Translations under genes and position numbers: made by a program
NCBI GenBank assembly: GCA_016124615.1
Contig: WGNF01000014.1
Coordinates: forward strand, 40,932 to 104,931
Source: Paracoccaceae bacterium
Lineage (GTDB): Bacteria > Pseudomonadota > Alphaproteobacteria > Rhodobacterales > Rhodobacteraceae
Reading direction: 5' to 3'
Length of the DNA: 64,000 nucleotides
Notes under the pieces: generated by a model
Told to the model about the DNA's origin: nothing
What the model saw: only the letters and a program-made list of their open reading frames with translations
Databases searched by the model: none
In this document: one piece after another, positions 1 to 64,000 of the stretch
Numbering within the stretch: the first letter of the stretch is position 1
Layout: each line of letters begins with the position of its first letter

Positions 1-1111
1 CGTTGGTCAGCCGGTCGGGGAAGTGGCTGGCCAGCACATGCACCATCAGCCGGGTGTCGCGGGTGGCAAGGGCCGACCAGAACTGCACCATCAGCGAATT
101 GTGGTAGGCAAGGTTGCCCTCGCGTCCGTCATGCGCGCCACGGCCGAGGTAGGGCAGCATTTCGGCGGGTGCGACGATGGCCTCTTCCAGATGGATCACC
201 GCCGATGTGGCGATGCGTGAACAGGCGCGCAGGGCCTGCAGGATCATGTGCACCTCGGGTTCTGACTGGCAGCGGGTGCCCATGCGTTTCCACATGAAGG
301 CCACCGCATCCAGCCGCAACACGTCGACGCCCTTGTTGGCGAGGAACAGCATGACCTCGACAATCTCAAGAAACACCTGCGGGTTGGCCCAGTTCAGATC
401 CCACTGGTGTTCGTTGAAGGTGGTCCAGACCCATTTGCCGATCGCAGGGTAATGGGTGAAATTGCCCGGCGCGTTGTCGGGGAAGACTTCAACCAGCGTT
501 TCAGAATAGCGGTCGGGCAGGTCGGGGCTGTCGAACATCAGGTAATAGTCCTGATACTTCGGATCGCCCTTGGCGGCCTTCTTCGCCCAGCCGTGTTCCT
601 TGGCGGTGTGGTTCAGCACGAGGTCCACGCACAGGCTGATGCCGCGGGCGCGCAGGGCGGCCGATACCGCCTCGAAATCCGCCATCGTGCCATAGGCTGG
701 GTTGATGGCGCGGTAGTCCATCACCGAATAGCCGCCGTCCGAATCGCCGGGGCGGGGCTTAAGGCAGGGCATCAGATGGACATAGGTGATGCCGAGGTCT
801 TCGAGATAGTCGAGGTGGTCGAGCACGCCCTTCAGCGTGTCGGCGAAACGGTCGATGTAGAAGACATAGCCCGCCATGCGCGGGCGCTGGAACCAGTCGG
901 GCTCCAGATCGCGTTGCAGATCGAGCTGGCGCAGGTCGGCGGGGCGGGCCTGCCACCCTTTGCGCAGGGTCTTCAGCAGTGCCTTGCGAAAGCTGTCGTA
1001 GGCGGGATGCGCGCCATAAACGGCGTCGAGCATCGGCCAGAGGTCCGGGTCGCTACGGGCCAGACGCAGCGCAAAAATGTCGCCCTCGGGCGGCGGCGGG
1101 CGTTTGGGCAT
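1..1111 (-). CDS. Amylosucrase-like GH13 glucoside hydrolase/transglucosidase (runs off the left edge of the window)
   Basis: Translated by hand; absent from the ORF track because it has no stop in the window. MPKRPPPPEGDIFALRL...GITYVHLMP...SDGGYSVMDY...DLVLNHT...QWDLNWANP...LRLDAVAFMWK (nucleophile Asp)...HLEEAIV (acid/base Glu). GGAAGGAGG RBS upstream. Confidence 0.85.
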   Translation of the reverse strand, partial: MPKRPPPPEGDIFALRLARSDPDLWPMLDAVYGAHPAYDSFRKALLKTLRKGWQARPADLRQLDLQRDLEPDWFQRPRMAGYVFYIDRFADTLKGVLDHLDYLEDLGITYVHLMPCLKPRPGDSDGGYSVMDYRAINPAYGTMADFEAVSAALRARGISLCVDLVLNHTAKEHGWAKKAAKGDPKYQDYYLMFDSPDLPDRYSETLVEVFPDNAPGNFTHYPAIGKWVWTTFNEHQWDLNWANPQVFLEIVEVMLFLANKGVDVLRLDAVAFMWKRMGTRCQSEPEVHMILQALRACSRIATSAVIHLEEAIVAPAEMLPYLGRGAHDGREGNLAYHNSLMVQFWSALATRDTRLMVHVLASHFPDRLTN

Positions 1112-1166
1112 CGCGGATCCTCCTTCCTGCGAGGGTAGGTGGGTCAAAGCGCTTTGGAAAGCGGAA

Positions 1167-1661
1167 TCAAGGCCGCACGATCAGCCTTGTGCGCGGCGTC
1201 AGGTGGCGCGCGATCCACAACAGGTCGCCCGGCGCGAAGGCGACGCAGCCCGCCGTGGGGTGGCGCGGTTTGCGCCAGCGGTGCAGGAAGATCGCCGAGC
1301 CGCGGCCGGGAATGGCGTCGGGCCAGTTCCAATCGGTCAGCAGGATCAGATCGTAAAGCGGGTCGGGGCGGCTGAGCCGTTCGTGGCTGAAGGCATGGGG
1401 CGCGCGGACCCGATGGTTGTAATCGGGATCGGCCCCATCGTCCGACCAAAGATCGGCCGGGCCGATCGGCATTGCCCAACCCGGAAGCGCGGCGGCGATG
1501 CGGTCGGGGCGGTAGAGCAGGCCGACGATGCGATGAACCCCGGCCGGGGTGGCGCCGTCGCCCTCGCGCTTGGCCCAGGTGATGCCGCCGCGACCAATGG
1601 CGCAGGGCAGGCGGCGGCCAAGGAAGCGGGCACCCCAGCGGGTGACCACCAGATCGCTCAC
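1167..1661 (-). CDS. L,D-transpeptidase (YkuD-like) family protein
   Basis: CAIGRGG...KREGDGATPAG...GSAIFLH...TAGCVA His/Cys motif; 4-bp overlap with the ribA stop. Confidence 0.8.
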   Translation of the reverse strand: MSDLVVTRWGARFLGRRLPCAIGRGGITWAKREGDGATPAGVHRIVGLLYRPDRIAAALPGWAMPIGPADLWSDDGADPDYNHRVRAPHAFSHERLSRPDPLYDLILLTDWNWPDAIPGRGSAIFLHRWRKPRHPTAGCVAFAPGDLLWIARHLTPRTRLIVRP

Positions 1662-2749
1662 AGCAGATGGCCCGACTTTGCCGCCTTGGTCGCCAGATAG
1701 GCCGCGTTCTGCGCGGTATGGCCAACCTTCAGCGGCACGCGTTCCACCACCTCCAGCCCGTTCGCGGCCATCATCCGCACCTTGGCGGGGTTGTTGGTCA
1801 ACAGCCTGAGCCGTGAAACCCCCATCTGCCGCAGGAGGCCCGCGCCGATGCGGAAGTCGCGTTCATCATCCTCGAAGCCCAGCCGGTGATTGGCCTCGAC
1901 GGTATCAAAGCCCTGATCTTGCAGCGAATAGGCGCGCATCTTGTTGGCAAGGCCGATCCCGCGCCCCTCCTGGTTGAGGTAGAGCAGGATGCCCGCGCCC
2001 TCGGCCCCCATCTGGCCAAGGGCCGCGCGCAACTGCGGGCCGCAGTCGCATTTCAGCGAGCCCAGAACGTCGCCGGTAAAGCAGGCCGAATGCAGCCGCA
2101 CCAGCACCGGCGCCCGGCGGTCGGGTTTGCCGATCTCGATCGCGTAATGCTCTTCGCCGCCATCCTCGGGGCGAAAGATGTGGACGCGGCCCGCCTCGCT
2201 GGCCTGCATCGGCAGCCGGGCAGAAACCACGGGATGCAGGGGCGAGGCGGCCAGCATCTGCGCCGCGGCCTCGGTCACCGGGATCAGTGTCAGCCCCTCG
2301 CGCGCGGCCAGCGCGGCGCCATCGGGCACCGCCAGCACCACGGCGGCGGGCAAGAGATGCGCCGACTTCGCCAGCTGGATCGCGGCCCGCGCCAGCGCGG
2401 CGGCATCGTCACGCAGGGATCGAAACGGCCCCTTCATCGGTGTGCGCAGATCGTCGGCGGGGTCGGCCACAGCTTGGATCCAGCCCAGCCCGGCGTCGGG
2501 CGGAATGGCCAGCCGCGCGAGATCGCCATCGTAGGCGCGCGCTTTCAGCGTTTCGGCCCGCCATGCGGTAATCGCCAGCGCCAGATCGCCGCCCATCACG
2601 CGCAGGTCGACCAGCCGGTCGGCCCCCAGCGTTTCGGCCGCCACCGCCAGCACGGCGGTCCCGCCCCCGGTCAGCACGACCGGCACGCCCATGCGCAGGT
2701 CGGCGCGGGCGCGGGCGAGGTGTTCGGCAAGGGTCGGGCGCAGGCTCAT
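1658..2749 (-). CDS. ribA: GTP cyclohydrolase II with N-terminal DHBP-synthase-like domain
   Basis: VRLHSACFTGDVLGSLKCDCGPQL, QEGRGIGLANK, LLTNNPAK motifs. Confidence 0.95.
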   Translation of the reverse strand: MSLRPTLAEHLARARADLRMGVPVVLTGGGTAVLAVAAETLGADRLVDLRVMGGDLALAITAWRAETLKARAYDGDLARLAIPPDAGLGWIQAVADPADDLRTPMKGPFRSLRDDAAALARAAIQLAKSAHLLPAAVVLAVPDGAALAAREGLTLIPVTEAAAQMLAASPLHPVVSARLPMQASEAGRVHIFRPEDGGEEHYAIEIGKPDRRAPVLVRLHSACFTGDVLGSLKCDCGPQLRAALGQMGAEGAGILLYLNQEGRGIGLANKMRAYSLQDQGFDTVEANHRLGFEDDERDFRIGAGLLRQMGVSRLRLLTNNPAKVRMMAANGLEVVERVPLKVGHTAQNAAYLATKAAKSGHLL

Positions 2750-2919
2750 GAGGCTCCGGGGGCGATGTGTTACGCTTATCTAAGGCGAAAGCCGCCGAAT
2801 TGAAACAATTGCCGCGCCTGCGACACGTCCGCGTGAGATTTCTGTCGCCACTCTTGTGCGGCCCGGGCGTCAGGCGCATGTCGGGGGGGCAAAAGAGGCC
2901 AGCAACGGAGGCCAAGACC

Positions 2920-3606
2920 ATGTCCACCCTCAAGAAAATCCTGCTTGTCGATGACGAGGAGGATCTGCGCGAAGCGCTGTCTGAACAGCTTGTGATGACC
3001 GAGGATTTCGACGTTTTCGAAGCTGGCACTGGCCACGACGCGATGGAGCGGGTGAAGGGCGGGCATTTCGATCTGGTCATCCTCGACGTCGGCCTGCCGG
3101 ATACGGACGGGCGCGAGCTGTGCCGCCGGATGCGCAAGCAGGGCGTGAAATGCCCGGTGCTGATGCTGACCGGGCATGACACCGACAGCGACACGATCCT
3201 TGGCCTTGACGCCGGGGCCAACGACTATGTCACCAAGCCGTTCAAATTCCCGGTGCTTCTGGCCCGCATTCGTGCCCAGCTGCGCCAGCATGAACAATCC
3301 GAGGATGCGGTGTTCCAGCTTGGGCCCTACACGTTCAAGCCTGCGCAGAAGATGCTGGTCGACGAGCGCGAGAAGAAGATCCGGCTGACCGAGAAAGAGA
3401 CCAACATCCTGAAGTTCCTCTATCGGGCGACCGAAGGCGTCGTGCCGCGCGAGGTTCTGCTGCACGAGGTCTGGGGCTACAACGCAGGCGTGACTACGCA
3501 TACGCTGGAAACCCACATCTACCGCCTGCGCCAGAAGATCGAGCCCGATCCCTCGAATGCGCGGCTTTTGGTGACGGAATCCGGTGGTTACCGTTTGGTA
3601 GCATAA
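2920..3606 (+). CDS. OmpR-family response regulator (receiver plus winged helix)
   Basis: ILLVDD, LVILDVGLPD, GANDYVTKPF, THTLETHIYRLRQKIE; start taken at MSTLKK, which follows a GGAG RBS. Confidence 0.93.
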   Translation: MSTLKKILLVDDEEDLREALSEQLVMTEDFDVFEAGTGHDAMERVKGGHFDLVILDVGLPDTDGRELCRRMRKQGVKCPVLMLTGHDTDSDTILGLDAGANDYVTKPFKFPVLLARIRAQLRQHEQSEDAVFQLGPYTFKPAQKMLVDEREKKIRLTEKETNILKFLYRATEGVVPREVLLHEVWGYNAGVTTHTLETHIYRLRQKIEPDPSNARLLVTESGGYRLVA

Positions 3607-3648
3607 GCGTCATATTGTTGCCGGAATGCAGGGCTATGCGTTCCGCTA

Positions 3649-3746
3649 GCGGCGATTGCGTCGCAAAGGTTCCCCTGGCCGCTTCGGGGTTATGAAGCGG
3701 CACCTCCCTGTTGGACTGGCCCGGGCTTCGGCTCGGGCCGTTTTTT
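3649..3746 (+). ncRNA. SorX-like sRNA in the 3' UTR of the OmpR-family gene (copy 1)
   Basis: Stem CCGCTTC-GGGGTTAT-GAAGCGG, core CACCTCCCTGTTGGACT, terminator GGCCCGGGC-TTCG-GCTCGGGCC-T6. The position matches recalled R. sphaeroides SorX, which derives from the ompR-1 3' UTR. Confidence 0.7.
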
Positions 3747-4992
3747 ATGGCTCGGGCAGCCGCAGGGCGTAAAGGCCATAGCCCGTCAGCATCAGGCCGC
3801 CGATCGCCGCGGTGGCAAAAGGCATCCGCAGCGCGATCGCCCGGCCCAGCGACGGTTCGAACGCCGCGACGATCACGCCGCCCGCCAGTGCGCCCAGTGG
3901 CATCATGCCAAGGCCAAGAAATCGGTAGACGCTGTTGACGCGGCCCAGCAGCGCATCGGGAATGACGCGCTGACGGTAGGATACCGTGACGATGTTCCAG
4001 AGCATCCCGCCCCCCGTGTAGATGAAGAGCGCCAGCCCGGCGAGCACGACGCTGTGGCCCAACGCCAGCAGCGCCGGGCCAAGGCCGAACGCCGCCAGCG
4101 CGGCGCGCAGGCAGGGGGTGGCGCCAAAGCGGCGCACAAGCGGCGGGCTGACAAAGCCGCCGATCACCCCGCCGGCCGCGCCCGCCGTCATCAACAGGCC
4201 GAACCCGGTGGCGGCCAGCGCCAGACCTTCGCGCGCATAAAGCACCAGCATCGTATCGGTCGCCGCCGACAGCGCGTTGACCACCCCAAGCACCAGCGCC
4301 AGCCGCAGCAGCACCGGATGCGCCCGCATCCAGTCGATGCCCTGACGCAGTTCGGCCAGGAACCGCTGCCGCGCGGCCTGTGACTGTCGCGGCCGCATCG
4401 TGATGGCGGCGACCAGCGCCGCCGCCGCGCCGAAGGTCAGCGCGTCGAACCCGAACGGCAGAGACACCGCGCGCGCGATCAGCACCCCGGCCAGCGGCGG
4501 GCCGACGAACGCGCTCATGACATGCTCGACGCTCCACATCTGGCCATTCGCGGCCTCAAGGTCGGCGGCGTCGACGACCGAGGGCAGCGCGGTCTGGGCG
4601 GCGTTGTCGCGCAGAACCTGCGCCGCACCCAGCAGGAAGGCCAGCGCCGCAAGGGCCGCGATGAAGGGGGGCGCGCCGCCGCCCGGCGGCAAGCGGGGCG
4701 CCGACAGGATCAGCGCGACGATGCCCAGCGTCAGCACCATCCGAAAGACATCGGCGCGGACCATGATCTTCTGCCGGTTGACGCGATCGGTGACCACGCC
4801 CGCGGGCAGCGCGAACAGGAACATCGGCAAGCGGGCGGCAAATCCGATCAGCGCGATCTGTACCGGGTCGCGGGTCAGAAGCGTGGCGAGCCACGGAAAC
4901 GCCAGCGCCGAGACGCCATCGCCCAGCGACGAAATCGCCGTGGCCGACAGCAGAAGGCGGTAGTTGCGGTTGCGCCGCAGCAGCGAAAGCAT
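3745..4992 (-). CDS. MFS transporter (DHA3/EntS/macrolide-efflux-like)
   Basis: RNRNYRLLLSATAISSLGDG, AGVVTDRVNRQKIM, QRVIPDALLGRVNSVYR; about 12 hydrophobic segments; start at MLSLLRR. Confidence 0.88.
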   Translation of the reverse strand: MLSLLRRNRNYRLLLSATAISSLGDGVSALAFPWLATLLTRDPVQIALIGFAARLPMFLFALPAGVVTDRVNRQKIMVRADVFRMVLTLGIVALILSAPRLPPGGGAPPFIAALAALAFLLGAAQVLRDNAAQTALPSVVDAADLEAANGQMWSVEHVMSAFVGPPLAGVLIARAVSLPFGFDALTFGAAAALVAAITMRPRQSQAARQRFLAELRQGIDWMRAHPVLLRLALVLGVVNALSAATDTMLVLYAREGLALAATGFGLLMTAGAAGGVIGGFVSPPLVRRFGATPCLRAALAAFGLGPALLALGHSVVLAGLALFIYTGGGMLWNIVTVSYRQRVIPDALLGRVNSVYRFLGLGMMPLGALAGGVIVAAFEPSLGRAIALRMPFATAAIGGLMLTGYGLYALRLPEP

Positions 4993-5191
4993 CGCCCGAT
5001 CGTCCTTTGAACACCCTGCCCGAGGCGGCACGTCGGCGCAGGTTCGGGGAAACCGGCATGCCGCGCAAGGGCGCCGGGATTGTCTACGAAATCGTGGTAA
5101 TGCCGACGCACTGTGGCGCAACCGTCACCATTCGGCGGCGTTCTTGACCGATAAGGAAAAATCACTGTGTCCGAAAGGATTGTTGCGTTTA

Positions 5192-5200
5192 TGATATAAT
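5192..5200 (+). promoter_or_regulatory. Extended -10 sigma70 promoter (TGnTATAAT) upstream of sRNA copy 2
   Basis: TGATATAAT at 5192-5200 in an AT-rich patch, enclosed by the GGATTG/CAATCC inverted repeat. Confidence 0.55.
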
Positions 5201-5214
5201 CAATCCAAGGTTGT

Positions 5215-5312
5215 GCGGCGACCGTCGTGCCGCAAGTATCCCTTGGTCGCATCGGGGTTATGATGCGGCACCTCCCTGTTGGACTGACCCGGCTTCTGGC
5301 CGGGTTTTTTTT
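5215..5312 (+). ncRNA. Second SorX/SorY-like sRNA (copy 2)
   Basis: Aligns with copy 1; GCGGCACCTCCCTGTTGGACTG is identical; compensatory stem change (GCATC/GATGC versus GCTTC/GAAGC); own terminator CCCGGC-TTCTG-GCCGGG-T7. Confidence 0.68.
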
Positions 5313-5374
5313 GCGCCACGCCGGACTGGATCGCGGGCGCGTTTCGTGTTGGAAAGGGGAAAAAGGAGAGCCCG

Positions 5375-6163
5375 ATGACCTTCACCCTCGCCACCTGGAA
5401 CATCAACTCGGTTCGTCTGCGCGCGGCGCTGGTGGCGAAACTAATGGCCGAAGAGGCGCCCGACGTTCTGTGCCTGCAGGAATGCAAAAGCCCGGTGGAC
5501 ATGATCCCGGTCGAGGCGTTTCACGCGCTGGGCTACACCCACATGGTTGCGCGCGGCCAGAAGGGCTACAACGGCGTCGCGATCCTGTCGAAGCTGCCGC
5601 TGGAGGATGCGGGCGGGCACGACCTGATCGGCATGGGCCACGCCCGGCACGTTGCGGCACGGCTGCCGAATGGCGTGACGATCCACAACTATTACATCCC
5701 TGCCGGGGGCGACATTCCCGACCGCGCGCAGAACGAGAAGTTCGGCCAGAAGCTCGACGTGCTGACCGAGATGCGCGACCGTTTCCATGCGGAACGGCCG
5801 GAACGCGCTATCCTTGTCGGCGATCTGAACATCGCCCCGCGCGAGGATGACGTCTGGAACCACAAGGCGCTGTTGAAGATCGTCAGCCATACGCCGGTCG
5901 AGGTGGAACATTTCGGCGCCGTGCAAGAGGCCGGGGCCTGGGTGGACGTGACGCGGGCGGATATTCCCGCGGGGCCGCTGTTCAGCTGGTGGTCCTACCG
6001 CTCGCCGGATTGGGATGCCGCCGACAAGGGCCGCAGGCTCGACCATATCTGGGCCACGCCCGACATCGCGGGGGCCGCCCACGGCAGCCGCATCCTGCGC
6101 GCCGCGCGGGGCTGGGAACAGCCCTCTGACCACGCGCCGGTGTTCGCCAGCTTCGATCTTTGA
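5375..6163 (+). CDS. xth: Exodeoxyribonuclease III
   Basis: [45 protein letters not shown]. Confidence 0.95.
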
Positions 6164-6170
6164 GGCCACC

Positions 6171-6794
6171 ATGCCGCACGACCATCACGACCACGACCAT
6201 GATGCGCATTCGCTGCTGCCGTCCGATTCTGCGCTGCGGGTGAAGGCGTTGGAGACGCTCTTGACCCGGAAGGGGCTGGTCGATCCGGCGGCGATGGACG
6301 CGATCCTTGACGTCTATGAAAACAAGGTCGGTCCGCAGAACGGTGCCCGTGTGGTGGCGCGGGCCTGGGCCGAGCCGGCGTTTCTGGCCGCGCTGCGTGC
6401 CGACACGACCGCGACGCTGGAGCGTGAGGGGCTGCTGGGCCGACAGGGCGAGCATGTCGTGGTGGTCGAGAACACGGCAGAGGTGCACAACGTCGTCGTC
6501 TGCACGCTGTGCAGCTGCTACCCGTGGCCGCTGCTGGGCATCCCGCCGACGTGGTACAAATCCGACGCCTACCGGGCGCGCGTGGTGCGCGAGCCGCGGC
6601 GTGTGCTGGCCGAGTTCGGGCTGGTGCTGCCGGACGGGCAGGCGGTGCGGGTCTGGGATTCGACCGCCGAGATCCGCTATCTGGTGATCCCGATGCGACC
6701 CGAGGGCAGTGCGGGTCTGGGGGTGGAAGACCTCACCCGCTGGGTCACCCGCAATTCGATGATCGGCACCGGGTTGGCGGAGCGCCCTGCATGA
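6171..6794 (+). CDS. nthA: Nitrile hydratase alpha subunit, cobalt type
   Basis: [10 protein letters not shown] metal-binding motif (Thr/Tyr variant, Co-type), [10 protein letters not shown], His-rich N-terminus. Confidence 0.95.
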
Positions 6795-7462
6795 CCCGCG
6801 TGCATGACATGGGTGGCCGCTGGGGCGACGGGCCGGTGGACCCTGCGCCAGGTGAGCCGCTGTTCGTGAAACCGTGGCACCGGCGCGCGATGGCCTTGAC
6901 GCTGGCGATCGGCGCGGCCGGGCGCTGGAGCATCGACGCCTCGCGCTATGCCCGCGAGTCGCTGGCGGCGCGCGACTATGCGCGGCTTGGCTATTACGAG
7001 AAATGGCTGGCGGCGGTGGCGAACCTCGCGCTGGCCCGGGGGCTGGTGACGCGGGCCGAACTTGCGGGGGCTGAGGTTGCACAGGCGCCGCTGGACCCCA
7101 AGGCGATGCGGGCGGCGCAGGTGGAAGCCGCGTTGCGCCGGGGCAGCCCGAGCCTGCGGCCGGGCCCGGCACCCCGGTTCGCGCCGAGCGACCTGGTGCG
7201 CAGCCGATTGCCCGCGCGGAATGTGATGATCGACGGCGGTCACACTCGTCTGCCCGCCTATGCTGCGGGCCACATCGGCCGGATCGTGCGCAGTCACGGC
7301 TGCCATGTGCTGCCCGACAGCAACGCGCATCTGCTCGGCGAGGCGCCGGAACCGCTCTATGGCGTGGCGTTTGATGCGGCCGACCTTTGGGGCGCGCCGG
7401 AGCGCAAAGGCGACGAGGTGATGATCGACCTGTGGCAAAGCTATCTGGAGCCCGTCGCATGA
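6791..7462 (+). CDS. nthB: Nitrile hydratase beta subunit
   Basis: [41 protein letters not shown]; ATGA overlap with nthA. Confidence 0.92.
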
Positions 7463-7779
7463 CCGACCCGCATGAGGTCACCCGATTTGACGAACCCTGG
7501 CACGCGCAGGTTTTCGCGCTGACGGTGGCGCTGTCGGACGCCGGGCGGTTCACCTGGCCGGACTGGACGCGGGCCTTTGGCGCCACGCTGGCCCGCCACG
7601 GCCTGTCCCGCGACCTGAACGGCGGCGAGGATTACTACGCCGCCTGGCTGGAAACGCTGGAAGGGCTGCTCGCCGGCCTGAACCTTGCCGCGCCCGATCA
7701 GGTGGCGGCGCTGCGCGATGCGTGGGAAGCGGCCTATCTGGCCACCCCGCACGGGCATCCGGTGCGGCTGGCGGACTGA
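7459..7779 (+). CDS. Nitrile hydratase accessory/activator protein (P14K-like)
   Basis: FDEPWHAQVFALTVAL, YYAAWLETLE, TPHGHPV; ATGA overlap with nthB. Confidence 0.88.
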   Translation: MTDPHEVTRFDEPWHAQVFALTVALSDAGRFTWPDWTRAFGATLARHGLSRDLNGGEDYYAAWLETLEGLLAGLNLAAPDQVAALRDAWEAAYLATPHGHPVRLAD

Positions 7780-7806
7780 ATCCCGCAGGGCGCGGCGCTG
7801 CGCCCC

Positions 7807-7835
7807 CTTGGCACCTGCCCGCGCGCGGCACATAT
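7807..7835 (+). promoter_or_regulatory. Putative RpoH (sigma32) promoter of cnoX
   Basis: CTTGGC-N16-CACATAT resembles the alphaproteobacterial RpoH consensus CTTGAA-N16-CCTATAT and precedes a known heat-shock gene. Confidence 0.5.
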
Positions 7836-7867
7836 AGGGCGCAAGCAGAATTCTTCCGGGGGGCGAG

Positions 7868-8776
7868 ATGCTCGAACTGAACGCGAAACCGAAAGCGGCG
7901 CCTGCGGGCGGCATGATCAAGGACTCGTCGGACATGACGTTCATGGCCGATGTGGTCGATGCCTCGAAAGAGGTGCCGGTGATCGTCGACTTCTGGGCGC
8001 CGTGGTGCGGGCCCTGCAAGCAGCTTGGGCCGCAGCTTGAGGCCGCGGTGACGGCGGCCGCGGGCAAGGTGAAGATGGTCAAGATCAACGTGGACGAGAA
8101 CCCCGGCATTTCGGGGCAATTGCGCATCCAGTCGATCCCGACGGTCTACGCCTTCTTTGACGGCAAGCCGGTCGATGGCTTTCAGGGCGCGATTTCGGGG
8201 TCTGAGGTGAAGGCCTTCGTCGCCAAACTGGCCGAACTGGCGGGCGATGGCGGGCTGGCCGAGGCGCTGGCGGCGGCCGAGACGATGCTGGACGAAGGTG
8301 CCGCGGTGGATGCCGCCGAAACCTTCGCAGCGATTCTGGAGGAAGACGCGGGCAACCCCACCGCCTATGGCGGGCTGGTGCGCGCGCATCTGGCGCTCGA
8401 CAACCTCGATCAGGCGGAGGCGTTGCTGAACGCCGCCCCCGCGGCCATCGCCACGGCGAAGGAAGTCGAGGCGGCGCGCGCCGCGCTGGACCTGAAGCGG
8501 CAGGCCGCCAAGGCGGGGCCGGTCGATGCGTTGCGCGCCGCCGTTGCCGCCGATCCGGCCGATGCGCAGTCGCGTTACGACCTTGCGCTGGCGCTGCACG
8601 CCGAGGGTGATGTCGAGGGGGCGGTGGACGCATTGCTGGAACTGTTCCGCCGCGACCGCGAGTGGAACGAGGGCGCCGCCAAGACGCAGCTGTTCAAGAT
8701 CTTCGACACGCTGAAACCGCAGGACCCGATTGTGCTGAAAGGCCGCAGGAAGCTTTCCTCAATGATATTTGCCTGA
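7868..8776 (+). CDS. cnoX: Thioredoxin-TPR chaperedoxin (CnoX/YbbN)
   Basis: DFWAPWCGPCK active site followed by a helical TPR region; ends GRRKLSSMIFA. Confidence 0.9.
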   Translation: MLELNAKPKAAPAGGMIKDSSDMTFMADVVDASKEVPVIVDFWAPWCGPCKQLGPQLEAAVTAAAGKVKMVKINVDENPGISGQLRIQSIPTVYAFFDGKPVDGFQGAISGSEVKAFVAKLAELAGDGGLAEALAAAETMLDEGAAVDAAETFAAILEEDAGNPTAYGGLVRAHLALDNLDQAEALLNAAPAAIATAKEVEAARAALDLKRQAAKAGPVDALRAAVAADPADAQSRYDLALALHAEGDVEGAVDALLELFRRDREWNEGAAKTQLFKIFDTLKPQDPIVLKGRRKLSSMIFA

Positions 8777-8796
8777 TTGTCGGGGCGGCCTAGGTC

Positions 8797-9447
8797 ATGG
8801 GCATGAGCAAGCGCGCCGATCTGCCCAGCGTCATTCCGCTGTTCCCGCTGTCGGGGGCGCTTTTGCTGCCGCGTGCCCGGTTGCCGCTGCATCTGTTCGA
8901 GCCGCGCTATCTGGCGATGCTGGAGGATGCGCTGAAAACGCCCGAGCGGCTGATCGGCATGATCCAGCCGCGCGAGGTTCCGGGCGGTGCTGAAAAGCGC
9001 CTGCAGGCAATCGGTTGCGCCGGTCGCGTCACCGCCTTCTCGGAAACCGAGGACGGGCGCTACATGATCACGCTGACCGGCGTTTCGCGCTTCCGGGTGG
9101 TGAAAGAGATCACCGGCTTCACCCCCTACCGCCGGGCCGAGATCGACACGAGCGATTTCACCCGCGACCGCGGCGGGCCCGAGATTGATCCGGATTTCGA
9201 GCGGGCACCGTTCCTTGACCTGCTTGGCCGATATTTCGCTGCGATGGATCTGTCGACCGACTGGGGCAGCCTGAAGGACGCCGAAGAAGAACTGCTGATC
9301 GACTCGCTGTCGATGCTGTGCCCGTTCGAGCCCGAGGACCGTCAGGCACTGCTGGAGGCGCCGAGCCTGCCGACGCGGCGCGAGACGCTGGTGACATTGT
9401 TCGAAATCGCCCTGCGCGGCGGCACCTCGGAGGAGATGATGCAATGA
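8797..9447 (+). CDS. LON peptidase substrate-binding domain protein
   Basis: [32 protein letters not shown]; no ATPase or protease domain. Confidence 0.88.
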
Positions 9448-9644
9448 CCGACACCGCCCGCGCCGAGGCGCTGCAACTGTTCGACCGCCGGATGCTGGAG
9501 GCGCTGGTCTGCCCGGTGACGCAAGGCCCGCTGGCCTATGACGCCGAGCGGCAGGAGCTGATTTCACGCGATGCGCATCTGGCCTTCCCGATCCGGGGCG
9601 GCATTCCGATCATGCTAGTCAGCGAGTCGCGCGCGGTCGAATAG
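9444..9644 (+). CDS. Trm112/YcaR family protein
   Basis: [13 protein letters not shown]...[12 protein letters not shown]; ATGA overlap. Confidence 0.88.
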
Positions 9645-9653
9645 CGCCCGGCT

Positions 9654-10880
9654 TCAGACCTCTCGCCCCTGCAGCAGGCGCGGCAGGTCACCTGACAGCC
9701 CGGCCGCCTCGCGGATGAAGCGGCGGCGCAGGCCAGGCAGGGCGTTGACGAGGCCAAGCCCCAGATCGCGGCCCGCGCGCAGGATCGGGTTGTCGTTGGA
9801 AAACAGCCGGTTGACCGTATCCACGCCAAGCGCCAGCGCGGTGGAATCGAACCGCCGCCAGCGTTGATAGCGATCCAGCACGTCCGGCGCGCCGATATCC
9901 TCGCCCCGCCGCCGCGCCTCGATCACCACCTCGGCCAGCGCGCCGACATCGCGCAGCCCGAGGTTCAGGCCCTGCCCGGCAATCGGGTGCACGCCATGTG
10001 CCGCATCACCGACCAGCGCCACCCGGTCGGCCACGAAGCTGTTCGCCAGCGTCAGGTTCAGCGGATAGGTGAACCGCTTGCCCGCGAGGCTGAGTGCGCC
10101 AAGATAGTCGCCCACCCGTTCCCGCAATGCCGCGAGATAACCCGCATCGTCCAGCGCCTGAATCGCGCGGGCGGTTTCGTCACGCTCGCTCCACACGATG
10201 GCGCTGCGGTTGCCGGGCAGCGGCAGGATCGCCAGCGGCCCGGCGGGGGTGAAGAATTGCTGCGCCTGCCCGTTATGCGGAAGCTCATGGCCGATGGCGC
10301 AGACCAGCGCGATCTGGCCATAGCCCCAGCCGGTGCGGGTGATCCCGGCGCGTCGGGCGGTGCCGCTGGCGCGCCCGTCGCAGCCGACCAGCAGGCGGGC
10401 CGAAAGCGTTTGCCCCGAGGCCAGGGTGACGGTGATGCCGCCTTGCGTCACGGCTTGCGCGACCACGGTTTCGCCCGAAACCTGAGTGATGTGCGGCTCG
10501 GCGGCCATTGCGGCGAAGAAGGCGTGGCGCAGATGCCGGTCTTCCAGCATGAAGCCCATCGGGCCCTCTTCCAGCTCGCCATTGGCGAAGTCGAGGAAGA
10601 ACGGCGCCGGCCCCTGACCCACGCGGCCATCCGAGGCGCGGATGCCAAGGATCGGCTGGGCGAGGCTTGCGATGCCGTCCCAGACGCCGATCGCCTTCAG
10701 CAGCCGCTGCGAGGCCAAGGCCAGCGCATAGGCGCGGCCATCAAAGCCGTCATCGGCCCGCGCCGCTTCGGCCAGCGCATCAACGACGGTGACGGTCAGC
10801 CCGCCCTGTGCAAGCGCCAGCGCGAGCGCCGGGCCGTTCAGCCCGCCGCCGATGATCAGGATATCGCTGTCAGGTTCCAT
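9654..10880 (-). CDS. UbiH/UbiL-family FAD-dependent ubiquinone biosynthesis hydroxylase
   Basis: IIGGGLNG, LLVGCDG, GPLAILPL, LVGDAAHGVHPIAGQGLNLGLRD; only the last 408 aa of the 1215-aa ORF are the gene. Confidence 0.9.
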   Translation of the reverse strand: MEPDSDILIIGGGLNGPALALALAQGGLTVTVVDALAEAARADDGFDGRAYALALASQRLLKAIGVWDGIASLAQPILGIRASDGRVGQGPAPFFLDFANGELEEGPMGFMLEDRHLRHAFFAAMAAEPHITQVSGETVVAQAVTQGGITVTLASGQTLSARLLVGCDGRASGTARRAGITRTGWGYGQIALVCAIGHELPHNGQAQQFFTPAGPLAILPLPGNRSAIVWSERDETARAIQALDDAGYLAALRERVGDYLGALSLAGKRFTYPLNLTLANSFVADRVALVGDAAHGVHPIAGQGLNLGLRDVGALAEVVIEARRRGEDIGAPDVLDRYQRWRRFDSTALALGVDTVNRLFSNDNPILRAGRDLGLGLVNALPGLRRRFIREAAGLSGDLPRLLQGREV

Positions 10881-10964
10881 ACACGGCAATATGGCCGCCT
10901 TGGCGGGATTGTCCATGCGCCGCTGTGCCGCTACCGTCGCGCCGGTCAGCGGCAGGAGGCGGGA

Positions 10965-12323
10965 ATGGTGGCAGCGTGGCTGGAAATGACGGCGGCGGAC
11001 CTCGGGCGCGGGATCGCGGCCGGAGAAATCAGCCCGGTGGCGCTGACCGAGACGTTTCTGGACGCGATCCGGGGCCATCAGCACCGCGACCGCATCTATG
11101 CCCGCCTGACCGAAAGCCGCGCGCTGGCAGAAGCTGCAGCGGCGCACGACCGCGCCAAAGCGGGGCTGCGGCGCGGTCTGCTGGACGGCGTGCCGCTGAG
11201 CTGGAAGGACCTTTTCGACACGGCGGGTGTGGCGACCGAGGCAGGATCGGCGCTGCTGGCCGGGCGAATGCCGCATCGTGATGCGCGCGTCCTGCGCAAT
11301 GCGACGGCGGCGGGGCTGATCTGTCTGGGCAAGACGCACATGTCGGAACTTGCCTTTTCCGGCCTCGGGTTGAACCCGATCACCGCCACGCCACCCTGCA
11401 TCAACGATGCGGCGGCGGTGCCCGGCGGATCGTCGTCGGGGGCGGCGGCCTCGGTCGCCTTCGGGCTCGCCCCGGCGGCAATCGGGTCGGATACTGGCGG
11501 ATCGGTGCGCATCCCGGCCGCCTGGAATGACCTTGTCGGGCTGAAAACCACGGCCGGGCGGGTCTCGGCCGAGGGGGTGGTGCCGCTGGTCGAAAGCTTC
11601 GACACCGTCGGCCCGCTGACCCGCAGCGTCGAGGATGCGGCCTTGTTGCTTGCAGTGCTGGAAGGCGGAAAACCCGCCGACCTGCGCGGCGCGCAGCTGA
11701 AGGGCGCGCGGCTGATGGTGCTGGAAACGACGGCGCTGGAGCATTTGCGCGATGCCCCGCGCCGGGGCTTCGAGATGGCAGTGGCGGCGCTGCGCGATGC
11801 CGGTGCGCTGGTCGAGGCGCGCCCGGTGCCAGAAGTCGACGAGGCGCTGGTGCTGTCGGCGGCGCTGTTCAACGCCGAGGCCAACGCAATCTGGCGCGAC
11901 ACCATCGCCGCCGCGCCGGAAAAGATGTTCGCGCGCATCCGCGAGCGGTTCGACAGCGGCGCCGCAATCTCTGGCCCCGATCACGTCGCCGCGTGGCGGC
12001 GGATGCGGGTCTTGCGCGCGATCTGGGCCGAACGGGTGGCGGGCTATGATGCTGTGCTGCTGCCGACCTCTGCCATCCTGCCGCCCGAGGTGGACCGGCT
12101 GATGACCGACGCCGATTACTACGTCACCGAAAATCTGCTGACCCTGCGCAACACGCGCATTGGCAACCTCTTCGGCCTGTGCGCGCTGACGCTGCCGACC
12201 GGTGTGTCCTCGACCGGGCTGATGCTGATGGGCGCGCCCTTTGGCGAGGAACGCCTGCTGCGGCTGGGGGCCGCGGCCGAGGCGGCGCTTGGGGTCCGGC
12301 GAAAAAGCCACAATCCCGGCTGA
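10965..12323 (+). CDS. Amidase signature family protein
   Basis: GVPLSWKDLFD, PGGSSSGAA, IGSDTGGSVRIPAAW. Confidence 0.92.
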   Translation: MVAAWLEMTAADLGRGIAAGEISPVALTETFLDAIRGHQHRDRIYARLTESRALAEAAAAHDRAKAGLRRGLLDGVPLSWKDLFDTAGVATEAGSALLAGRMPHRDARVLRNATAAGLICLGKTHMSELAFSGLGLNPITATPPCINDAAAVPGGSSSGAAASVAFGLAPAAIGSDTGGSVRIPAAWNDLVGLKTTAGRVSAEGVVPLVESFDTVGPLTRSVEDAALLLAVLEGGKPADLRGAQLKGARLMVLETTALEHLRDAPRRGFEMAVAALRDAGALVEARPVPEVDEALVLSAALFNAEANAIWRDTIAAAPEKMFARIRERFDSGAAISGPDHVAAWRRMRVLRAIWAERVAGYDAVLLPTSAILPPEVDRLMTDADYYVTENLLTLRNTRIGNLFGLCALTLPTGVSSTGLMLMGAPFGEERLLRLGAAAEAALGVRRKSHNPG

Positions 12324-12422
12324 CAAGCGACGGCGGCGCCTGCGTTTTTCTGGACCACGGGGGATTTGGGCGGTATCGTTGCAATCAATCGGGGCGACAT
12401 GACCCTGAAATTGAGGCAGCAG

Positions 12423-13604
12423 ATGAATTTCCCTGAACGGTTCTCGGACCTGCCAGAATACGCTTTCCCGCGCCTGCGCGGGCTGCTCGACTCGCACGCC
12501 CCCGGCGGCGAGGCGATCGCCATGACCATTGGCGAGCCGCAACATGCCGCCCCCGGTTTCGTGGGCGAGGTGCTGGCGGCGAATCTGGGTGGCTTCGGGA
12601 AGTATCCGCCGAATGACGGCACGCCGGAACTGCTTGCCACCATCGCGGGCTGGCTGAACCGGCGCTATGGCGTGACGCTGGACCCCGCGCGGCAGATCAT
12701 GGCGCTGAACGGCACGCGTGAGGGGTTGTTCAACGCGCTGATCGCGATCTGCCCCGAGGCCAAGCATGGCTGCCGCCCGGTGGTGTTGACGCCGAACCCG
12801 TTCTATCAGGTCTATGCCGTCGCCGCGCTGGCCGTGGATGCCGAGCCGGTCTACGTGCCCGCGACCGCCGCCACCGGCTTTCTGCCCGACTACACCAGCC
12901 TGCCCGCCGAGGTGCTGGACCGGGTGGCCGTCGCCTACCTCTGTTCGCCATCCAACCCGCAGGGGGCGGTGGCGTCGCGCGACTATCTGGCCGCGCTGAT
13001 CCGGCTGGCCGAGGCGCATGACTTCGTGATCTTCGCCGACGAATGCTATTCCGAGATCTACCGCGACACCGCCCCGGTGGGCGCGTTGCAGGTGGCGGCC
13101 GAGATTGGTGCCGACCCGGAACGGGTGTTCGCGTTCCATTCGTTGTCGAAGCGATCGAACCTGCCGGGGCTGCGGTCGGGCTTCGTCGCGGGTGGGCCGC
13201 AGGGCATGGCGCGGATCAAGCAGTTGCGCAACTATGCCGGTGCGCCGCTGCCGCTGCCGTTGCAGCGCGTGGCCGAACGCGCCTGGGCCGACGAGGCGCA
13301 TGTGGTGGAAAACCGCGCGCTGTATCAGGACAAGTTCCGCGTCGCCGATGAGGTCTTTGCCGGGTTGCAGGGCTTCAAGGGGCCGGAGGGCGGCTTCTTC
13401 CTGTGGCTGCCGGTCGAGGATGGCGAGGCCGCGGCGCTGCAGCTGTGGCAGGAAACCGGGGTGCGGGTGCTGCCCGGCGCCTATCTCAGCCGGGCGGTTG
13501 ACGGTGACAATCCGGGCAAGGGTTATATTCGCGTCGCGATGGTGGCGCCAAAAGAAGAGATGCAGCGCGGGCTGATCCGGCTTCGCGACTGTCTTTATCG
13601 GTGA
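12423..13604 (+). CDS. Class I/II PLP aminotransferase (DapC-like)
   Basis: [40 protein letters not shown] (PLP Lys). Confidence 0.88.
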
Positions 13605-13618
13605 GGGCGAAAACAGGT

Positions 13619-16552
13619 ATGGCGTCGTATCAGATCAGGCAGCGCGATCCGCTTCTGGACCAGAACATGCAGGCCGTGCTGGAACGGCGCGGCAAGGAAT
13701 TGCTTGGCCTCGTGTTGATCGGCGTCGGGCTGATCGCGGTGATGCTGCTGGGCTCTTACGCTCCGGGCGACCCGGGGTGGATGGCCGACACCCATGCCCC
13801 GGTGCAGAACCTGCTGGGCCGGGTCGGGGCCACCATCGCCTCGCCGCTGATCATGATCGTCGGGCGGGGGGCCTGGGGTGTGCCGCTGATCCTGCTGGCC
13901 TGGGGCGCGCGGCTGGTCAGCCACCACGGCGAGGACCGGGCGATGAACCGGGTGATCTTTGCGCCGATCGGGATCGCGCTGGGGTCGGTCTTTGCCTCGA
14001 CCCACACGCCCTCGGCCGACTGGGGGCAGGCATTCGGGCTGGGCGGGTTGTTCGGCGATACCGTGCTGGGCACGCTGGTCGGCATGGTTCCGTTCGGCGT
14101 CGCCTTCGCACTGAAGTTCCTGTCGGTGATGACCGGGATCGCGTTCCTTGCGATGATGCTGTTCGTGCTGGGCTGCGACATGGCCGAACTGCGGCTGGGC
14201 GGGCGGTTCCTGCTGGTCGGCACGATCCGCAGCTATGACATGCTGCTGCGCCTGTTGCAGCGTGGCGCGGTGGGCACCGTCCATGTCGCCCAGATCGGTG
14301 CGGCCGGGTCGCTGAAGGCGGCGCAACGGGTGCAGGAACGCCAGCGCGCCCGCCGCGCGACGATGCCCGAGGATGCCGACGGGCTGACGCCCGCGCCGCT
14401 GTCGGCCCGCGGCGCGACGCTGCGCGCCGCCGCCGCAAGCCAGACTCATTGGGAGGCGCCGCCGCAGCCCGCCCCGGCGCCCGCGCCGCGCGCCTCGTTC
14501 CTGAGCCGGATGCCCGCGCTGGTGAAGCGCGCGCCGGAGCCAGAGCCCGAACTGGTCGAGCCGTCGTTCCCCGAAGGCGACTATGGCGACGGGCCGAGCG
14601 AAGACCGCATCCGCGCCCGCATCGCCTATGCCATCAACGCCCGTTCCCGGGTGGAACCGCCGGTGCAGGCCGCGCCGCGGGATGAGGTGAAGCCGCGCTT
14701 TCGCGGTGCGAAGCCGCTGGTGGCCGATACCCGCGCCGCGCCGCCGATGCAGCCCGCCCCGCTGGGCCGCGTGGAACCGCCGGTGGCGGCCCGGATGCCG
14801 CTGTCGATGCCGCTTCCGCCACAGCCCGCGGTGACGTCGGCGGCGCCGTTCATCGAAATGCCCGACGAGGAAGAGGCGTTCGACCGCTTCGACGATGAAG
14901 AGGCGCCGGTGGAAATGGCGCGCTTCGTGCCGCAGGCGCCCGAGGCGCGCCGCGTGGTGCAACCGGCGGCGCGCAAACCCGCCGCGCCGTCGCGGCAGGC
15001 GCAATCCGAAGCGCAGCCGCGGCTGATGTTCGATGACGCCGCCCCCGCCTACCAGACTCCGCCACTGGGCCTGCTGACCAACCCGATCGAGATCAAGCGC
15101 CACCACCTGCCGCAGGACGCGCTGGAGGAAAACGCCCGGATGCTGGAATCCGTGCTGGACGATTACGGCGTGAAGGGTGAGATCGTGTCGGTCCGCCCGG
15201 GCCCGGTCGTCACCCAGTATGAACTGGAACCGGCACCGGGGCTGAAGGCTAGCCGGGTGATTGGCCTTGCCGACGATATCGCGCGCAGCATGTCGGCGCT
15301 GTCGGCGCGCGTTTCCACCGTGCCGGGGCGTTCTGTGATCGGCATCGAACTGCCCAACGCCGTGCGTGAAAAGGTGGTGCTGCGCGAGATTCTGTCGGCG
15401 CGCGATTTCGGTGACAGCAACATGCGGTTGCCGCTGGCGCTGGGGAAAGACATCGCGGGCGAGCCGGTGATCGCCAACCTTGCCAAGATGCCCCACTTGC
15501 TGATCGCGGGCACCACCGGCTCGGGCAAGTCGGTCGCGATCAACACGATGATCCTCAGCCTGCTTTACAAGTTGTCGCCCGAGGAATGCCGGTTGATCAT
15601 GATCGACCCGAAGATGCTGGAACTCAGCGTCTACGACGGCATCCCGCATCTGCTTTCCCCGGTCGTCACCGACCCCAAGAAGGCGGTCGTCGCCCTCAAA
15701 TGGGTGGTGGGCGAGATGGAGGAACGCTATCGCAAGATGTCCAAGATGGGCGTGCGCAACATCGAGGGCTACAACGGGCGCGTGCGTGAGGCGCTGGCGA
15801 AGAACGAGATGTTCCGCCGCACGATCCAGACCGGCTTTGACGACGAAACCGGGGATCCGGTGTTCGAGACCGAGGAGTTCGCGCCCGTCACGATCCCTTA
15901 CATCGTCGTCATCGTCGACGAGATGGCCGACCTGATGATGGTGGCGGGCAAGGAAATCGAGGCCTGCATCCAGCGTCTGGCGCAGATGGCGCGGGCGTCG
16001 GGTATCCACCTGATCATGGCGACGCAGCGCCCTTCAGTCGACGTCATCACCGGCACGATCAAGGCGAACTTCCCGACCCGGATCAGCTTTCAGGTGACAT
16101 CGAAGATCGACAGCCGCACCATTCTGGGCGAGCAGGGGGCCGAGCAACTGCTGGGTATGGGCGACATGCTCTACATGGCCGGCGGCGCCAAGATCACTCG
16201 CATCCACGGCCCCTTCGTCAGCGACGAAGAGGTCGAGGAGATCGTGAACCACCTGAAGTCCTATGGCCCGCCGGAATACATGTCGGGCGTGGTCGAGGGG
16301 CCGGAGGATGACAAGGCCGACGACATCGACATGGTGCTGGGCCTTGGCGGCGACGGCAGCGACGACGCGCTTTACGATCAGGCGGTGGCGGTGGTGCTGA
16401 AGGATCGCAAATGCTCCACCTCCTACATCCAGCGCAAGCTTGGCATCGGCTACAACAAGGCCGCCAAACTGGTCGAGCAGATGGAGGATCAGGGCCTCGT
16501 GACCACCGCGAACCATGTCGGCAAGCGCGAGATTCTGGTGCCGGAGCAGTAA
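13619..16552 (+). CDS. ftsK: DNA translocase FtsK
   Basis: N-terminal 4-TM domain, Pro/Ala linker, GTTGSGKS Walker [11 protein letters not shown]-terminal gamma domain [17 protein letters not shown]. Confidence 0.97.
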
Positions 16553-16555
16553 CGC

Positions 16556-16861
16556 CTAACCGCGCGTCCACTTCAGCGTCAGGCTCGCCTCGGCCTTGGC
16601 ATCGGCGAAGATGACGTGGCCCGAGCCGGAAACGGTCAGGCCCACGTCGATCTCGGACAGTTTCAGGCCCTTGTCGGCGCTGGGCTTGCTGTCGGCAAGG
16701 ATGGCGTCGATCGCCTGCTTGATGCCCGCCCAGCTATCGAGGAAGGCCTGACCCGACACGCCCTTGGCGGTGGCGGGCAGACGCAGGAACGACAAGTCAT
16801 CAAGGCTGGTCGCGCGGGCGGTCGCCTCGTCGTGAACGTAAAGCGTGAAACTGTCGGGCAT
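16556..16861 (-). CDS. Small Pepco/Trypco-like (peptidase co-occurring) domain protein
   Basis: 101 aa, GGAG RBS, normal codon usage; C-terminal LKLSEIDVGLTVSGSGHVIFADAKAEASLTLKWTR fits the recalled Pepco/Trypco pattern. Confidence 0.6.
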   Translation of the reverse strand: MPDSFTLYVHDEATARATSLDDLSFLRLPATAKGVSGQAFLDSWAGIKQAIDAILADSKPSADKGLKLSEIDVGLTVSGSGHVIFADAKAEASLTLKWTRG

Positions 16862-16984
16862 CGCAGGGCTCCGGGTTGTGGGATGCCTCATCATAGCATG
16901 GCGGGGCGGCAGATCGCCGCCTTATGATCGCGCGTGCAGCGGCGGGGGATGGCAACGCGGCGTCCGCGTGGTTACATCGGCGCC

Positions 16985-17590
16985 ATGACCCGTATCCGAT
17001 CCCTTCTCGTCGCCCTGACGTTCGCCCTGTTGCCCGCCGCCGTGGCCGCGCAAGAGATTCCGCTGGCTGATCTGTCGGCCTATCTCAACAGCCTGACCAC
17101 GGCCGAGGCGAGCTTCAGCCAGCAGAACGCCGATGGCTCGGTCTCCACCGGGCATCTTTACATCCACCGGCCCGGCCGCGCGCGCTTTGAATACGATCCG
17201 CCGGATCGCAGTCTGGTGATCGCAAGTTCGGGCACGGTCGGGGTGTTCGATCCGAAGTCGAATACACCGCCCGCCCAGTATCCGCTGGGTCGCACGCCGC
17301 TGAACCTGATCCTTGCGCGCAACATCGACCTGTCGCAGGCGCGCATGGTGGTGTCGCATCAGGCCGTGGGGGATCGCACGGTCGTGGTGGCGGAGGACCC
17401 CGACCATCCGGAATACGGCACCATCGCGCTGGTGTTCAGCGCCGACCCGATCGCGCTGCGGCAATGGGTGGTGACCGACGATTCCGGGGGGCAGACCACC
17501 GTCACCCTGTCGAAACTGACGACGGGCGGCGTGATGCGCGATTCCCTCTTCGACATGACCGCCGAGGCCGAGCGGCGCGCCGGGCGTTAG
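16985..17590 (+). CDS. lolA: Outer-membrane lipoprotein carrier LolA
   Basis: Signal peptide, ASFSQ, IHRPGRARFEYDPP, TPLNLIL, LRQWVVTD; follows ftsK. Confidence 0.9.
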   Translation: MTRIRSLLVALTFALLPAAVAAQEIPLADLSAYLNSLTTAEASFSQQNADGSVSTGHLYIHRPGRARFEYDPPDRSLVIASSGTVGVFDPKSNTPPAQYPLGRTPLNLILARNIDLSQARMVVSHQAVGDRTVVVAEDPDHPEYGTIALVFSADPIALRQWVVTDDSGGQTTVTLSKLTTGGVMRDSLFDMTAEAERRAGR

Positions 17591-18168
17591 CGGATGCCGC
17601 AGGACTGCAGCTGCCCGGCGTAGAGGTCGGACCGCACCTGCACCTTGGCCGCCACGGCGATCAGCCAGCTTTTGCTGGCATAAGAGCGCTGCTGAAAGCC
17701 TGCGATGCCGTCGTGATAGGCCAGATACTGGTCGCGCGCGTCGGTTTTGGGGATACCCGCTGAACGGCTCGCCTTGTCCATGTACCAGCCCATGAAGTCG
17801 GTCGCGTCGCGGATGTTCTTGCGGTTGGCGCCGTAGTTGCCGGTCTCTCGCTTGTAGTCTTCCCAGGTCGAGTCCAGCACCTGCGCATAGCCAAGCGCCG
17901 AGGAGGCCCGGCCCATCGGGATCACGCCCAGGGCAAAGCGGTAGGGCGTGCGGGCATTGCCGACGAACTTCGATTCCTGATGGATGGTCGCCAGCTGAAC
18001 GTTGATCGGCACGCCCCAGCGGCGTTCGGTGGTGCGCATGGCGCGCAGATAGCTTGGCCGCTCGCGCACGATGGCGCAGGCGTCATCGAGATTGCTGGGG
18101 GGCGAATAGTTCGCCCCGCAGGATGCGAGAATCAATAGCAGCGACGCTGCACGAAGAAACCTGCTCAT
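17587..18168 (-). CDS. Lytic transglycosylase (SLT-like) lipoprotein
   Basis: Lipobox LASC, IHQESKF (catalytic Glu), SSALGYAQ, YLAYHDG. Confidence 0.85.
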   Translation of the reverse strand: MSRFLRAASLLLILASCGANYSPPSNLDDACAIVRERPSYLRAMRTTERRWGVPINVQLATIHQESKFVGNARTPYRFALGVIPMGRASSALGYAQVLDSTWEDYKRETGNYGANRKNIRDATDFMGWYMDKASRSAGIPKTDARDQYLAYHDGIAGFQQRSYASKSWLIAVAAKVQVRSDLYAGQLQSCGIR

Positions 18169-18396
18169 CTGCCTCACATGCTCTTGTTTTGTGGTGACGA
18201 TACGGGAAAACGCCGCGCGTGGAAATGGTCGCGGTGCAGGCCGCGTGAAATTGACTCACTTTTGCCGCGCGACCGTTCTGCGCGCATTTGCCCAACTGTC
18301 GGGCAGCGGACCACAATCGCCCCCGGCTTTTTCTTGGTCGGCGGATGGACAAGCGCGGGCCTGCGGGATTAGTAAACACCTGTGGGGGACGATGCG

Positions 18397-18723
18397 ATGC
18401 AGACCGCGCAGGCGAAATATCATATCGGGCAGGTGCTTCGGCACCGCAAACACCCGTTCCGCGGTGTCGTGTTCGACGTCGATGCCATGTTCTCGAACAC
18501 CGAGGATTGGTATCAGGCGATCCCGGAAGAAAGCCGCCCGTCGAAGGACCAGCCGTTCTACCACCTTCTGGCCGAAAACGATCAGAGCTACTACGTGGCC
18601 TATGTGTCAGAGCAGAATCTGGTGCCCGACGAAACTGGCGAGCCGGTCGACCACCCGGATCTGCCCGATTTGTTCGGCGATTTCGAAGACGGCCGCTATC
18701 CGCTGCAATTCGTGCTGAACTAA
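18397..18723 (+). CDS. hspQ: Heat shock protein HspQ
   Basis: KYHIGQVLRHRKHPFRGVVFDVD, QPFYHLLAEN, YVSEQNL. Confidence 0.92.
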   Translation: MQTAQAKYHIGQVLRHRKHPFRGVVFDVDAMFSNTEDWYQAIPEESRPSKDQPFYHLLAENDQSYYVAYVSEQNLVPDETGEPVDHPDLPDLFGDFEDGRYPLQFVLN

Positions 18724-18769
18724 GGCGTCGCGCGGCGCCCGGCGGTTTCCCGCGGGCGCCTGCGTTTGT

Positions 18770-20350
18770 TCAGTAACCCAGCGCGCAGCCATCCTTGCGC
18801 GGGTCCGACGCGCCTTCCAGCACACCCGTTTTGGCATTGATCCGGATCGCCTGCGCGCCGCCGATCGGCTGATCGGGCACGCGAACATCGTGCCCCATCG
18901 CCGCCAGTTCGGCCCGCACGCTGTCGGGATAGCCGCGTTCCACCTGCATCCCCTCGGCGCCGGAAAAGCTGCGCGGCGCGTCAAGCGCCTCCTGCAGGTC
19001 CATCCCGTAGGTGACAAGGTTGGTCACGACGCGGGCATGGCCGTTCGGCTGATAGGCGCCACCCATCACGCCAAACGGCATCTCGACCTTGCCGCCACGC
19101 CGCAGCATCGCAGGGATGATGGTGTGCATCGGGCGCTTGCCGCCCCCGGCCTCGTTCGGGTGCCCCTCGGCCAGCGTGAAGCCCGCGCCGCGGTTCTGGA
19201 AGTTGATGCCGAACTTCGACGAGGCCAGACCGCAGCCGAAATCGTGAAAGACCGAGTAGATCAGCGACACCGCCATCCGGTCGCGGTCGACCACGGTCAG
19301 GTAGACCGTTTCGCGATGCACCGCCTCGCTGAGCTTTTCCGGGCCTGTCATCGCCCGCTTGGGGTCGATCAGCGCGGCAAGCCGCGCCGCCGTGTCGGGG
19401 GCCAGCATATGGGCCAGCCGCGTGGTGCGATCGGGGTCGGCGATGAAACGGTTGCGGGCGTCATAGGCCAGCTTGGCCGCCTCGGCCTCCAGATGTGCGC
19501 GGGCGGCGCCGAACGGGGCCAGCGCGGCCAGATCGAAATGGCTCAGGATGTTCAGCATCAGAAGCGCAGTCGCGCCCTGGCCATTCGGCGGATGCTCCAC
19601 CAGTTCGACGCCCTTGTAGGCGCCGCTGATCGGGTCGGCGTAGTCGCAGGCGGTCGCCGCGAAATCCTCGAGCGTGTGAACTCCGCCAAGGGCATTCAGC
19701 GAGGTCACCATATCCGCCGCCACTTCGCCCTCATAGAACCCGGCGCGACCCTCCTTGGCGATGCGGCGCAGCACCTCGGCCTGACCGGGGGCACGGAACA
19801 CCTGGCCCACCGTCGGGGCCTTGCCGTCGAGCAGATAGAAATCCCGCGCCGCGCCTTGCAGCGACCCGGCATACTGCGCCCAGTCCTGCGCCGTGCGCGG
19901 GGCGACCGGCACGCCTTCCTCTGCCGCGCGGATCGCCGGGGCCAGGCTGGCGGCCAGGCCCAGCCGCCCCCAATCGGCCGAAAGGCGGCAGAAGGCATCG
20001 ACGGCGCCTGGAACATTCGCCGCGTCGGCAGTGTCCAGCGGTACCGCCGCCAATCCGCGCCCGCGCAATTCGGCCGCCGACAATCCCCTGGGTGCGCGGC
20101 CCGAGCCGTTCAGCGCCACGATCCGCTCTTCCCCCGCGGGTTTCAGCAGCACGAAGCAGTCGCCACCGATTCCGGTCATCATCGGCTCGCACAGGCCCAG
20201 CAACACCGCGGCGCCGATGGCGGCATCGACGGCGTTGCCGCCGGCCTGCAGGATGTCGATGGCTGTGCGGCTGGCCAGCGGATGGGACGTGGCGGCCATG
20301 CCGTTCAGGGCATAGACCGACGACCGGCCAGGATGTTGGAAATCACGCAT
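18770..20350 (-). CDS. ggt: Gamma-glutamyltransferase
   Basis: GGNAVDAA, TGIGGD, ETVYLTVVD (nucleophile Thr), KRPMHTIIP, GVMGG, SDPRKDG. Confidence 0.92.
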   Translation of the reverse strand: MRDFQHPGRSSVYALNGMAATSHPLASRTAIDILQAGGNAVDAAIGAAVLLGLCEPMMTGIGGDCFVLLKPAGEERIVALNGSGRAPRGLSAAELRGRGLAAVPLDTADAANVPGAVDAFCRLSADWGRLGLAASLAPAIRAAEEGVPVAPRTAQDWAQYAGSLQGAARDFYLLDGKAPTVGQVFRAPGQAEVLRRIAKEGRAGFYEGEVAADMVTSLNALGGVHTLEDFAATACDYADPISGAYKGVELVEHPPNGQGATALLMLNILSHFDLAALAPFGAARAHLEAEAAKLAYDARNRFIADPDRTTRLAHMLAPDTAARLAALIDPKRAMTGPEKLSEAVHRETVYLTVVDRDRMAVSLIYSVFHDFGCGLASSKFGINFQNRGAGFTLAEGHPNEAGGGKRPMHTIIPAMLRRGGKVEMPFGVMGGAYQPNGHARVVTNLVTYGMDLQEALDAPRSFSGAEGMQVERGYPDSVRAELAAMGHDVRVPDQPIGGAQAIRINAKTGVLEGASDPRKDGCALGY

Positions 20351-20374
20351 ATGTCTTCTCCCGTGTTGGCGGGA

Positions 20375-20403
20375 GCCTAGGCGCGTGGCCGCGGATTTCC
20401 AAG
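20375..20403 (-). promoter_or_regulatory. Putative RpoH-family promoter of ggt
   Basis: CTTGGA-N16-CCTAGGC on the minus strand about 25 nt before the ggt start. Confidence 0.4.
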
Positions 20404-20562
20404 TGGGGGAGGTAGACCTCGGCGCCGCAAACTGGGTGGGGGCTGTTACTGCGACGCCGAGGGAAGCCTGAGCAGCTACAGCCCCTTTATCGCCGTCCCG
20501 TGCGGCCCGGATTTGCGCGCGGCGGGGCATTTTCAAGGCAGCGTTTCCAATCGCGCGACAAT

Positions 20563-21027
20563 TCATTGGAAAGGTGCCGATTGTGTTCGCGCCAGCCGAA
20601 AGCTGAGGCAGTTCCGCCCCCGATCGCGGCAATAGCACAGGTCTTGCGACAGCATCCGGATCAGGTGCCAGCCATATCCGCCCTCCGGCAGGGAATCGGT
20701 GGTGGCCGGTGTCGAGAGCAACCCCTGGGGCAGCATGCCACCCGGCATCGGCAGGCCGTGATCGGCGATCGCGCAGATCAGCCCCTCGGCGGTTGGCCGG
20801 ATGCGCAGCTCGATCCGTCCGGGCCCGGCCCGGTAGGCATGTTCAACGACGTTGTTGAGCACTTCCGCCAGAACGATCTCGACCGTATCGCGGTCGGTGG
20901 GCACCGGCAGGTGCGGCGCGAGGCCGGTGGTCAGCGCGGCCAACGCTCGCCGCACGGCAAAGGGATCGCTGTCGAAGACCAGCTGAAGCTCTGCCCCGTC
21001 TGGCGTTATCCGCGGGTCACAGGGCAT
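20563..21027 (-). CDS. RsbW-type anti-sigma factor/Ser kinase (RbaW-like)
   Basis: EVLNNVVEHAY (N box), IADHG, EGGYGWHLI. Confidence 0.88.
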   Translation of the reverse strand: MPCDPRITPDGAELQLVFDSDPFAVRRALAALTTGLAPHLPVPTDRDTVEIVLAEVLNNVVEHAYRAGPGRIELRIRPTAEGLICAIADHGLPMPGGMLPQGLLSTPATTDSLPEGGYGWHLIRMLSQDLCYCRDRGRNCLSFRLARTQSAPFQ

Positions 21028-21364
21028 GGAGCCTTCCGGGGTCGGTCGCAACAGGCGCTTCGGGATGGATGGTGAAAACACGGTCCATCCGCGTCAGCCG
21101 GAACACCTTTTCCACCGTCGGCGTCAGGCCCGCCAGCTCCAGCGGGCGATCGGGCGGCAACATCTTCATCACCGCCACCACGGCGCCAAGCCCGCTCGAA
21201 TCCAGAAACGCTACCTGCGACAGATCAAGGATGACCCGATCCGACGGCTCCATGATCACATCGCGCATCGCGTCCTTGAACCGGATCGCCACGGCGGCGT
21301 CGATCCGAGCATCCGCCACATGTACCAGCAGGGCCCCGCCATGCCGTTCCGTCCGCATTTCCAT
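21017..21364 (-). CDS. STAS anti-anti-sigma factor (RsbV/RbaV-like)
   Basis: LDLSQVAFLDSSGLG with phosphoacceptor Ser; VFRLTRMD. Confidence 0.9.
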   Translation of the reverse strand: MEMRTERHGGALLVHVADARIDAAVAIRFKDAMRDVIMEPSDRVILDLSQVAFLDSSGLGAVVAVMKMLPPDRPLELAGLTPTVEKVFRLTRMDRVFTIHPEAPVATDPGRLHAL

Positions 21365-21453
21365 GCCATCCTCCGCCTTCGATCCTCAGCGCGACCCTAG
21401 ACGGCATTCCTTACCATTCGGTATGCAGGAGCAGGCCAGTCAGGGAGGGCGCG

Positions 21454-22632
21454 ATGGAAACGGTGGCGATACTCGGGGCGGCACGCACGCCGATGGGCGG
21501 GTTCCAGGGCGCGCTGTCGGGGGCGGACGCGCCCCGGCTTGGCGGCGCGGCAATCGCGGCGGCGCTGGACCGCGCGGGCGTGGCGCCCGACCGGGTCGAG
21601 GAATTGCTGATGGGCTGTGTTCTGCCCGCCGGGCAAGGGCAGGCCCCGGCCCGGCAGGCCGGTTTCCATGCCGGGCTGCCGCAGGCGGTTCCGGCGACCA
21701 CGCTGAACAAGATGTGCGGCTCTGGCATGAAGGCGGCGATGATCGGCTTCGATCAGATCGCGCTCGGCGCCGCCGGGATCGTTGTCGCAGGCGGGATGGA
21801 GAGCATGACGAACGCGCCCTACCTTTTGCCCAAGATGCGCGGCGGCGCCCGGCTGGGCCATGCGCAGGCGATGGACCACATGTTCCTCGACGGGCTGGAG
21901 GATGCCTATGAAAAGGGCCGCCTGATGGGCACTTTCGCCGAGGATTGCGCCGCGGCCTTCCAATTGACCCGCGCCGATCAGGATGCCTACGCGCTCGCGT
22001 CGTTGCAGCGGGCCCGCGCCGCCCAGACCTCGGGCGCCTTCGCGGCGGAAATCGTCACGGTCAGCGTGGCGGCCCGTGGCGGCGATGTGGCGGTGGCAGA
22101 GGATGAACAGCCGCTGACCGCCCGGCCCGAGAAGATCCCGACGCTGAAACCCGCGTTCCGACCCGGCGGCACGGTCACCGCCGCCAACTCCTCCTCCATC
22201 TCTGACGGTGCGGCGGCGCTTGTCCTCGCCTCGGCCAGCCGCGCCGCTGCCGAAAGTCTGCCGGTCCGCGCCCGCATCCTCGGCCACGCGAGCCATGCGC
22301 AGGCGCCGGCCGACTTTCCCACCGCGCCGATCCCCGCCGCCCGCAAGCTGCTGGCCCGGCTTGGATGGGGCATCGGTGATGTCGACCTCTGGGAAGTAAA
22401 CGAGGCTTTCGCCGTGGTGCCGATGGCCTTCATGCGCGAGATGGGCATCCCGCATGCGCAGATGAACGTGAACGGTGGCGCCTGCGCATTGGGCCACCCG
22501 ATCGGCGCCTCGGGCGCGCGGATCATCGTCACGCTCCTGCATGCGCTGGAGGCGCGCGGCCTCAAACGCGGCATTGCCGCGATCTGCATCGGCGGCGGCG
22601 AGGGCACTGCAATCGCCATCGAACGCGCCTGA
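21454..22632 (+). CDS. Acetyl-CoA C-acyltransferase (thiolase)
   Basis: NKMCGSG, NSSSISDGAAA, NEAF, GHPIGASG, CIGGGEG. Confidence 0.95.
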   Translation: METVAILGAARTPMGGFQGALSGADAPRLGGAAIAAALDRAGVAPDRVEELLMGCVLPAGQGQAPARQAGFHAGLPQAVPATTLNKMCGSGMKAAMIGFDQIALGAAGIVVAGGMESMTNAPYLLPKMRGGARLGHAQAMDHMFLDGLEDAYEKGRLMGTFAEDCAAAFQLTRADQDAYALASLQRARAAQTSGAFAAEIVTVSVAARGGDVAVAEDEQPLTARPEKIPTLKPAFRPGGTVTAANSSSISDGAAALVLASASRAAAESLPVRARILGHASHAQAPADFPTAPIPAARKLLARLGWGIGDVDLWEVNEAFAVVPMAFMREMGIPHAQMNVNGGACALGHPIGASGARIIVTLLHALEARGLKRGIAAICIGGGEGTAIAIERA

Positions 22633-22642
22633 CCCTTTCCCA

Positions 22643-22710
22643 TTCTCCTTGGGGCAAGTACTCTCGGGGGTGAATGCGCCGCAGGCGCAGAAGGGGGCAG
22701 ACAGCCCCCT
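22643..22710. repeat. Rhodobacteraceae-type intergenic palindromic repeat (REP/MITE-like)
   Basis: TTCTCCTTGG..AAGTACTCTCGGGGG followed by hairpins GCGCC-GCA-GGCGC and GGGGGC-AGACA-GCCCCC. The layout is recalled from dispersed repeats of related genomes. Confidence 0.5.
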
Positions 22711-22735
22711 TCCTCCGTTTCGCGAAAGCCGACCG

Positions 22736-23197
22736 ATGACCGACTACCCTGCGCTTGCCGCCCGCATCGCCGCCCTGACCGAGGGCGAGACCGATCCCGT
22801 CGCGCTGATGGCCACCGTCGCCTGCGAGGTGCACCACGCCGATGACCGGTTCGACTGGACTGGGTTCTACCGCGTCGTGGCCCCCGAGTTGCTGAAGATC
22901 GGCCCTTATCAGGGCGGCCACGGCTGCCTTGTCATTCCGTTTTCCCGTGGCGTCTGCGGGGCAGCGGCGCGCAGTGGGCAGGTGCAACTGGTGCCCGATG
23001 TCGAGGCCTTTCCCGGCCACATCGCCTGCGCCTCGTCCACCCGGTCGGAGATCGTGCTGCCGGTCCGCAACGGCGCGGGCGTGCTGATCGGCGTGTTCGA
23101 CATCGACAGCGACCGCCCGGCGGCCTTCACCGAAGACGACGCCCGCGAATTGGCCGCGATCCTTGAACGCGTCTTTGCCGGGGTCGCGCATGGCTGA
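22736..23197 (+). CDS. msrC: Free methionine-R-sulfoxide reductase (GAF domain)
   Basis: DWTGFY, GHGCLVIPFSRGVCG, GHIAC, SEIVLP: the three fRMsr Cys positions are present. Confidence 0.85.
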   Translation: MTDYPALAARIAALTEGETDPVALMATVACEVHHADDRFDWTGFYRVVAPELLKIGPYQGGHGCLVIPFSRGVCGAAARSGQVQLVPDVEAFPGHIACASSTRSEIVLPVRNGAGVLIGVFDIDSDRPAAFTEDDARELAAILERVFAGVAHG

Positions 23198-23966
23198 GGT
23201 TCACACCGGGTCCTGCCTTTGCGGCGCCGTCGCGTTCGAGGTCGAGGCGCCGCTGCGCCCGGTCACCGCCTGCCATTGCACACAGTGCCGGGCGTGGTCG
23301 GGGCATTACGTCGCTGCCACTTCGGTGCCGCTTGACCGCTTTCGTCTGCTCAACGATGTGGGCTTGCGCTGGGTCCGCGCCTCTGCCGCCGCCCGACGCG
23401 GGTTTTGCGGCGTCTGCGGCGCGCGCCTGTTCTGGCAGCCGGATGCGGAGGCGCGCATCTCGATCGGCGCCGGGGCGCTGGATGGCCCGACCGGGCTCGC
23501 CATCGCCGAGCATATCTTTACCGAAGACGCGGGGGATTATTACGCCCCCGAAGGCCCGCCGCCCGTCGCCACTGTCGCCCAAGGCCACACGACAGGCGCC
23601 TGCCTGTGCGGCGCCTGCCGATTTACCGTGCCGGTGCCGGTGGGCGAGGCGACGGCCTGCCACTGCACGCAATGCCGCAAATTGTCGGGGCACTACGCCG
23701 CCTCGTTCGATGTCGCGGAAACCGATGTAGTCTGGCAGGCCCGCGCCCCGCTTGCGACCTACACCAGCCCCGGCGGCGGAACGCGTGGATTTTGCGGCGA
23801 TTGCGGGTCGGGCCTGTGGTTCCGGGCCGCCGATGGCGCCTTTTCGGTCGAGGCCGGCTGCCTGGCCCTACCCACCGGCGGGCGGCTGGCCTCGCATATC
23901 TTCACCGCCTTCAAGGGTGACTACTACACCCTTGATGACGGTCTGCCGCAATCGCCGGGCGCCTGA
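23190..23966 (+). CDS. Tandem double GFA (CENP-V/Mss4-like) domain protein
   Basis: Two copies of G-x-CLCG...ACHCTQCR...RGFCGxCG...G-L-x-P-T-G...HIFT; overlaps the msrC stop. Confidence 0.88.
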   Translation: MAEVHTGSCLCGAVAFEVEAPLRPVTACHCTQCRAWSGHYVAATSVPLDRFRLLNDVGLRWVRASAAARRGFCGVCGARLFWQPDAEARISIGAGALDGPTGLAIAEHIFTEDAGDYYAPEGPPPVATVAQGHTTGACLCGACRFTVPVPVGEATACHCTQCRKLSGHYAASFDVAETDVVWQARAPLATYTSPGGGTRGFCGDCGSGLWFRAADGAFSVEAGCLALPTGGRLASHIFTAFKGDYYTLDDGLPQSPGA

Positions 23967-23967
23967 G

Positions 23968-24393
23968 CTACAGCCGTCGGCTCGGCACCCAGGCATAGCC
24001 CGCGGGCGACAGGATCACCGCCTCGCGCAGCCCATGTGCGGTCTTGTCGGCGGGGGATGCAAGCAACGTGGCCCCTTCGAAGGTCGCTGCCCGACCGGCC
24101 GCGGCATCGGGGTCGGTTTCATGCAGGCGCAACTCGATGCCGCCACCGCGCGGTCCGGCCTCGGGCAGAAGCGAGGGCAGCGGATGCGCCGCATAGCTGG
24201 CGTCGGAATGCAGCAGAAAGACCTGCGCGCCGTAGAGCACGATGGCGAAATCGGCGTCGAGGCGGTGCACGGACAGGCCCAGCACCTCGCGCAGAAAGGC
24301 CGCCTCGCGCCGCACGTCGCGCACCAGAAGGTTCAGCGTCAGACCGGTCATCGACCGCCCGAAGGCATCCGCGTCTATCGTTTCAAGGTTCAT
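23968..24393 (-). CDS. VOC/glyoxalase family protein
   Basis: LNLLVRDV...FLREVLG, HSDASY, RGGGIELRL, HGLREAVI...GYAW. Confidence 0.75.
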   Translation of the reverse strand: MNLETIDADAFGRSMTGLTLNLLVRDVRREAAFLREVLGLSVHRLDADFAIVLYGAQVFLLHSDASYAAHPLPSLLPEAGPRGGGIELRLHETDPDAAAGRAATFEGATLLASPADKTAHGLREAVILSPAGYAWVPSRRL

Positions 24394-24476
24394 CCCGGCC
24401 TCCTGCATCGCGGCATCTTGCGCCCGGCGGCGGGCTGAAGTCTAGATGACGCCGACCCTTGCGCGGACCCTTTGCC

Positions 24477-25100
24477 ATGCTGCACCTGCTTTTGTCCTTC
24501 CCGCCCGGCCAGCTTGCGACCTTCATCGCGGGCGGGCTGGTGCTGAACGTCGCGCCCGGCGCCGACGTGATCTTTGCGACCGCCAGCGGCATTCGCGGCG
24601 GGCCGCGCATCGGTGCGCTGGCGGGGCTGGGCGTCGGCTTCGGCGTGGTCTGGCATGTGACGCTGGCGGCGCTTGGCGTGTCGGCGGCGGTCGCCGCATG
24701 GCCCGGTGCGCTGGCCACGATCCGCTGGGTCGGTGCCGCCTACCTTCTGTTCCTCGCCTGGAAAAGCTGGCGGGCCGAGGCGACGTTGCCCGAGGGGCGC
24801 GGCGCAGGCCATGCTTGGTCGGCGATCCGGCGCGGGTTCCTGTCGAATGCGCTGAACCCCAAGCCCGTGCTGTTCATCCTGGCCTTTCTGCCGCAGTTCA
24901 CCGATCCGAAGCTCGGGCCGATCTGGCAGCAGATCGTGTTGCTGGGGGGTATCTTCGCCTTCACCGGCACCGTGGTGACGATCGCCTACGGGATCGTCGC
25001 GGGCTATGTGCGTCACGCGCTTGGCCGCCGGATGGCCGCGCTGAACCGGGTGGCGGCCGTGATGTTCGGCGCGCTCGCACTGCGCCTGATCGTGGATTGA
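24477..25100 (+). CDS. LysE/RhtB family exporter
   Basis: LNVAPGAD, RWVGAAYLLFLAW, SNALNPKPVLFILAFLPQF. Confidence 0.92.
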   Translation: MLHLLLSFPPGQLATFIAGGLVLNVAPGADVIFATASGIRGGPRIGALAGLGVGFGVVWHVTLAALGVSAAVAAWPGALATIRWVGAAYLLFLAWKSWRAEATLPEGRGAGHAWSAIRRGFLSNALNPKPVLFILAFLPQFTDPKLGPIWQQIVLLGGIFAFTGTVVTIAYGIVAGYVRHALGRRMAALNRVAAVMFGALALRLIVD

Positions 25101-25111
25101 GGAGAGAGAAC

Positions 25112-26005
25112 ATGGATATCACGCTTCTGGACGGCGGTATGGGGCAGGAACTTCTGGCCCGCACCGGCGACGAGCCGACGCCGCTTTGGGCGACGCAGGT
25201 GATGCTCGACCATCCCGACGTGGTGCGGGCGATCCATGCCGACTACTTCGCGGCCGGGGCGACGGTGGCGACCACGAACACCTACGCCATCCATCACGAC
25301 CGGCTGGAACGGTTCGACGTCGATCACCTGTTCGAAGTGCTGCACATGAAGGCAATTTCCCAGGCGGAAGAGGCGCGGGCGGCGCATGGCGGCGGCCGGA
25401 TCGCCGGATCGCTGGGCCCGCTGGTCGCGACCTACCGGCCCGAAACCTGCCCGCCGGTCGCCGAGGCGCAGCCGAAATACGCCGAAATCGCGCAGTTGCT
25501 TGGCCCGCATGTCGATCTGTTCCTGTGCGAGACGATGTCGTCGGTCATGCAGGCCGAAGGCGCGCTGGCCGGGGCGGCAGAGGGCGGCAAGCCGGTCTGG
25601 CTGTCGGTGACGGTCGATGACCGCGACGGCACCCGGCTGCGGTCGGGCGAGCCGCTGGCCGATCTTGCCCCGCTGATCGACCGATACCGGCCCACCGCGA
25701 TCCTGTGCAACTGCTCGGTGCCCGAGGCGATGGCGGATGCGATGGCCGAGGTGGCCAAATTCGGCCTGCCGTTCGGTGCCTATGCCAACGGCTTCACCCA
25801 TATCTCTGACGCGTTCAAGCAGGACAGCCCCACCGTCGCCGCGCTGGAAGCGCGTCACGATCTGACGCCGGACCGCTATGCCGCCTTCGCGATGGGCTGG
25901 GTCGATCAGGGCGCCACCATCGTCGGCGGCTGCTGCGAGGTTGGCCCCGCGCATATCCGCGCGCTGGCCGACGCGCTGACGGCCGCCGGGTACCGGATCG
26001 TCTGA
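25112..26005 (+). CDS. Homocysteine S-methyltransferase family protein
   Basis: LDGGMGQEL, TTNTY, AGSLGP, LCNC and GGCCE Zn ligands; GGAG RBS. Confidence 0.9.
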   Translation: MDITLLDGGMGQELLARTGDEPTPLWATQVMLDHPDVVRAIHADYFAAGATVATTNTYAIHHDRLERFDVDHLFEVLHMKAISQAEEARAAHGGGRIAGSLGPLVATYRPETCPPVAEAQPKYAEIAQLLGPHVDLFLCETMSSVMQAEGALAGAAEGGKPVWLSVTVDDRDGTRLRSGEPLADLAPLIDRYRPTAILCNCSVPEAMADAMAEVAKFGLPFGAYANGFTHISDAFKQDSPTVAALEARHDLTPDRYAAFAMGWVDQGATIVGGCCEVGPAHIRALADALTAAGYRIV

Positions 26006-26043
26006 CGCTTGACGGGGCCGGGGCGGGCGCATAGCGGGGGCGC

Positions 26044-26691
26044 ATGAGCGACCACTATGCCCCGCCAGACGAGCCTTTGCGCATCGTCCATGTCGATCAC
26101 CACCTTCTGGTGCTCGACAAGCCCTCCGGCCTGCTGTCGGTGCCGGGCAAGGGCGAGCATCTGGCCGATTGCCTGATCACCCGCGCGCAACGGGTCTATC
26201 CCGAGGCGCTTCTGGTGCACCGGCTGGACCGCGACACCTCGGGGCTGATCGTCTATGCGCTGACCAAGGCGGCGCAGCGGTTCCTGAGCCTCGAATTCGA
26301 GATGCGGCGGGTCAAGAAAGTCTATGTCGCGCGGCTTTGGGGCGAGTTGACGCCAAAGACCGGCACGGTCGACCTGCCGCTGACCGTGGACTGGCCGAAC
26401 CGGCCGTTGCAGCACGTCAACTTTGAGACCGGCCGCCCGGCGCAGACCGACTGGCGCGTGGTGCGGCATGAGGACGGCACGACGCGGGTGCGGCTGATGC
26501 CCAAGACCGGGCGCAGCCATCAGTTGCGGGTGCACATGCTGGCACTGGGCCACCCGATCCTGGGCGATCCGTTCTACGCAACCGGCCCCGCGCGCGACTT
26601 TCCGCGGCTGATGCTGCACGCCGAGAGCCTGAAGATCAACCACCCCGAGGGTGGGCGCGGCTTCGCCTTTTCGGCGCCCGTGCCTTTCTGA
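26044..26691 (+). CDS. rluA: RluA-family RNA pseudouridine synthase
   Basis: LDKPSGLLSVPG, VHRLDRDTSG, TGRSHQLRVHM, RLMLHA. Confidence 0.9.
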   Translation: MSDHYAPPDEPLRIVHVDHHLLVLDKPSGLLSVPGKGEHLADCLITRAQRVYPEALLVHRLDRDTSGLIVYALTKAAQRFLSLEFEMRRVKKVYVARLWGELTPKTGTVDLPLTVDWPNRPLQHVNFETGRPAQTDWRVVRHEDGTTRVRLMPKTGRSHQLRVHMLALGHPILGDPFYATGPARDFPRLMLHAESLKINHPEGGRGFAFSAPVPF

Positions 26692-26703
26692 ACGGACGTT
26701 TGG

Positions 26704-28680
26704 TCAGAGGCTGAGCGCGACCTTGCGACCCTCATGAAAGGCGAAGGGGGCGAGCCGGGGCGCCTGCGCGTCGCCGATCAGGTGGGTATCGAGGTCGGCC
26801 AGCGCCGCCGAAAGCGGGTCGAAGGCGCGGTTGGTAGTGGACATGACGAGGGCGGTGGCGGCGATCCGCTCTGTCTGCCCGGTCAGCATGTTGCGCACCG
26901 TCGCGCCGACGCCGTGCCATTCCGCGATGTCATGCTCGGTCAGCACCCGCACCCCCAGCCGGGCATAGCGCTGGCGCAGCGGCAGATCGGCGTTTGTCCG
27001 CGCGATTTCCTTGCCGACGAAGGCTTCCGGCGTAACCAGCGTCACCTGTTTGCCCTGTTCGGCCAGATGCCAGGCGGTGCCATTGCCGCGCCAGTGGCTG
27101 CCCTCGTCGTAGATGATCACGCTGTCGCCGATCCTCGCTTCGCGCCGCATCACCTCTTCGGGGGAATGCACATGGCCATGTTCCAGCCCCGGCAGACGGC
27201 CCAGCTCTGGCCGCCAGCGTTGCGTGAAGGCGTCATCGGGCAGTGACCCGGTGGCGAGGATCACAGCGTCCGGCGTGCGGGCGCGGATGTCGTCGGCGTC
27301 CATATACGTGTTCAGCGTCACCTTGACCTGAAGCTTTGCGAACTGGCGTTCATACCAGTCCAGAAGGTCGATGATCTGGGCGCGGCGGGGTTGCAGCCCG
27401 GCCAGCCGGAATTGCCCGCCAACCTGCGGCGCGGCCTCCACGATCTCCACCTGATGCCCGCGTTCAGCGGCGACGCGGGCAGCCTCCAGCCCCGCCGGGC
27501 CGGCGCCGACCACCAGAATGCGCTTCGGCGCGGCGGTGCGGGTGAAGCGGTCGCCGCCCCATTCGAACTCGCGCCCGGCCGAGGGGTTGATCAGGCAGGA
27601 AATCCAGTAGTCGCGGTAGCGCCGCCCCCAGCACATCTGGTTGCAGGAAATGCAGCCGCGCACGTCCTCGGCGCGGCCCAGTGCGGTCTTGGCGGCAAGG
27701 TGCGGGTCGGCGATCTGGCCGCGCACGATCGACACCAGATCGGCCTCGCCCCCAGCGATCACCGCTTCGCCATTGCCCGGGGTGCGGATGTGCGCCTCTG
27801 ACGTCACCCGCGCGTGTTTCAGCAGTCCTTTCAGCACCTTGGTAAACGGGGCGGTCAATTTCTCGCCGTGTACGAAGGTCGGGATCAGGTGGTCGAAGTC
27901 GAGGTACCCGCCCGCGCCGCAGGTGACATAGTCGATGTGGCCGGTGGCATCGTGCAGCGCCACGACTTCGGCCAATGCCTCGCCCTTCAGCGTGACCGGA
28001 TCGGCGTCGGAGGTCGAGATGGCGAGGCCGATGATGAATTCCTCGCCGCAGGCACGGCGGATGTTTTCGATGATCGTGCGGCTCAGGCGGGTGCGGTTGT
28101 CCAGCGATCCGCCCCAGCGGTCGTCGCGGCGGTTGCTCCACGGGGTCCAGAACTGGTCGAGCAGGGAATGGTAGGCCGCCCAGACCTCCACCCCCTGAAA
28201 GCCGCCCGCCTTGCAGCGCAGGGCGGCGGCGGTGTGGGCGGCGATGATCTCCTCGATCTCGCGCTCGTTCATCGCGTGGCTGCCGTCGCTGTCATGGTAG
28301 CTCGGCATCCCCGAGGGCCCCCAGCCGGGGGCGAATGAAAGGTCGGCATCGGCGTGCTGGCCGACGGAGTAGAGCTGTTGCAGGATCACCGCGCCCGCCT
28401 CTTTCACCGGCTCGGTGATCTTGCGGAAATGCGGGATCACCTCATCCGTGCCGGGCCGGAAATTGCCGCGCGTCAGCACCGCCGTCTGGTGGATCGGCAT
28501 CGGTTCGGCCACGATCATCGCCGCGCCCCCCAGCGCGCGTTCCAGCAGGTAGCCGCCAAAGCGCGGGCCGGGCAGGCCGTCATCCGACATGTTGGCGGTG
28601 TGGGCGCCAAAGACGATGCGGTTGCGCAAAGTGTGGCCGCGCAGGGTAAGGGGCGACATCAGGCGGGGGTGGGCGGTCAT
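26704..28680 (-). CDS. NADH:flavin oxidoreductase (OYE barrel plus 4Fe-4S plus FAD domain; TMADH/DCR-like)
   Basis: TLRNRIVFGAH, RALGGAAMIVAE, NRRDDRWGGSLDNR, CISCNQMC..C, VVGAGPAGLEAA; start at MTAHPRL. Confidence 0.88.
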   Translation of the reverse strand: MTAHPRLMSPLTLRGHTLRNRIVFGAHTANMSDDGLPGPRFGGYLLERALGGAAMIVAEPMPIHQTAVLTRGNFRPGTDEVIPHFRKITEPVKEAGAVILQQLYSVGQHADADLSFAPGWGPSGMPSYHDSDGSHAMNEREIEEIIAAHTAAALRCKAGGFQGVEVWAAYHSLLDQFWTPWSNRRDDRWGGSLDNRTRLSRTIIENIRRACGEEFIIGLAISTSDADPVTLKGEALAEVVALHDATGHIDYVTCGAGGYLDFDHLIPTFVHGEKLTAPFTKVLKGLLKHARVTSEAHIRTPGNGEAVIAGGEADLVSIVRGQIADPHLAAKTALGRAEDVRGCISCNQMCWGRRYRDYWISCLINPSAGREFEWGGDRFTRTAAPKRILVVGAGPAGLEAARVAAERGHQVEIVEAAPQVGGQFRLAGLQPRRAQIIDLLDWYERQFAKLQVKVTLNTYMDADDIRARTPDAVILATGSLPDDAFTQRWRPELGRLPGLEHGHVHSPEEVMRREARIGDSVIIYDEGSHWRGNGTAWHLAEQGKQVTLVTPEAFVGKEIARTNADLPLRQRYARLGVRVLTEHDIAEWHGVGATVRNMLTGQTERIAATALVMSTTNRAFDPLSAALADLDTHLIGDAQAPRLAPFAFHEGRKVALSL

Positions 28681-28855
28681 CGGCGATCCTCCGGGGTTGC
28701 AGGATGCTACGTCCGCGGGCCGGTGCGCGCCAAGAAGCGGGCGCGACATTGCGAGGGGCGCCGGTGTCGTTTTCCGAACGGTGTCGGCGTCAGGCCGGGG
28801 ATGCCAGATTTCCGGCGGCGTGCTAGACTTCCGCCTGCGAGAACAGGAGGCGCGT

Positions 28856-30013
28856 ATGGGCGGAAAGGTTTCCGTGCTGTTAGGCACAACGAAGGGTGTT
28901 TTCGTTCTGGATTCGGACGAAGACCGGGGCGATTGGCGCGTGCGCGGCCCGTTCTGTGACGGCTGGTCGATCAACCACGTCATCGGCGACGCCGGGTCCG
29001 GCACGATCTGGGCCGCGGGTGGCGGCGAATGGACGGGCGCCGGGGTCTGGCGGTCCGAGGATGGGGGCGAGACATGGACCCTGTCGAAACTCGCCAACGG
29101 CAAGTTCGATGCCTTTATTGCCAACGATCCGGAATTCGCCGCCTACATCGGGCGCCAGGCTGATCCTCCGGCGCCCTTCACCGGCAAGGTCGATGCGCTC
29201 TGGTCGCTGGGCATGGCGGGCGACACCCTGCTGGCCGGGGCCAAACCCGCGGCGCTTTACGCCAGCACCGATCGCGGCGCGAGCTGGGCGCCGCTTGACG
29301 GGTTGACCGATCATCCCTCGGCCCCCGAATGGCAGCCGGGCGGGGCGGGTCTGGTGCTGCACACGATCCTGGCCGACCCGGAGGCGCCCGAAAAGCTGTG
29401 GGTCGGCATCTCGGCCGCCGGGGTCTTTGCGTCGGAAGACAGCGGCGCGACGTGGGAGCGTCGCAACCGGCTTTCAAATCTGGGTGCCGAGCACAGCGCG
29501 CATGTTCACGTCGATTCCCGCCATTCGCACGACATCGGCCATTGCGTGCACAACCTGGTGCGGGCATCGGGCGATCTGCTGTATCAGCAGAACCATCACG
29601 GTGTCTTCCGCAGCCCCGATGGCGGCCGCAGCTGGGATGGCATCACCGCGGGTCTGCCCTCGGATTTCGGCTTCCCGATCGCGGTGCATCCGCGCGATCC
29701 GCAGTCGGTCTGGGTTCTGCCGCTGAACGGCGACATGGCCGGGCGCTATCCGCCCGACGCCTCGGCGGCGGTCTGGCGTTCGCGCAATGGCGGCGAAAGC
29801 TGGGAGGCGATGCGCGATGGCCTGCCGGGGCAAAGCTGCTTTTTCACCGTGCTGCGTCAGGCGATGGCGACCGATCGCGCCACGCCCGCCGGGGTCTATT
29901 TCGGCACCAACAGCGGTTCGGTTTTTGCCAGCACGGACGAGGGCGACCACTGGGAAGAGATCGCCCGCCATCTGCCGACGGTGCTGAGCGTCGAGGTGCT
30001 GCAGCGCGCCTGA
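28856..30013 (+). CDS. BNR/Asp-box repeat beta-propeller protein
   Basis: Repeated SxDGGxTW boxes (SEDGGETW, STDRGASW, SEDSGATW, SPDGGRSW, SRNGGESW, STDEGDHW); AGGAGG RBS. Confidence 0.85.
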   Translation: MGGKVSVLLGTTKGVFVLDSDEDRGDWRVRGPFCDGWSINHVIGDAGSGTIWAAGGGEWTGAGVWRSEDGGETWTLSKLANGKFDAFIANDPEFAAYIGRQADPPAPFTGKVDALWSLGMAGDTLLAGAKPAALYASTDRGASWAPLDGLTDHPSAPEWQPGGAGLVLHTILADPEAPEKLWVGISAAGVFASEDSGATWERRNRLSNLGAEHSAHVHVDSRHSHDIGHCVHNLVRASGDLLYQQNHHGVFRSPDGGRSWDGITAGLPSDFGFPIAVHPRDPQSVWVLPLNGDMAGRYPPDASAAVWRSRNGGESWEAMRDGLPGQSCFFTVLRQAMATDRATPAGVYFGTNSGSVFASTDEGDHWEEIARHLPTVLSVEVLQRA

Positions 30014-30020
30014 GGGGGCG

Positions 30021-31460
30021 CTATTCGGCCGCCCAGCCAGAGATCGCCTTGACCTCGAGGAATTCCTCGATGCCCCAGTGCCCGCCTTCGCGGGCGCGGC
30101 CCGAGGCCTTGACGCCACCGAAGGGCGAGCCCGCGCCGCGCGATTGGCCGTTCATCTCGACCATGCCGGCGCGCAGGCTGCGGGCCAGCCGGTTGCGCCG
30201 CGCGCCGTCCTGCGACTGCACGTAGTTGGTCAACCCATAGGGCGTGTCATTGGCGATACGGATCGCCTCTTCTTCCGTGTCGAAGGGGATCATCGACAGT
30301 ACCGGGCCAAAGATTTCCTCGCGTTCGATGGTCATGCCGGGCACGACGTCGGCGAAGACGGTCGGGCGCACGAAATAGCCGCGGTTCAGGTGCTCTGGGC
30401 GGCCGGGGCCACCCGCGACCAGCCGCGCGCCCTCGGCGATGCCGGTTTCGATCATGCCCTGGATCTTGTCGTACTGCATCTGGCTGACGACCGGGCCGAT
30501 GTGGTTGCCCGCCTCATGCGCCGAGGCCACCTTGGTCGCTTCGGCCACCTGCCGCGCGATTTCCACCGCCTGATCATAGATCGGGCGCTCGACCAGCATC
30601 CGCGTCGGCGCGTTGCAGCTTTGGCCCGAGTTGTTGAAGCAGTGCTGCACCCCGCGCCGCACTGCCTTGTCGTCGGCATCCGCAAAGACGAGGTTCGCGC
30701 CCTTGCCGCCAAGCTCCAGACAGACCCGTTTCAGGCTGTCGGCGGCGGCTTTGGAAATCGCGATGCCGGCGCGGGTGGACCCGGTGAAGCTGATCATCTC
30801 GACATCGGGGTGGGTGGAAAGCCGGGTGCCGACGCCCACGCCATCGCCGTTGACGAGGTTGAACACGCCCGGCGGCACCCCGGCCGCATCCACGATCTCG
30901 GCGAAGACCAGCGACGACAGCGGCGCGATTTCCGACGGCTTCAGCACCATCGTGCAGCCCGCCAGCAGGGCGGGAATCGCCTTCAGCGTGACCTGGTTCA
31001 TCGGCCAGTTCCACGGCGTGATCAGACCCACCACGCCGATCGGTTCCAGCGCGATGCGGTCGTTGGGCGCATGGGGGCCAAGTGGGCGGATGAATTCCAT
31101 CTGCTTGAACGCGGTGATGAAGTTCTGGATGTGCCAGGTGCCCGAGGTGGTCTGCGATTTTCGCGCCATGTCGATCGGGGCGCCCATTTCCAGGCTGATC
31201 GCGCGGCTCATGTCCTCGGCGCGGGTTTCGTAGACGGCAAGGATCTTCTCGACATAGGCCAGCCGTTCGGCGGGCGGCGTCTGCGACCAGCCGGGGAAGG
31301 CGGCCTTGGCGGCGGCGACGGCCGCATCGGCATCGGCGGCGCTGCCCAGCGAGATTGTGGCGCAATGTTCCTCTGTCGACGGGTCGATGACCTGGAAATC
31401 ATGCGGAACGGCGGGGGGCACCCAGGCGCCATTGATGTAGAATTCATGTTTGCGTGTCAT
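30021..31460 (-). CDS. Aldehyde dehydrogenase family protein
   Basis: ITPWNWP, LKPSE, FTGST, LELGGK, NSGQSCNAP, EEIFGPV. Confidence 0.95.
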   Translation of the reverse strand: MTRKHEFYINGAWVPPAVPHDFQVIDPSTEEHCATISLGSAADADAAVAAAKAAFPGWSQTPPAERLAYVEKILAVYETRAEDMSRAISLEMGAPIDMARKSQTTSGTWHIQNFITAFKQMEFIRPLGPHAPNDRIALEPIGVVGLITPWNWPMNQVTLKAIPALLAGCTMVLKPSEIAPLSSLVFAEIVDAAGVPPGVFNLVNGDGVGVGTRLSTHPDVEMISFTGSTRAGIAISKAAADSLKRVCLELGGKGANLVFADADDKAVRRGVQHCFNNSGQSCNAPTRMLVERPIYDQAVEIARQVAEATKVASAHEAGNHIGPVVSQMQYDKIQGMIETGIAEGARLVAGGPGRPEHLNRGYFVRPTVFADVVPGMTIEREEIFGPVLSMIPFDTEEEAIRIANDTPYGLTNYVQSQDGARRNRLARSLRAGMVEMNGQSRGAGSPFGGVKASGRAREGGHWGIEEFLEVKAISGWAAE

Positions 31461-31603
31461 CGCGGCCTCCATCTCGGATCGGCGCCAATGTCGCACCGCC
31501 TTTGGGTGTCCGCAAGGCTGCCGACCGACCATTGGGGGTCGCAATCCGGCATCGTAACCCCTATGTCGGCGCCATGACCGCAACCGCAACTGGAGGGATT
31601 CCC

Positions 31604-32254
31604 TTGGGTCTTCGCATCAATGACATCGCCCCGAACTTCACCGCCAATTCGACCAACGGCCCGATCACGCTGCACGACTGGATCGGCGACGGCTACGCGA
31701 TCCTGTTCAGCCATCCGAAGGATTTCACCCCGGTCTGCACCACGGAATTCGGCGCGGTGGCCCAGCTTGCGGGCGAGTTCGAGAAACGCAACACGAAGGT
31801 CATGGGTATTTCCGTCGACAGCGTGGAAGACCACCTGAAATGGAAGCGCGACATCGAAGCTTTCGCCGGTGCCCCGGCCAATTTCCCGATCATCGACGAT
31901 ACCTCGCTGGCGGTAGCCAAGGCCTATGACATGCTGCCCGCCGACGCCTACCTGCCGGACGGCCGCACCCCCGCGCATTCGGCGACGGTGCGCACCGTGT
32001 TCATCATCGGCCCCGACAAGAAGGTGCGCCTGACGATGACCTACCCGATGTCGGTCGGCCGCAACTTCGCCGAAGTGCTGCGCGCGCTCGATGCCGTGCG
32101 CGCCACCGACGGCGTGCCGGTCGCCACGCCCGCCAACTGGGTGCCGGGTCAGGACGTGATCGTGGCGCTGAGCCTGACGGACGATCAGGCGCGCGCGAAG
32201 TTCGGCGAAGTCGACATCAAGCTGCCGTATCTGCGCTTCGCGCAGGTGAAGTAA
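31604..32254 (+). CDS. 1-Cys peroxiredoxin (Prx6), TTG start
   Basis: FSHPKDFTPVCTTE, YPMSVGRNF, ATPANW; GGAGGG RBS upstream of the TTG at 31604 gives MGLRIND. Confidence 0.92.
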   Translation: MGLRINDIAPNFTANSTNGPITLHDWIGDGYAILFSHPKDFTPVCTTEFGAVAQLAGEFEKRNTKVMGISVDSVEDHLKWKRDIEAFAGAPANFPIIDDTSLAVAKAYDMLPADAYLPDGRTPAHSATVRTVFIIGPDKKVRLTMTYPMSVGRNFAEVLRALDAVRATDGVPVATPANWVPGQDVIVALSLTDDQARAKFGEVDIKLPYLRFAQVK

Positions 32255-32269
32255 GACACGGTGCGCAGT

Positions 32270-32295
32270 GAAGCCCCGGCCTGGGCGGGGGCTTC
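32270..32295. terminator. Hairpin between the convergent prx and fic genes
   Basis: GAAGCCCC...GGGGCTTC 8-bp stem. Confidence 0.55.
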
Positions 32296-33439
32296 ATATT
32301 TGCAGCAGGTCAAGAAGTGGCTGGAACGCGTAAAGCCCAGCCCTTCGGCCTGCTGGCGGTTCAAGGGTGCGCAGGAGCTCGGCTTCGAGCAGCCGACGCG
32401 ACAGGGCGCGCGCGGAAGAGGCCGGGATGCCGGATCGATCGACAAAACGATCGTTCCGGAACACCGGATTCCCGAAAACGAAATCCAGCGCCTGGTCGTG
32501 ATACTGCGAGTTCAGTCCCTCGCGGAACCGCTCTCGCATCTCGCCGTAAAGCTGCAGGATGCGGTCCGCCGTATCAATGTTCACGCAAGCCTGGGCGTGA
32601 AGCGCGTTGAGGAAGAAGACCACCCAGCCGGTCCAGTCACCTGCTTCGGAAACGGCCCGCATTCTTGCGATGTACTCGTCCTTGTGCGTCTCGAAATAGC
32701 CGGACACAAAGAAATGGGGTGCTTTCAGAACGCCAAGGTTCCACAGCATCAAAGTGATGAGCATCCGGCCAATGCGGCCGTTCCCATCTTCAAAGGGGTG
32801 GAGCGCTTCGAACTCCATATGGGCGATGGCTGTCCGGAGCAACGGCACCATCTTGTTTCCGTTGATGAAGGCAACAAGGGACTGCATCGCGGGCGCAAGC
32901 TGGTCGGGTGAAATCGGGACGTAGAATATGCGGCTACGGCGGTCATCTCCAATGAAATTCTGTTCAACCTTGTAGGCGCCCGGATGCTTCTTTGCGCCGC
33001 GCCCGAAGGCGAGAAGCGTTTGATGGGCCGATCGGATGAGGTGTTCCGAGAGTGGGCTGCCTTCCTCCAGCGCCATTTGCGCAAGGCGCAGAGCGCGTGA
33101 ATATAGGAAAGTTTCTACGTCGTCGTCTCGTGCTTCACTGTAAGGGTCGGGTGTCCCGGCATCCTCCTCGGCTTCGAGTCGATAGAGGTCTTCGATGGTC
33201 GAGATCGTGCCTTCCATTCGGGACGAAGAAACGGCGTCCTGTCTGCGAAGCGGTGCAAGCAGCAGGCTGCTGTTGACCATTCCCCCCATTTTGGCGTCAT
33301 AACGTGCCAACGATGCGGCTGCGTCGTTAAGGGCTGGAATGATTGCTTCGTAATCAAGGCTGCCTGGGGGGAATTTCCCAATATGGTAGTGCACTGCGGC
33401 GGAAAGGTCGTATGGTTTGGCGATCAAATCCCGCTCCAT
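32294..33439 (-). CDS. Fic-domain AMP-transferase (class II, N-terminal inhibitory helix, C-terminal HTH)
   Basis: HPFEDGNGRIGR catalytic motif; SSRMEG inhibitory motif; about 55-60% GC in sampled lines. Confidence 0.92.
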   Translation of the reverse strand: MERDLIAKPYDLSAAVHYHIGKFPPGSLDYEAIIPALNDAAASLARYDAKMGGMVNSSLLLAPLRRQDAVSSSRMEGTISTIEDLYRLEAEEDAGTPDPYSEARDDDVETFLYSRALRLAQMALEEGSPLSEHLIRSAHQTLLAFGRGAKKHPGAYKVEQNFIGDDRRSRIFYVPISPDQLAPAMQSLVAFINGNKMVPLLRTAIAHMEFEALHPFEDGNGRIGRMLITLMLWNLGVLKAPHFFVSGYFETHKDEYIARMRAVSEAGDWTGWVVFFLNALHAQACVNIDTADRILQLYGEMRERFREGLNSQYHDQALDFVFGNPVFRNDRFVDRSGIPASSARALSRRLLEAELLRTLEPPAGRRAGLYAFQPLLDLLQI

Positions 33440-33588
33440 GTCGTCATCAAGTCAGGTTGTTGTCGTCTGGCTGGCAGCTAGCGCATTTGACAACAGAAAG
33501 CCACATGATTTCGTCATCTACCATGTTTGATGTCGGTCTACAGGCATCAAACTCGCTTGGTGACGAGAATCCGCCCCATACGGTCATC

Positions 33589-33619
33589 AAAAGGCCCCGG
33601 CGTTTCCGCCGGGGCCTTT
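33589..33619 (-). terminator. Intrinsic terminator of pnp
   Basis: AAGGCCCCGGCG-TTTC-CGCCGGGGCCTT stem with a U tract on the minus strand. Confidence 0.8.
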
Positions 33620-33643
33620 GTCATTTCCGGGAAGCGGTGAGGC

Positions 33644-35791
<2,148 letters not shown>

Positions 35792-35949
35792 TTCGTTTCC
35801 TGTGTTGGCCAAGGGACCCTCCCCCAGCCCGGTTGCGTACGGGCCGCATTGCCCGTGGCTTCTTCTCTTTCCTCCTGCCTGCCCCATGAAACCCGGTGGG
35901 GCGGGCCATCATCACGGGCACCCGGAACGGGGCCGCGATCCGAAAAGAC

Positions 35950-35973
35950 GAACGCGCCCCAAGGGGCGCGTTC
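35950..35973 (-). terminator. Hairpin after rpsO
   Basis: GAACGCGCCCC-AA-GGGGCGCGTTC. Confidence 0.6.
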
Positions 35974-35979
35974 GGGTAT

Positions 35980-36249
35980 TTAGCGGCGCAGGCCCAGACG
36001 CTCGATGAGCGCGGCGTAGCGGGCTTCGTCTTTAGCCTTGAGGTAGTCCAGCAGCTTGCGGCGCAGCGCCACCATCATCAGAAGACCGCGGCGGGAGTGG
36101 TTATCCTTGCGGTGCATCTTGAAGTGTTCGGTGAGCGTGGCGATCCGCGAGGACAGGATCGCGACCTGAACCTCGGGCGAACCGGTGTCGCCTTCCTTGA
36201 CCGCGTATTCCTTGATCAGGCGGGCTTTCTCTTCGACCGTAATCGACAT
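35980..36249 (-). CDS. rpsO: 30S ribosomal protein S15
   Basis: [32 protein letters not shown]. Confidence 0.98.
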
Positions 36250-36340
36250 CGGGGTCTCCTTTCGGATTGGGGTTATGGCGCAGGCCGGGATGTCGTCCAG
36301 CAGGGCCCGTGGAGTGTCCGCCCGAAGGCGGATGCGCGCG
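36250..36340 (-). promoter_or_regulatory. Alphaproteobacterial S15 autoregulatory mRNA leader
   Basis: Minus-strand 5' UTR with hairpin TCCGCC-TTCG-GGCGGA and the segment CTGCTGGACGACATCCCGGCC, recalled from alphaproteobacterial rpsO leaders. Confidence 0.55.
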
Positions 36341-36555
36341 TATAGGGGAAATCGCGTGAAAAGGAAAGCGCAAATCCCCCCGGCGCGGTCCGGCGGCAAG
36401 GGGTGCTCATCCGCGGGTAACCATGATCTCGAATCCCGCCCGCCGCGCCTTCTTTGCGCCACCTTCTTTTGTGATAATCGTTATATAACAAATGGTTAAT
36501 GCTGTTTGTGGTTAACGGTATCCGCCCGGGGGGTGGCCGTCTGGGGGTGGTTGTG

Positions 36556-37926
36556 ATGCTTGGGCTGTTGGGGTTGATGGGGCTGGCGATGATGGGTGTG
36601 TTCTTCGAGGCGCCACATTCGGACGCCGACCATGATGAGGATGCTGGTGCCAACGGCACCGATGGCGCCGATGGCGATGGCGACGACGCGGGCGGGCACC
36701 AGAGCATCGAGGATTTCATGGGCCTTGCCGACCATCCGCTGGCGGGCAGCGCCGCCGCCGATGCGGCCGCGGAGGATCATGCGGCGGAGGAGCACGCTAC
36801 GGAGGATGGACCCACCGGCGATCCGACCGCGCACGACGCGACCGATCCGACCGCGGCCCCGGCCGACGCGCAAGCGACGCCGCATCCGCTTGCCGAGGAG
36901 GCGCCGCCCGCCGACATGACCACCGCCGATCAACCGCTCGATCCCTCGCTTCCGGCCGATCCGGGGCCGCCGCAAGAGACCGGCGCGGCCGATGCGCCGA
37001 TCGACCCCGATGCCCCGCAGACGGTCGGTGAAGAACCGGGCGACGGCCCGGTGCTGGAGCCTTTGCCCGCCGACCCGGCCGACCCCGGCCCGGCCGAGCC
37101 GACCGATCCGGAAACCCTGACCGGCACCGAAGGCCCGGACCTGTTGACCGGGGGCGCGGGCGACGACAGCCTTTCAGGGCATGGCGGCGATGACATGCTG
37201 GACGGCCATGCCGGGAACGATTCCCTTGATGGCGGGTCCGGTGCCGACCTCATGCACGGCGGTGCGGGCGACGACTCGATGACGGGTGGCGACGGGGCTG
37301 ACACGCTGCACGGCGATGCGGGCAACGACACGCTCGATGGCGGCGCCGGTGATGACAGTCTGGCCGGGCACGAGGGCGACGACCTGATCAACGGCGGCGT
37401 GGGCAACGATACGCTGATCGGCGGCGAAGGCGATGATACCCTGCACGGCGGGGCGGGTGACGATGTGCTGCAGGGCAACGCGGGCGATGACAGCCTGACC
37501 GGCGGCGCCGGGCACGACACGCTGATGGGCGGCGACGGCAACGACACGCTGGATGGCGCGGGCCCGGACGATCCGCATGCGGCCGACGGCTCGGACGCGG
37601 ATTACCTGAACGGCGGGGCGGGGGATGACCACCTGATCCTTGGCGCGGGCGACCACGCCAGCGGCGGCGAGGGCGCGGACACGTTCGAGGCGGGCGACTG
37701 GATCACGGCGGGGCATGAGGCGACGATCCACGATTTCGATCCGTCGCAGGATCGCATCGTGGTGGAATACGACCCTGCCCAACACCCCGACCCGGTGCTG
37801 ACCATCGAGCCCGGTGAACAGGCGGATTCGGTCTATGTCACGCTTGATGGCGTGCATCTGGCGCAGGTGCTGGGCGTGCCGGGGTTGACGGCCGCCTCGG
37901 TCGAACTGGTCAGCGCCTCAGGCTGA
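36556..37926 (+). CDS. RTX/hemolysin-type Ca-binding repeat protein
   Basis: About 16 consecutive L-x-G-G-x-G-x-D-x nonapeptides, acidic Pro/Asp-rich linker, hydrophobic N-terminus, C-terminal [13 protein letters not shown]. Confidence 0.88.
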
Positions 37927-38814
37927 GCCGGTAAAGAACGGCAGGTAGGCCGCCAGCACCGCCTCGGGCGCCTCTTCCATCGCGAAATGGCCACTGTCGC
38001 AGGATGCGTCGGTGACGTGATCGGCCCAGGCTCGCCACAGCGCGGCGGGCTGCCCGAGGCGCGAGGGGAAGCCGGTGGTGGCCCAGAGGAAATGCAGCGG
38101 TGCCGCAATCTTTCGCCCGGCGGCGCGGTCGGCCTCGTCCAGCGCGCGGTCGTAACTCGCCCCGGCGCGGTAGTCGGCGCACATCGCCGCAATCCGCGCC
38201 GGGTCGCGCGCCTGCGCGTGGTAGGTCGCCAGCGAGTCGGGCGGGAAGGCGTGCAGCGACTTGGCCCGGGTCCAGCTGCGCAGCGTCCAGTCGATGTAGA
38301 ATACCGGATCGGCGCCGATCATCTTCTCGGGCAGCGGCGCAGGCTGGGCCAGGAAGGTCCAGTGGTAGGCGGCCATGCCAAGCCCCGCATCCCAATGCGC
38401 CCAGTAATCGGCGGTGGGCAGGATCTCGATGATGCCGAGGTTCCGAACCCGGTCCGGCGCGTCGAGCGCCAGCCGGTAGGCCACCCGCGCGCCCCGATCG
38501 TGACCAAGGATATGGGCGCGGTCGATCCCCAGCGCGTCCATCATGCCGGTGATGTCGGCCGCCATCGCGCGCTTTGAGTAGATGCCGTGCCATTCGTCAT
38601 CGCAGGGCGCGTCGCTTTGGCCGTAGCCGCGCAGATCGGGGATCAGCACATGGAAATGCTCGGCCAGCGTGGGGGCCACCTTGGCCCAGCACATGCCGTT
38701 CTGCGGATAGCCGTGCAGCAGGATCAGCGCGGGGCCGGTGCCCGCCTCCTGCACCGACAGCGTAAGGCCGTTGGTGCCGATCCGCCGCCGCAGGAAACCG
38801 TTGATGGTGGTCAT
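37918..38814 (-). CDS. Fluoroacetate/haloacetate dehalogenase-like alpha/beta hydrolase
   Basis: [55 protein letters not shown]. Confidence 0.85.
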
Positions 38815-39323
38815 GATGCCTCCCACACCTCGGGCTGGCGGTCGTAGCCGATGTAAAGCGGATGCTTCGGCTGGCCGCTCTTGGTCAGGCCCAGATGATA
38901 CAACGGAAGGCCGGTTTCGCGCAGCATCCGTTCCACCTGTCGCCCGCGGTCGAGATGTGCGCCGTGGCTGCCCCAGGCACAGATGATGCGGTCGGCCCAG
39001 CCGGTGCTGTCGCGAATGGCGGCGTCGTTGCCCGGCCCCACCGGATCCGCCGCGGCGCGCATCGCCTTGGGGTCGGTGTCGCGCCAGGCGAAGATGTTGC
39101 AGACCCGGAACGCGCCGAACCCCAATGCCCGGGCGCGCCGCTCGCAGCGTTCAACTGTGGGGTCGTTCTGCACCTCGGTCGCGGTGGAAGGGTTCAGCAT
39201 GATGAACAATGCCTTGCCCCCGTCCGCGTCCCAGGTGCGGGTCAGCAGGTAGCGGTAGCGTTCGCAGGGCGAATAGACGGCGGTGGAGGGCGCGTCGCCC
39301 TTGGTATGGGTGCGGGTGATCAT
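38811..39323 (-). CDS. DUF1643 family protein
   Basis: RYRYLLTRTW, IMLNPSTA, NDPTVERC, AWG, GQPKHPLY; overlaps the dehalogenase start. Confidence 0.88.
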   Translation of the reverse strand: MITRTHTKGDAPSTAVYSPCERYRYLLTRTWDADGGKALFIMLNPSTATEVQNDPTVERCERRARALGFGAFRVCNIFAWRDTDPKAMRAAADPVGPGNDAAIRDSTGWADRIICAWGSHGAHLDRGRQVERMLRETGLPLYHLGLTKSGQPKHPLYIGYDRQPEVWEAS

Positions 39324-39456
39324 CGCCAAGGTTTGCCGGGTGGCGCCGCGACGTGCAAGCCCGACCGGCCGATTGTGCGGGACTGCACGGCGGGGAATTC
39401 AACCCGAAGTGAAAGGCGGTTGACAGCGGTGCGGCTGCCGCCCCACCGTTTGCGGC

Positions 39457-40017
39457 ATGAATCAGCGACCCGACATCCATGACCGACTCGCGGCCAGCCT
39501 GAAGGCGGCGCGGCGCTCCAAGGGGCTCAGCCTTGACGCGGTGGCAAAGCTTTCCGGCGTCAGCCGCTCGATGGTCAGCCAGATCGAGCGTGGCGAGTCG
39601 AGCCCGACGGTGGCGACGCTGTGGAACCTGACGCAGGCGCTGCACGTCGATTTTGCCGGGCTGCTGGAAGGGCGCGCGACGCCGGGGGTCGAGGTGATGC
39701 GGGCCGGGGCCGTCCCGTTGATCGAGGGTCGCGGCGTCGGGGTGCGCATCCGCATCCTCAGCCCGGCCGAGGCGGCCGGGGCGCATGAGGTCTATGATCT
39801 GAGCTTTGCCGAGGGCGGCGCGCTGGTCAGCGACCCGCACGGGCCGGGCTGCCGCGAGCATCTGACGGTGCTGGAGGGCGCGTTGTGCGTGACCTCGGGC
39901 GAGGATCAGGAATGCATCGGCCCCGGTGACACGGCCCGCTATGCGGCCGACCGGCCGCACGCGATCCGGGCCGAGGGCGGCGGTGCGCGGGCGCTGCTGG
40001 TGGTGCAGAACAGCTAG
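39457..40017 (+). CDS. XRE-family HTH plus cupin transcriptional regulator
   Basis: GLSLDAVAKLSGVSRSMVSQIERGESSPT, HGPGCREHLTVLEG. Confidence 0.92.
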   Translation: MNQRPDIHDRLAASLKAARRSKGLSLDAVAKLSGVSRSMVSQIERGESSPTVATLWNLTQALHVDFAGLLEGRATPGVEVMRAGAVPLIEGRGVGVRIRILSPAEAAGAHEVYDLSFAEGGALVSDPHGPGCREHLTVLEGALCVTSGEDQECIGPGDTARYAADRPHAIRAEGGGARALLVVQNS

Positions 40018-40021
40018 GCGG

Positions 40022-40098
40022 ATTCCGTTTTGACGGAATGGCATCCGTGATCTTGACGATTTCCGCGAGGGCTGGCATTTTGTCCGTCAAACCGGAAG
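40022..40098 (+). promoter_or_regulatory. kbl-tdh promoter bracketed by two palindromic operator-like sites
   Basis: TTGACG(40053)-N17-CATTTT; ATTCCGT-TTTG-ACGGAAT at 40022-40039 and a 14/18 copy at 40081-40098. Confidence 0.55.
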
Positions 40099-40108
40099 GG
40101 GTTCTGAT

Positions 40109-41305
40109 ATGGCGGACAAGGCGGCATTCCTCGACCATCTCGGTGCCGAGTTGCGCAGTATCGAGGCCGATGGCCTGATGAAGCGCGAACGGCTGATCAC
40201 CTCGCCGCAGGGTGGTCGGGTGTCGGTTGCGGGGCACGCGGGCAAGGTCGTGAACCTCTGCGCCAACAATTACCTCGGGCTTGCCGATCACCCGGCGCTG
40301 ATCGCCGCGGCGAAGCAGGCGATGGACGATCACGGCTACGGCATGGCCTCGGTCCGCTTCATCTGCGGCACGCAGGATTTGCACCGGCAGCTGGAGCAGC
40401 GTCTGGCGGCGTTCCTGAACAAGGACGACGCGATTCTGTTCGCGGCCTGCTTCGATGCCAACGGCGGGCTGTTCGAGCCGTTGCTGGGGGCCGAGGATGC
40501 GGTGATCTCCGACAGTCTGAACCACGCCTCGATCATCGACGGTATCCGGCTGTGCAAGGCCAAACGGTATCGCTACGCCAATTCCGACATGGACGAGCTG
40601 GAGGCACAGCTGAAGGCGGCCCGGGCCGAAGGCGCGCGGTTCATCCTGATCGCCACCGATGGCGTCTTCTCGATGGACGGCTATCTGGCCAAGCTGGCCG
40701 AGATTACCGCACTGGCCGACCGTTATGGCGCCCTGGTGATGGTGGACGATTGCCACGCCACCGGCTTCATGGGGCCGCAGGGGCGCGGCACCCCGGCCCA
40801 TGCGGGGGTGGCGGTGGATATCCTCACCGGCACGCTGGGCAAGGCATTGGGCGGCGCGCTGGGCGGCTATATCGCCGGGCCGCAGCCGGTGATCGACCTG
40901 CTGCGGCAGCGGGCGCGGCCCTACCTCTTTTCCAACGCGCTGCCGCCTGCCGTTGTGGCGGCTGGCCTCGCCGCGCTGGATCTGGTCGAGGCGGCCGACG
41001 ATCTGCGGGCGCGGCTCTTCGCCAACGCGGCGCACTGGCGTGCCGGGCTGGCGGCGGCGGGGTTCGACCTTTTGCCGGGCGAGCATCCGATCGTGCCGGT
41101 GATGCTGGGCGAGGCGAAGCTGGCGCAGGCGATGGCGTCGGCGCTCTATGACCGGGGCGTTTATGTCGCGGGCTTCTTCTTTCCGGTGGTGCCGAAGGGG
41201 CGCGCGCGCATCCGCACCCAGATGAACGCGGCGCTGAGCCGGGACGATCTCGATTTCGCGCTGGCGGCGTTTGCCGAGGCGGGCAAGGCGGTGGGGGCGA
41301 TATGA
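40109..41305 (+). CDS. kbl: Glycine C-acetyltransferase (2-amino-3-ketobutyrate CoA ligase)
   Basis: [48 protein letters not shown]. Confidence 0.96.
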
Positions 41306-42339
41306 CCAATGAAATGAAGGCGCTGGTGAAGGCGAAGCCCGAGGTTGGCCTCTGGATGGAACATCGCCCGGTGCCCGAGATCGGGCCGGATGACGTGCTG
41401 ATCCGCATCCGCAAGACCGGCATCTGCGGCACCGACATCCACATCTGGAACTGGGACGACTGGGCCGCGAAGACGGTGCCGCTGGGGCTGATCACCGGCC
41501 ACGAATTCGCGGGCGAGATCGTCGACAAGGGCCGCAACGTCGAGGGGCTGGCGATCGGCCAGCGCTGTTCCGGCGAGGGTCATCTGATCGGCCGCCAGAG
41601 CCGCCAGAGCCGGGCGGGCAAGTTCCACCTCGACCCCGCCACGCGGGGGATCGGGGTGAACGAACCCGGTGCTTTTGCGGGATATTTGCGGCTTCCGGCC
41701 TTCAACGTAGTGCCCTTGCCGGACGAGATCGAGGATGAGGTCGGCGCCATCCTCGACCCGCTGGGTAACGCGGTGCATACCGCGCTCAGCTTCGATCTGG
41801 TGGGCGAGGATGTGCTGATCACCGGCGCCGGGCCGATCGGCATCATGGCGGGCGCGGTGGCGCGGCATGTGGGGGCGCGGCATGTGGTGATCACCGATGT
41901 GAACCCCGCGCGGCTGGCGCTGGCGGCCGAGGTCGCCGATGTGGTGCCGGTGAACGTCGCGCAGGAGGATCTGCGCGACGTTATGGCGCGGCTGAAAATG
42001 GCGCAAGGCTTTGATGTTGGCCTGGAAATGTCGGGCAATCAGGCGGCGATGGACCAGATGGTCGAGGCGCTGGTGATGGGTGGCCGCATCGCGCTGCTGG
42101 GCATTCCGCCGGGCAAATCGCCGGTGGACTGGAGCCGGATCGTGTTCAAGGCGATCACCATCAAGGGGGTCTATGGCCGCGAGATCTTCGAGACCTGGTA
42201 CAAGATGATCGCCATGCTGCAGAACGGCCTCGACGTCCGCCGCGTCATCACCCACCGCTTCCCGGTCGACCAGTTCCGCGACGGGTTCGAGGTGATGCGA
42301 TCGGGCAAATCGGGCAAGGTCGTGCTCGACTGGTCCTGA
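41302..42339 (+). CDS. tdh: L-threonine 3-dehydrogenase
   Basis: [36 protein letters not shown]-like [12 protein letters not shown]; ATGA overlap with kbl. Confidence 0.95.
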
Positions 42340-42374
42340 GGGGCCTAAGGGGTTGGGAAGGCTGGGAAATCGGG

Positions 42375-42415
42375 GCACCGATTTTACACCGTTTTTGCAC
42401 CGATTTGGCACCGAT
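42375..42415. repeat. Four in-phase 11-bp tandem repeats
   Basis: GCACCGATTTT / ACACCGTTTTT / GCACCGATTTG / GCACCGAT. Confidence 0.75.
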
Positions 42416-42607
42416 GGGAGGCGGGGTTTGGTGGGGGCGGACTTGTAGGGTGGCCGTGCGGACGCCCTTGGGCCGACACACTAGGAACGGGTTGTCCTTC
42501 CTGTCTTTCAGTCAGGCTGGAACGCTCGGAACAGTTTTACGAATTTTCTCTTGGACATGCCAAGAAAGGGTGGAATAGTATAGTAGGGGAATTTTTTCGA
42601 GTGACGC

Positions 42608-43198
42608 ATGGCTATCCCAAGATTTGCAGAACACGGTGCATTGCCGGCGTTTATTGAAGGTAACCCAACGGCCATTATTGCGCGCTCTCCTTACTTGGCG
42701 AGCATGTATGAATTTGTTGAGAGGTTTTGCACGTCCCCGCACCGGGCCAAGTTATTGCAAGGATTTAACGAATATCGCAAGCATTTGCACAAGGCGGGGT
42801 TCGTCTCGGGGTTTCAATGGCTGGATGGCAGTTTTATTGAGGACGTTGAGGTTACGCAAAAGCGAAATCCAAACGACATTGATGTTGTAACTCTATTTAA
42901 CCGGCCACTGAAATATCAGGTTGAGCCCTCCAAATGGGTTTCAGACTACGAAGGTTATCTTTTTAAAGGGTACTTCGACACGCGACTTATGAAGCCAAAG
43001 TTTAAATGTGATACCTATGGAGTTGACCTTGATGCAGGGCAGCGCGCTCTAATACGGGGCACAACGTATTGGTTTGGCTTATTTAGCGACATGCGCGGAT
43101 CGCTGGCCAAGAAAGGTATCGTTGAAATTCCCCTAGCTACAGATCTTATGGAGTTCTCTGCAATTGATCAGGTGATAGGGGGCAGGTTTAATGTCTGA
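42608..43198 (+). CDS. Pol-beta superfamily nucleotidyltransferase-like protein (DUF6932-like)
   Basis: QWLDGSF...PNDIDVV (hGS...DxD) plus a distal Asp in CDTYGVD; about 45-50% GC. Confidence 0.75.
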   Translation: MAIPRFAEHGALPAFIEGNPTAIIARSPYLASMYEFVERFCTSPHRAKLLQGFNEYRKHLHKAGFVSGFQWLDGSFIEDVEVTQKRNPNDIDVVTLFNRPLKYQVEPSKWVSDYEGYLFKGYFDTRLMKPKFKCDTYGVDLDAGQRALIRGTTYWFGLFSDMRGSLAKKGIVEIPLATDLMEFSAIDQVIGGRFNV

Positions 43199-44147
43199 CC
43201 TTCAGAGGATCGCCGACCTCCAGCGCCAAAAGTTGGAGCTTGGGGCGTTGATCAGAGACGCCGATGCAGACGGAGACATCGTAGGAAAATTGAATTTCGG
43301 GGCGCGCCTTGAGATGGTTGCCGATGAGCTGGCAGCCTTGAAGGCGAGGGATGCCAAAGTCGGAGAAGTTGCCGTCTTATTCGATGGCGCCCCCGTGAGC
43401 GGGACCAGCGCCATAGATGCTTCCTTCGCGGCTCAAGCTCTTACTCATTTCCAAAGAGTAATAACATGCCTGTTTGCATCTAACTTGAGGGGCCAGCTCG
43501 CCTCTCGTGGGAAAATTAGAGGGTCGAGTCTGGCGGGCTTGAATATCCGCGAATTGGCGACCGGATCGTTTGGCTTCATTCTTGAGGAGAAAGATGCGCG
43601 GCAGTCGAGCGCAATAAAGACCCCAATTAGAGAGTCACTTGAGGAAGCTGCCGCATTGTTTGAGGAGTTTACTCAAGAAAATGATGATAACTTCCTTATC
43701 GAAGTGGATGAAATCGATCCGCGCGTCTTCTTGGCTTTAGCGAAATTCTTTCGGCATCTCGAAAAGAACTACGCGACGCTTAAGACGAATTTTCCCGATA
43801 AACTCTATTCCTTCGACCACGCGGGCATTGAGCGTGCATTTAAGAGAATTTCTGCTACGCATGTCAAGATAGAGCCCGTATTGTGGACCGGTACATTGGT
43901 TGGTTTGTCTCCAATTAAACGAACTTTTGATTTTAAACGCGATGGGGGAGATGAGATTTTATCTGGAAAATTTAGTCATCAGGTCAGCCAAGACTATCTT
44001 GAAAGAATTGAAAACGATAACGGGATTACTTTGGGAGATAGGTTTGATGCCAAGATTGAAATTGGCACCATCAGAAAACCTGACGGAACGATCAGCGTGA
44101 CCTATACGGTCATTGACTTATCTGAATCCGCATCGGGACGCATGTGA
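43191..44147 (+). CDS. Uncharacterised protein coupled to the nucleotidyltransferase
   Basis: 318-aa ORF, AT-rich codons, 8-bp overlap with the upstream stop; N-terminal amphipathic helices, FDGAPVSG...GSFGFILEE, beta-rich C-terminus. Confidence 0.8.
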   Translation: MSDLQRIADLQRQKLELGALIRDADADGDIVGKLNFGARLEMVADELAALKARDAKVGEVAVLFDGAPVSGTSAIDASFAAQALTHFQRVITCLFASNLRGQLASRGKIRGSSLAGLNIRELATGSFGFILEEKDARQSSAIKTPIRESLEEAAALFEEFTQENDDNFLIEVDEIDPRVFLALAKFFRHLEKNYATLKTNFPDKLYSFDHAGIERAFKRISATHVKIEPVLWTGTLVGLSPIKRTFDFKRDGGDEILSGKFSHQVSQDYLERIENDNGITLGDRFDAKIEIGTIRKPDGTISVTYTVIDLSESASGRM

Positions 44148-44248
44148 GCCGTATACCGGCACCCTGCTAATCTTCTAGTAGGTCGACCACTGTCCCCTCC
44201 CGTCTTGCCCGATTTCCGACACGCCTGAGATAACTGACACCCCCTTGC

Positions 44249-44307
44249 CCTACGGCTTGCGCCTTCGGGCAACGGCCCGCGCGGTCTGCCACGGGCAGAC
44301 CGCTTTT
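44249..44307. repeat. Palindromic intergenic element/terminator between the cassette and truB
   Basis: TTGCGCC-TTCG-GGCAA hairpin, then the perfect 10-bp stem GCGGTCTGCC-ACG-GGCAGACCGC followed by TTTT. Confidence 0.6.
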
Positions 44308-44354
44308 GCGGGTCGGGCGCCCGTTGGTCGGGGAGGTGGCGGGTCTTCCCGGCG

Positions 44355-45260
44355 TCAGCGGTTGAAGACGCGGCTGGGGTGCAACTCGCCGCTCTGGTAG
44401 GTGCCGACGGCGATGGCGCGGCCCTGGTGGCTGGCCCAGGCGTCGTCGCCGAACTCGACGCCGGAGGCGATGACCATGCCGGGGTTGCCGTTCTTCAGGC
44501 GGGCGGCGCCTTCGGGGGTGGCTTTCAGTTCCGGCAGGTCGGCGAGGCCGAGTTCGAGCGGCAGCAGGTGGGCGTCAAGCTCTTCGGTTCTTGCCAGCCG
44601 GTCGATGAGGTCGAGCGAGACGCCCATATCGGCGTCGAAGGGCCCCGACCAGGTGCGGCGGAGGGTCTGGACATGGCCGAGGCAGCCAAGGGCGCGGCCA
44701 AGGTCGCGGGCGATGGAGCGGACGTAGCCGCCCTTGCCGCAGACCATTTCCAGCTCGGCATGGTCGGCGTCGGGGCGGGCGATCAGGTCGAGGCTGTCGA
44801 CCCAGAGCGGGCGGGCGGCAAGGTCCATCTGCTCGCCCTCGCGGGCGAGGTCGTAGGCGCGTTCGCCGTCGACCTTCACGGCGGAGAACTGGGGCGGAAC
44901 CTGGCTGATGTCGCCGCGAAAGGCGGGCAGGGCAGCCTCGATTTCGGCATCGGTCGGGCGCAGGGTGGAGGTGGCGATCACCTCGCCCTCGGCATCGTCG
45001 GTGGTGGTGGCGGCGCCGAAGGTGACGGTGAAGCGGTAGCACTTCAGCGCATCGGTGATGTAGGGCACGGTCTTGGTGGCCTCGCCCAGGGCGATGGCCA
45101 GCACGCCGGTGGCGGCGGGGTCGAGCGTGCCGGCATGGCCCGCCTTCTGCGCGTCGAAGGCCCAGCGGACCTTGTTCACCACGGCGGTCGAGGTGATGCC
45201 GGCGGGCTTGTCAACCACCAGCCAGCCCGATACCTCGCGGCCCTTGCGCTTGCGTCCCAT
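44355..45260 (-). CDS. truB: tRNA pseudouridine(55) synthase
   Basis: [41 protein letters not shown]. Confidence 0.97.
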
Positions 45261-45290
45261 GCTTTGCCCTTCGATTGCGAAGCCCGCCTG

Positions 45291-46037
45291 CTACTGCGCC
45301 GGTGCGGGGCCGTCAACCACGGTGCCAAGGATCGGGCCCATCGGAAAGCCGGCGTCCGCACGGTTCAATTCGGGGGCGGCAAGGCGCGAGGTGTTGCCGT
45401 CGAGGAAGAGCGCGTCGGGCATCTTGAGGCCATCGCGGAAGAAGCGGGCGAAGGCGTCGAAGGTCACCGGCACGCCGGAGATGGCAAAGGCGGCGTGCAG
45501 GCCGTCGGCAGAGACGCCGACGCCGTTGCGGATGTAGGTGGAGCCCGAGGTCGCAAGGAAGCGGGGATGCAGCGCGCCGCCGATGACCAGCATCGGGCCG
45601 GATTGCGTGGCATAGCGGCAGGCGGGCGGCGCGGCGGCGTAGTGCCTCGTCTCGACGATGCGGTAGCGGTCGGGGCCGATGCAGAAGACGCCGTTGGGCA
45701 AGAGGCCGAAGTTGCCCTTGCTGGCGCCGGTGACGAGCGGGGCGATTTGCTGGCCATCGACGATGGCGAGGCCGAGGGGGCGCAGGTCGGGTGCGTACAT
45801 GCCGGCGTTTATCGCGAACCCGAAGTGCTTGCCCTGTGCGGCAAGCAGGTCGGCGAGGCGGCCGAAGGTGCCGACCGGCAGGCCATCGGGCGCCGTGACC
45901 CACAGCCGAAGGTCGTCCTGCCCGAAGCTGGTGTCGCAGACGGTGTAGGGGGCGCCGTCAAAGCGGGTGTCGTGGCAGGCGGCATTCACGGCGGCAGGCA
46001 GGGCCAGCGCCAGCGCGAGGACGCGCAGATCAGGCAT
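45291..46037 (-). CDS. Phosphodiester glycosidase (YigE/DUF2233-like) exported protein
   Basis: Signal peptide, AINAGMY, GNFGLLPNGVF, ATQSGPML, RNGVG, ALFLDG. Confidence 0.82.
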   Translation of the reverse strand: MPDLRVLALALALPAAVNAACHDTRFDGAPYTVCDTSFGQDDLRLWVTAPDGLPVGTFGRLADLLAAQGKHFGFAINAGMYAPDLRPLGLAIVDGQQIAPLVTGASKGNFGLLPNGVFCIGPDRYRIVETRHYAAAPPACRYATQSGPMLVIGGALHPRFLATSGSTYIRNGVGVSADGLHAAFAISGVPVTFDAFARFFRDGLKMPDALFLDGNTSRLAAPELNRADAGFPMGPILGTVVDGPAPAQ

Positions 46038-46473
46038 CGGCCCCATGATCGGTGTCGTCGGCATCATCGTCATCGTCGCGGGCGGCGATGTCGCGCTGCA
46101 CGGTGGCGTCGCTGAACAGCCGCCGCGTGTCATCCATGCGGTCAAAGGTTTCATCGATCTCGAACCGCAGTTCTGGCGCGTATTTCAGCGTCATCTCTTT
46201 GGCGATCAGGTGGCGCAGCTCGCCCTTGTGCTTGCGCAGAAGCGTCAGCGTCTCTTCCCGCTTGTCGCCGCCAAGGGGCATCACATAGGCGGTGGCGACC
46301 TTCAGGTCGGTCGAGGTGCGCACTTCGGCGACGGTGATCGGGATGCGGTTCAGGTCGGGATCGTGGATCTCGGCCCGGTTCAGCACATCGGACAGCGTGC
46401 GGCGGATCAGTTCGCCGACGCGAAGCTGGCGCTGCGAGGGGCCGGAGCCCTGGGAATAGCGGTTGGTTGCCAT
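46030..46473 (-). CDS. rbfA: Ribosome-binding factor A
   Basis: SQRQLRVGELIRR, ITVAEVRTSTDLKVA, KYAPELRFEIDETF. Confidence 0.95.
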   Translation of the reverse strand: MATNRYSQGSGPSQRQLRVGELIRRTLSDVLNRAEIHDPDLNRIPITVAEVRTSTDLKVATAYVMPLGGDKREETLTLLRKHKGELRHLIAKEMTLKYAPELRFEIDETFDRMDDTRRLFSDATVQRDIAARDDDDDADDTDHGADA

Positions 46474-46570
46474 GCGCAGCAGATAAGCCAAGCCGGGCCG
46501 CCCCGCAACCGGGGCTTTGCGTGCGCCCTGCGAAGCGGCTAAGGAGAGCCGAGCGAAATGGGAGGCTGCG

Positions 46571-47380
46571 ATGGGCGAAGGGCCGGGGATCGTCGTCACG
46601 GGCGCGTCGGGGCGCATGGGGCAGATGCTGGTACGGCTGATCGCCGCCAGCGACCGGGCGCGGCTGGTGGGCTGCGTGGAACGGCCGGGCCATGGCTGGG
46701 TCGGGCGCGACATCGGCGCGGCGATGGGCGGCGCGGATCTGGGCGTGACGGTCACCGATGATGCGCTGGATGCCTTTGCCAAGGCGCAGGCGGTGGTGGA
46801 TTTCACCTCGCCCGAGGCGTCGCTGGGCTTTGCCGCGCTGGCGGCGCAGGCGCGGGCGGTGCATGTGATCGGCACCACCGGCTTTACGCCCGAGCAGATC
46901 GCCCGGCTGGAACCCGCCGCGCGCCATGCGGTGATCGTGCGGGCGGGCAATATGTCGCTGGGCGTGAACCTGCTGGTGCAGCTGACGCGCAAGGTGGCCG
47001 AGGCTCTGGATGCGGATTTCGATGTCGAGATCGTCGAGGCGCATCACCGCATGAAGGTAGATGCGCCCTCGGGCACCGCGCTGATGCTGGGCGAGGCGGC
47101 GGCGGCGGGCCGCGGCGTTTCGCTGGCCGAGGTGTCGGACCGGGGCCGCGACGGCATCACCGGTGCGCGGACGCGCGGGCATATCGGATTCTCGTCGATC
47201 CGGGGCGGCGACGTTGTGGGCGAGCATGACGTGATCTTTGCCGCCGATGGCGAGCGGATCGTGCTGCGCCACATCGCCACCGACCGCGCCGTGTTCGCGC
47301 GCGGCGCGCTGAAGGCGGCGCTGTGGGGGCAGGACAAGCAGCCGGGGCAGTATTCGATGCTGGACGTGCTGGGGATGTGA
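46571..47380 (+). CDS. dapB: 4-hydroxy-tetrahydrodipicolinate reductase
   Basis: [39 protein letters not shown]. Confidence 0.96.
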
Positions 47381-47477
47381 GGGGCGGTTGGCTCAAGCTG
47401 CTTGATGCGCCGTCGCTCGCCATCTTGCCCGATTTGTCCCGCGACAAATGGGCCGCGCCCTTGGGTAATTGCCCGTC

Positions 47478-47657
47478 TCAAAAATCGACCGCGATGCCCT
47501 TCCGCTCCCAGTCGCCGTAGCGCACCGGTTCCGGCCCCTTGCGGCCACCGAGTTCGGTTGGCAGGGGCGCGGGCGGTTTGGCCTTGCGGCGGGCCTCGGC
47601 CTCGGCCAGGGCGCGTTGCGCTTCGGGGGGAAGCTCGGGGCGGGGTGTATCGGCCAT
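47478..47657 (-). CDS. DUF1674 / SDHAF4-like small protein (59 aa)
   Basis: Translated by hand (below the ORF-track cutoff): MADTPRPELPPEAQRALAEAEARRK...ELGGRKGPEPVRYGDWERKGIAVDF. Confidence 0.9.
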   Translation of the reverse strand: MADTPRPELPPEAQRALAEAEARRKAKPPAPLPTELGGRKGPEPVRYGDWERKGIAVDF

Positions 47658-47733
47658 CGGGCGGTTCCTTGTGTCGCTTGCCCGCCTGATATACGCCCGG
47701 CCGATCGGGGAACAAGACCGGAAGGATCATCAG

Positions 47734-49014
47734 GTGGGCGGACAGGTCGATCCGGCGCGGCGGGCGGCGGTGGCGTTGCTGAATGGCGTGCTGGGCGAAG
47801 GGCGGATGCTGTCGGACCTGCTGGCGCAGCCCGCCGGGCCGCTGGCGGCGCTGGAACCGGGCCAGCGGGCGCGGGCGCAGCGGCTGGCGCTGGCCGTGCT
47901 GCGGCATCTGGAGCCAGCCGACCGGCTGCTGGCCACGCATCTGCGCAAGGCGCCGCCGGTCGAGGTGATGAACGTGCTGCGGCTGGCCGTGGTCGAGATG
48001 CTGGTGGACGCCGTGCCGCCGCATGGCGCCGTCAACGCCGCCGTGGCGCTGTTGCGCGCGGGCAAGCGGACGACGCATCAGGCCGGGCTGGCCAATGCCG
48101 TGCTGCGCAAGGCGGCCGAGGCGGGCGGGGATTGGGCCAAGCTGCCGCCGCAGCGGATGCCGCTCTGGCTGCGCAAGCCCTTGGTGGGGCTTTGGGGGTG
48201 CGAGGTGGTGTCGGCCATCGAGGCGGTGGAGGCGGCAGGCGCCCCGCTGGATCTGACGCTGCGCGACCCGTCGCAAGGCTCCCTGTGGGCCGAGCGGCTG
48301 GAGGCCGAGGTGCTGCCGACCGGCAGCCTGCGCCGCCGCGTCGTGGGGCAGGTCAGCGAGCTTCCCGGTTATGCCGAGGGCGCGTGGTGGGTGCAGGACG
48401 CGGCGGCGGCGCTGCCGGTGCGGTTGCTGGATCCGCGACCGGGCGAGCGGGTGCTGGACCTTTGCGCGGCGCCGGGCGGCAAGACGCTGCAACTGGCGGC
48501 GGCGGGGGCAGCGGTGACAGCAGTCGACCTGTCAGGGCCACGGATGGAGCGTCTGCGCGCGAACCTCGCACGCTGCGGGCTGGCGGCAGAGGTCGTGGTG
48601 GCCGACGCGCTGCACTGGACGGCAGAGCCGTTCGACGCGGTGCTGCTCGACGCGCCCTGTTCGGCCAGCGGCACGATCCGGCGGCATCCCGATCTGCCCT
48701 TCGTCAAGGACGGCAGCGAGGTTGCGGGGCTGGTGGCGTTGCAGGCGCAACTGATCGACCGGGCGCTGGGGCTGTTGAAGCCGGGCGGGCGGCTGGTGGT
48801 CTGTACCTGTTCGCTGCTGCCGGAAGAGGGCGAGGGGCAGCTGGCCGCCGCGCTGGCGCGGCATCCCGGTCTGGCGGTCGAAGACCTTGCCGTGCCGGGT
48901 GTTCCCGAGGGCTGGCGCGCGGCGGGCGGCGGATTGCGGCTGCGGCCCGATCATTGGGCCGACCGGGGCGGGGTTGACGGCTTCTTCATGGCGCGGCTTC
49001 GCCGGGCGGGCTGA
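47734..49014 (+). CDS. rsmB: RsmB/NOP-family RNA m5C methyltransferase with NusB-like N-terminus
   Basis: WVQDAAA, LDLCAAPGGKT, LLDAPCSASGTIRRHPD, VCTCSL, DGFFMARL; GTG start inferred. Confidence 0.88.
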   Translation: MGGQVDPARRAAVALLNGVLGEGRMLSDLLAQPAGPLAALEPGQRARAQRLALAVLRHLEPADRLLATHLRKAPPVEVMNVLRLAVVEMLVDAVPPHGAVNAAVALLRAGKRTTHQAGLANAVLRKAAEAGGDWAKLPPQRMPLWLRKPLVGLWGCEVVSAIEAVEAAGAPLDLTLRDPSQGSLWAERLEAEVLPTGSLRRRVVGQVSELPGYAEGAWWVQDAAAALPVRLLDPRPGERVLDLCAAPGGKTLQLAAAGAAVTAVDLSGPRMERLRANLARCGLAAEVVVADALHWTAEPFDAVLLDAPCSASGTIRRHPDLPFVKDGSEVAGLVALQAQLIDRALGLLKPGGRLVVCTCSLLPEEGEGQLAAALARHPGLAVEDLAVPGVPEGWRAAGGGLRLRPDHWADRGGVDGFFMARLRRAG

Positions 49015-49110
49015 GATGGCGGCTTTTCGGCGGTGACAGGGCAAGACCCCGCCGCTATGGTTCGGCGCGGGTCGGAACAGGCCCGGAGCAGCATCGGCAC
49101 AGAACCCAGC

Positions 49111-50874
49111 ATGGCAGAACGCGGCACGGCAGGCGGGCGGCAGGGCGACGGATGGACCTTGCGAAAGGCCCGTCTGGCGAATCGCTGGCGTGCGCGCATG
49201 GCCACGCTGGCGCGCCCGGCGACCGGCTTCGTCTCGCAGCCCGAGCCGCGCACCATCGGCAGCTTCGCCCGGGGCCGGCAACTGGTCGCCGGAAATTTCC
49301 TGCTCGCCGGTTACCTGATCGAGGGGCCGGGGGTCGGTATCTGGGATTTGCCGATGCCGGATCCCGGCTTCGAGGAGGCGCTGCACGGCTTTGCCTGGAT
49401 GGATGATCTGGCCGCCGTGGGCGATGGCGCGGCGCGGATGCGGGCGCAAGCCTGGGTGTTCGACTGGATCGCGCGCTATGGCCGTGGGCGCGGACCGGGC
49501 TGGACGCCCGACCTGACCGGGCGGCGGTTGATCCGCTGGATCAACCACGCGTTGTTCCTGCTGTCGGGCCAGCAGCGCCCGGCGGCCGAGGCGTATTTTC
49601 GCAGTCTGGCGCAGCAGACCAATTTCCTGTCGCGGCGCTGGGCCGCCGCCTCGCCCGGCCTGCCGCGGTTCGAGGCGCTGACCGGCCTGATCTATGCCGG
49701 TCTGGCGCTGACCGGGATGGAAAAGCACGTTGCCACCGCCACCGAGGCGCTGGCGCGCGAATGCCGGGCGCAGATCGACGCCGAGGGCGGTATTCCGACA
49801 CGCAACCCCGAGGAATTGCTGGAGGTTTTCACGCTGCTGACCTGGGCCGCGCAGGCGCTGGCCGAGGCCGGGCGGATGGCCCCCGCGTCGCATCAGGCGG
49901 CGATCGAGCGCATTGCGCCCACGCTGCGCGCACTGCGCCATTCGGATGGCGGGCTGGCGCGGTTTCACGGTGGCGGGCGCGGGCTGGAAGGGCGTCTGGA
50001 TCACGCGCTGGCCAGTTCGGGGGTGCGGGCGACGCAACCGGCCGGGCTGGCGATGGGCTTTGCGCGGTTGTCGGGCGGGCGGACCAGCGTGATCGTCGAT
50101 GCCGCCGCGCCGCCAGAGGCTGCCGCTTCGGCCAATGCCCACGCCTCGACGCTGGCGTTCGAACTCAGTTCCGGGCGGCGGCCGCTGATCGTCAATTGCG
50201 GCTCTGGCGCGCCGTTCGGGCCCGACTGGCGCCGCGCCGGGCGGGCGACGCCGTCGCATACGACGCTGGCGATCGAGGGGTTTTCATCGTCGCGGCTGGG
50301 GCCCGTGGTGTCTGCGGCGGGCAGCGCGCGCGAACCGCTTCTGGACCGCGCCGCGATCATCCATCTGCGGCTGGAGCCGGGACCGGCGGGGCAGGGGCTG
50401 CTGGCGGGCCACAACGGCTATGTGGCCACGCATGGGCTGACCCATATGCGCGGGCTCTACCTTGCCGCCGACGGCCGGATGCTGACCGGCGAGGATACGC
50501 TGGGCGCCATGACCGAGGCGGAACAGGCGCGGTTGCGGGTGGTGACGGCGAAAAACGGCCCGGTGCGGTTCGCCATCCGCTTTCACCTGCATCCGGATGT
50601 GGACGCCGAAATTGATCTGGGCGGCACCGCCGTTTCGATGGCGCTGAAGAGTGGCGAGATCTGGGTGTTCCGGTTCGAGGGGGCGACGACGCTGAAGCTT
50701 GACCCGTCGGTCTATCTGGAAAAGGGCCGGTTGAAGCCGCGGGCGACGCGGCAGATCGTCCTTGCCGCCGAGGTTGCCGACAGTGCGAGCCAGATTCGCT
50801 GGACCTTGTCGAAGGCGCAGGATACCCCGCTGGCGATCCGCGACCTTGAGCGGGACGAGCCCGCGACCGACTGA
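49111..50874 (+). CDS. Heparinase II/III family protein
   Basis: [44 protein letters not shown]. Confidence 0.85.
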
Positions 50875-50900
50875 CCCCTGACCGAAAGGACCACCCCGGG

Positions 50901-52490
50901 ATGACCGATCTTCTGCCGATCCGCCGCGCGCTTCTTTCCGTGTCCGACAAGACCGGCCTGCTTGATCTGGCGCGGGCACTGGCGGCGCGGGGGGTGGAGC
51001 TTCTGTCCACCGGCGGCAGCGCGGCGGAACTGCGCGCGGCCGGGCTGTCGGTGCGCGACGTGGCGGATGTGACCGGTTTTCCCGAAATGATGGACGGTCG
51101 GGTGAAGACGCTGCACCCGGCCGTGCATGGCGGCTTGCTGGCGCTGCGCGACGACCCGGCGCATCTGGCGGCGATGGCAGAGCATGGCATCGCGCCGATC
51201 GACCTTCTGGTGGTGAACCTCTACCCGTTCGAGGCGACGGTGGCGAAGGGCGCGGATTACGACACCTGCATCGAGAACATCGACATCGGCGGCCCGGCGA
51301 TGATTCGGGCGGCGGCGAAGAACCACGCCTTTGTTACCGTTCTGGTCGACGTGCAGGATTACGGCCCGCTGCTGGCCGAACTCGATGCCAACGACGACCG
51401 CACCAGCTATGCGTTCCGCCAACGGCAGGCGCAGATCGCCTATGCCCGCACGGCGGCCTATGATGCGGCGGTATCCTCGTGGATGGCGGGCGCCATCGGC
51501 GAGGCGGCGCCGCGGCGGCGAGCCTTCGCGGGCACGCTGGCGCAGACGCTGCGCTATGGCGAGAACCCGCATCAGGCGGCGGCCTTCTACCTTGACGGCT
51601 CCAACCGGCCCGGCGTCGCCACGGCAAAGCAATGGCAGGGCAAGGAACTGAGCTACAACAACATCAACGATACCGATGCCGCATTTGAACTGGTGGCAGA
51701 ATTCGCGCCCGGCGCTGGCCCCGCCTGCGCCATCATCAAGCACGCCAACCCCTGCGGCGTGGCGCGCGGGGCCACCCTGCTGGAGGCTTACCAGCGGGCC
51801 TATGACTGCGATCGCACCTCGGCCTTTGGCGGGATCGTGGCGCTGAACCAGCCGCTGGATGCCGCGACGGCGGAAGAGATCGTGAAGATTTTCACCGAGG
51901 TGGTGATTGCGCCCGACGCATCTGAGGCGGCGAAGGCGGTGTTCGCCGCCAAGAAGAACCTGCGCCTGCTGACCACTGGCGCGCTGTCCGACCCGCTGGC
52001 CGACGGGCTGACCTTCCGGCAGGTGGCGGGCGGGTTTCTGGTGCAGGACCGCGACAACGGTCATATCGGCGCCGCCGATCTGAAGGTGGTGACCCGGCGC
52101 GCGCCGACAGCGGCGGAAATCGCCGACCTGCTCTTTGCCTGGAACGTTGCCAAACACGTGAAATCGAACGCGATCGTCTATGTCAAAGGCGGTGCCACGG
52201 TCGGCGTCGGTGCCGGGCAGATGAGCCGCGTCGATTCGACCCGCATCGCCGCCCGCAAGTCCGAGGATATGGCGGCGGCGCTGGGGCTGGCCGAAACGCC
52301 CGCCAAGGGCGCGGTTGTCGCCTCGGATGCGTTCTTTCCCTTCCCCGACGGTCTGCTGGCCGCGGCCGAGGCGGGGGCCACGGCGGTGATCCAGCCCGGC
52401 GGCTCGATGAACGACGCGGCGGTGATCGCGGCGGCGGATGCGGCGGGGCTGGCGATGGTGTTCACCGGCCAACGCCATTTCCGGCACTGA
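50901..52490 (+). CDS. purH: Bifunctional AICAR transformylase/IMP cyclohydrolase
   Basis: [53 protein letters not shown]. Confidence 0.98.
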
Positions 52491-52499
52491 GGGCAGGGC

Positions 52500-52991
52500 A
52501 TGAGGATCGCCGCCAAGACCGCGCTGGTCGCGCTTGCCATCGACCAGATCAGCAAGATCGCCGTGGTGCACGGCCTTGATCTGAAGGACCGGGTGACGAT
52601 CGACGTGATCCCGCCCTACCTGAATTTTCGCATGGCATGGAATCAGGGCGTCAACTTCGGCCTGCTGGCCAACAACGTCGACCTGATGCGGTGGGTGCTG
52701 ATCGCGGTGGCGCTGGCCATTGCGGTCTGGGTCTGGCGCTGGGTCGGGCACGAGGGGCATTCCGACGCCGCCAAGGTGGCGGCCGGGTTGCTGATCGGCG
52801 GCGCGCTCGGCAATGTGATCGACCGGGTGATCTATGGCGCGGTGGCGGATTTCCTGAATATGTCCTGCTGCGGATTCGATAACCCGTTCTCGTTCAACCT
52901 TGCCGATGTCGCGGTCTTCCTCGGCGCGGTCGGGCTGGTGCTGCTGACCGGGCGGCAGAACACCCGTGACGGGCCGGGATCAATGCGATAA
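52500..52991 (+). CDS. lspA: Signal peptidase II
   Basis: [35 protein letters not shown]. Confidence 0.95.
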
Positions 52992-53023
52992 AGACGAACG
53001 GAGACGGGGTTGTGGAGGCTTAC

Positions 53024-53566
53024 ATGCGGGCAGCGCACGGCAAATTCGGGATCGCCTTGGCGGCGGTTCTGGTGCTGGCCGGGTGTGGCGGCGATCGCCA
53101 GCCGCACCTGATGAACCTGCGCTCGCAGAGCCATAGCCCGGACGAGTTCGCGATTCTGCCCTCGAAGCCGCTCGCCATGCCGACAGACCTGTCGGCGCTG
53201 CCCGCGCCGACGCCGGGGGGCAGCAACCTTGCCGACCCGACGCCGGATGCGGATGCGGTTGCGGCGCTTGGCGGCAAGCCCGGCGCGATGAAGGCCGGCG
53301 GTGTGCCGGTGGCCGATGGGGCGCTGGTGGCCGCGGCCGACCGCTACGGCGTGTCGCCCACGATCCGCGCCGATCTGGATGCCGCGGACCTGAAATTCCG
53401 CCAGAATCACAATGGTCGGTTGCTCGACAAGCTGTTCGGCCACACGGTCTATTTCCAGGCCTACAAGAATATGACGCTGGACCAATACGCCGAACTGGCG
53501 CGCTGGCGGGCGGTGGGCCTTGCCACGCCAAGCGCCCCGCCGAAGGGCGTGACGCCGCCCAACTGA
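53024..53566 (+). CDS. DUF3035 family lipoprotein
   Basis: Lipobox LAGC, PDEFAILPSKPL. Confidence 0.8.
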   Translation: MRAAHGKFGIALAAVLVLAGCGGDRQPHLMNLRSQSHSPDEFAILPSKPLAMPTDLSALPAPTPGGSNLADPTPDADAVAALGGKPGAMKAGGVPVADGALVAAADRYGVSPTIRADLDAADLKFRQNHNGRLLDKLFGHTVYFQAYKNMTLDQYAELARWRAVGLATPSAPPKGVTPPN

Positions 53567-53626
53567 CCGGGTGTGACGCCGGGATGACGGTGGCCGAATC
53601 TCTCTCGGCATGCTAGTTCTGGTGGC

Positions 53627-55441
53627 ATGAACGCCGAAAACCCCCAGATAAGCCCCGCGCGCCCGGTCATCCGGCAGCTCGACGAGGGCGCAATCAACCG
53701 CATCGCCGCTGGCGAGGTGGTGGAACGGCCTGCCTCGGCGGTAAAGGAACTGGTGGAAAACGCGCTCGATGCCGGGGCGCGGCGGGTGTCGGTGGATTAT
53801 GCCGACGGCGGCAAGACGCTGATCCGGGTGACCGATGACGGCTGCGGCATGAGCGGCGCCGACCTGCCGCTGGCGCTGGCGCGCCATGCCACGTCGAAGA
53901 TCGACGGCTCGGACCTGCTGAACATCCACAGTTTCGGTTTTCGCGGCGAGGCGCTGCCCTCGCTCGGGGCGGTCGGGCGGCTGAGCATCACCTCGCGCGC
54001 GGCGGGCGAGGACGCGGCGCGGATCGAGGTGACGGGGGGCCGGGTCGGGCCGGTCACGCCCGCGGCGCTGACGCGCGGCACCGTGGTGGAACTGCGCGAT
54101 CTCTTTTGCGCAACGCCCGCGCGGCTGAAGTTCCTGCGCAGCGACCGGGCCGAGGCGCAGGCGCTGGGCGAGGTGATCCGGCGGCTGGCGATGGCCGAGC
54201 CCTTCGTCAGCTTCCGGCTGACCGACCAGAGCGAGGGCGGCGAGGGCCGCGTGACGTTCCGCGCCGACGCGGGCACGGGCGATCTGTTCGACGCGCTGCA
54301 CGGGCGGCTCGCGGTGGTGCTGGGCACCGAGTTCGCCGAAAACGCCCTGCGGCTGGAGATGGAGCGGGAGGGGCTGCACCTGACCGGCTATGCCGCGCTG
54401 CCGACTTACTCGCGCGGCTCGTCGGTGCAACAGTACCTGTTTGTGAACGGTCGCCCGGTGCAGGACCGGATGCTGTATGGCGCCCTGCGCGCTGCCTATG
54501 CCGACTTTCTCAGCCGCGACCGCCATCCGGCGGCGGTGCTGTTCCTGACCTGCGACCCGCAACTGGTCGATGTGAACGTTCATCCGGCCAAGTCCGAGGT
54601 GCGATTTCGCGACCCCGCCCCGGCGCGCGGGCTGATCGTCTCGGGCCTGCGGCGGGCGTTGGCGGGGGCTGGGCATCGGGCCTCATCCACCGTCGGGGCC
54701 GCCACGCTGGATGCGCTGCGGCCCGAGCCGCGGATCTACCAGATGGAGCGGCCCAGCTTGGGCGCCCTTCGCGCGGCTTCCCAATGGCAGGCGCCGGTGA
54801 CCGGCTTTGCCGAACCGCCCTCGGCCCGGATCGAGCCGCCGATGGACGCTGCCGCCGAGGCGCGCCCGCTGGGCGCGGCGCGGGCGCAGGTGCACGAGAA
54901 CTACATCATCGCGCAGACCGAGACCGGGATCGTCATCGTCGACCAGCACGCTGCGCATGAACGGCTGGTCTACGAGCGGCTGAAGCGGCAGATGGCAGAG
55001 AAGGGCATCGCCGCGCAGGCGCTGTTGATCCCTGAAATCGTTGAGCTTTCCGAAGCCGAGGCGGGGCGGCTGATCGACATGGCCGACGACTTGGCGCGGC
55101 TTGGGCTGAGTGTCGAGCCGTTCGGGCGCGGCGCCGTAGCGGTGCGCGAGACGCCGGCGATTCTGGGGCAGGTGAACGTGCGCGGGTTGCTGCGCGACAT
55201 CCTTGACGATCTGGCCGAGGCGGGCGACAGCCGCAATGTGCAGGCCCGTATCGACGCCGTGCTAAGCCGGATGGCCTGCCACGGCTCCGTGCGGTCCGGC
55301 CGCCAGATGCGCGCCGAAGAGATGAACGCGCTGCTGCGCGAGATGGAGGCGACGCCGCATTCGGGCCAGTGCAACCACGGCCGCCCGACCTATGTGGAAC
55401 TGCGACTGGCCGATATCGAACGCTTGTTCGGCCGCACATGA
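53627..55441 (+). CDS. mutL: DNA mismatch repair protein MutL
   Basis: [56 protein letters not shown]. Confidence 0.98.
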
Positions 55442-56607
55442 TCACGATCGGTGGGCATCAGGTGGCGATGGACGATCCGATGGCGATCGCGGGACTTGCG
55501 GCGGCGGGTCTGGTGCTTTTGCTGCTGATCCTTGTCCTGCGCGCGGCCGCCCGGTCGGCGCGGCTGACGGAACCCTTGCTCTATCAGATGAATCAGGTCG
55601 GCCACCGCGTTCAGCAACTGTCGGACGGCCAGCAGCAGTTGGCGGGCGGCCTGCATCACGTTTCCGAAGCGCAGGCCCACGCGCAAAGCGCGATGCTGAA
55701 GGTGATGGAATCCCGTCTGGCCGAGGTCAGCGCGCGGATGACCGAGAACCTGTCCGGTTCCGCCACGCGCACCGCCCGCAGCCTTGGCGAGTTGCAGCAG
55801 CGGCTGGAAACGATCGACAAGGCGCAGGCGAATATCGAGAAGCTGTCGGGCAACGTGCTGAGCTTGCAGGATATTCTGTCGAACAAGCAGACCCGCGGCG
55901 CATTTGGCGAGATTCAGTTGCATGACATCGTGCAGAAGGCGCTGCCCTCGGACGCCTATACGATGCAGGCGACGCTGTCGAACGGGCGGCGGGCCGATTG
56001 CCTGATCCACCTGCCGAACCCGCCAGGGCCGATCGTCGTCGACTCCAAGTTCCCGCTGGAGGCTTACGAGGCGCTGCGGCGGGCCTCGACCCAGTCGGAA
56101 CTGGCCGAAGCCGCGCGGAATATGAGAACGGCCGTTCGCTCACATATCCGCGCGATTTCGGAGCGCTACATTCTGGAAGGCGAGACCGCCGACGGGGCAC
56201 TGATGTTCCTGCCCTCCGAAGCGGTCTATGCGGAGTTACACGCAAATTTCCCCGAGGTCGTGCGGGAGGGGTTCACGGCGCGGGTCTGGATCGTGTCGCC
56301 GACCACCTGCATGGCGACGCTGAACACCATGCGCGCGGTGCTGAAGGATGCGCGGATGCGCGAACAGGCCGGGGCGATCCGGCGAGAGTTGCACCTGCTG
56401 TTTGAGGATGTGCGGCGTCTGGGCGAACGGGTGGAGCGGCTGGACAGCCATTTCAGCCAGGCGCAGAACGACGTGCGAGAGATCCGGGTGTCATCGGACA
56501 AGGCGGCACGGCGGGCGCTGCGGCTCGACAATTTCGACTTCGAAGAATTGTCGCCCGATCCGGTGGCGTCGGTGGCGGCTGATCTGGTCGCCAAGAAAGA
56601 CGCATGA
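55438..56607 (+). CDS. rmuC: DNA recombination protein RmuC
   Basis: N-terminal TM, coiled coil, [28 protein letters not shown]. Confidence 0.92.
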
Positions 56608-57137
56608 TGCGGCACCTGACGCCCGCCGACTACCGCAGGATGCCTTGGGCGAACGGGCGCGGCGTTACCGTCGAGCTGTGGCGCGAGGAGGTGGCGGGGC
56701 AGCTTTCGCTGCGCCTGTCGATGGCGACGGTGGCGGAAGACGGGCCGTTTTCGCTGTTTCCGGGCATCGACCGGGTGTTGACGGTGATTTCCGGGCCCGG
56801 CTTCGATCTGCTGGGCGAAGGGCTGCGGCTGCGGGCAGACCTGCTCTGCCCGGTCGCGTTTCCCGGCGACGTGGCCTTGGCGGCCGTTGGCGTGACAGGC
56901 AGCAGCGAGGATTTCAACGTGATGACCGCGCGGGGCGGGCTGCGCGCGGGTGTCGAGGTTCTGACCGCGGGCGGCAGCTTCGATGCAAAGCGGGTGTTCG
57001 TTTTCGCGCTGGGTCCAACCGACCTGCTGGCCGAAGGAACGTCACTTCACCTGTCAACGCATGACCTGGTTGAGACGGCGGGCAGGGGCCTCATCGAGGC
57101 GGGCGGTCCGGTCCTTGCCGCCGCCCTCGACGGGTGA
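56604..57137 (+). CDS. HutD/Ves family protein
   Basis: MPWANGRGVT, RLSMATV, FSLFPGIDRVL, DFNVM. Confidence 0.85.
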   Translation: MMRHLTPADYRRMPWANGRGVTVELWREEVAGQLSLRLSMATVAEDGPFSLFPGIDRVLTVISGPGFDLLGEGLRLRADLLCPVAFPGDVALAAVGVTGSSEDFNVMTARGGLRAGVEVLTAGGSFDAKRVFVFALGPTDLLAEGTSLHLSTHDLVETAGRGLIEAGGPVLAAALDG

Positions 57138-57145
57138 ACGCTTGT

Positions 57146-57790
57146 TCAGATATGAAGGAACGGCTGGAGGATCCGCACCAGTAACGACCGATAGCGCAGC
57201 GGCGCCTCGGTCGCGGTCAGGCAGATACAGGGCGCGCCGGGCTCGGCAACGGGCCTGTGCGTCAGCTCCTCGGCAGAGGTCTCGACATCACCGGGGGCGA
57301 AGTGCCCGGTTTCGTCACGAAAGGCGCCTTTCAGCACCAGCGTCAGTTCGATGCCGCGGTGGCTGTGATCCGGCACCGCCGAGCCTGCGGGAAGGTAGAC
57401 CAGCCGGGCCGTGGCCGCCTTGTCGGCGCACAGCACCGCCTGACGGGCGCCGCCGCTGATCGGGCGCCATCGCACCGCATCAAGGCCGCCGCCGACGTAA
57501 TCGACCACCGGCTTTGGCAGCACCGCATCCTTGCAGCATTCGGGCCGCCGGGGCGCATCGCCCCGCGCGATGCGGGCCAGCGTCGCCGCCAGACAGCCAT
57601 CGGATACCTTGACGGCGCTGCATCGTTCCAGCACCGCGCCGCCCACGGCGTCGAAGGCACTGAGCGTGGTGCGGCAACCGTCACACATCGACACATGGGC
57701 GGCCACGACCAGTGCGAAGGCCTCGGGCAGTGTTCCCGCCGAATAGGCGATCAGCATCTCGTCCGAGATATGATGTTTGGTGGCTTTCAT
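57146..57790 (-). CDS. chrR: Anti-sigma factor ChrR
   Basis: His6/His31/Cys35/Cys38 zinc ligands (KHH...AAHVSMCDGC) and cupin HSHRGIE...H. Confidence 0.93.
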   Translation of the reverse strand: MKATKHHISDEMLIAYSAGTLPEAFALVVAAHVSMCDGCRTTLSAFDAVGGAVLERCSAVKVSDGCLAATLARIARGDAPRRPECCKDAVLPKPVVDYVGGGLDAVRWRPISGGARQAVLCADKAATARLVYLPAGSAVPDHSHRGIELTLVLKGAFRDETGHFAPGDVETSAEELTHRPVAEPGAPCICLTATEAPLRYRSLLVRILQPFLHI

Positions 57791-57797
57791 GCGTCTT

Positions 57798-58343
57798 TCA
57801 CGTCATCTGTTGGCGCAGGCGTTCCAGCGCCAGCCGCAGCCGCGACTTGATCGTTCCAAGCGGCAATCCGGTCTGGGCCGCGATCTCGCTGTGCGACAGG
57901 TCGCCGAAATAGGCCCGTTCGATCAGGTCGCGCTGCTTCTCGGGCAGCAGCGCGATGGCCTGCCCCAGCCGGGCCGATTCCTGTTGCAGTTCCAGCGCCT
58001 CGGCCGGGTCGGGCTCGTCCTCGGGGCCCCAGAGCAGATCCTCCGGCTCGGGGCGGCGCGCTTTGCGCAGCGCGTCGATGCGGCGGTTGCGGGCGATGGT
58101 GAAAATCCAGGTGGCCACGCTGGCGCGGCCGGGGTCGAACATGTGCGCCTTGTGCCACAGGGTCGCCATCACGTCTTGCGTGCATTCCTCGGCCACCGCG
58201 TGGTCGGCGCCCGACTTCATCAGGAACGCTTTCACCCGCGGGGCGTAGTGAAGAAACAGGTCCGCGAAGGCCGCGCTGTCCTGATGGTCGCGGATGCGCA
58301 GCAACAGCTGAACCCCGTCGGTGTCGTCCATGCGTCCGTTCAT
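57798..58343 (-). CDS. rpoE: ECF sigma factor RpoE (singlet-oxygen type)
   Basis: RIRDHQDSAAFADLF, AEECTQDVMATLWHKA, WIFTIARNRRID, LPLGTIKSRLRLAL. Confidence 0.95.
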   Translation of the reverse strand: MNGRMDDTDGVQLLLRIRDHQDSAAFADLFLHYAPRVKAFLMKSGADHAVAEECTQDVMATLWHKAHMFDPGRASVATWIFTIARNRRIDALRKARRPEPEDLLWGPEDEPDPAEALELQQESARLGQAIALLPEKQRDLIERAYFGDLSHSEIAAQTGLPLGTIKSRLRLALERLRQQMT

Positions 58344-58459
58344 CCGTGCGCCAAGGCCGTTCGGCCACTGCGTGTCCTTTGCAATTGCAGCATAGGGACC
58401 ACCGCGAGGCGGCGCATCCGGAATCTGCAAAGGGCATGAGTCGCACAGCATGGGGGCAA

Positions 58460-58485
58460 TACGTGGAACTGACGCGATTGGATCA
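58460..58485 (-). promoter_or_regulatory. SigmaE-dependent autoregulatory promoter of rpoE-chrR
   Basis: TGATCC-N16-CGTA on the minus strand matches the R. sphaeroides sigmaE consensus. Confidence 0.85.
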
Positions 58486-58655
58486 CTTGCGCCCGTCGGG
58501 TGTGAAAGAGCGGAAGGGGGCGACAGGCTGCCACGCGGCAGGGTGTCGCAGGTTTCGCTTTGATATATGCGGAAAACGGCTAGTATTCGGGGCGGAGGAG
58601 ACGGGAAGGGGCGCGAATCGCCCCGCCCGGGTGGCAATCGGTGGAGGAGACCACG

Positions 58656-58835
58656 ATGAAATCTTGCTCGGTGATGTGTGTTGTCGGTTTTGGCGCAGTA
58701 CTGTGCTTTGGCTTCCTCGCGATCGCGGGTGCGGGCGAAGAGCCCACGAAATACACCATGATCAATGAGTTGCTGGCGGCTGGCGGCTTTGCGATGGGCC
58801 TGACGTCCTGGCTGCGCCTGCGCCGCGGCGCCTGA
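58656..58835 (+). CDS. Small two-TM hypothetical protein (59 aa)
   Basis: GGAGGAG RBS, two hydrophobic segments, followed by a terminator. Confidence 0.6.
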   Translation: MKSCSVMCVVGFGAVLCFGFLAIAGAGEEPTKYTMINELLAAGGFAMGLTSWLRLRRGA

Positions 58836-58850
58836 TCCGGCGACGCAATG

Positions 58851-58885
58851 AAAAAGGCCGCCGGGCTTGCGCGCGGCGGCTTTTT
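58851..58885. terminator. Bidirectional intrinsic terminator
   Basis: AAAAAG-GCCGCC...GGCGGC-TTTTT between the small ORF and rpmJ. Confidence 0.75.
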
Positions 58886-58905
58886 GCATCGGCATGTCGG
58901 GCAAA

Positions 58906-59031
58906 TCAGCCCTGACGTGCCTTGAAACGCTTCTGGGTCTTGTTGATCACATAGACCCGACCCTTGCGGCGCACGATCTGACAGTCGCGGTGACGCGCCT
59001 TCAGCGAGCGGAGCGAATTTCTGACCTTCAT
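58906..59031 (-). CDS. rpmJ: 50S ribosomal protein L36 (Zn-free C-minus type)
   Basis: Translated by hand: [41 protein letters not shown]. Confidence 0.96.
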
Positions 59032-59112
59032 CGGTCTTCTCCTGATCCCGGCGCGCGTGCGCCATGAAAAAAACATTTACCATCGGCGCTTGCGCGACCC
59101 GAAGGCGGTGGA

Positions 59113-59187
59113 TGGTGGGCGCGACAGGGATCGAACCTGTGACCACTACGATGTCAACGTAGTGCTCTACCGCTGAGCTACGCGCCC
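59113..59187 (-). tRNA. tRNA-Val(GAC)
   Basis: GGGCGCGTAGCTCAGCGGTAGAGCACTACGTTGACATCGTAGTGGTCACAGGTTCGATCCCTGTCGCGCCCACCA; cloverleaf with encoded CCA. Confidence 0.97.
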
Positions 59188-59334
59188 CGAACCGATCAAT
59201 TCCACCTGCCCCAAACAAAAGGGACGCGGGCGGAACCGCGTCGGTCCGCAGGTCTATAGAAGGAGTCGCCAGCCTGTTCAAGAGGTTTTGGCAACGCCGA
59301 ATTTCTCGCTATAACAAAGGCGGAAGGAGTCCCG

Positions 59335-60198
59335 ATGACCCATCCCGCCTACGATCTTTTCCTGCCGGACGTGCCATCGTCGCCGCTGGTCTTTGCGTCG
59401 CCGCACAGCGGCCGAGAGTATCCGGCGGCGTTCCTTGCGGCCAGCGTGCTGGACGAGCATGTGATCCGGTCATCCGAGGATGCGTTTGTCGATCTGCTCT
59501 TTGCCGATGCGCCGCGGGCGGGGGCGCCGCTGCTGGTGGCCCGCGCGCCGCGCGCCTATGTCGACCTCAACCGCGCGATCGACGAGCTTGACCCCGCCGT
59601 GGTCGATCAGGCGCCGCGCGCGCCGATGAACCCGCGCATCGGTGCGGGGCTTGGGGTGATCCCGCGCGTGGTGGCAAACGGTCGCGCGATCTATCGCGGC
59701 AAGATCACGCTGGCCGCGGCGCGGGCGCGGCTGGATGCGGTCTGGGTGCCCTACCACGCCCGGCTTCAGGCCCTGTTGCGGGAAGCGCAGGCCCGGCACG
59801 GCGCGGCGATCCTGATCGACTGCCATTCGATGCCACACGAGGCGATCGACGGTTACTGGCACGCGGGCCGCGCCCGGCCCGAAGTGGTGTTGGGCGACCG
59901 CTTCGGCGCCGCCGCCGCGCCCGAGGTGATGGCAAGGGTCGAGGCCGCCTTTGTCGCCGAGGGCTTGCGGGTGGCGCGCAACGCACCCTTTGCCGGGGCC
60001 TATATCGCGCAGGCTTACGGGCAACCGGCGCGCGGCCAGCATGTCGTGCAGGTCGAGATCGACCGCGCGCTTTACATGGACGAGGCGGCGATCCGGCCCG
60101 GCCCCGGCTTCGATCTGGTGCGCCGGATGCTGGCCCGCGTCATCGACCGTCTTGCTGACGACCCCGGCCGCGCGACGCTGCCGCTGGCCGCCGAATGA
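59335..60198 (+). CDS. N-formylglutamate amidohydrolase family protein
   Basis: ASPHSGREYP, SEDAFVD, RAYVDLNR, DCHSMP, RNAPFAG, QVEIDRALY. Confidence 0.9.
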   Translation: MTHPAYDLFLPDVPSSPLVFASPHSGREYPAAFLAASVLDEHVIRSSEDAFVDLLFADAPRAGAPLLVARAPRAYVDLNRAIDELDPAVVDQAPRAPMNPRIGAGLGVIPRVVANGRAIYRGKITLAAARARLDAVWVPYHARLQALLREAQARHGAAILIDCHSMPHEAIDGYWHAGRARPEVVLGDRFGAAAAPEVMARVEAAFVAEGLRVARNAPFAGAYIAQAYGQPARGQHVVQVEIDRALYMDEAAIRPGPGFDLVRRMLARVIDRLADDPGRATLPLAAE

Positions 60199-60986
60199 GC
60201 GCGGGCGGGATGATCGTCGCGGTCTATCAGGGGCCATCGCCCGACGGTGACATCGCGGCCGCCTTCGAGGCCATCGCGCGGATGCTGGCCGCCGCCGCCG
60301 CCGCCGGGGCGCGGCTGGTGGTGTTCCCGGAACTCTACCTGCCCGGCTACAACCACGCTGGAATTCCTGTGCTGGCCCAATCGGCCGGCGGCGCATGGGA
60401 ACGGCGGCTGGCCGATCTGGCGCGCACGGCGGGCTGCGCGCTGGCGATCGGGCTGGCGGAACGCGACGGCGACGTGCTGCGCAACACCGCGCTGGTGTTC
60501 GACGGCACCGGCCGAGAACTGGCCCGCTACCGCAAGGTGCAGCTTTACGGCCCGCGCGAACAGGCGCTGTTCGTGCCCGGCGACCGGCTTTGCCTGTTCG
60601 ACCTCGACGGGATCCGCTGCGGGCTGATGATCTGCTACGATGTCGAATTCGCGCCGCTCGTGCGCGCCAATGCCGCCGCCGGGGCCGCGCTGCTGATCGT
60701 GCCGACCGCGAACCCGGTGCCGTTTCATCACGTGCCACGCCTGACGGTGCCCGCGCAGGCGGTCAACCACGGCGTGATCATCGCCTATGCCAATCTTTGC
60801 GGCCCGGAAGGCGATCTGGTCTACAGCGGCGGGTCCTGCATCGTCGGCCCCGACGGCGCGATGCTGGCCAGCGCGGGGCCCGGTGCGGCGCTGCTGATCG
60901 CCGACCTTGCGCCCGCCTTTGCGGTGCCTGCCGCGATGCGGTCCACCCAGCTTGCCGATCTGCGGCCGCTGACCCCCGAGGGCTGA
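60195..60986 (+). CDS. Carbon-nitrogen hydrolase (nitrilase superfamily amidase)
   Basis: Glu-Lys-Cys triad: VFPEL, YRKVQL, ICYDVEFA; ATGA overlap. Confidence 0.9.
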   Translation: MSAGGMIVAVYQGPSPDGDIAAAFEAIARMLAAAAAAGARLVVFPELYLPGYNHAGIPVLAQSAGGAWERRLADLARTAGCALAIGLAERDGDVLRNTALVFDGTGRELARYRKVQLYGPREQALFVPGDRLCLFDLDGIRCGLMICYDVEFAPLVRANAAAGAALLIVPTANPVPFHHVPRLTVPAQAVNHGVIIAYANLCGPEGDLVYSGGSCIVGPDGAMLASAGPGAALLIADLAPAFAVPAAMRSTQLADLRPLTPEG

Positions 60987-60990
60987 CGCC

Positions 60991-61809
60991 TCAATCGCCC
61001 AGCTTGGCGTGAACCTCGTCAAGGTCCACCGGGCCCTTGGGCATCTTGTTGCCGGGGTTTTCGAAGTCGTAGCGGAACAACTGGAAGTCTTTCTTGTAGA
61101 TTTCCCAGATCAGATGCATCGACAGGTCGTCGAAATAATCCTCGACCGGGTGGGCGCGTTTGGGCCCGTGGCCCTCGCTTTCGTTGAAGCGCGGGATGGC
61201 CTTCAAATCGACCGCATGCGCCATCGGAACGTGGTCGAGCACGACCTGCATCCCCTCGTCGAACTTCTCGGTGAAGAAGATGTGGTCATACCGCCCGCCA
61301 TTGGCGATGAAGGTCGAGACATGGCCCGCCATCGCCGACCAATGGATGTCGGGCTCCATCGGCTTGCGCCAGCGGATGGTGTCGCGCGCGAACAGCAGGA
61401 ACCGGCGGAAGCTGCGGATCTGGTCGAACTCTTCCTTGCCCTCCGGCCCGCCGACCTCGATCCCGTACTTCTGCACCAGCAGCGGCACGAGGTTGCCCCG
61501 ATAGCGTTTGCCATTGCGCTGGATGCCGCAAATCTTGTCGAAGAACGACGACAGGATGCGGCTGTAGGGGTTCCGGACGCAGGTGAAGGCGTAGGATTTA
61601 TGCGCCTTCACGTTGCGCTCGATCAGCGTCTGGCTGTTTTCGAGGGCCCATTTGTGCAACCCCTCGGTCGCATCATGGATGTCGCCGTCGAAAAAGCGGC
61701 CGTGGTCGGAATAGAACATGATCTGCCCGATGGTCGAACAGGCGCATTTGGGCACGACGCGATAGACCATGCTCTCGCTCTCGGTCATCCAGGTGCCGGG
61801 AAAGCCCAT
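60991..61809 (-). CDS. Sulfotransferase family 2 protein
   Basis: VPKCACSTI (5'-PSB), CVRNPYSRILSSF (3'-PB), DIHW, YKKDFQLFRY. Confidence 0.88.
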   Translation of the reverse strand: MGFPGTWMTESESMVYRVVPKCACSTIGQIMFYSDHGRFFDGDIHDATEGLHKWALENSQTLIERNVKAHKSYAFTCVRNPYSRILSSFFDKICGIQRNGKRYRGNLVPLLVQKYGIEVGGPEGKEEFDQIRSFRRFLLFARDTIRWRKPMEPDIHWSAMAGHVSTFIANGGRYDHIFFTEKFDEGMQVVLDHVPMAHAVDLKAIPRFNESEGHGPKRAHPVEDYFDDLSMHLIWEIYKKDFQLFRYDFENPGNKMPKGPVDLDEVHAKLGD

Positions 61810-61954
61810 TGGCGTCGATCCTTCCTGCTTCGGGCCGCATCGGTCGCCCCGCCCGCTCAATCGGCGCCAACAGAACAAAGAAACTCTGTCTTTTCAATGA
61901 CCGTTCACGCTATCTAGTCACCATCACGTCAGCCGCCGCTGCCAAAGGGCCTGA

Positions 61955-63532
61955 ATGGCACGAATCGCCTATATCCTTCTGTCCCACAAGGACCCCGAGG
62001 GGATCATCGCGCAGGCCCGCCGCCTGACCGCGGCGGGCGATTTCGTGTCGATCCATTTCGACGGCCGATCCGGCCGCGCGCCCTATGACCGCATCCGCGC
62101 AGCGCTGAAGGACAACCCCGCCGTCACCTTCGCGCGCCGCCGCGTCAAATGCGGCTGGGGCGAGTGGAGCCTGGTGGAGGCGACGCTGCAGGCCGTGCAG
62201 GCGGCGCTGACGGCGTTTCCGCAAGCGACCCATTTCTACATGCTGTCGGGCGACTGCATGCCGATCAAATCGGCGGCCTACGCGCATGACATGCTGGACC
62301 GCGACCCGGTCGATTACATCGAGTCGGTCGATTTCCTCGGCTCCGACTGGATCAAGACCGGCATGAAGGAAGAGCGGCTGATCTATCGCCACCTCTTCAA
62401 CGAGCGCAAATGGAAGTGGCTGTTCTACAAATCGGTTGACCTGCAGCGCAGCCTCGGCCTGTCGCGCCGCATACCGCATGACCTGCAGATCATGATCGGC
62501 AGCCAATGGTGGTGCCTGCGCCGCCGCACCGTCGAGGCTGTGATGGATTTCAGCCGCAGGCGGCATGACGTGATGCGCTTCTTCCGCACCACATGGATCC
62601 CGGATGAGACGTTCTTTCAGACGTTGGTGCGCCATCTGGTGCCGGAGACAGAGATCCGGTCGCGCACGCTGACGTTCCTGATGTTCACCGACTACGGCAT
62701 GCCGGTGACCTTCTACAACGACCACTACGACCTGCTCCTCAGCCAGGATTACCTTTTCGCGCGCAAGATCTCGCCCGACGCGACCGCGCTGAAAACGCGG
62801 CTGGGTCAGCTTTACGCCGATGACGCCGCCCGTTTCACCATCTCGAACGAGGGGCGGTCGCTGTTTCAGTTCCTGACCGGCCGTGGCCGCGTCGGCCGCC
62901 GCTTTGCCCCCCGGTTCTGGGAGGCGGAATCGACGCTGGGGCGCGAACGCGAGCTGCTGATCATCACCTGCAAGAAATGGCACGTCGCCAAGCGGCTGAC
63001 GGAACGGGTACGGCAGGTCACCAACCTTCCGGCGCTCGACTACATCTTCAACGAACAGTCGGCCGCGCTGCCCGACCTCGGCGGCATCCAGAGCACGGTG
63101 GAAAAGCGCGCCCGCCACCGCCGCGCGCTGATGCGGATGCTGTTCGACAACTATGTCACCGACAAGCTGCTGATCTGCATCGACCCAGCCAACGTGGACC
63201 TGATGCAGGATTTCTATTCCGACCGCTGCACCACCCGGCTGCTGGAGGTGGAGTGTGAATTCAGCGACGACTACCTGATCGGCCACGCCCGCCGGACCGG
63301 CCTTGCGGGCGACCAGACCCCGCGCGACACGCTGGACAAGTTGCTGCCGACGATCCGCTACGACGTGAAGTTCGAAAGCGACCGGATCGGCGACGCGGAT
63401 TTCCCCGACTTCTTCCGCATCCGCGAGGCGGCCAGCATCGACGAAAACACCCCGGCGCTGGCCGCCTTTCTGGACGTGCCGATGGACAAGGCGCGCGCCA
63501 TCGCCGCCTCACCCTATCTTTTTGTGGACTGA
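61955..63532 (+). CDS. Core-2/I-branching (GT14)-like glycosyltransferase with C-terminal DUF5928-like domain
   Basis: IAYILLSHK, CGWGEWSLVEATL, LSGDCMP, IGSQWWCL, WIPDETFFQT, FARK. Confidence 0.82.
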   Translation: MARIAYILLSHKDPEGIIAQARRLTAAGDFVSIHFDGRSGRAPYDRIRAALKDNPAVTFARRRVKCGWGEWSLVEATLQAVQAALTAFPQATHFYMLSGDCMPIKSAAYAHDMLDRDPVDYIESVDFLGSDWIKTGMKEERLIYRHLFNERKWKWLFYKSVDLQRSLGLSRRIPHDLQIMIGSQWWCLRRRTVEAVMDFSRRRHDVMRFFRTTWIPDETFFQTLVRHLVPETEIRSRTLTFLMFTDYGMPVTFYNDHYDLLLSQDYLFARKISPDATALKTRLGQLYADDAARFTISNEGRSLFQFLTGRGRVGRRFAPRFWEAESTLGRERELLIITCKKWHVAKRLTERVRQVTNLPALDYIFNEQSAALPDLGGIQSTVEKRARHRRALMRMLFDNYVTDKLLICIDPANVDLMQDFYSDRCTTRLLEVECEFSDDYLIGHARRTGLAGDQTPRDTLDKLLPTIRYDVKFESDRIGDADFPDFFRIREAASIDENTPALAAFLDVPMDKARAIAASPYLFVD

Positions 63533-63546
63533 CCCCGAGGACGAAC

Positions 63547-63930
63547 ATGCCCTACGCCTATGACGACCAGAACATCTTTGCCCGCATCCTGCGCGGCGAG
63601 ATCCCGAACAAGACGGTGCTGGAAACTGAACATTGCCTCGCGTTCCACGATATCCGCGCGCAGGCGCCCACGCATGTGCTGGTGATCCCGCGCGGCGCCT
63701 ATGTGAACTTTGACCATTTCATCGCCGAGGCGTCGGACGCCGAAATCCTCGATTTCAACCGTGCGGTGGCAAAGGTCGGCGAAATGCTCGACCTGCTGCC
63801 GGGCACGGGTGGCGAGGGCTACAGGCTGATCGCCAATTCCGGCCCGCACAGCCATCAGGAGGTGCCGCACCTGCATTTCCACGTGCTGGCCGGGCGTCCG
63901 CTGGGCGCGATGCTGGTGGGCCCCGCCTGA
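63547..63930 (+). CDS. HIT family nucleotide-binding protein
   Basis: NIFARILRGEIP, AFHDIRAQAPTHVLVIP, QEVPHLHFHV histidine triad. Confidence 0.93.
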   Translation: MPYAYDDQNIFARILRGEIPNKTVLETEHCLAFHDIRAQAPTHVLVIPRGAYVNFDHFIAEASDAEILDFNRAVAKVGEMLDLLPGTGGEGYRLIANSGPHSHQEVPHLHFHVLAGRPLGAMLVGPA

Positions 63931-64000
63931 GCGCAGGTTTGCGCAGCTTCCGGGTCGGCGCGGGGGCCTTGCCGGGGCAGAGTGGCCGGGCAAAGGAGAA

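Follow-up and report, generated by a model that had tools for sequence, protein, structure and literature searches.

The 64,000-nt stretch of DNA analysed here, referred to as the window (C3:40932-104931 of the 4.25-Mb assembly G000), contains two genuine SorX-type paralogues of a known small RNA, a base-pairing regulator of the stress response in Rhodobacter-type bacteria, and neither of these two sRNA genes is currently annotated. The joint reading that best accounts for the locus, to which a probability of about 0.75 is assigned, is that copy 1 represents the ancestral gene, that copy 2 has a promoter of its own, that the two share a seed, and that the copy 2 module has moved across a gene for a transporter of the major facilitator superfamily (MFS).

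The identity of the two RNAs was established with Rfam covariance models, RNA folding, a terminator scan and covariation analysis, and their parts are as follows.

3649-3671, + strand: 5' leader hairpin of copy 1, a pre-SorX-like extension (alignment with copy 2 at 5213-5237, and fold)
3672-3746, + strand: body of SorX copy 1 (RF02784 score, fold, terminator scan, covariation)
3678-3686 paired with 3693-3701, + strand: 5' hairpin of copy 1 (fold)
3702-3716, + strand: single-stranded seed of copy 1 (fold)
3717-3740 plus T-run, + strand: terminator of copy 1 (terminator scan)
5238-5312, + strand: body of SorX copy 2 (RF02784 score, fold, terminator scan)
5246-5254 paired with 5261-5269, + strand: 5' hairpin of copy 2 (fold)
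5270-5284, + strand: single-stranded seed of copy 2 (fold)
5286-5306 plus T-run, + strand: terminator of copy 2 (terminator scan)

Scanned against Rfam with gathering thresholds, the full 64 kb gave three matches, one tRNA and two SorX (RF02784, gathering score 46.6 bits). Copy 1 matches at 3672-3744 on the + strand with 64.5 bits (E 1.8e-13), copy 2 matches at 5238-5312 on the + strand with 65.1 bits (E 1.2e-13), and each covers the SorX model over its full length, positions 1-73. The initial annotation had described an alignment between the two stretches and proposed a covariance-model search as a check; the alignment is borne out, with the 22-nt core GCGGCACCTCCCTGTTGGACTG identical at 3697-3718 and 5265-5286, and both copies lie above the SorX gathering score. 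Its label "SorX/SorY-like" holds for SorX (64.5 and 65.1 against 46.6 bits) but not for SorY, since the SorY model (RF02651), run at permissive thresholds, gives the copies 41.3 and 30.2 bits against a gathering score of 111 bits.

The relation of SorX to SorY is nevertheless a real one. Published descriptions treat the two as separate sRNAs; the Rfam consensus lines of both share the block ACCUCCCUGUUGGAC(U) and a similar terminator, so that "homologue", the word used earlier for SorY, is reasonable. A SorY-like gene is found elsewhere in the genome at C23:237658-237751, which is the best locus for the SorY model (53.9 bits) and carries the same seed, and a fourth RNA with a near-identical seed lies at C23:440941-441011.

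Each copy folds into a 5' hairpin of 9 bp, followed by ACCUCCCUGUUGGAC as an open stretch and by a GC-rich terminator hairpin that ends in a U-run. This is the SorX layout, found in both copies, in which a covarying 5' hairpin precedes a single-stranded ACCUCCCUGUUGGA seed and an intrinsic terminator closes the RNA. The terminator scan gives each copy a terminator of its own, as had been claimed (3717-3740 and 5286-5306, each followed by a T-run), and copy 2 has a strong one of 9 pairs and 8 U. In the alignment, the copies remain homologous for about 25 nt ahead of the Rfam match, a segment that takes in a small leader hairpin, and the UCCC 5' end is preceded by A/U-rich sequence. In R. sphaeroides, a 116-nt pre-SorX precedes the 75-nt form (PMC6238624), and the leader hairpin of the window copies recalls this longer RNA. 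The cut to 75 nt is made there by RNase E.

The two copies differ in hairpin, leader and terminator loop. Between the two hairpins, one pair differs at both of its bases, being T3683-A3696 in copy 1 and A5251-T5264 in copy 2, and the second pair changes from C-G to U-G; the compensatory stem change described earlier is thus real, and consists of a U-A to A-U swap together with the C-G to U-G change. Covariation was examined in an alignment of 30 SorX sequences, 16 from the genus of Solirhodobacter olei and 14 from other genera. The swapped pair is GC in 16 of these homologues, AU in 8, GU in 3, CG in 2 and UA in 1, and double changes occur in 8 of 8 hairpin pairs; 94.1% of hairpin cells pair, compared with 80.3% in shuffles, where 0 of 500 reach the observed value, and sliding the partners against each other leaves at most 52% of cells paired in the same 30 homologues. 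The swap is one instance of a family-wide covariation, and it shows that both copies are still under structural selection. A further pairing, between the CCCC of the 5' tail and the GGGG of the hairpin loop, was considered separately; a crude shuffle test is non-discriminating (4.43 vs 4.05), and the columns concerned pair in 92% of cases but show double changes at one pair only.

The genes and candidate control elements around the two RNAs are as follows.

1658-2749, - strand: ribA-like GTP cyclohydrolase II (gene order of the region)
2823-2837, + strand: candidate CenR autoregulation box ACACGTCCGCGTGAG (near match to a predicted CenR site)
2854-2881, + strand: RpoH-type promoter motif TTG-N19-GCATGT (consensus match only)
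2920-3606, + strand: cenR, OmpR-type response regulator, orthologue of RSP_0847/ompR-1 (Pfam Response_reg and Trans_reg_C)
3614-3639, + strand: conserved box ATTGTTGCCGGAAT-N6-CTATGC directly after the cenR stop (recurrence in relatives)
3745-4992, - strand: MFS efflux-type transporter gene, convergent with copy 1 (Pfam MFS_3/MFS_1)
5375-6163, + strand: xthA, exodeoxyribonuclease III, conserved as the gene on the right (Pfam Exo_endo_phos; NCBIfam xth TIGR00633, 158 bits against a cut-off of 99)

Copy 1 belongs to cenR. Identity of cenR across the family is 83-96%, and the ribA-cenR-SorX synteny is kept. RSP_0847, from whose 3' UTR SorX derives, has been renamed CenR and is an essential envelope regulator (PMC9275681). 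The placement of copy 1 in an "ompR" 3' UTR proves correct once the gene is named cenR: copy 1 starts 65 nt past the stop codon, and no terminator lies between them. Copy 2 does not have this 3'-UTR position, being 1.6 kb away beyond the MFS gene. By homology with R. sphaeroides, copy 1 would be co-transcribed from the RpoH-type, CenR-boxed promoter of cenR and then cut out by RNases.

The candidate elements of that promoter have counterparts in relatives. The predicted CenR site upstream of RSP_0847 in R. sphaeroides is ACACGAGCGCGTGAG (PMC9275681, Table 1), and the motif GACACGTCCGCGTGA, slightly altered in places, stands upstream of cenR in each of the seven genus genomes whose sequence there could be examined. 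The consensus of RpoHI/RpoHII is TTG at -35 and CCATGT at -10 (PMC8266604); RpoH-type promoters carry TTG at -36 to -34 and A at -12, and the RpoH regulon table of R. sphaeroides includes RSP_0847 (PMC3441632). The pattern TTG-N19-GCAT[CG]T stands upstream of cenR in 7 of 7 genus genomes examined, and G011 has CCATGT at this place. The box ATTGTTGCCGGAAT-N6-CTATGC recurs ahead of copy 1 in G003, G004, G005, G007 and Fertoeibacter, and in G001 and G050 it stands ahead of copy 2; it was considered as a promoter but not adopted as one, its TTG-N16-CTAT spacing fitting neither the RpoH pattern (N19) nor that of sigma-70. A two-hexamer sigma-70 scan of 2700-5500 found no promoter.

The stop codon of the MFS gene (3745-3747, - strand) sits within the T-run of the copy 1 terminator. 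The claim that this terminator also ends the MFS gene is thus supported as far as the position of the stop is concerned, but the hairpin read on the MFS strand has no U-run. By NCBIfam, the MFS protein resembles the 2A0121 H+ antiporter and EntS families, with scores under their cut-offs.

The locus was compared across a GTDB genus of 8 species, Solirhodobacter olei Pet-1 among them. All eight have two above-cut-off SorX matches at the locus and the MFS gene between cenR and xthA, and two layouts occur. In the tandem layout, cenR-S1-(~130 nt)-S2-MFS-xthA, which is present in five species (G002-G005 and G007), the cultured S. olei Pet-1 being one of them, both SorX copies lie on the cenR side of the MFS gene; in the flanking layout, cenR-S1-MFS-S2-xthA, present in three species (the source genome G000, G001 and G006), the copies stand on either side of it.

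Two features upstream of copy 2 bear on its transcription and its origin.

5108-5219, + strand: copy 2 upstream module, with homology to the sequence that separates the tandem SorX copies in relatives
5192-5200, + strand: extended -10 element TGATATAAT of copy 2, the sole match in the window, with a predicted start near 5207

The TGnTATAAT reported earlier at copy 2 is indeed there, as TGATATAAT at 5192-5200, and it is the only TGNTATAAT in 64 kb, where 0.09 would be expected and 8 of 100 shuffles have at least one; it lies 38 nt ahead of the Rfam match of copy 2. An AT-rich, -10-like hexamer stands at the equivalent position in the other genus genomes, its quality varying and being weaker in several. 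No -35 element for copy 2 was found by the two-hexamer scan, and no RpoH-type motif was seen by eye upstream of it. With moderate confidence, TGATATAAT is regarded as a putative independent sigma-70-type promoter of copy 2. Copy 2 would then probably have its own transcription from the extended -10, giving an RNA of ~105 nt with a 5' leader hairpin.

A profile made from the tandem spacers of the five tandem genomes only matches 5108-5219 (nhmmer E 2.8e-6) and nothing else in 92 kb, which indicates that the promoter-plus-copy-2 module is orthologous between the layouts. Searched against the copy 2 upstream regions of G001 and G006 and against other genera, the same profile gave no matches; by this search, the G001 and G006 regions have no detectable homology to that of G000, and a shared origin with the tandem pair of G050 finds no support. 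A resemblance of the region far upstream of copy 2 to the 3' end of cenR and the upstream region of copy 1 had been seen by eye; a profile search gave no match, and it was discarded.

It is conceivable, if unlikely, that copy 2 is a redundant or decaying duplicate without a function of its own, that its promoter is a chance AT-rich stretch and that copy 1 alone matters. The lack of a -35 element in the scan would fit such a fate, as would the hairpin mismatch that copy 2 carries in G003 and G007 and the lower conservation of its bodies (mean pairwise identity over the 8 species of 77%, against 84% for copy 1). However, the flanks reach 52-56% on the same measure, so the bodies of copy 2 are far more conserved than their surroundings (77% vs 52%); CCTCCCTGTTGGACT is invariant in 16 of 16 SorX copies of the 8 species, which leaves the seed unchanged in all eight copy 2 genes; the hairpin is kept by compensatory changes and the terminator is kept in each; TGNTATAAT is unique in 64 kb; and copy 2 has been kept across a rearrangement in 8 of 8 species. 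Within a genome, the identity of S1 to S2 is 0.76-0.86, barely above the between-genome value of 0.78, and there is accordingly little sign of gene conversion.

Each RNA has a 15-nt single-stranded anti-Shine-Dalgarno seed, ACCUCCCUGUUGGAC, and since the seed is the same in both copies, the same mRNAs are expected to be repressed, by occlusion of the ribosome-binding site. The whole genome was screened for runs of 9 or more bases able to pair with the seed without a break, and the 10 best sites just upstream of start codons were compared with Pfam; 9 of these 10 belong to periplasmic solute-binding-protein genes, in a plain complementarity screen that is uncorrected for the strong Shine-Dalgarno sequence which such genes typically have. 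By Pfam, the nine are NMT1 (two), SBP_bac_8 (three), DctP, SBP_bac_5 (two) and Peripla_BP_6. One of these genes, for a PotD/PotF/YdcS-like binding protein, carries CAACAGGGAG at its ribosome-binding site. The PotD/PotF-like gene is at C20:188876, the DctP gene at C1:114310 and an SBP_bac_8 gene at C23:822413. The predicted targets would therefore be mainly ABC and TRAP periplasmic binding-protein genes, including a PotD/PotF-like polyamine binder, which fits R. sphaeroides, where SorX acts on potA (polyamine transporter) and SorY on takP. An hfq gene is present in the genome, the repression of potA by SorX being Hfq-dependent in R. sphaeroides. The MFS, xthA and cenR leaders, examined as targets, have duplex energies within the bulk of random genome windows; the idea that the MFS mRNA is a target finds no support, its leader pairing no better than 38% of random genome windows. 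The likely gain from the second copy would be that the same regulator comes under a different expression input.

The position of copy 2 allows another role, acting mainly in cis as a leader or attenuator for xthA through read-through of its terminator 63 nt before that gene, which would couple a DNA-repair gene to the SorX module. Copy 2, its terminator and xthA lie near one another in the same orientation, and SorX directly precedes xthA in G022 and G050. Such a role is nonetheless very unlikely, as 5 of the 8 genus species have xthA without SorX before it, the copy 2 terminator is strong (9 pairs, 8 U), and conservation of the upstream sequence nearest xthA does not depend on copy 2.

The history of the locus becomes clearer when the MFS gene is followed outside the genus. 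When 185,579 species genomes were searched with an MFS alignment, 364 relatives were found, and 80 loci were retrieved. In many of the 80, a single SorX directly follows the MFS stop and precedes cenR, with xthA on the other side; the single-SorX order cenR-SorX-MFS(-)-xthA is found in Jannaschia, Litoreibacter, Fertoeibacter, Pseudorhodobacter, Tateyamaria, Cochlodiniinecator and several MAGs. Since this order occurs in so many other genera, the MFS gene is not an insert, and by comparison of gene orders the newcomer is the second SorX copy, not the MFS gene. The least probable of the readings is that suggested in the initial annotation, integration of the MFS segment into a single SorX locus (e.g., by Campbell-type recombination) so as to create the flanking copies: direct repeats do flank the gene, as this mechanism would leave, and the outgroups G022 and G050 have cenR-SorX-xthA without the MFS gene, but the MFS gene adjoins a single SorX in many other genera, is present in 8 of 8 genus genomes, five of them with both SorX copies on one side, the copy 2 upstream region is homologous to the tandem spacer, and the MFS tree has a tandem-layout genome as sister to flanking-layout genomes.

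In the preferred reading, copy 1 would be the ancestral SorX gene, and the promoter-plus-copy-2 module arose most likely as its tandem duplicate; in the lineage of the source genome, this module would later have crossed the MFS gene, leaving its cenR side for its xthA side. The homology of the copy 2 upstream region to the tandem spacer suggests that the module probably moved. A terminator signature, GACCCGGC...GCCGGGT, is common to the three flanking-layout copy 2 genes and occurs in no other copy of the genus. In the MFS protein tree, G000 and G001 group together at 94/90, and the tandem-layout G002 is their sister at 100/99. The tree of ribA, cenR and xthA does not resolve the basal branches of the genus, and AU tests reject a clade of neither layout (p 0.30 and 0.18), so that it is the MFS tree and parsimony that give the rearrangement its direction. 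The most parsimonious course would begin with a tandem duplication, in the genus ancestor or earlier, after which a ~210-nt module was relocated once across the MFS gene. By another route, SorX and the MFS gene may have been duplicated together, one MFS copy then being lost differentially.

Duplication of SorX has also occurred elsewhere. In a census that took a single genome per genus for about 250 genera in the family, 188 had a SorX match above the cut-off, and about 60 genomes had two SorX matches at E <= 1e-10. At least three other genera (G050, G224 and G261) and the MAG K_MB387 have neighbouring SorX pairs behind cenR, and it can be seen from these pairs that SorX duplication is recurrent.

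It is tentatively proposed, as a possibility well short of an even chance, that the two copies have divided the regulation of one seed, copy 1 being stress- or envelope-induced with cenR and processed, and copy 2 being independent and possibly constitutive. If so, antisense read-through from the MFS gene, which converges on copy 1, would also reach that copy, the move across the MFS gene would have put copy 2 directly before the oxidative DNA-repair gene xthA, and the locus would be a natural example of a 3'-UTR-derived sRNA turning into a free-standing gene. SorX is among the few characterised 3'-UTR-derived sRNAs outside enterobacteria. The window locus and its relatives form a natural series, from one copy in the 3' UTR through a tandem pair to a gene-split pair, in which the UTR-embedded sRNA appears to gain its own promoter with the seed unchanged, and which bears on the origin of free-standing sRNA genes and on a possible common origin of SorX and SorY. 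For annotators, the locus offers a clear case of two unannotated sRNA genes together with a testable set of transporter binding-protein mRNA targets. The locus reveals no new kind of system, its RNAs being paralogues of a known sRNA.

Among known systems, the closest is SorX of Rhodobacter/Cereibacter sphaeroides (RSs2461, RF02784), which has the same hairpin-seed-terminator layout as both copies; the RpoH-type promoter motif upstream of the window cenR and the polyamine-transporter component among the predicted targets also have their counterparts there. Unlike R. sphaeroides SorX, the window has two copies per locus, one of which, copy 2, lies outside the 3' UTR with an apparent sigma-70-type extended -10. 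SorY of R. sphaeroides (RSs1543, RF02651) resembles the window copies in its seed block ACCUCCCUGUUGGAC(U) and terminator architecture and is transcribed independently, as is predicted for copy 2, but it differs in its 5' domain and in having an RpoHI/RpoHII promoter. In other Alphaproteobacteria, the AbcR1/AbcR2 tandem pair and CcsR1-4 are likewise tandem or neighbouring paralogues with anti-Shine-Dalgarno seeds of the CCUCCC type. AbcR and CcsR differ from the window copies in sequence, structure and Rfam family, and the likeness claims no homology; CcsR1-4 are 3'-UTR-derived, as is SorX, and AbcR represses transporter binding-protein mRNAs, as is predicted for the two copies described here.

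Beyond the window, two additional sRNA-like genes that carry the SorX seed, the single-stranded anti-Shine-Dalgarno stretch, are found in the same genome (G000), both on contig C23:

C23:237658-237751 (locus L003, 1499-1594), minus strand: SorY-like sRNA gene, scoring 53.9 bits with the Rfam SorY model RF02651, below the cut-off of 111.
C23:440941-441011 (locus L004), minus strand: second sRNA-like gene with the SorX seed, reading AUCCUCCCUGUCAGACUGG followed by a terminator.

The SorY-like gene contains UACCUCCCUGUUGGACUUAGGCCGAGC, with a U8 run further on, and has a CTTG-N19-CTAACT motif upstream; the SorX model matches this locus at 43-45 bits in all genomes of the genus. The complement of the seed, (C)CAACAGGGAG(G), is present at the ribosome-binding regions of genes for periplasmic binding proteins of ABC and TRAP transporters, and 9 of the 10 best seed-complementary sites in G000 precede periplasmic binding-protein genes.

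C20:188857-188876, C1:114293-114310, C23:822395-822413, C17:298134-298153, and others: sites complementary to the SorX seed.

In SorX itself, the 5' tail (U)CCC(C/U) is complementary to the GGGG opening the hairpin loop (window 3672-3689 and 5240-5257), and pairing between the two would make a pseudoknot together with the hairpin. The corresponding tail/loop sequences of other genera are CCCG/CGGG or ACCG/CGGU. When scored in the alignment of SorX sequences (A3, columns 4-7 with 17-20), the tail-loop showed 92% pairing, with double changes in one column pair only, and a shuffle test of this pairing did not discriminate.

Three motifs lie around cenR, the first two being conserved genus-wide:

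Window 2823-2837: CenR-box-like palindromic motif ACACGTCCGCGTGAG, upstream of cenR.
Window 2854-2881: RpoH-type motif TTG-N19-GCATGT, upstream of cenR.
Window 3614-3639: conserved box ATTGTTGCC(G)GA...(C)TAT, directly 3' of the cenR stop codon, also in loci L079, L125 and L035.

Some species (G001, G050) have the last box again upstream of SorX copy 2. Its spacing is not known to match any promoter class, and it could therefore be a processing or binding signal.

In G006 (L036, contig C8), about 600 nt extra, absent in the other genomes of the genus, separate copy 2 from xthA and hold a small ORF starting with the signal-peptide-like sequence MISVRCLTMSVAICALALPAAA...; apparent frameshifts are also seen in its MFS gene, cenR and ribA, and this assembly is 71% complete.

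Two SorX copies behind cenR are also found in other genera:

G050 (L125, contig C183): 220 nt apart.
G224 (L126, contig C3): 140 nt apart.
G261 (L127, contig C4): about 650 nt apart, with a small ORF in between.
MAG K_MB387 (L062): about 1 kb apart.

The MFS gene between the copies is convergent with copy 1, and its stop codon is contained in the U-run of the copy 1 terminator (window 3717-3747); on the MFS strand, no U-run lies 3' of this terminator hairpin, so MFS transcripts may extend antisense through SorX. The MFS gene and SorX likewise meet tail-to-tail in many genera.

Follow-up and report, generated by a model that had tools for sequence, protein, structure and literature searches.

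The window, the 64,000-nt stretch of DNA analysed here, carries two overlapping open reading frames on its forward strand, which we call gene A (positions 42608-43198, 196 amino acids) and gene B (positions 43191-44147, 318 amino acids). B starts within the last codons and stop of A, and this 8-nt overlap (ATGTCTGA, positions 43191-43198) implies that translation of B is probably coupled to that of A; the A/B junctions in most related loci are likewise -8, -4, or -1. The cassette has a GC content of 48.0%, against 67.6% for the remainder of the window, with a minimum of 34% over 100 nt, and is the lowest-GC 1540-nt stretch of the window. The GC3 values of A and B are 0.49 and 0.52, compared with 0.88 for the adjoining tdh gene. 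A consensus scan predicted sigma-70-like hexamers approximately 25-55 nt upstream of the ATG of A (TTGGACA ... TAGTAT/TATAGT, 9 of 12 matches, positions 42551-42584 of the forward strand), which form a candidate promoter. There is no mobility gene inside or adjoining the cassette. In all these respects (the overlapping frames, the AT-rich composition and promoter region, and the missing mobility gene), the original prediction, made from the sequence before the present analysis, was borne out.

The whole operon lies inside an AT-rich tract (positions 42480-44190 of the forward strand), recognised from its composition and from the empty site in congeners. This tract is regarded as an insertion because tdh and truB are adjacent in same-genus relatives, where they are separated by a gap of 105-300 bp that contains no A- or B-type genes. 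Among seven same-genus genomes, one contains a gene of the DUF6932 family, to which A belongs, at a different site. In 67 of 70 related loci, the cassette had a higher AT content than its flanks. The 1.7-kb tract is a horizontally acquired, self-contained operon and a strain-specific foreign insertion, so that the practical result for this genome is modest. The flanking repeats reported in the original prediction are present, but their role as the ends of the cassette was rejected because they are host dispersed repeats with copies elsewhere in the genome. The left-flank repeat (positions 42347-42415, approximately), which includes three 11-nt GCACCGATTTT-like units and lies outside the cassette, occurs in at least 30 copies in its own genome, with further copies in congeners, and the right-flank repeat (approximately 44200-44320) has three further genome copies. 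Within the latter, a GC-rich hairpin followed by TTTT (inverted repeat I23, positions 44281-44303) is possibly a terminator shared with the convergent truB gene. The edges of the tract showed no evident target-site duplication, no known RNA family was detected within or around the cassette, and no tRNA was found near it.

The protein encoded by gene A belongs to Pfam DUF6932 (PF22014; E-value 3e-33, 115.5 bits against a cut-off of 27, model positions 1-141 of 142), and it also matched the PADLOC model PDC-M63A (PDLC04744; E-value 4.2e-15) and phrog_9194 (3e-29). The nucleotidyltransferase GS motif (G74-S75, positions 42827-42832), the first and second Asp of the DxD motif (D90, positions 42875-42877, and D92, positions 42881-42883), the third Asp (D135, positions 43010-43012; all on the forward strand), and K169 were invariant or nearly so among 50 long-form sequences, and the GS motif and the three Asp residues were so across subtypes as well. 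In the AlphaFold2 model (pLDDT 95.3), these motif residues are located on strands, and the GS motif, the DxD motif, and the third carboxylate occur together in an alpha/beta sandwich, as in Pol-beta nucleotidyltransferases. Nucleotidyltransferases were the sole consistent Foldseek matches to A in the PDB, although every E-value was weak, and a profile search against all PDB chain sequences returned nothing meaningful. Judged from its sequence and model, A is a minimal Pol-beta-fold nucleotidyltransferase that is predicted to be catalytically intact. A DUF6932-like, intact-looking enzyme with an hGS-x13-DxD signature and a distal Asp had been anticipated; the residues are indeed conserved, whereas the spacing is GS-x14-DxD.

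The AlphaFold2 model of B (pLDDT 90) consists of a helical hairpin, an alpha/beta middle domain, and a C-terminal OB fold, in that order, in keeping with the N-terminal helices, GSFG core, and OB-like C-terminus that had been read from the sequence. Residues 3-54 (positions 43197-43352 of the forward strand, as for all features of B; pLDDT 86-98) form an antiparallel, coiled-coil-like hairpin, a region that drew only weak matches of the coiled-coil type in Pfam. The middle domain, delimited by the model and by conservation (residues 59-221, positions 43365-43853), contains the hairpin G125-S-F-G-F-x-L-E-E133 (positions 43563-43589), which is invariant over 76 sequences and belongs to the core FxGxPV...GSFGFxLEE seen in the family alignment; R178, R215, and R219 are also conserved in these 76 sequences. 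Residues 224-312 (positions 43860-44126), assigned from the order of strands and helices in the model and from Foldseek, are predicted to form the five-stranded barrel of an OB fold, in which a helix separates strand 3 from strand 4; G234, R244, F246, and Y305 are conserved there. In the PDB, the matches of this region (Teb1 OB-B, SSBs, CspA, and the LysRS anticodon-binding domain) had probabilities of about 1.0 and weak E-values (5e-3 to 1e-1). The best 50 PDB matches of B were mostly OB domains, including every best-scoring one, with probabilities up to 1.0 and E-values of 5e-3 to 0.12. The hairpin and the middle domain had no solved-structure match in the PDB by Foldseek. A profile search of B against all PDB chain sequences also gave nothing meaningful.

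As had been suggested, B belongs to no family that could be named: it had no match among the Pfam, NCBIfam, and PADLOC models, and Pfam found nothing besides coiled-coil noise over 76 members of its family. It did match phrog_18731 (2e-31). The B family has some 2,000 clusters (2,072 at 50% identity in the protein library), is approximately 300-330 amino acids in length in all of the 150 clusters listed, and reaches archaea, with no Pfam entry and no solved structure. The proteins that resemble B in structure along its full length come from phages and are annotated without function. One phage "DUF6575 domain-containing protein" matched over 297 columns (Foldseek E-value 1.3e-12) as a structural match only. 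DUF6575 is listed among new defence domains (Vassallo et al. 2022); the Pfam DUF6575 model had 0 matches among the 76 family members at E-values up to 1, and a sequence link between B and DUF6575 was not established. A link between B and PADLOC PDC-M32A, suggested by weak matches of 13 of the 76 members, was dropped because hhalign against a real PDC-M32A gave a probability of 1.3%.

A and B are closely linked across bacteria, archaea, and prophages. In 73 of the 74 genome loci with room and in all 31 viral contigs, B followed immediately after A on the same strand, so that the co-occurrence on which the original prediction had staked its case was observed in 104 of 105 loci with room. The linkage also holds in reverse. 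In 400 random Pseudomonadota genomes, approximately 5% of which have a DUF6932 gene, most such genes (15 of 22) were accompanied by an approximately 300-320-amino-acid partner of the B kind, as were 13 of 14 long-form A genes. The pairwise identities of A and B were correlated (r 0.90; Mantel, 0 of 2000 permutations), and B evolves faster, with a mean identity of 33% against 41.5% for A. A and B are inherited as a unit and co-evolve. No third gene was conserved beside them, the biggest neighbour cluster being a resolvase at six loci. B was intact at four loci in which A was frameshifted, truncated, or absent (L037, L071, L076, and L069), of which L076 is an isolate genome and the other three are metagenome-assembled genomes whose frameshifts are possibly errors; A was intact without B at one locus. 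Because each gene was found intact with the other broken or absent, neither looks lethal alone. DUF6932 proteins also occur elsewhere with different partners, such as an HTH-M78 RmrA-like protein, suggesting that the enzyme is the constant working part.

PDC-M63 is a PADLOC phage-defence candidate (cassette FAM_00167>>FAM_00523; Payne et al., bioRxiv 10.1101/2024.01.29.577857) whose source family was defined by its embedding in BREX, DISARM, and type I RM loci. In the window, A matched the PDC-M63A model and was followed by B on the same strand as in PDC-M63, but B did not match any of the six PDC-M63B models at E-values up to 1; therefore, PADLOC would not call a system here, and its current models would half-detect the cassette. 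Among the 76 relatives of B, the PDC-M63B models gave 11 weak matches. When the B family was compared with a bona fide PDC-M63B protein, which itself scores 2.9e-44 on the PDC-M63B model, the two were collinear over 227 columns (hhalign probability 95.2%, E-value 2.9e-8). B is thus probably a remote PDC-M63B homologue, with support at the profile level only. Both systems have a DUF6932-type nucleotidyltransferase followed on the same strand by an approximately 310-amino-acid protein that ends in an OB-like barrel, and both occur in prophages and defence loci. They differ in that A of the window is a long form (196 amino acids, compared with approximately 150 in the two canonical pairs examined), most of the additional residues lying close to the N-terminus or past the DxD strand, and in that GSFGFxLEE is invariant in the subtype of the window, whereas only its G-S is left in canonical PDC-M63B. 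Going by sequence comparison, the pair is a divergent subtype of this catalogued candidate, and the description of the system as "undescribed" did not survive (A, E-value 4e-15; B family, hhalign probability 95%). We consider it likely that the cassette is a PDC-M63-type conflict module.

The genomic neighbourhoods of the relatives bear on what such a module does. Lambdoid prophages carry the A-B pair in the rexAB position, immediately behind cI, in the same orientation as the repressor, and before N; in a Rac-like prophage it follows the repressor, and elsewhere it is located between the lysis genes and the terminase. The slot after cI in the lambda map is the classic place of lysogen-expressed exclusion genes. 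By analogy, the rexAB position provides strong positional evidence that the pair may have a lysogen-expressed exclusion function. The resemblance to lambda rexA-rexB is one of position only: no sequence or fold similarity was detected, and B is a soluble protein, in contrast to the membrane protein RexB. Other relatives lie beside a type I RM system plus TIR, between a 2142-amino-acid NACHT protein and an integrase, or next to DpdF, DrmA/D, BrxH, PsyrT, mad2, integrases, and resolvases, and their defence neighbours include RM, DISARM, BREX, and NACHT genes. The expected setting in prophage immunity regions and defence islands was often encountered, and in an uncontrolled neighbour census the association of the relatives with defence islands was partial. 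Only five plasmids were matched.

The copy in the window stands alone among housekeeping genes (tdh and truB), and in several other genomes the cassette is likewise solitary in housekeeping loci, in one case inside a ribosomal-protein operon. Such solitary copies, which are many, would suit a mobile accessory pair that serves the nucleic-acid metabolism or regulation of phages or mobile elements (e.g., tailing of ends, or repair aided by a single-strand-binding partner), or a purely selfish addiction cassette of no benefit to this host. The phage proteins without annotated function that resemble B along its full length are also consistent with a non-immune role of this kind, as is the only published test of PDC-M63AB, in which deleting it from its native host, E. 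coli NILS69, made no difference in challenges with 10 phages. However, the slot after cI, co-oriented with the repressor, is typical of exclusion genes expressed in the lysogen rather than of lytic-cycle functions, and the source family of PDC-M63 was defined by where it is embedded, in defence loci of the BREX, DISARM, and type I RM kinds, with the same neighbours found among the relatives here; we regard a non-immune role as quite unlikely. Like this negative test and the solitary housekeeping copies, one further observation speaks against a defence reading: no relatives were found in 50,697 GenBank phage records by tblastn, and megablast was also blank.

The cassette was also compared with other systems built on Pol-beta-fold enzymes, and the statement in the original prediction that it is not HEPN-MNT, CBASS, AbiE, or MenAT proved correct. 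With AbiEii and MenT (DUF1814), the likeness is conceptual, in that a Pol-beta-fold enzyme would serve a two-gene conflict module as the effector that arrests growth; A had no match to the AbiEii/DUF1814 models of Pfam and PADLOC, on which ground AbiE and MenAT were set aside, is approximately half the size of those proteins, and has a partner that is neither AbiEi nor MenA. Pairs of DUF6932 with Xre-HTH or HTH-M78 (RmrA-like) proteins share the upstream enzyme family and the overlapping arrangement (L097), but there the partner is a DNA-binding or peptidase regulator, whereas here it is a predicted OB-fold protein without an HTH. CBASS was rejected because no SMODS, CD-NTase, SAVED, TIR, or transmembrane feature was present in A or B. 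The Hailong system includes a nucleotidyltransferase whose product, oligo-dA, keeps the partner protein restrained. A comparable scheme, CBASS- or Hailong-like, in which A would make a nucleotide or short oligonucleotide held by the OB fold of B, with infection shifting the amount of this ligand and hence the state of B, would draw on the predicted catalytic integrity of A and on the conserved aromatic and Arg residues of the modelled OB fold, which would suit a single-stranded ligand. We consider it very improbable: A is a minimal enzyme (150-196 amino acids in the family) without the C-terminal lobe of cGAS/DncV-like enzymes and without a SMODS, CD-NTase, or other signalling match in PADLOC or Pfam, and no output domain through which a signal could act (membrane, nuclease, TIR, SAVED, or other) is present in B.

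The MNT antitoxins of HEPN-MNT pairs (7ae2_B, 5yep_A, and 8xeh_E) are the solved structures nearest in fold to A, yet all of these matches are weak (for MNT-HEPN, PDB 7ae2 and 5yep, E-value 1e-2 and TM about 0.3). In MNT-HEPN systems, the nucleotidyltransferase gene comes first and the partner gene second, and the genes overlap; the window has the same order, with a small Pol-beta nucleotidyltransferase overlapping a larger partner. Following the logic of type VII toxin-antitoxin systems, A would covalently nucleotidylylate B, for example on Ser126, which is conserved across the superfamily, or on Tyr305, and would thereby inactivate a harmful nucleic-acid-binding B or switch it on, making B the effector and A the antitoxin or regulator. 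The conservation of G125-S126 and Y305 of B even in canonical PDC-M63B is compatible with such a modification. B is nevertheless not a HEPN protein (it has no HEPN match, and its conserved positions include no His and no Rx4-6H motif), so that the pair does not belong to the MNT-HEPN class itself; A is set apart by extra helices and by its different Pfam family; and no toxic activity is recognisable in B. The four loci with an intact B beside a broken or absent A, three of them metagenome-assembled, are also hard to square with a toxin that depends on A. We therefore judge this arrangement to be unlikely.

The explanation that we favour overall, with rather better than even confidence, is that the cassette is an acquired operon of the PDC-M63 subtype that serves in defence or abortive infection, A being the enzyme and B a partner that binds nucleic acid; its mechanism is inferred. 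As a conflict module, the pair would be of an anti-phage (abortive-infection) or a toxin-antitoxin-like type, and A would act as the effector enzyme, moving nucleotides onto a target that is either a nucleic acid or a protein. Because A itself lacks a nucleic-acid-binding domain, B may be its obligatory partner, with the modelled OB fold binding single-stranded nucleic acid, and B would either target A to its substrate or restrain it until infection is sensed. This division of labour, with A as the effector and B as the targeting or gating partner, is put forward tentatively, at somewhat less than an even chance. Against the favoured explanation as a whole, B has no recognisable effector, sensor, or antitoxin domain, and the OB-fold matches are weak (E-value at least 5e-3).

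A mechanistically new form of immunity, borne by prophages and islands, can be envisaged as a split terminal transferase, in which each protein would depend on the other for activity. The part of B, the coiled-coil/OB partner, would be to recognise a single-stranded nucleic acid specific to infection, or a phage protein bound to such a nucleic acid; B would present the substrate to A, or would itself be charged by A on the conserved Ser126; and A would then tail or cap the substrate, and phage replication or host translation would be stopped. Taken jointly, these steps make a rather doubtful proposal. The substrate of the enzyme, once found, would extend the minimal nucleotidyltransferase fold to a further use in microbial conflict and would give a function to a large "dark" protein family. 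As for which gene of such a pair plays which part, the roles expected of the toxin and the antitoxin in PD-lambda-2 proved to be reversed.

The DUF6932 nucleotidyltransferase gene (A; 42608–43198, + strand, 196 aa) and its partner (B; 43191–44147, + strand, 318 aa) overlap by 8 nt (ATGTCTGA), with the start of B lying within the last codons of A. The cassette that they form is the most AT-rich 1540-nt stretch within the whole window, with a GC content of 48.0% versus 67.6% for the remainder and a minimum of 34% (per 100 nt), and third-position GC is 0.49 and 0.52 in the two ORFs versus 0.88 in the adjoining tdh. The original prediction of two AT-rich ORFs overlapping by 8 bp was therefore confirmed, as was the absence of a mobility gene, none having been found at the cassette. 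A sigma-70-like promoter is predicted at 42551–42584, and no known RNA family or tRNA was associated with the cassette.

Judged from its surroundings, the cassette is an insertion between tdh, which lies upstream with kbl, and the convergent truB downstream. tdh and truB are adjacent, with a spacing of 105–300 bp, in three same-genus genomes, and a fourth congener (G006, L083 about 270–1500) carries a different insert of ~1.2 kb between them, indicating that this intergenic site is variable and a local hotspot for insertions. A DUF6932 gene was present in only one of seven same-genus genomes, on another contig, and the tdh–truB site of that genome is empty. No target-site duplication was found at the cassette. 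The predicted flanking repeats do exist on both sides, but they are host elements: the left one (~42347–42415) is a dispersed intergenic repeat occurring at least 30 times in this genome, and the right one (~44200–44320) belongs to a second family of ~110–120 nt with three other genome copies. Both are rich in GC and fall beyond the AT-rich tract, and hence do not form the cassette termini. The left repeat (70–100 nt, GC-rich, built of GCACCGATTTT-like units) is also abundant in two congeners (G004 and G005) and looks REP- or MITE-like. The right repeat holds the palindrome GCGGTCTGCC-ACG-GGCAGACCGC followed by TTTT, which could act as a terminator for both the cassette and truB.

When one genome per prokaryotic species was scanned, relatives of B were found at 78 loci, distributed among Alpha-, Beta-, and Gammaproteobacteria, Acidobacteriota, Planctomycetota, Bacteroidota, one cyanobacterium, Leptospira, and Methanomicrobia. 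An A homologue lay directly upstream on the same strand at 73 of these, and four of the remaining five loci end at a contig edge; all 31 IMG/VR viral contigs carrying B also have A upstream. The expectation that the two genes co-occur was thus borne out. Stop–start junctions were −8, −4, or −1 as a rule. Among 400 randomly drawn Pseudomonadota genomes, 22 had a DUF6932 gene, which was followed by a B-type partner in 15, including 13 of the 14 long-form (~196 aa type) A genes; one short-form (~150 aa type) A instead precedes an HTH–peptidase M78 (RmrA-like) protein. The pairwise identities of A and B were correlated (r 0.90, reached by 0/2000 permutations), with B diverging faster than A, and no conserved third gene was found near the pair. 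At a few loci, several of them from metagenome-assembled genomes, one gene is broken or missing: B is intact despite a frameshifted, truncated, or absent A at L037, L071, L076, and L069, and at L109, which lacks B, A is intact and retains every catalytic residue. Therefore, neither gene looks lethal alone. L069 (1333–6954, a Planctomycetota MAG) is the only locus with upstream room but no A; its B follows an Mrr-type nuclease corresponding to the PADLOC single-gene candidate PDC-S02 (9e−149), which is adjoined by a 1105-aa SNF2-like helicase.

A matched Pfam DUF6932 (E 3.3e−33) and also phrog_9194. It has the motif GS-x14-DxD and, in addition, a third Asp; G74-S75, D90, D92, and K169 were invariant and D135 nearly invariant in 50 long-form homologues, and all of these were likewise retained in the short (~150 aa) forms. 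By these residues, A carries an intact Pol-beta nucleotidyltransferase site, in agreement with the original prediction. The AlphaFold2 model of A was very confident (pLDDT 95.3). A itself lacks a nucleic-acid-binding domain. No close solved relative was found with Foldseek, all matches having E 0.01 or worse; the best were MNT antitoxins of HEPN-MNT pairs, a Sulfolobus nucleotidyltransferase, FAM46/TENT5, CdnC, and aminoglycoside nucleotidyltransferases. One alternative, considered below, is that A nucleotidylylates B, as in MNT-HEPN.

B had no match in Pfam, NCBIfam, or PADLOC, and its only family match was phrog_18731, of unknown function. Among 1.84 billion representative proteins, a profile search detected 2,072 clusters, 768 of them at E 1e−30 or better; the best 150 of the 2,072 are ~300–330 aa long, except for two short sequences, and include no fusion to another domain. 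The model of B (pLDDT 90.2, pTM 0.84) divides into a helical hairpin (residues 3–54), a mixed alpha/beta domain (59–221), and a barrel of five strands (224–312), in which a helix lies between the third and the fourth. In Foldseek searches of the PDB, the barrel matched OB folds only (probabilities near 1, E 5e−3 to 0.1), namely telomerase Teb1 OB-B, bacterial and mitochondrial SSBs, CspA, and the LysRS anticodon-binding domain, consistent with the OB-fold-like C-terminus that had been predicted; outside the barrel, nothing in the PDB matched. In 76 sequences, F64, G66, F79, the hairpin G125-S-F-G-F-x-L-E-E133, and G259 were invariant, R39, R178, R219, and F246 occurred in >90%, and R215, R244, and Y305 in 75–84%. 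The arginines and barrel aromatics would fit single-stranded nucleic-acid binding. Among predicted viral structures, B matched in full length a Siphoviridae "DUF6575 domain-containing protein" (E 1.3e−12) and a Leptospira phage LE1 protein (E 2.9e−8), and no member of the B family matched the DUF6575 model in sequence.

The relatives occupy both lysogen-type and defence-type positions. In lambdoid prophages of the E. coli type, cI (HTH_3 and Peptidase_S24) is immediately followed by the pair in the same orientation, ahead of N, a position that is rexA-rexB on the known lambda map and is transcribed in lysogens. The pair follows the repressor, opposite ydaS/ydaT, in a Rac-like prophage, and separates the lysis cassette from terminase in Phytobacter. 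The pair adjoins a type I RM system and a TIR protein in Shimia, and reverse transcriptases and a resolvase in Azospirillum and Dyella; in Paraburkholderia (L119/L120 697–7125), it is directly preceded by a 2142-aa protein weakly matching NACHT and directly followed by a phage-type integrase. In Methanogenium and the window, it stands alone amid housekeeping genes. In an uncultured Hymenobacter MAG (L125 7414–8981) and at L126, it is inserted, co-oriented, between rpsJ (S10) and rplC (L3) within the S10 ribosomal-protein operon, a striking site for a foreign two-gene cassette. No relative was found in GenBank phage records by tblastn. The assembly collection lists the B variant of the E. coli-type lambdoid prophages (309 aa, L166–L168) in 1,356 blocks, yet just 8 of 5,426 complete E. 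coli genomes have it, so that other enterobacteria or metagenomes must commonly carry it.

The cassette was more AT-rich than its flanks at 67 of 70 loci (median 8.4 points). The 135 ORFs immediately flanking the pair at 68 loci included five integrases, four resolvases, and strong matches, each at two or three loci, to DpdF, DrmA/D, BrxH, PsyrT, and mad2, together with many ordinary metabolic genes; because this census had no matched control, we read from it only a clear but partial association. An accessory non-immune or purely selfish role of the pair is an alternative. The pair combines an intact nucleotidyltransferase with an obligatorily linked, faster-evolving OB-fold partner, and is mobile. 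It is a real module, probably of defence or toxin-antitoxin type, and the original interpretation is partly supported.

We infer that the pair is a conflict module. A would do its enzymatic work, and nucleic acids would be recognised by B, which would either bring in the substrate or hold A back until an infection has been sensed. This division of roles is suggested by the constancy of A across different partner types, by its lack of any substrate-binding domain, by the lack of a recognisable catalytic or output domain in B, and by the non-lethal appearance of either gene alone. Besides nucleotidylylation of B by A, the production by A of a nucleotide or oligonucleotide ligand held by B is a further alternative to this reading.

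The pair had been regarded as an undescribed system, and this did not hold. A matched PDC-M63A, one of the two genes of the PADLOC phage-defence candidate PDC-M63 (E 4.2e−15), and two loci of the random sample, L096 (A 1.6e−63, B 1.5e−154) and L112 (A 2.9e−38, B 2.9e−44), are canonical PDC-M63. The B-family profile of the window aligned with the L112 B over 227 collinear columns (hhalign probability 95.2%, E 2.9e−8), and the PDC-M63B models gave 11 weak matches among the 76 B relatives. G66, G125-S126, R178, G234, and Y305 are common to canonical PDC-M63B and the B subtype of the window, whereas the FGFxLEE part of the motif occurs only in the latter. By these comparisons, the cassette is a remote, divergent PDC-M63 subtype, only half-detected by PADLOC. 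To a large family of unknown function whose prophage position is suggestive, it contributes a further subtype and its context, not a system of a new kind. PDC-M63 is one of 145 candidates that were drawn from genes located within BREX, DISARM, and type I RM loci (Payne et al., bioRxiv 10.1101/2024.01.29.577857). No paper mentioning DUF6932 or PF22014 was found. In its only reported test, deletion from the native E. coli NILS69 prophage had no effect on ten phages; this result and PD-lambda-2, in which the toxin-antitoxin roles turned out to be reversed, call for caution. In the genome profile search, positions 262–361 of the PADLOC PDC-M32A model matched many ORFs of 150–200 aa in unrelated genomes, suggesting that this candidate protein ends in an SSB-like domain.
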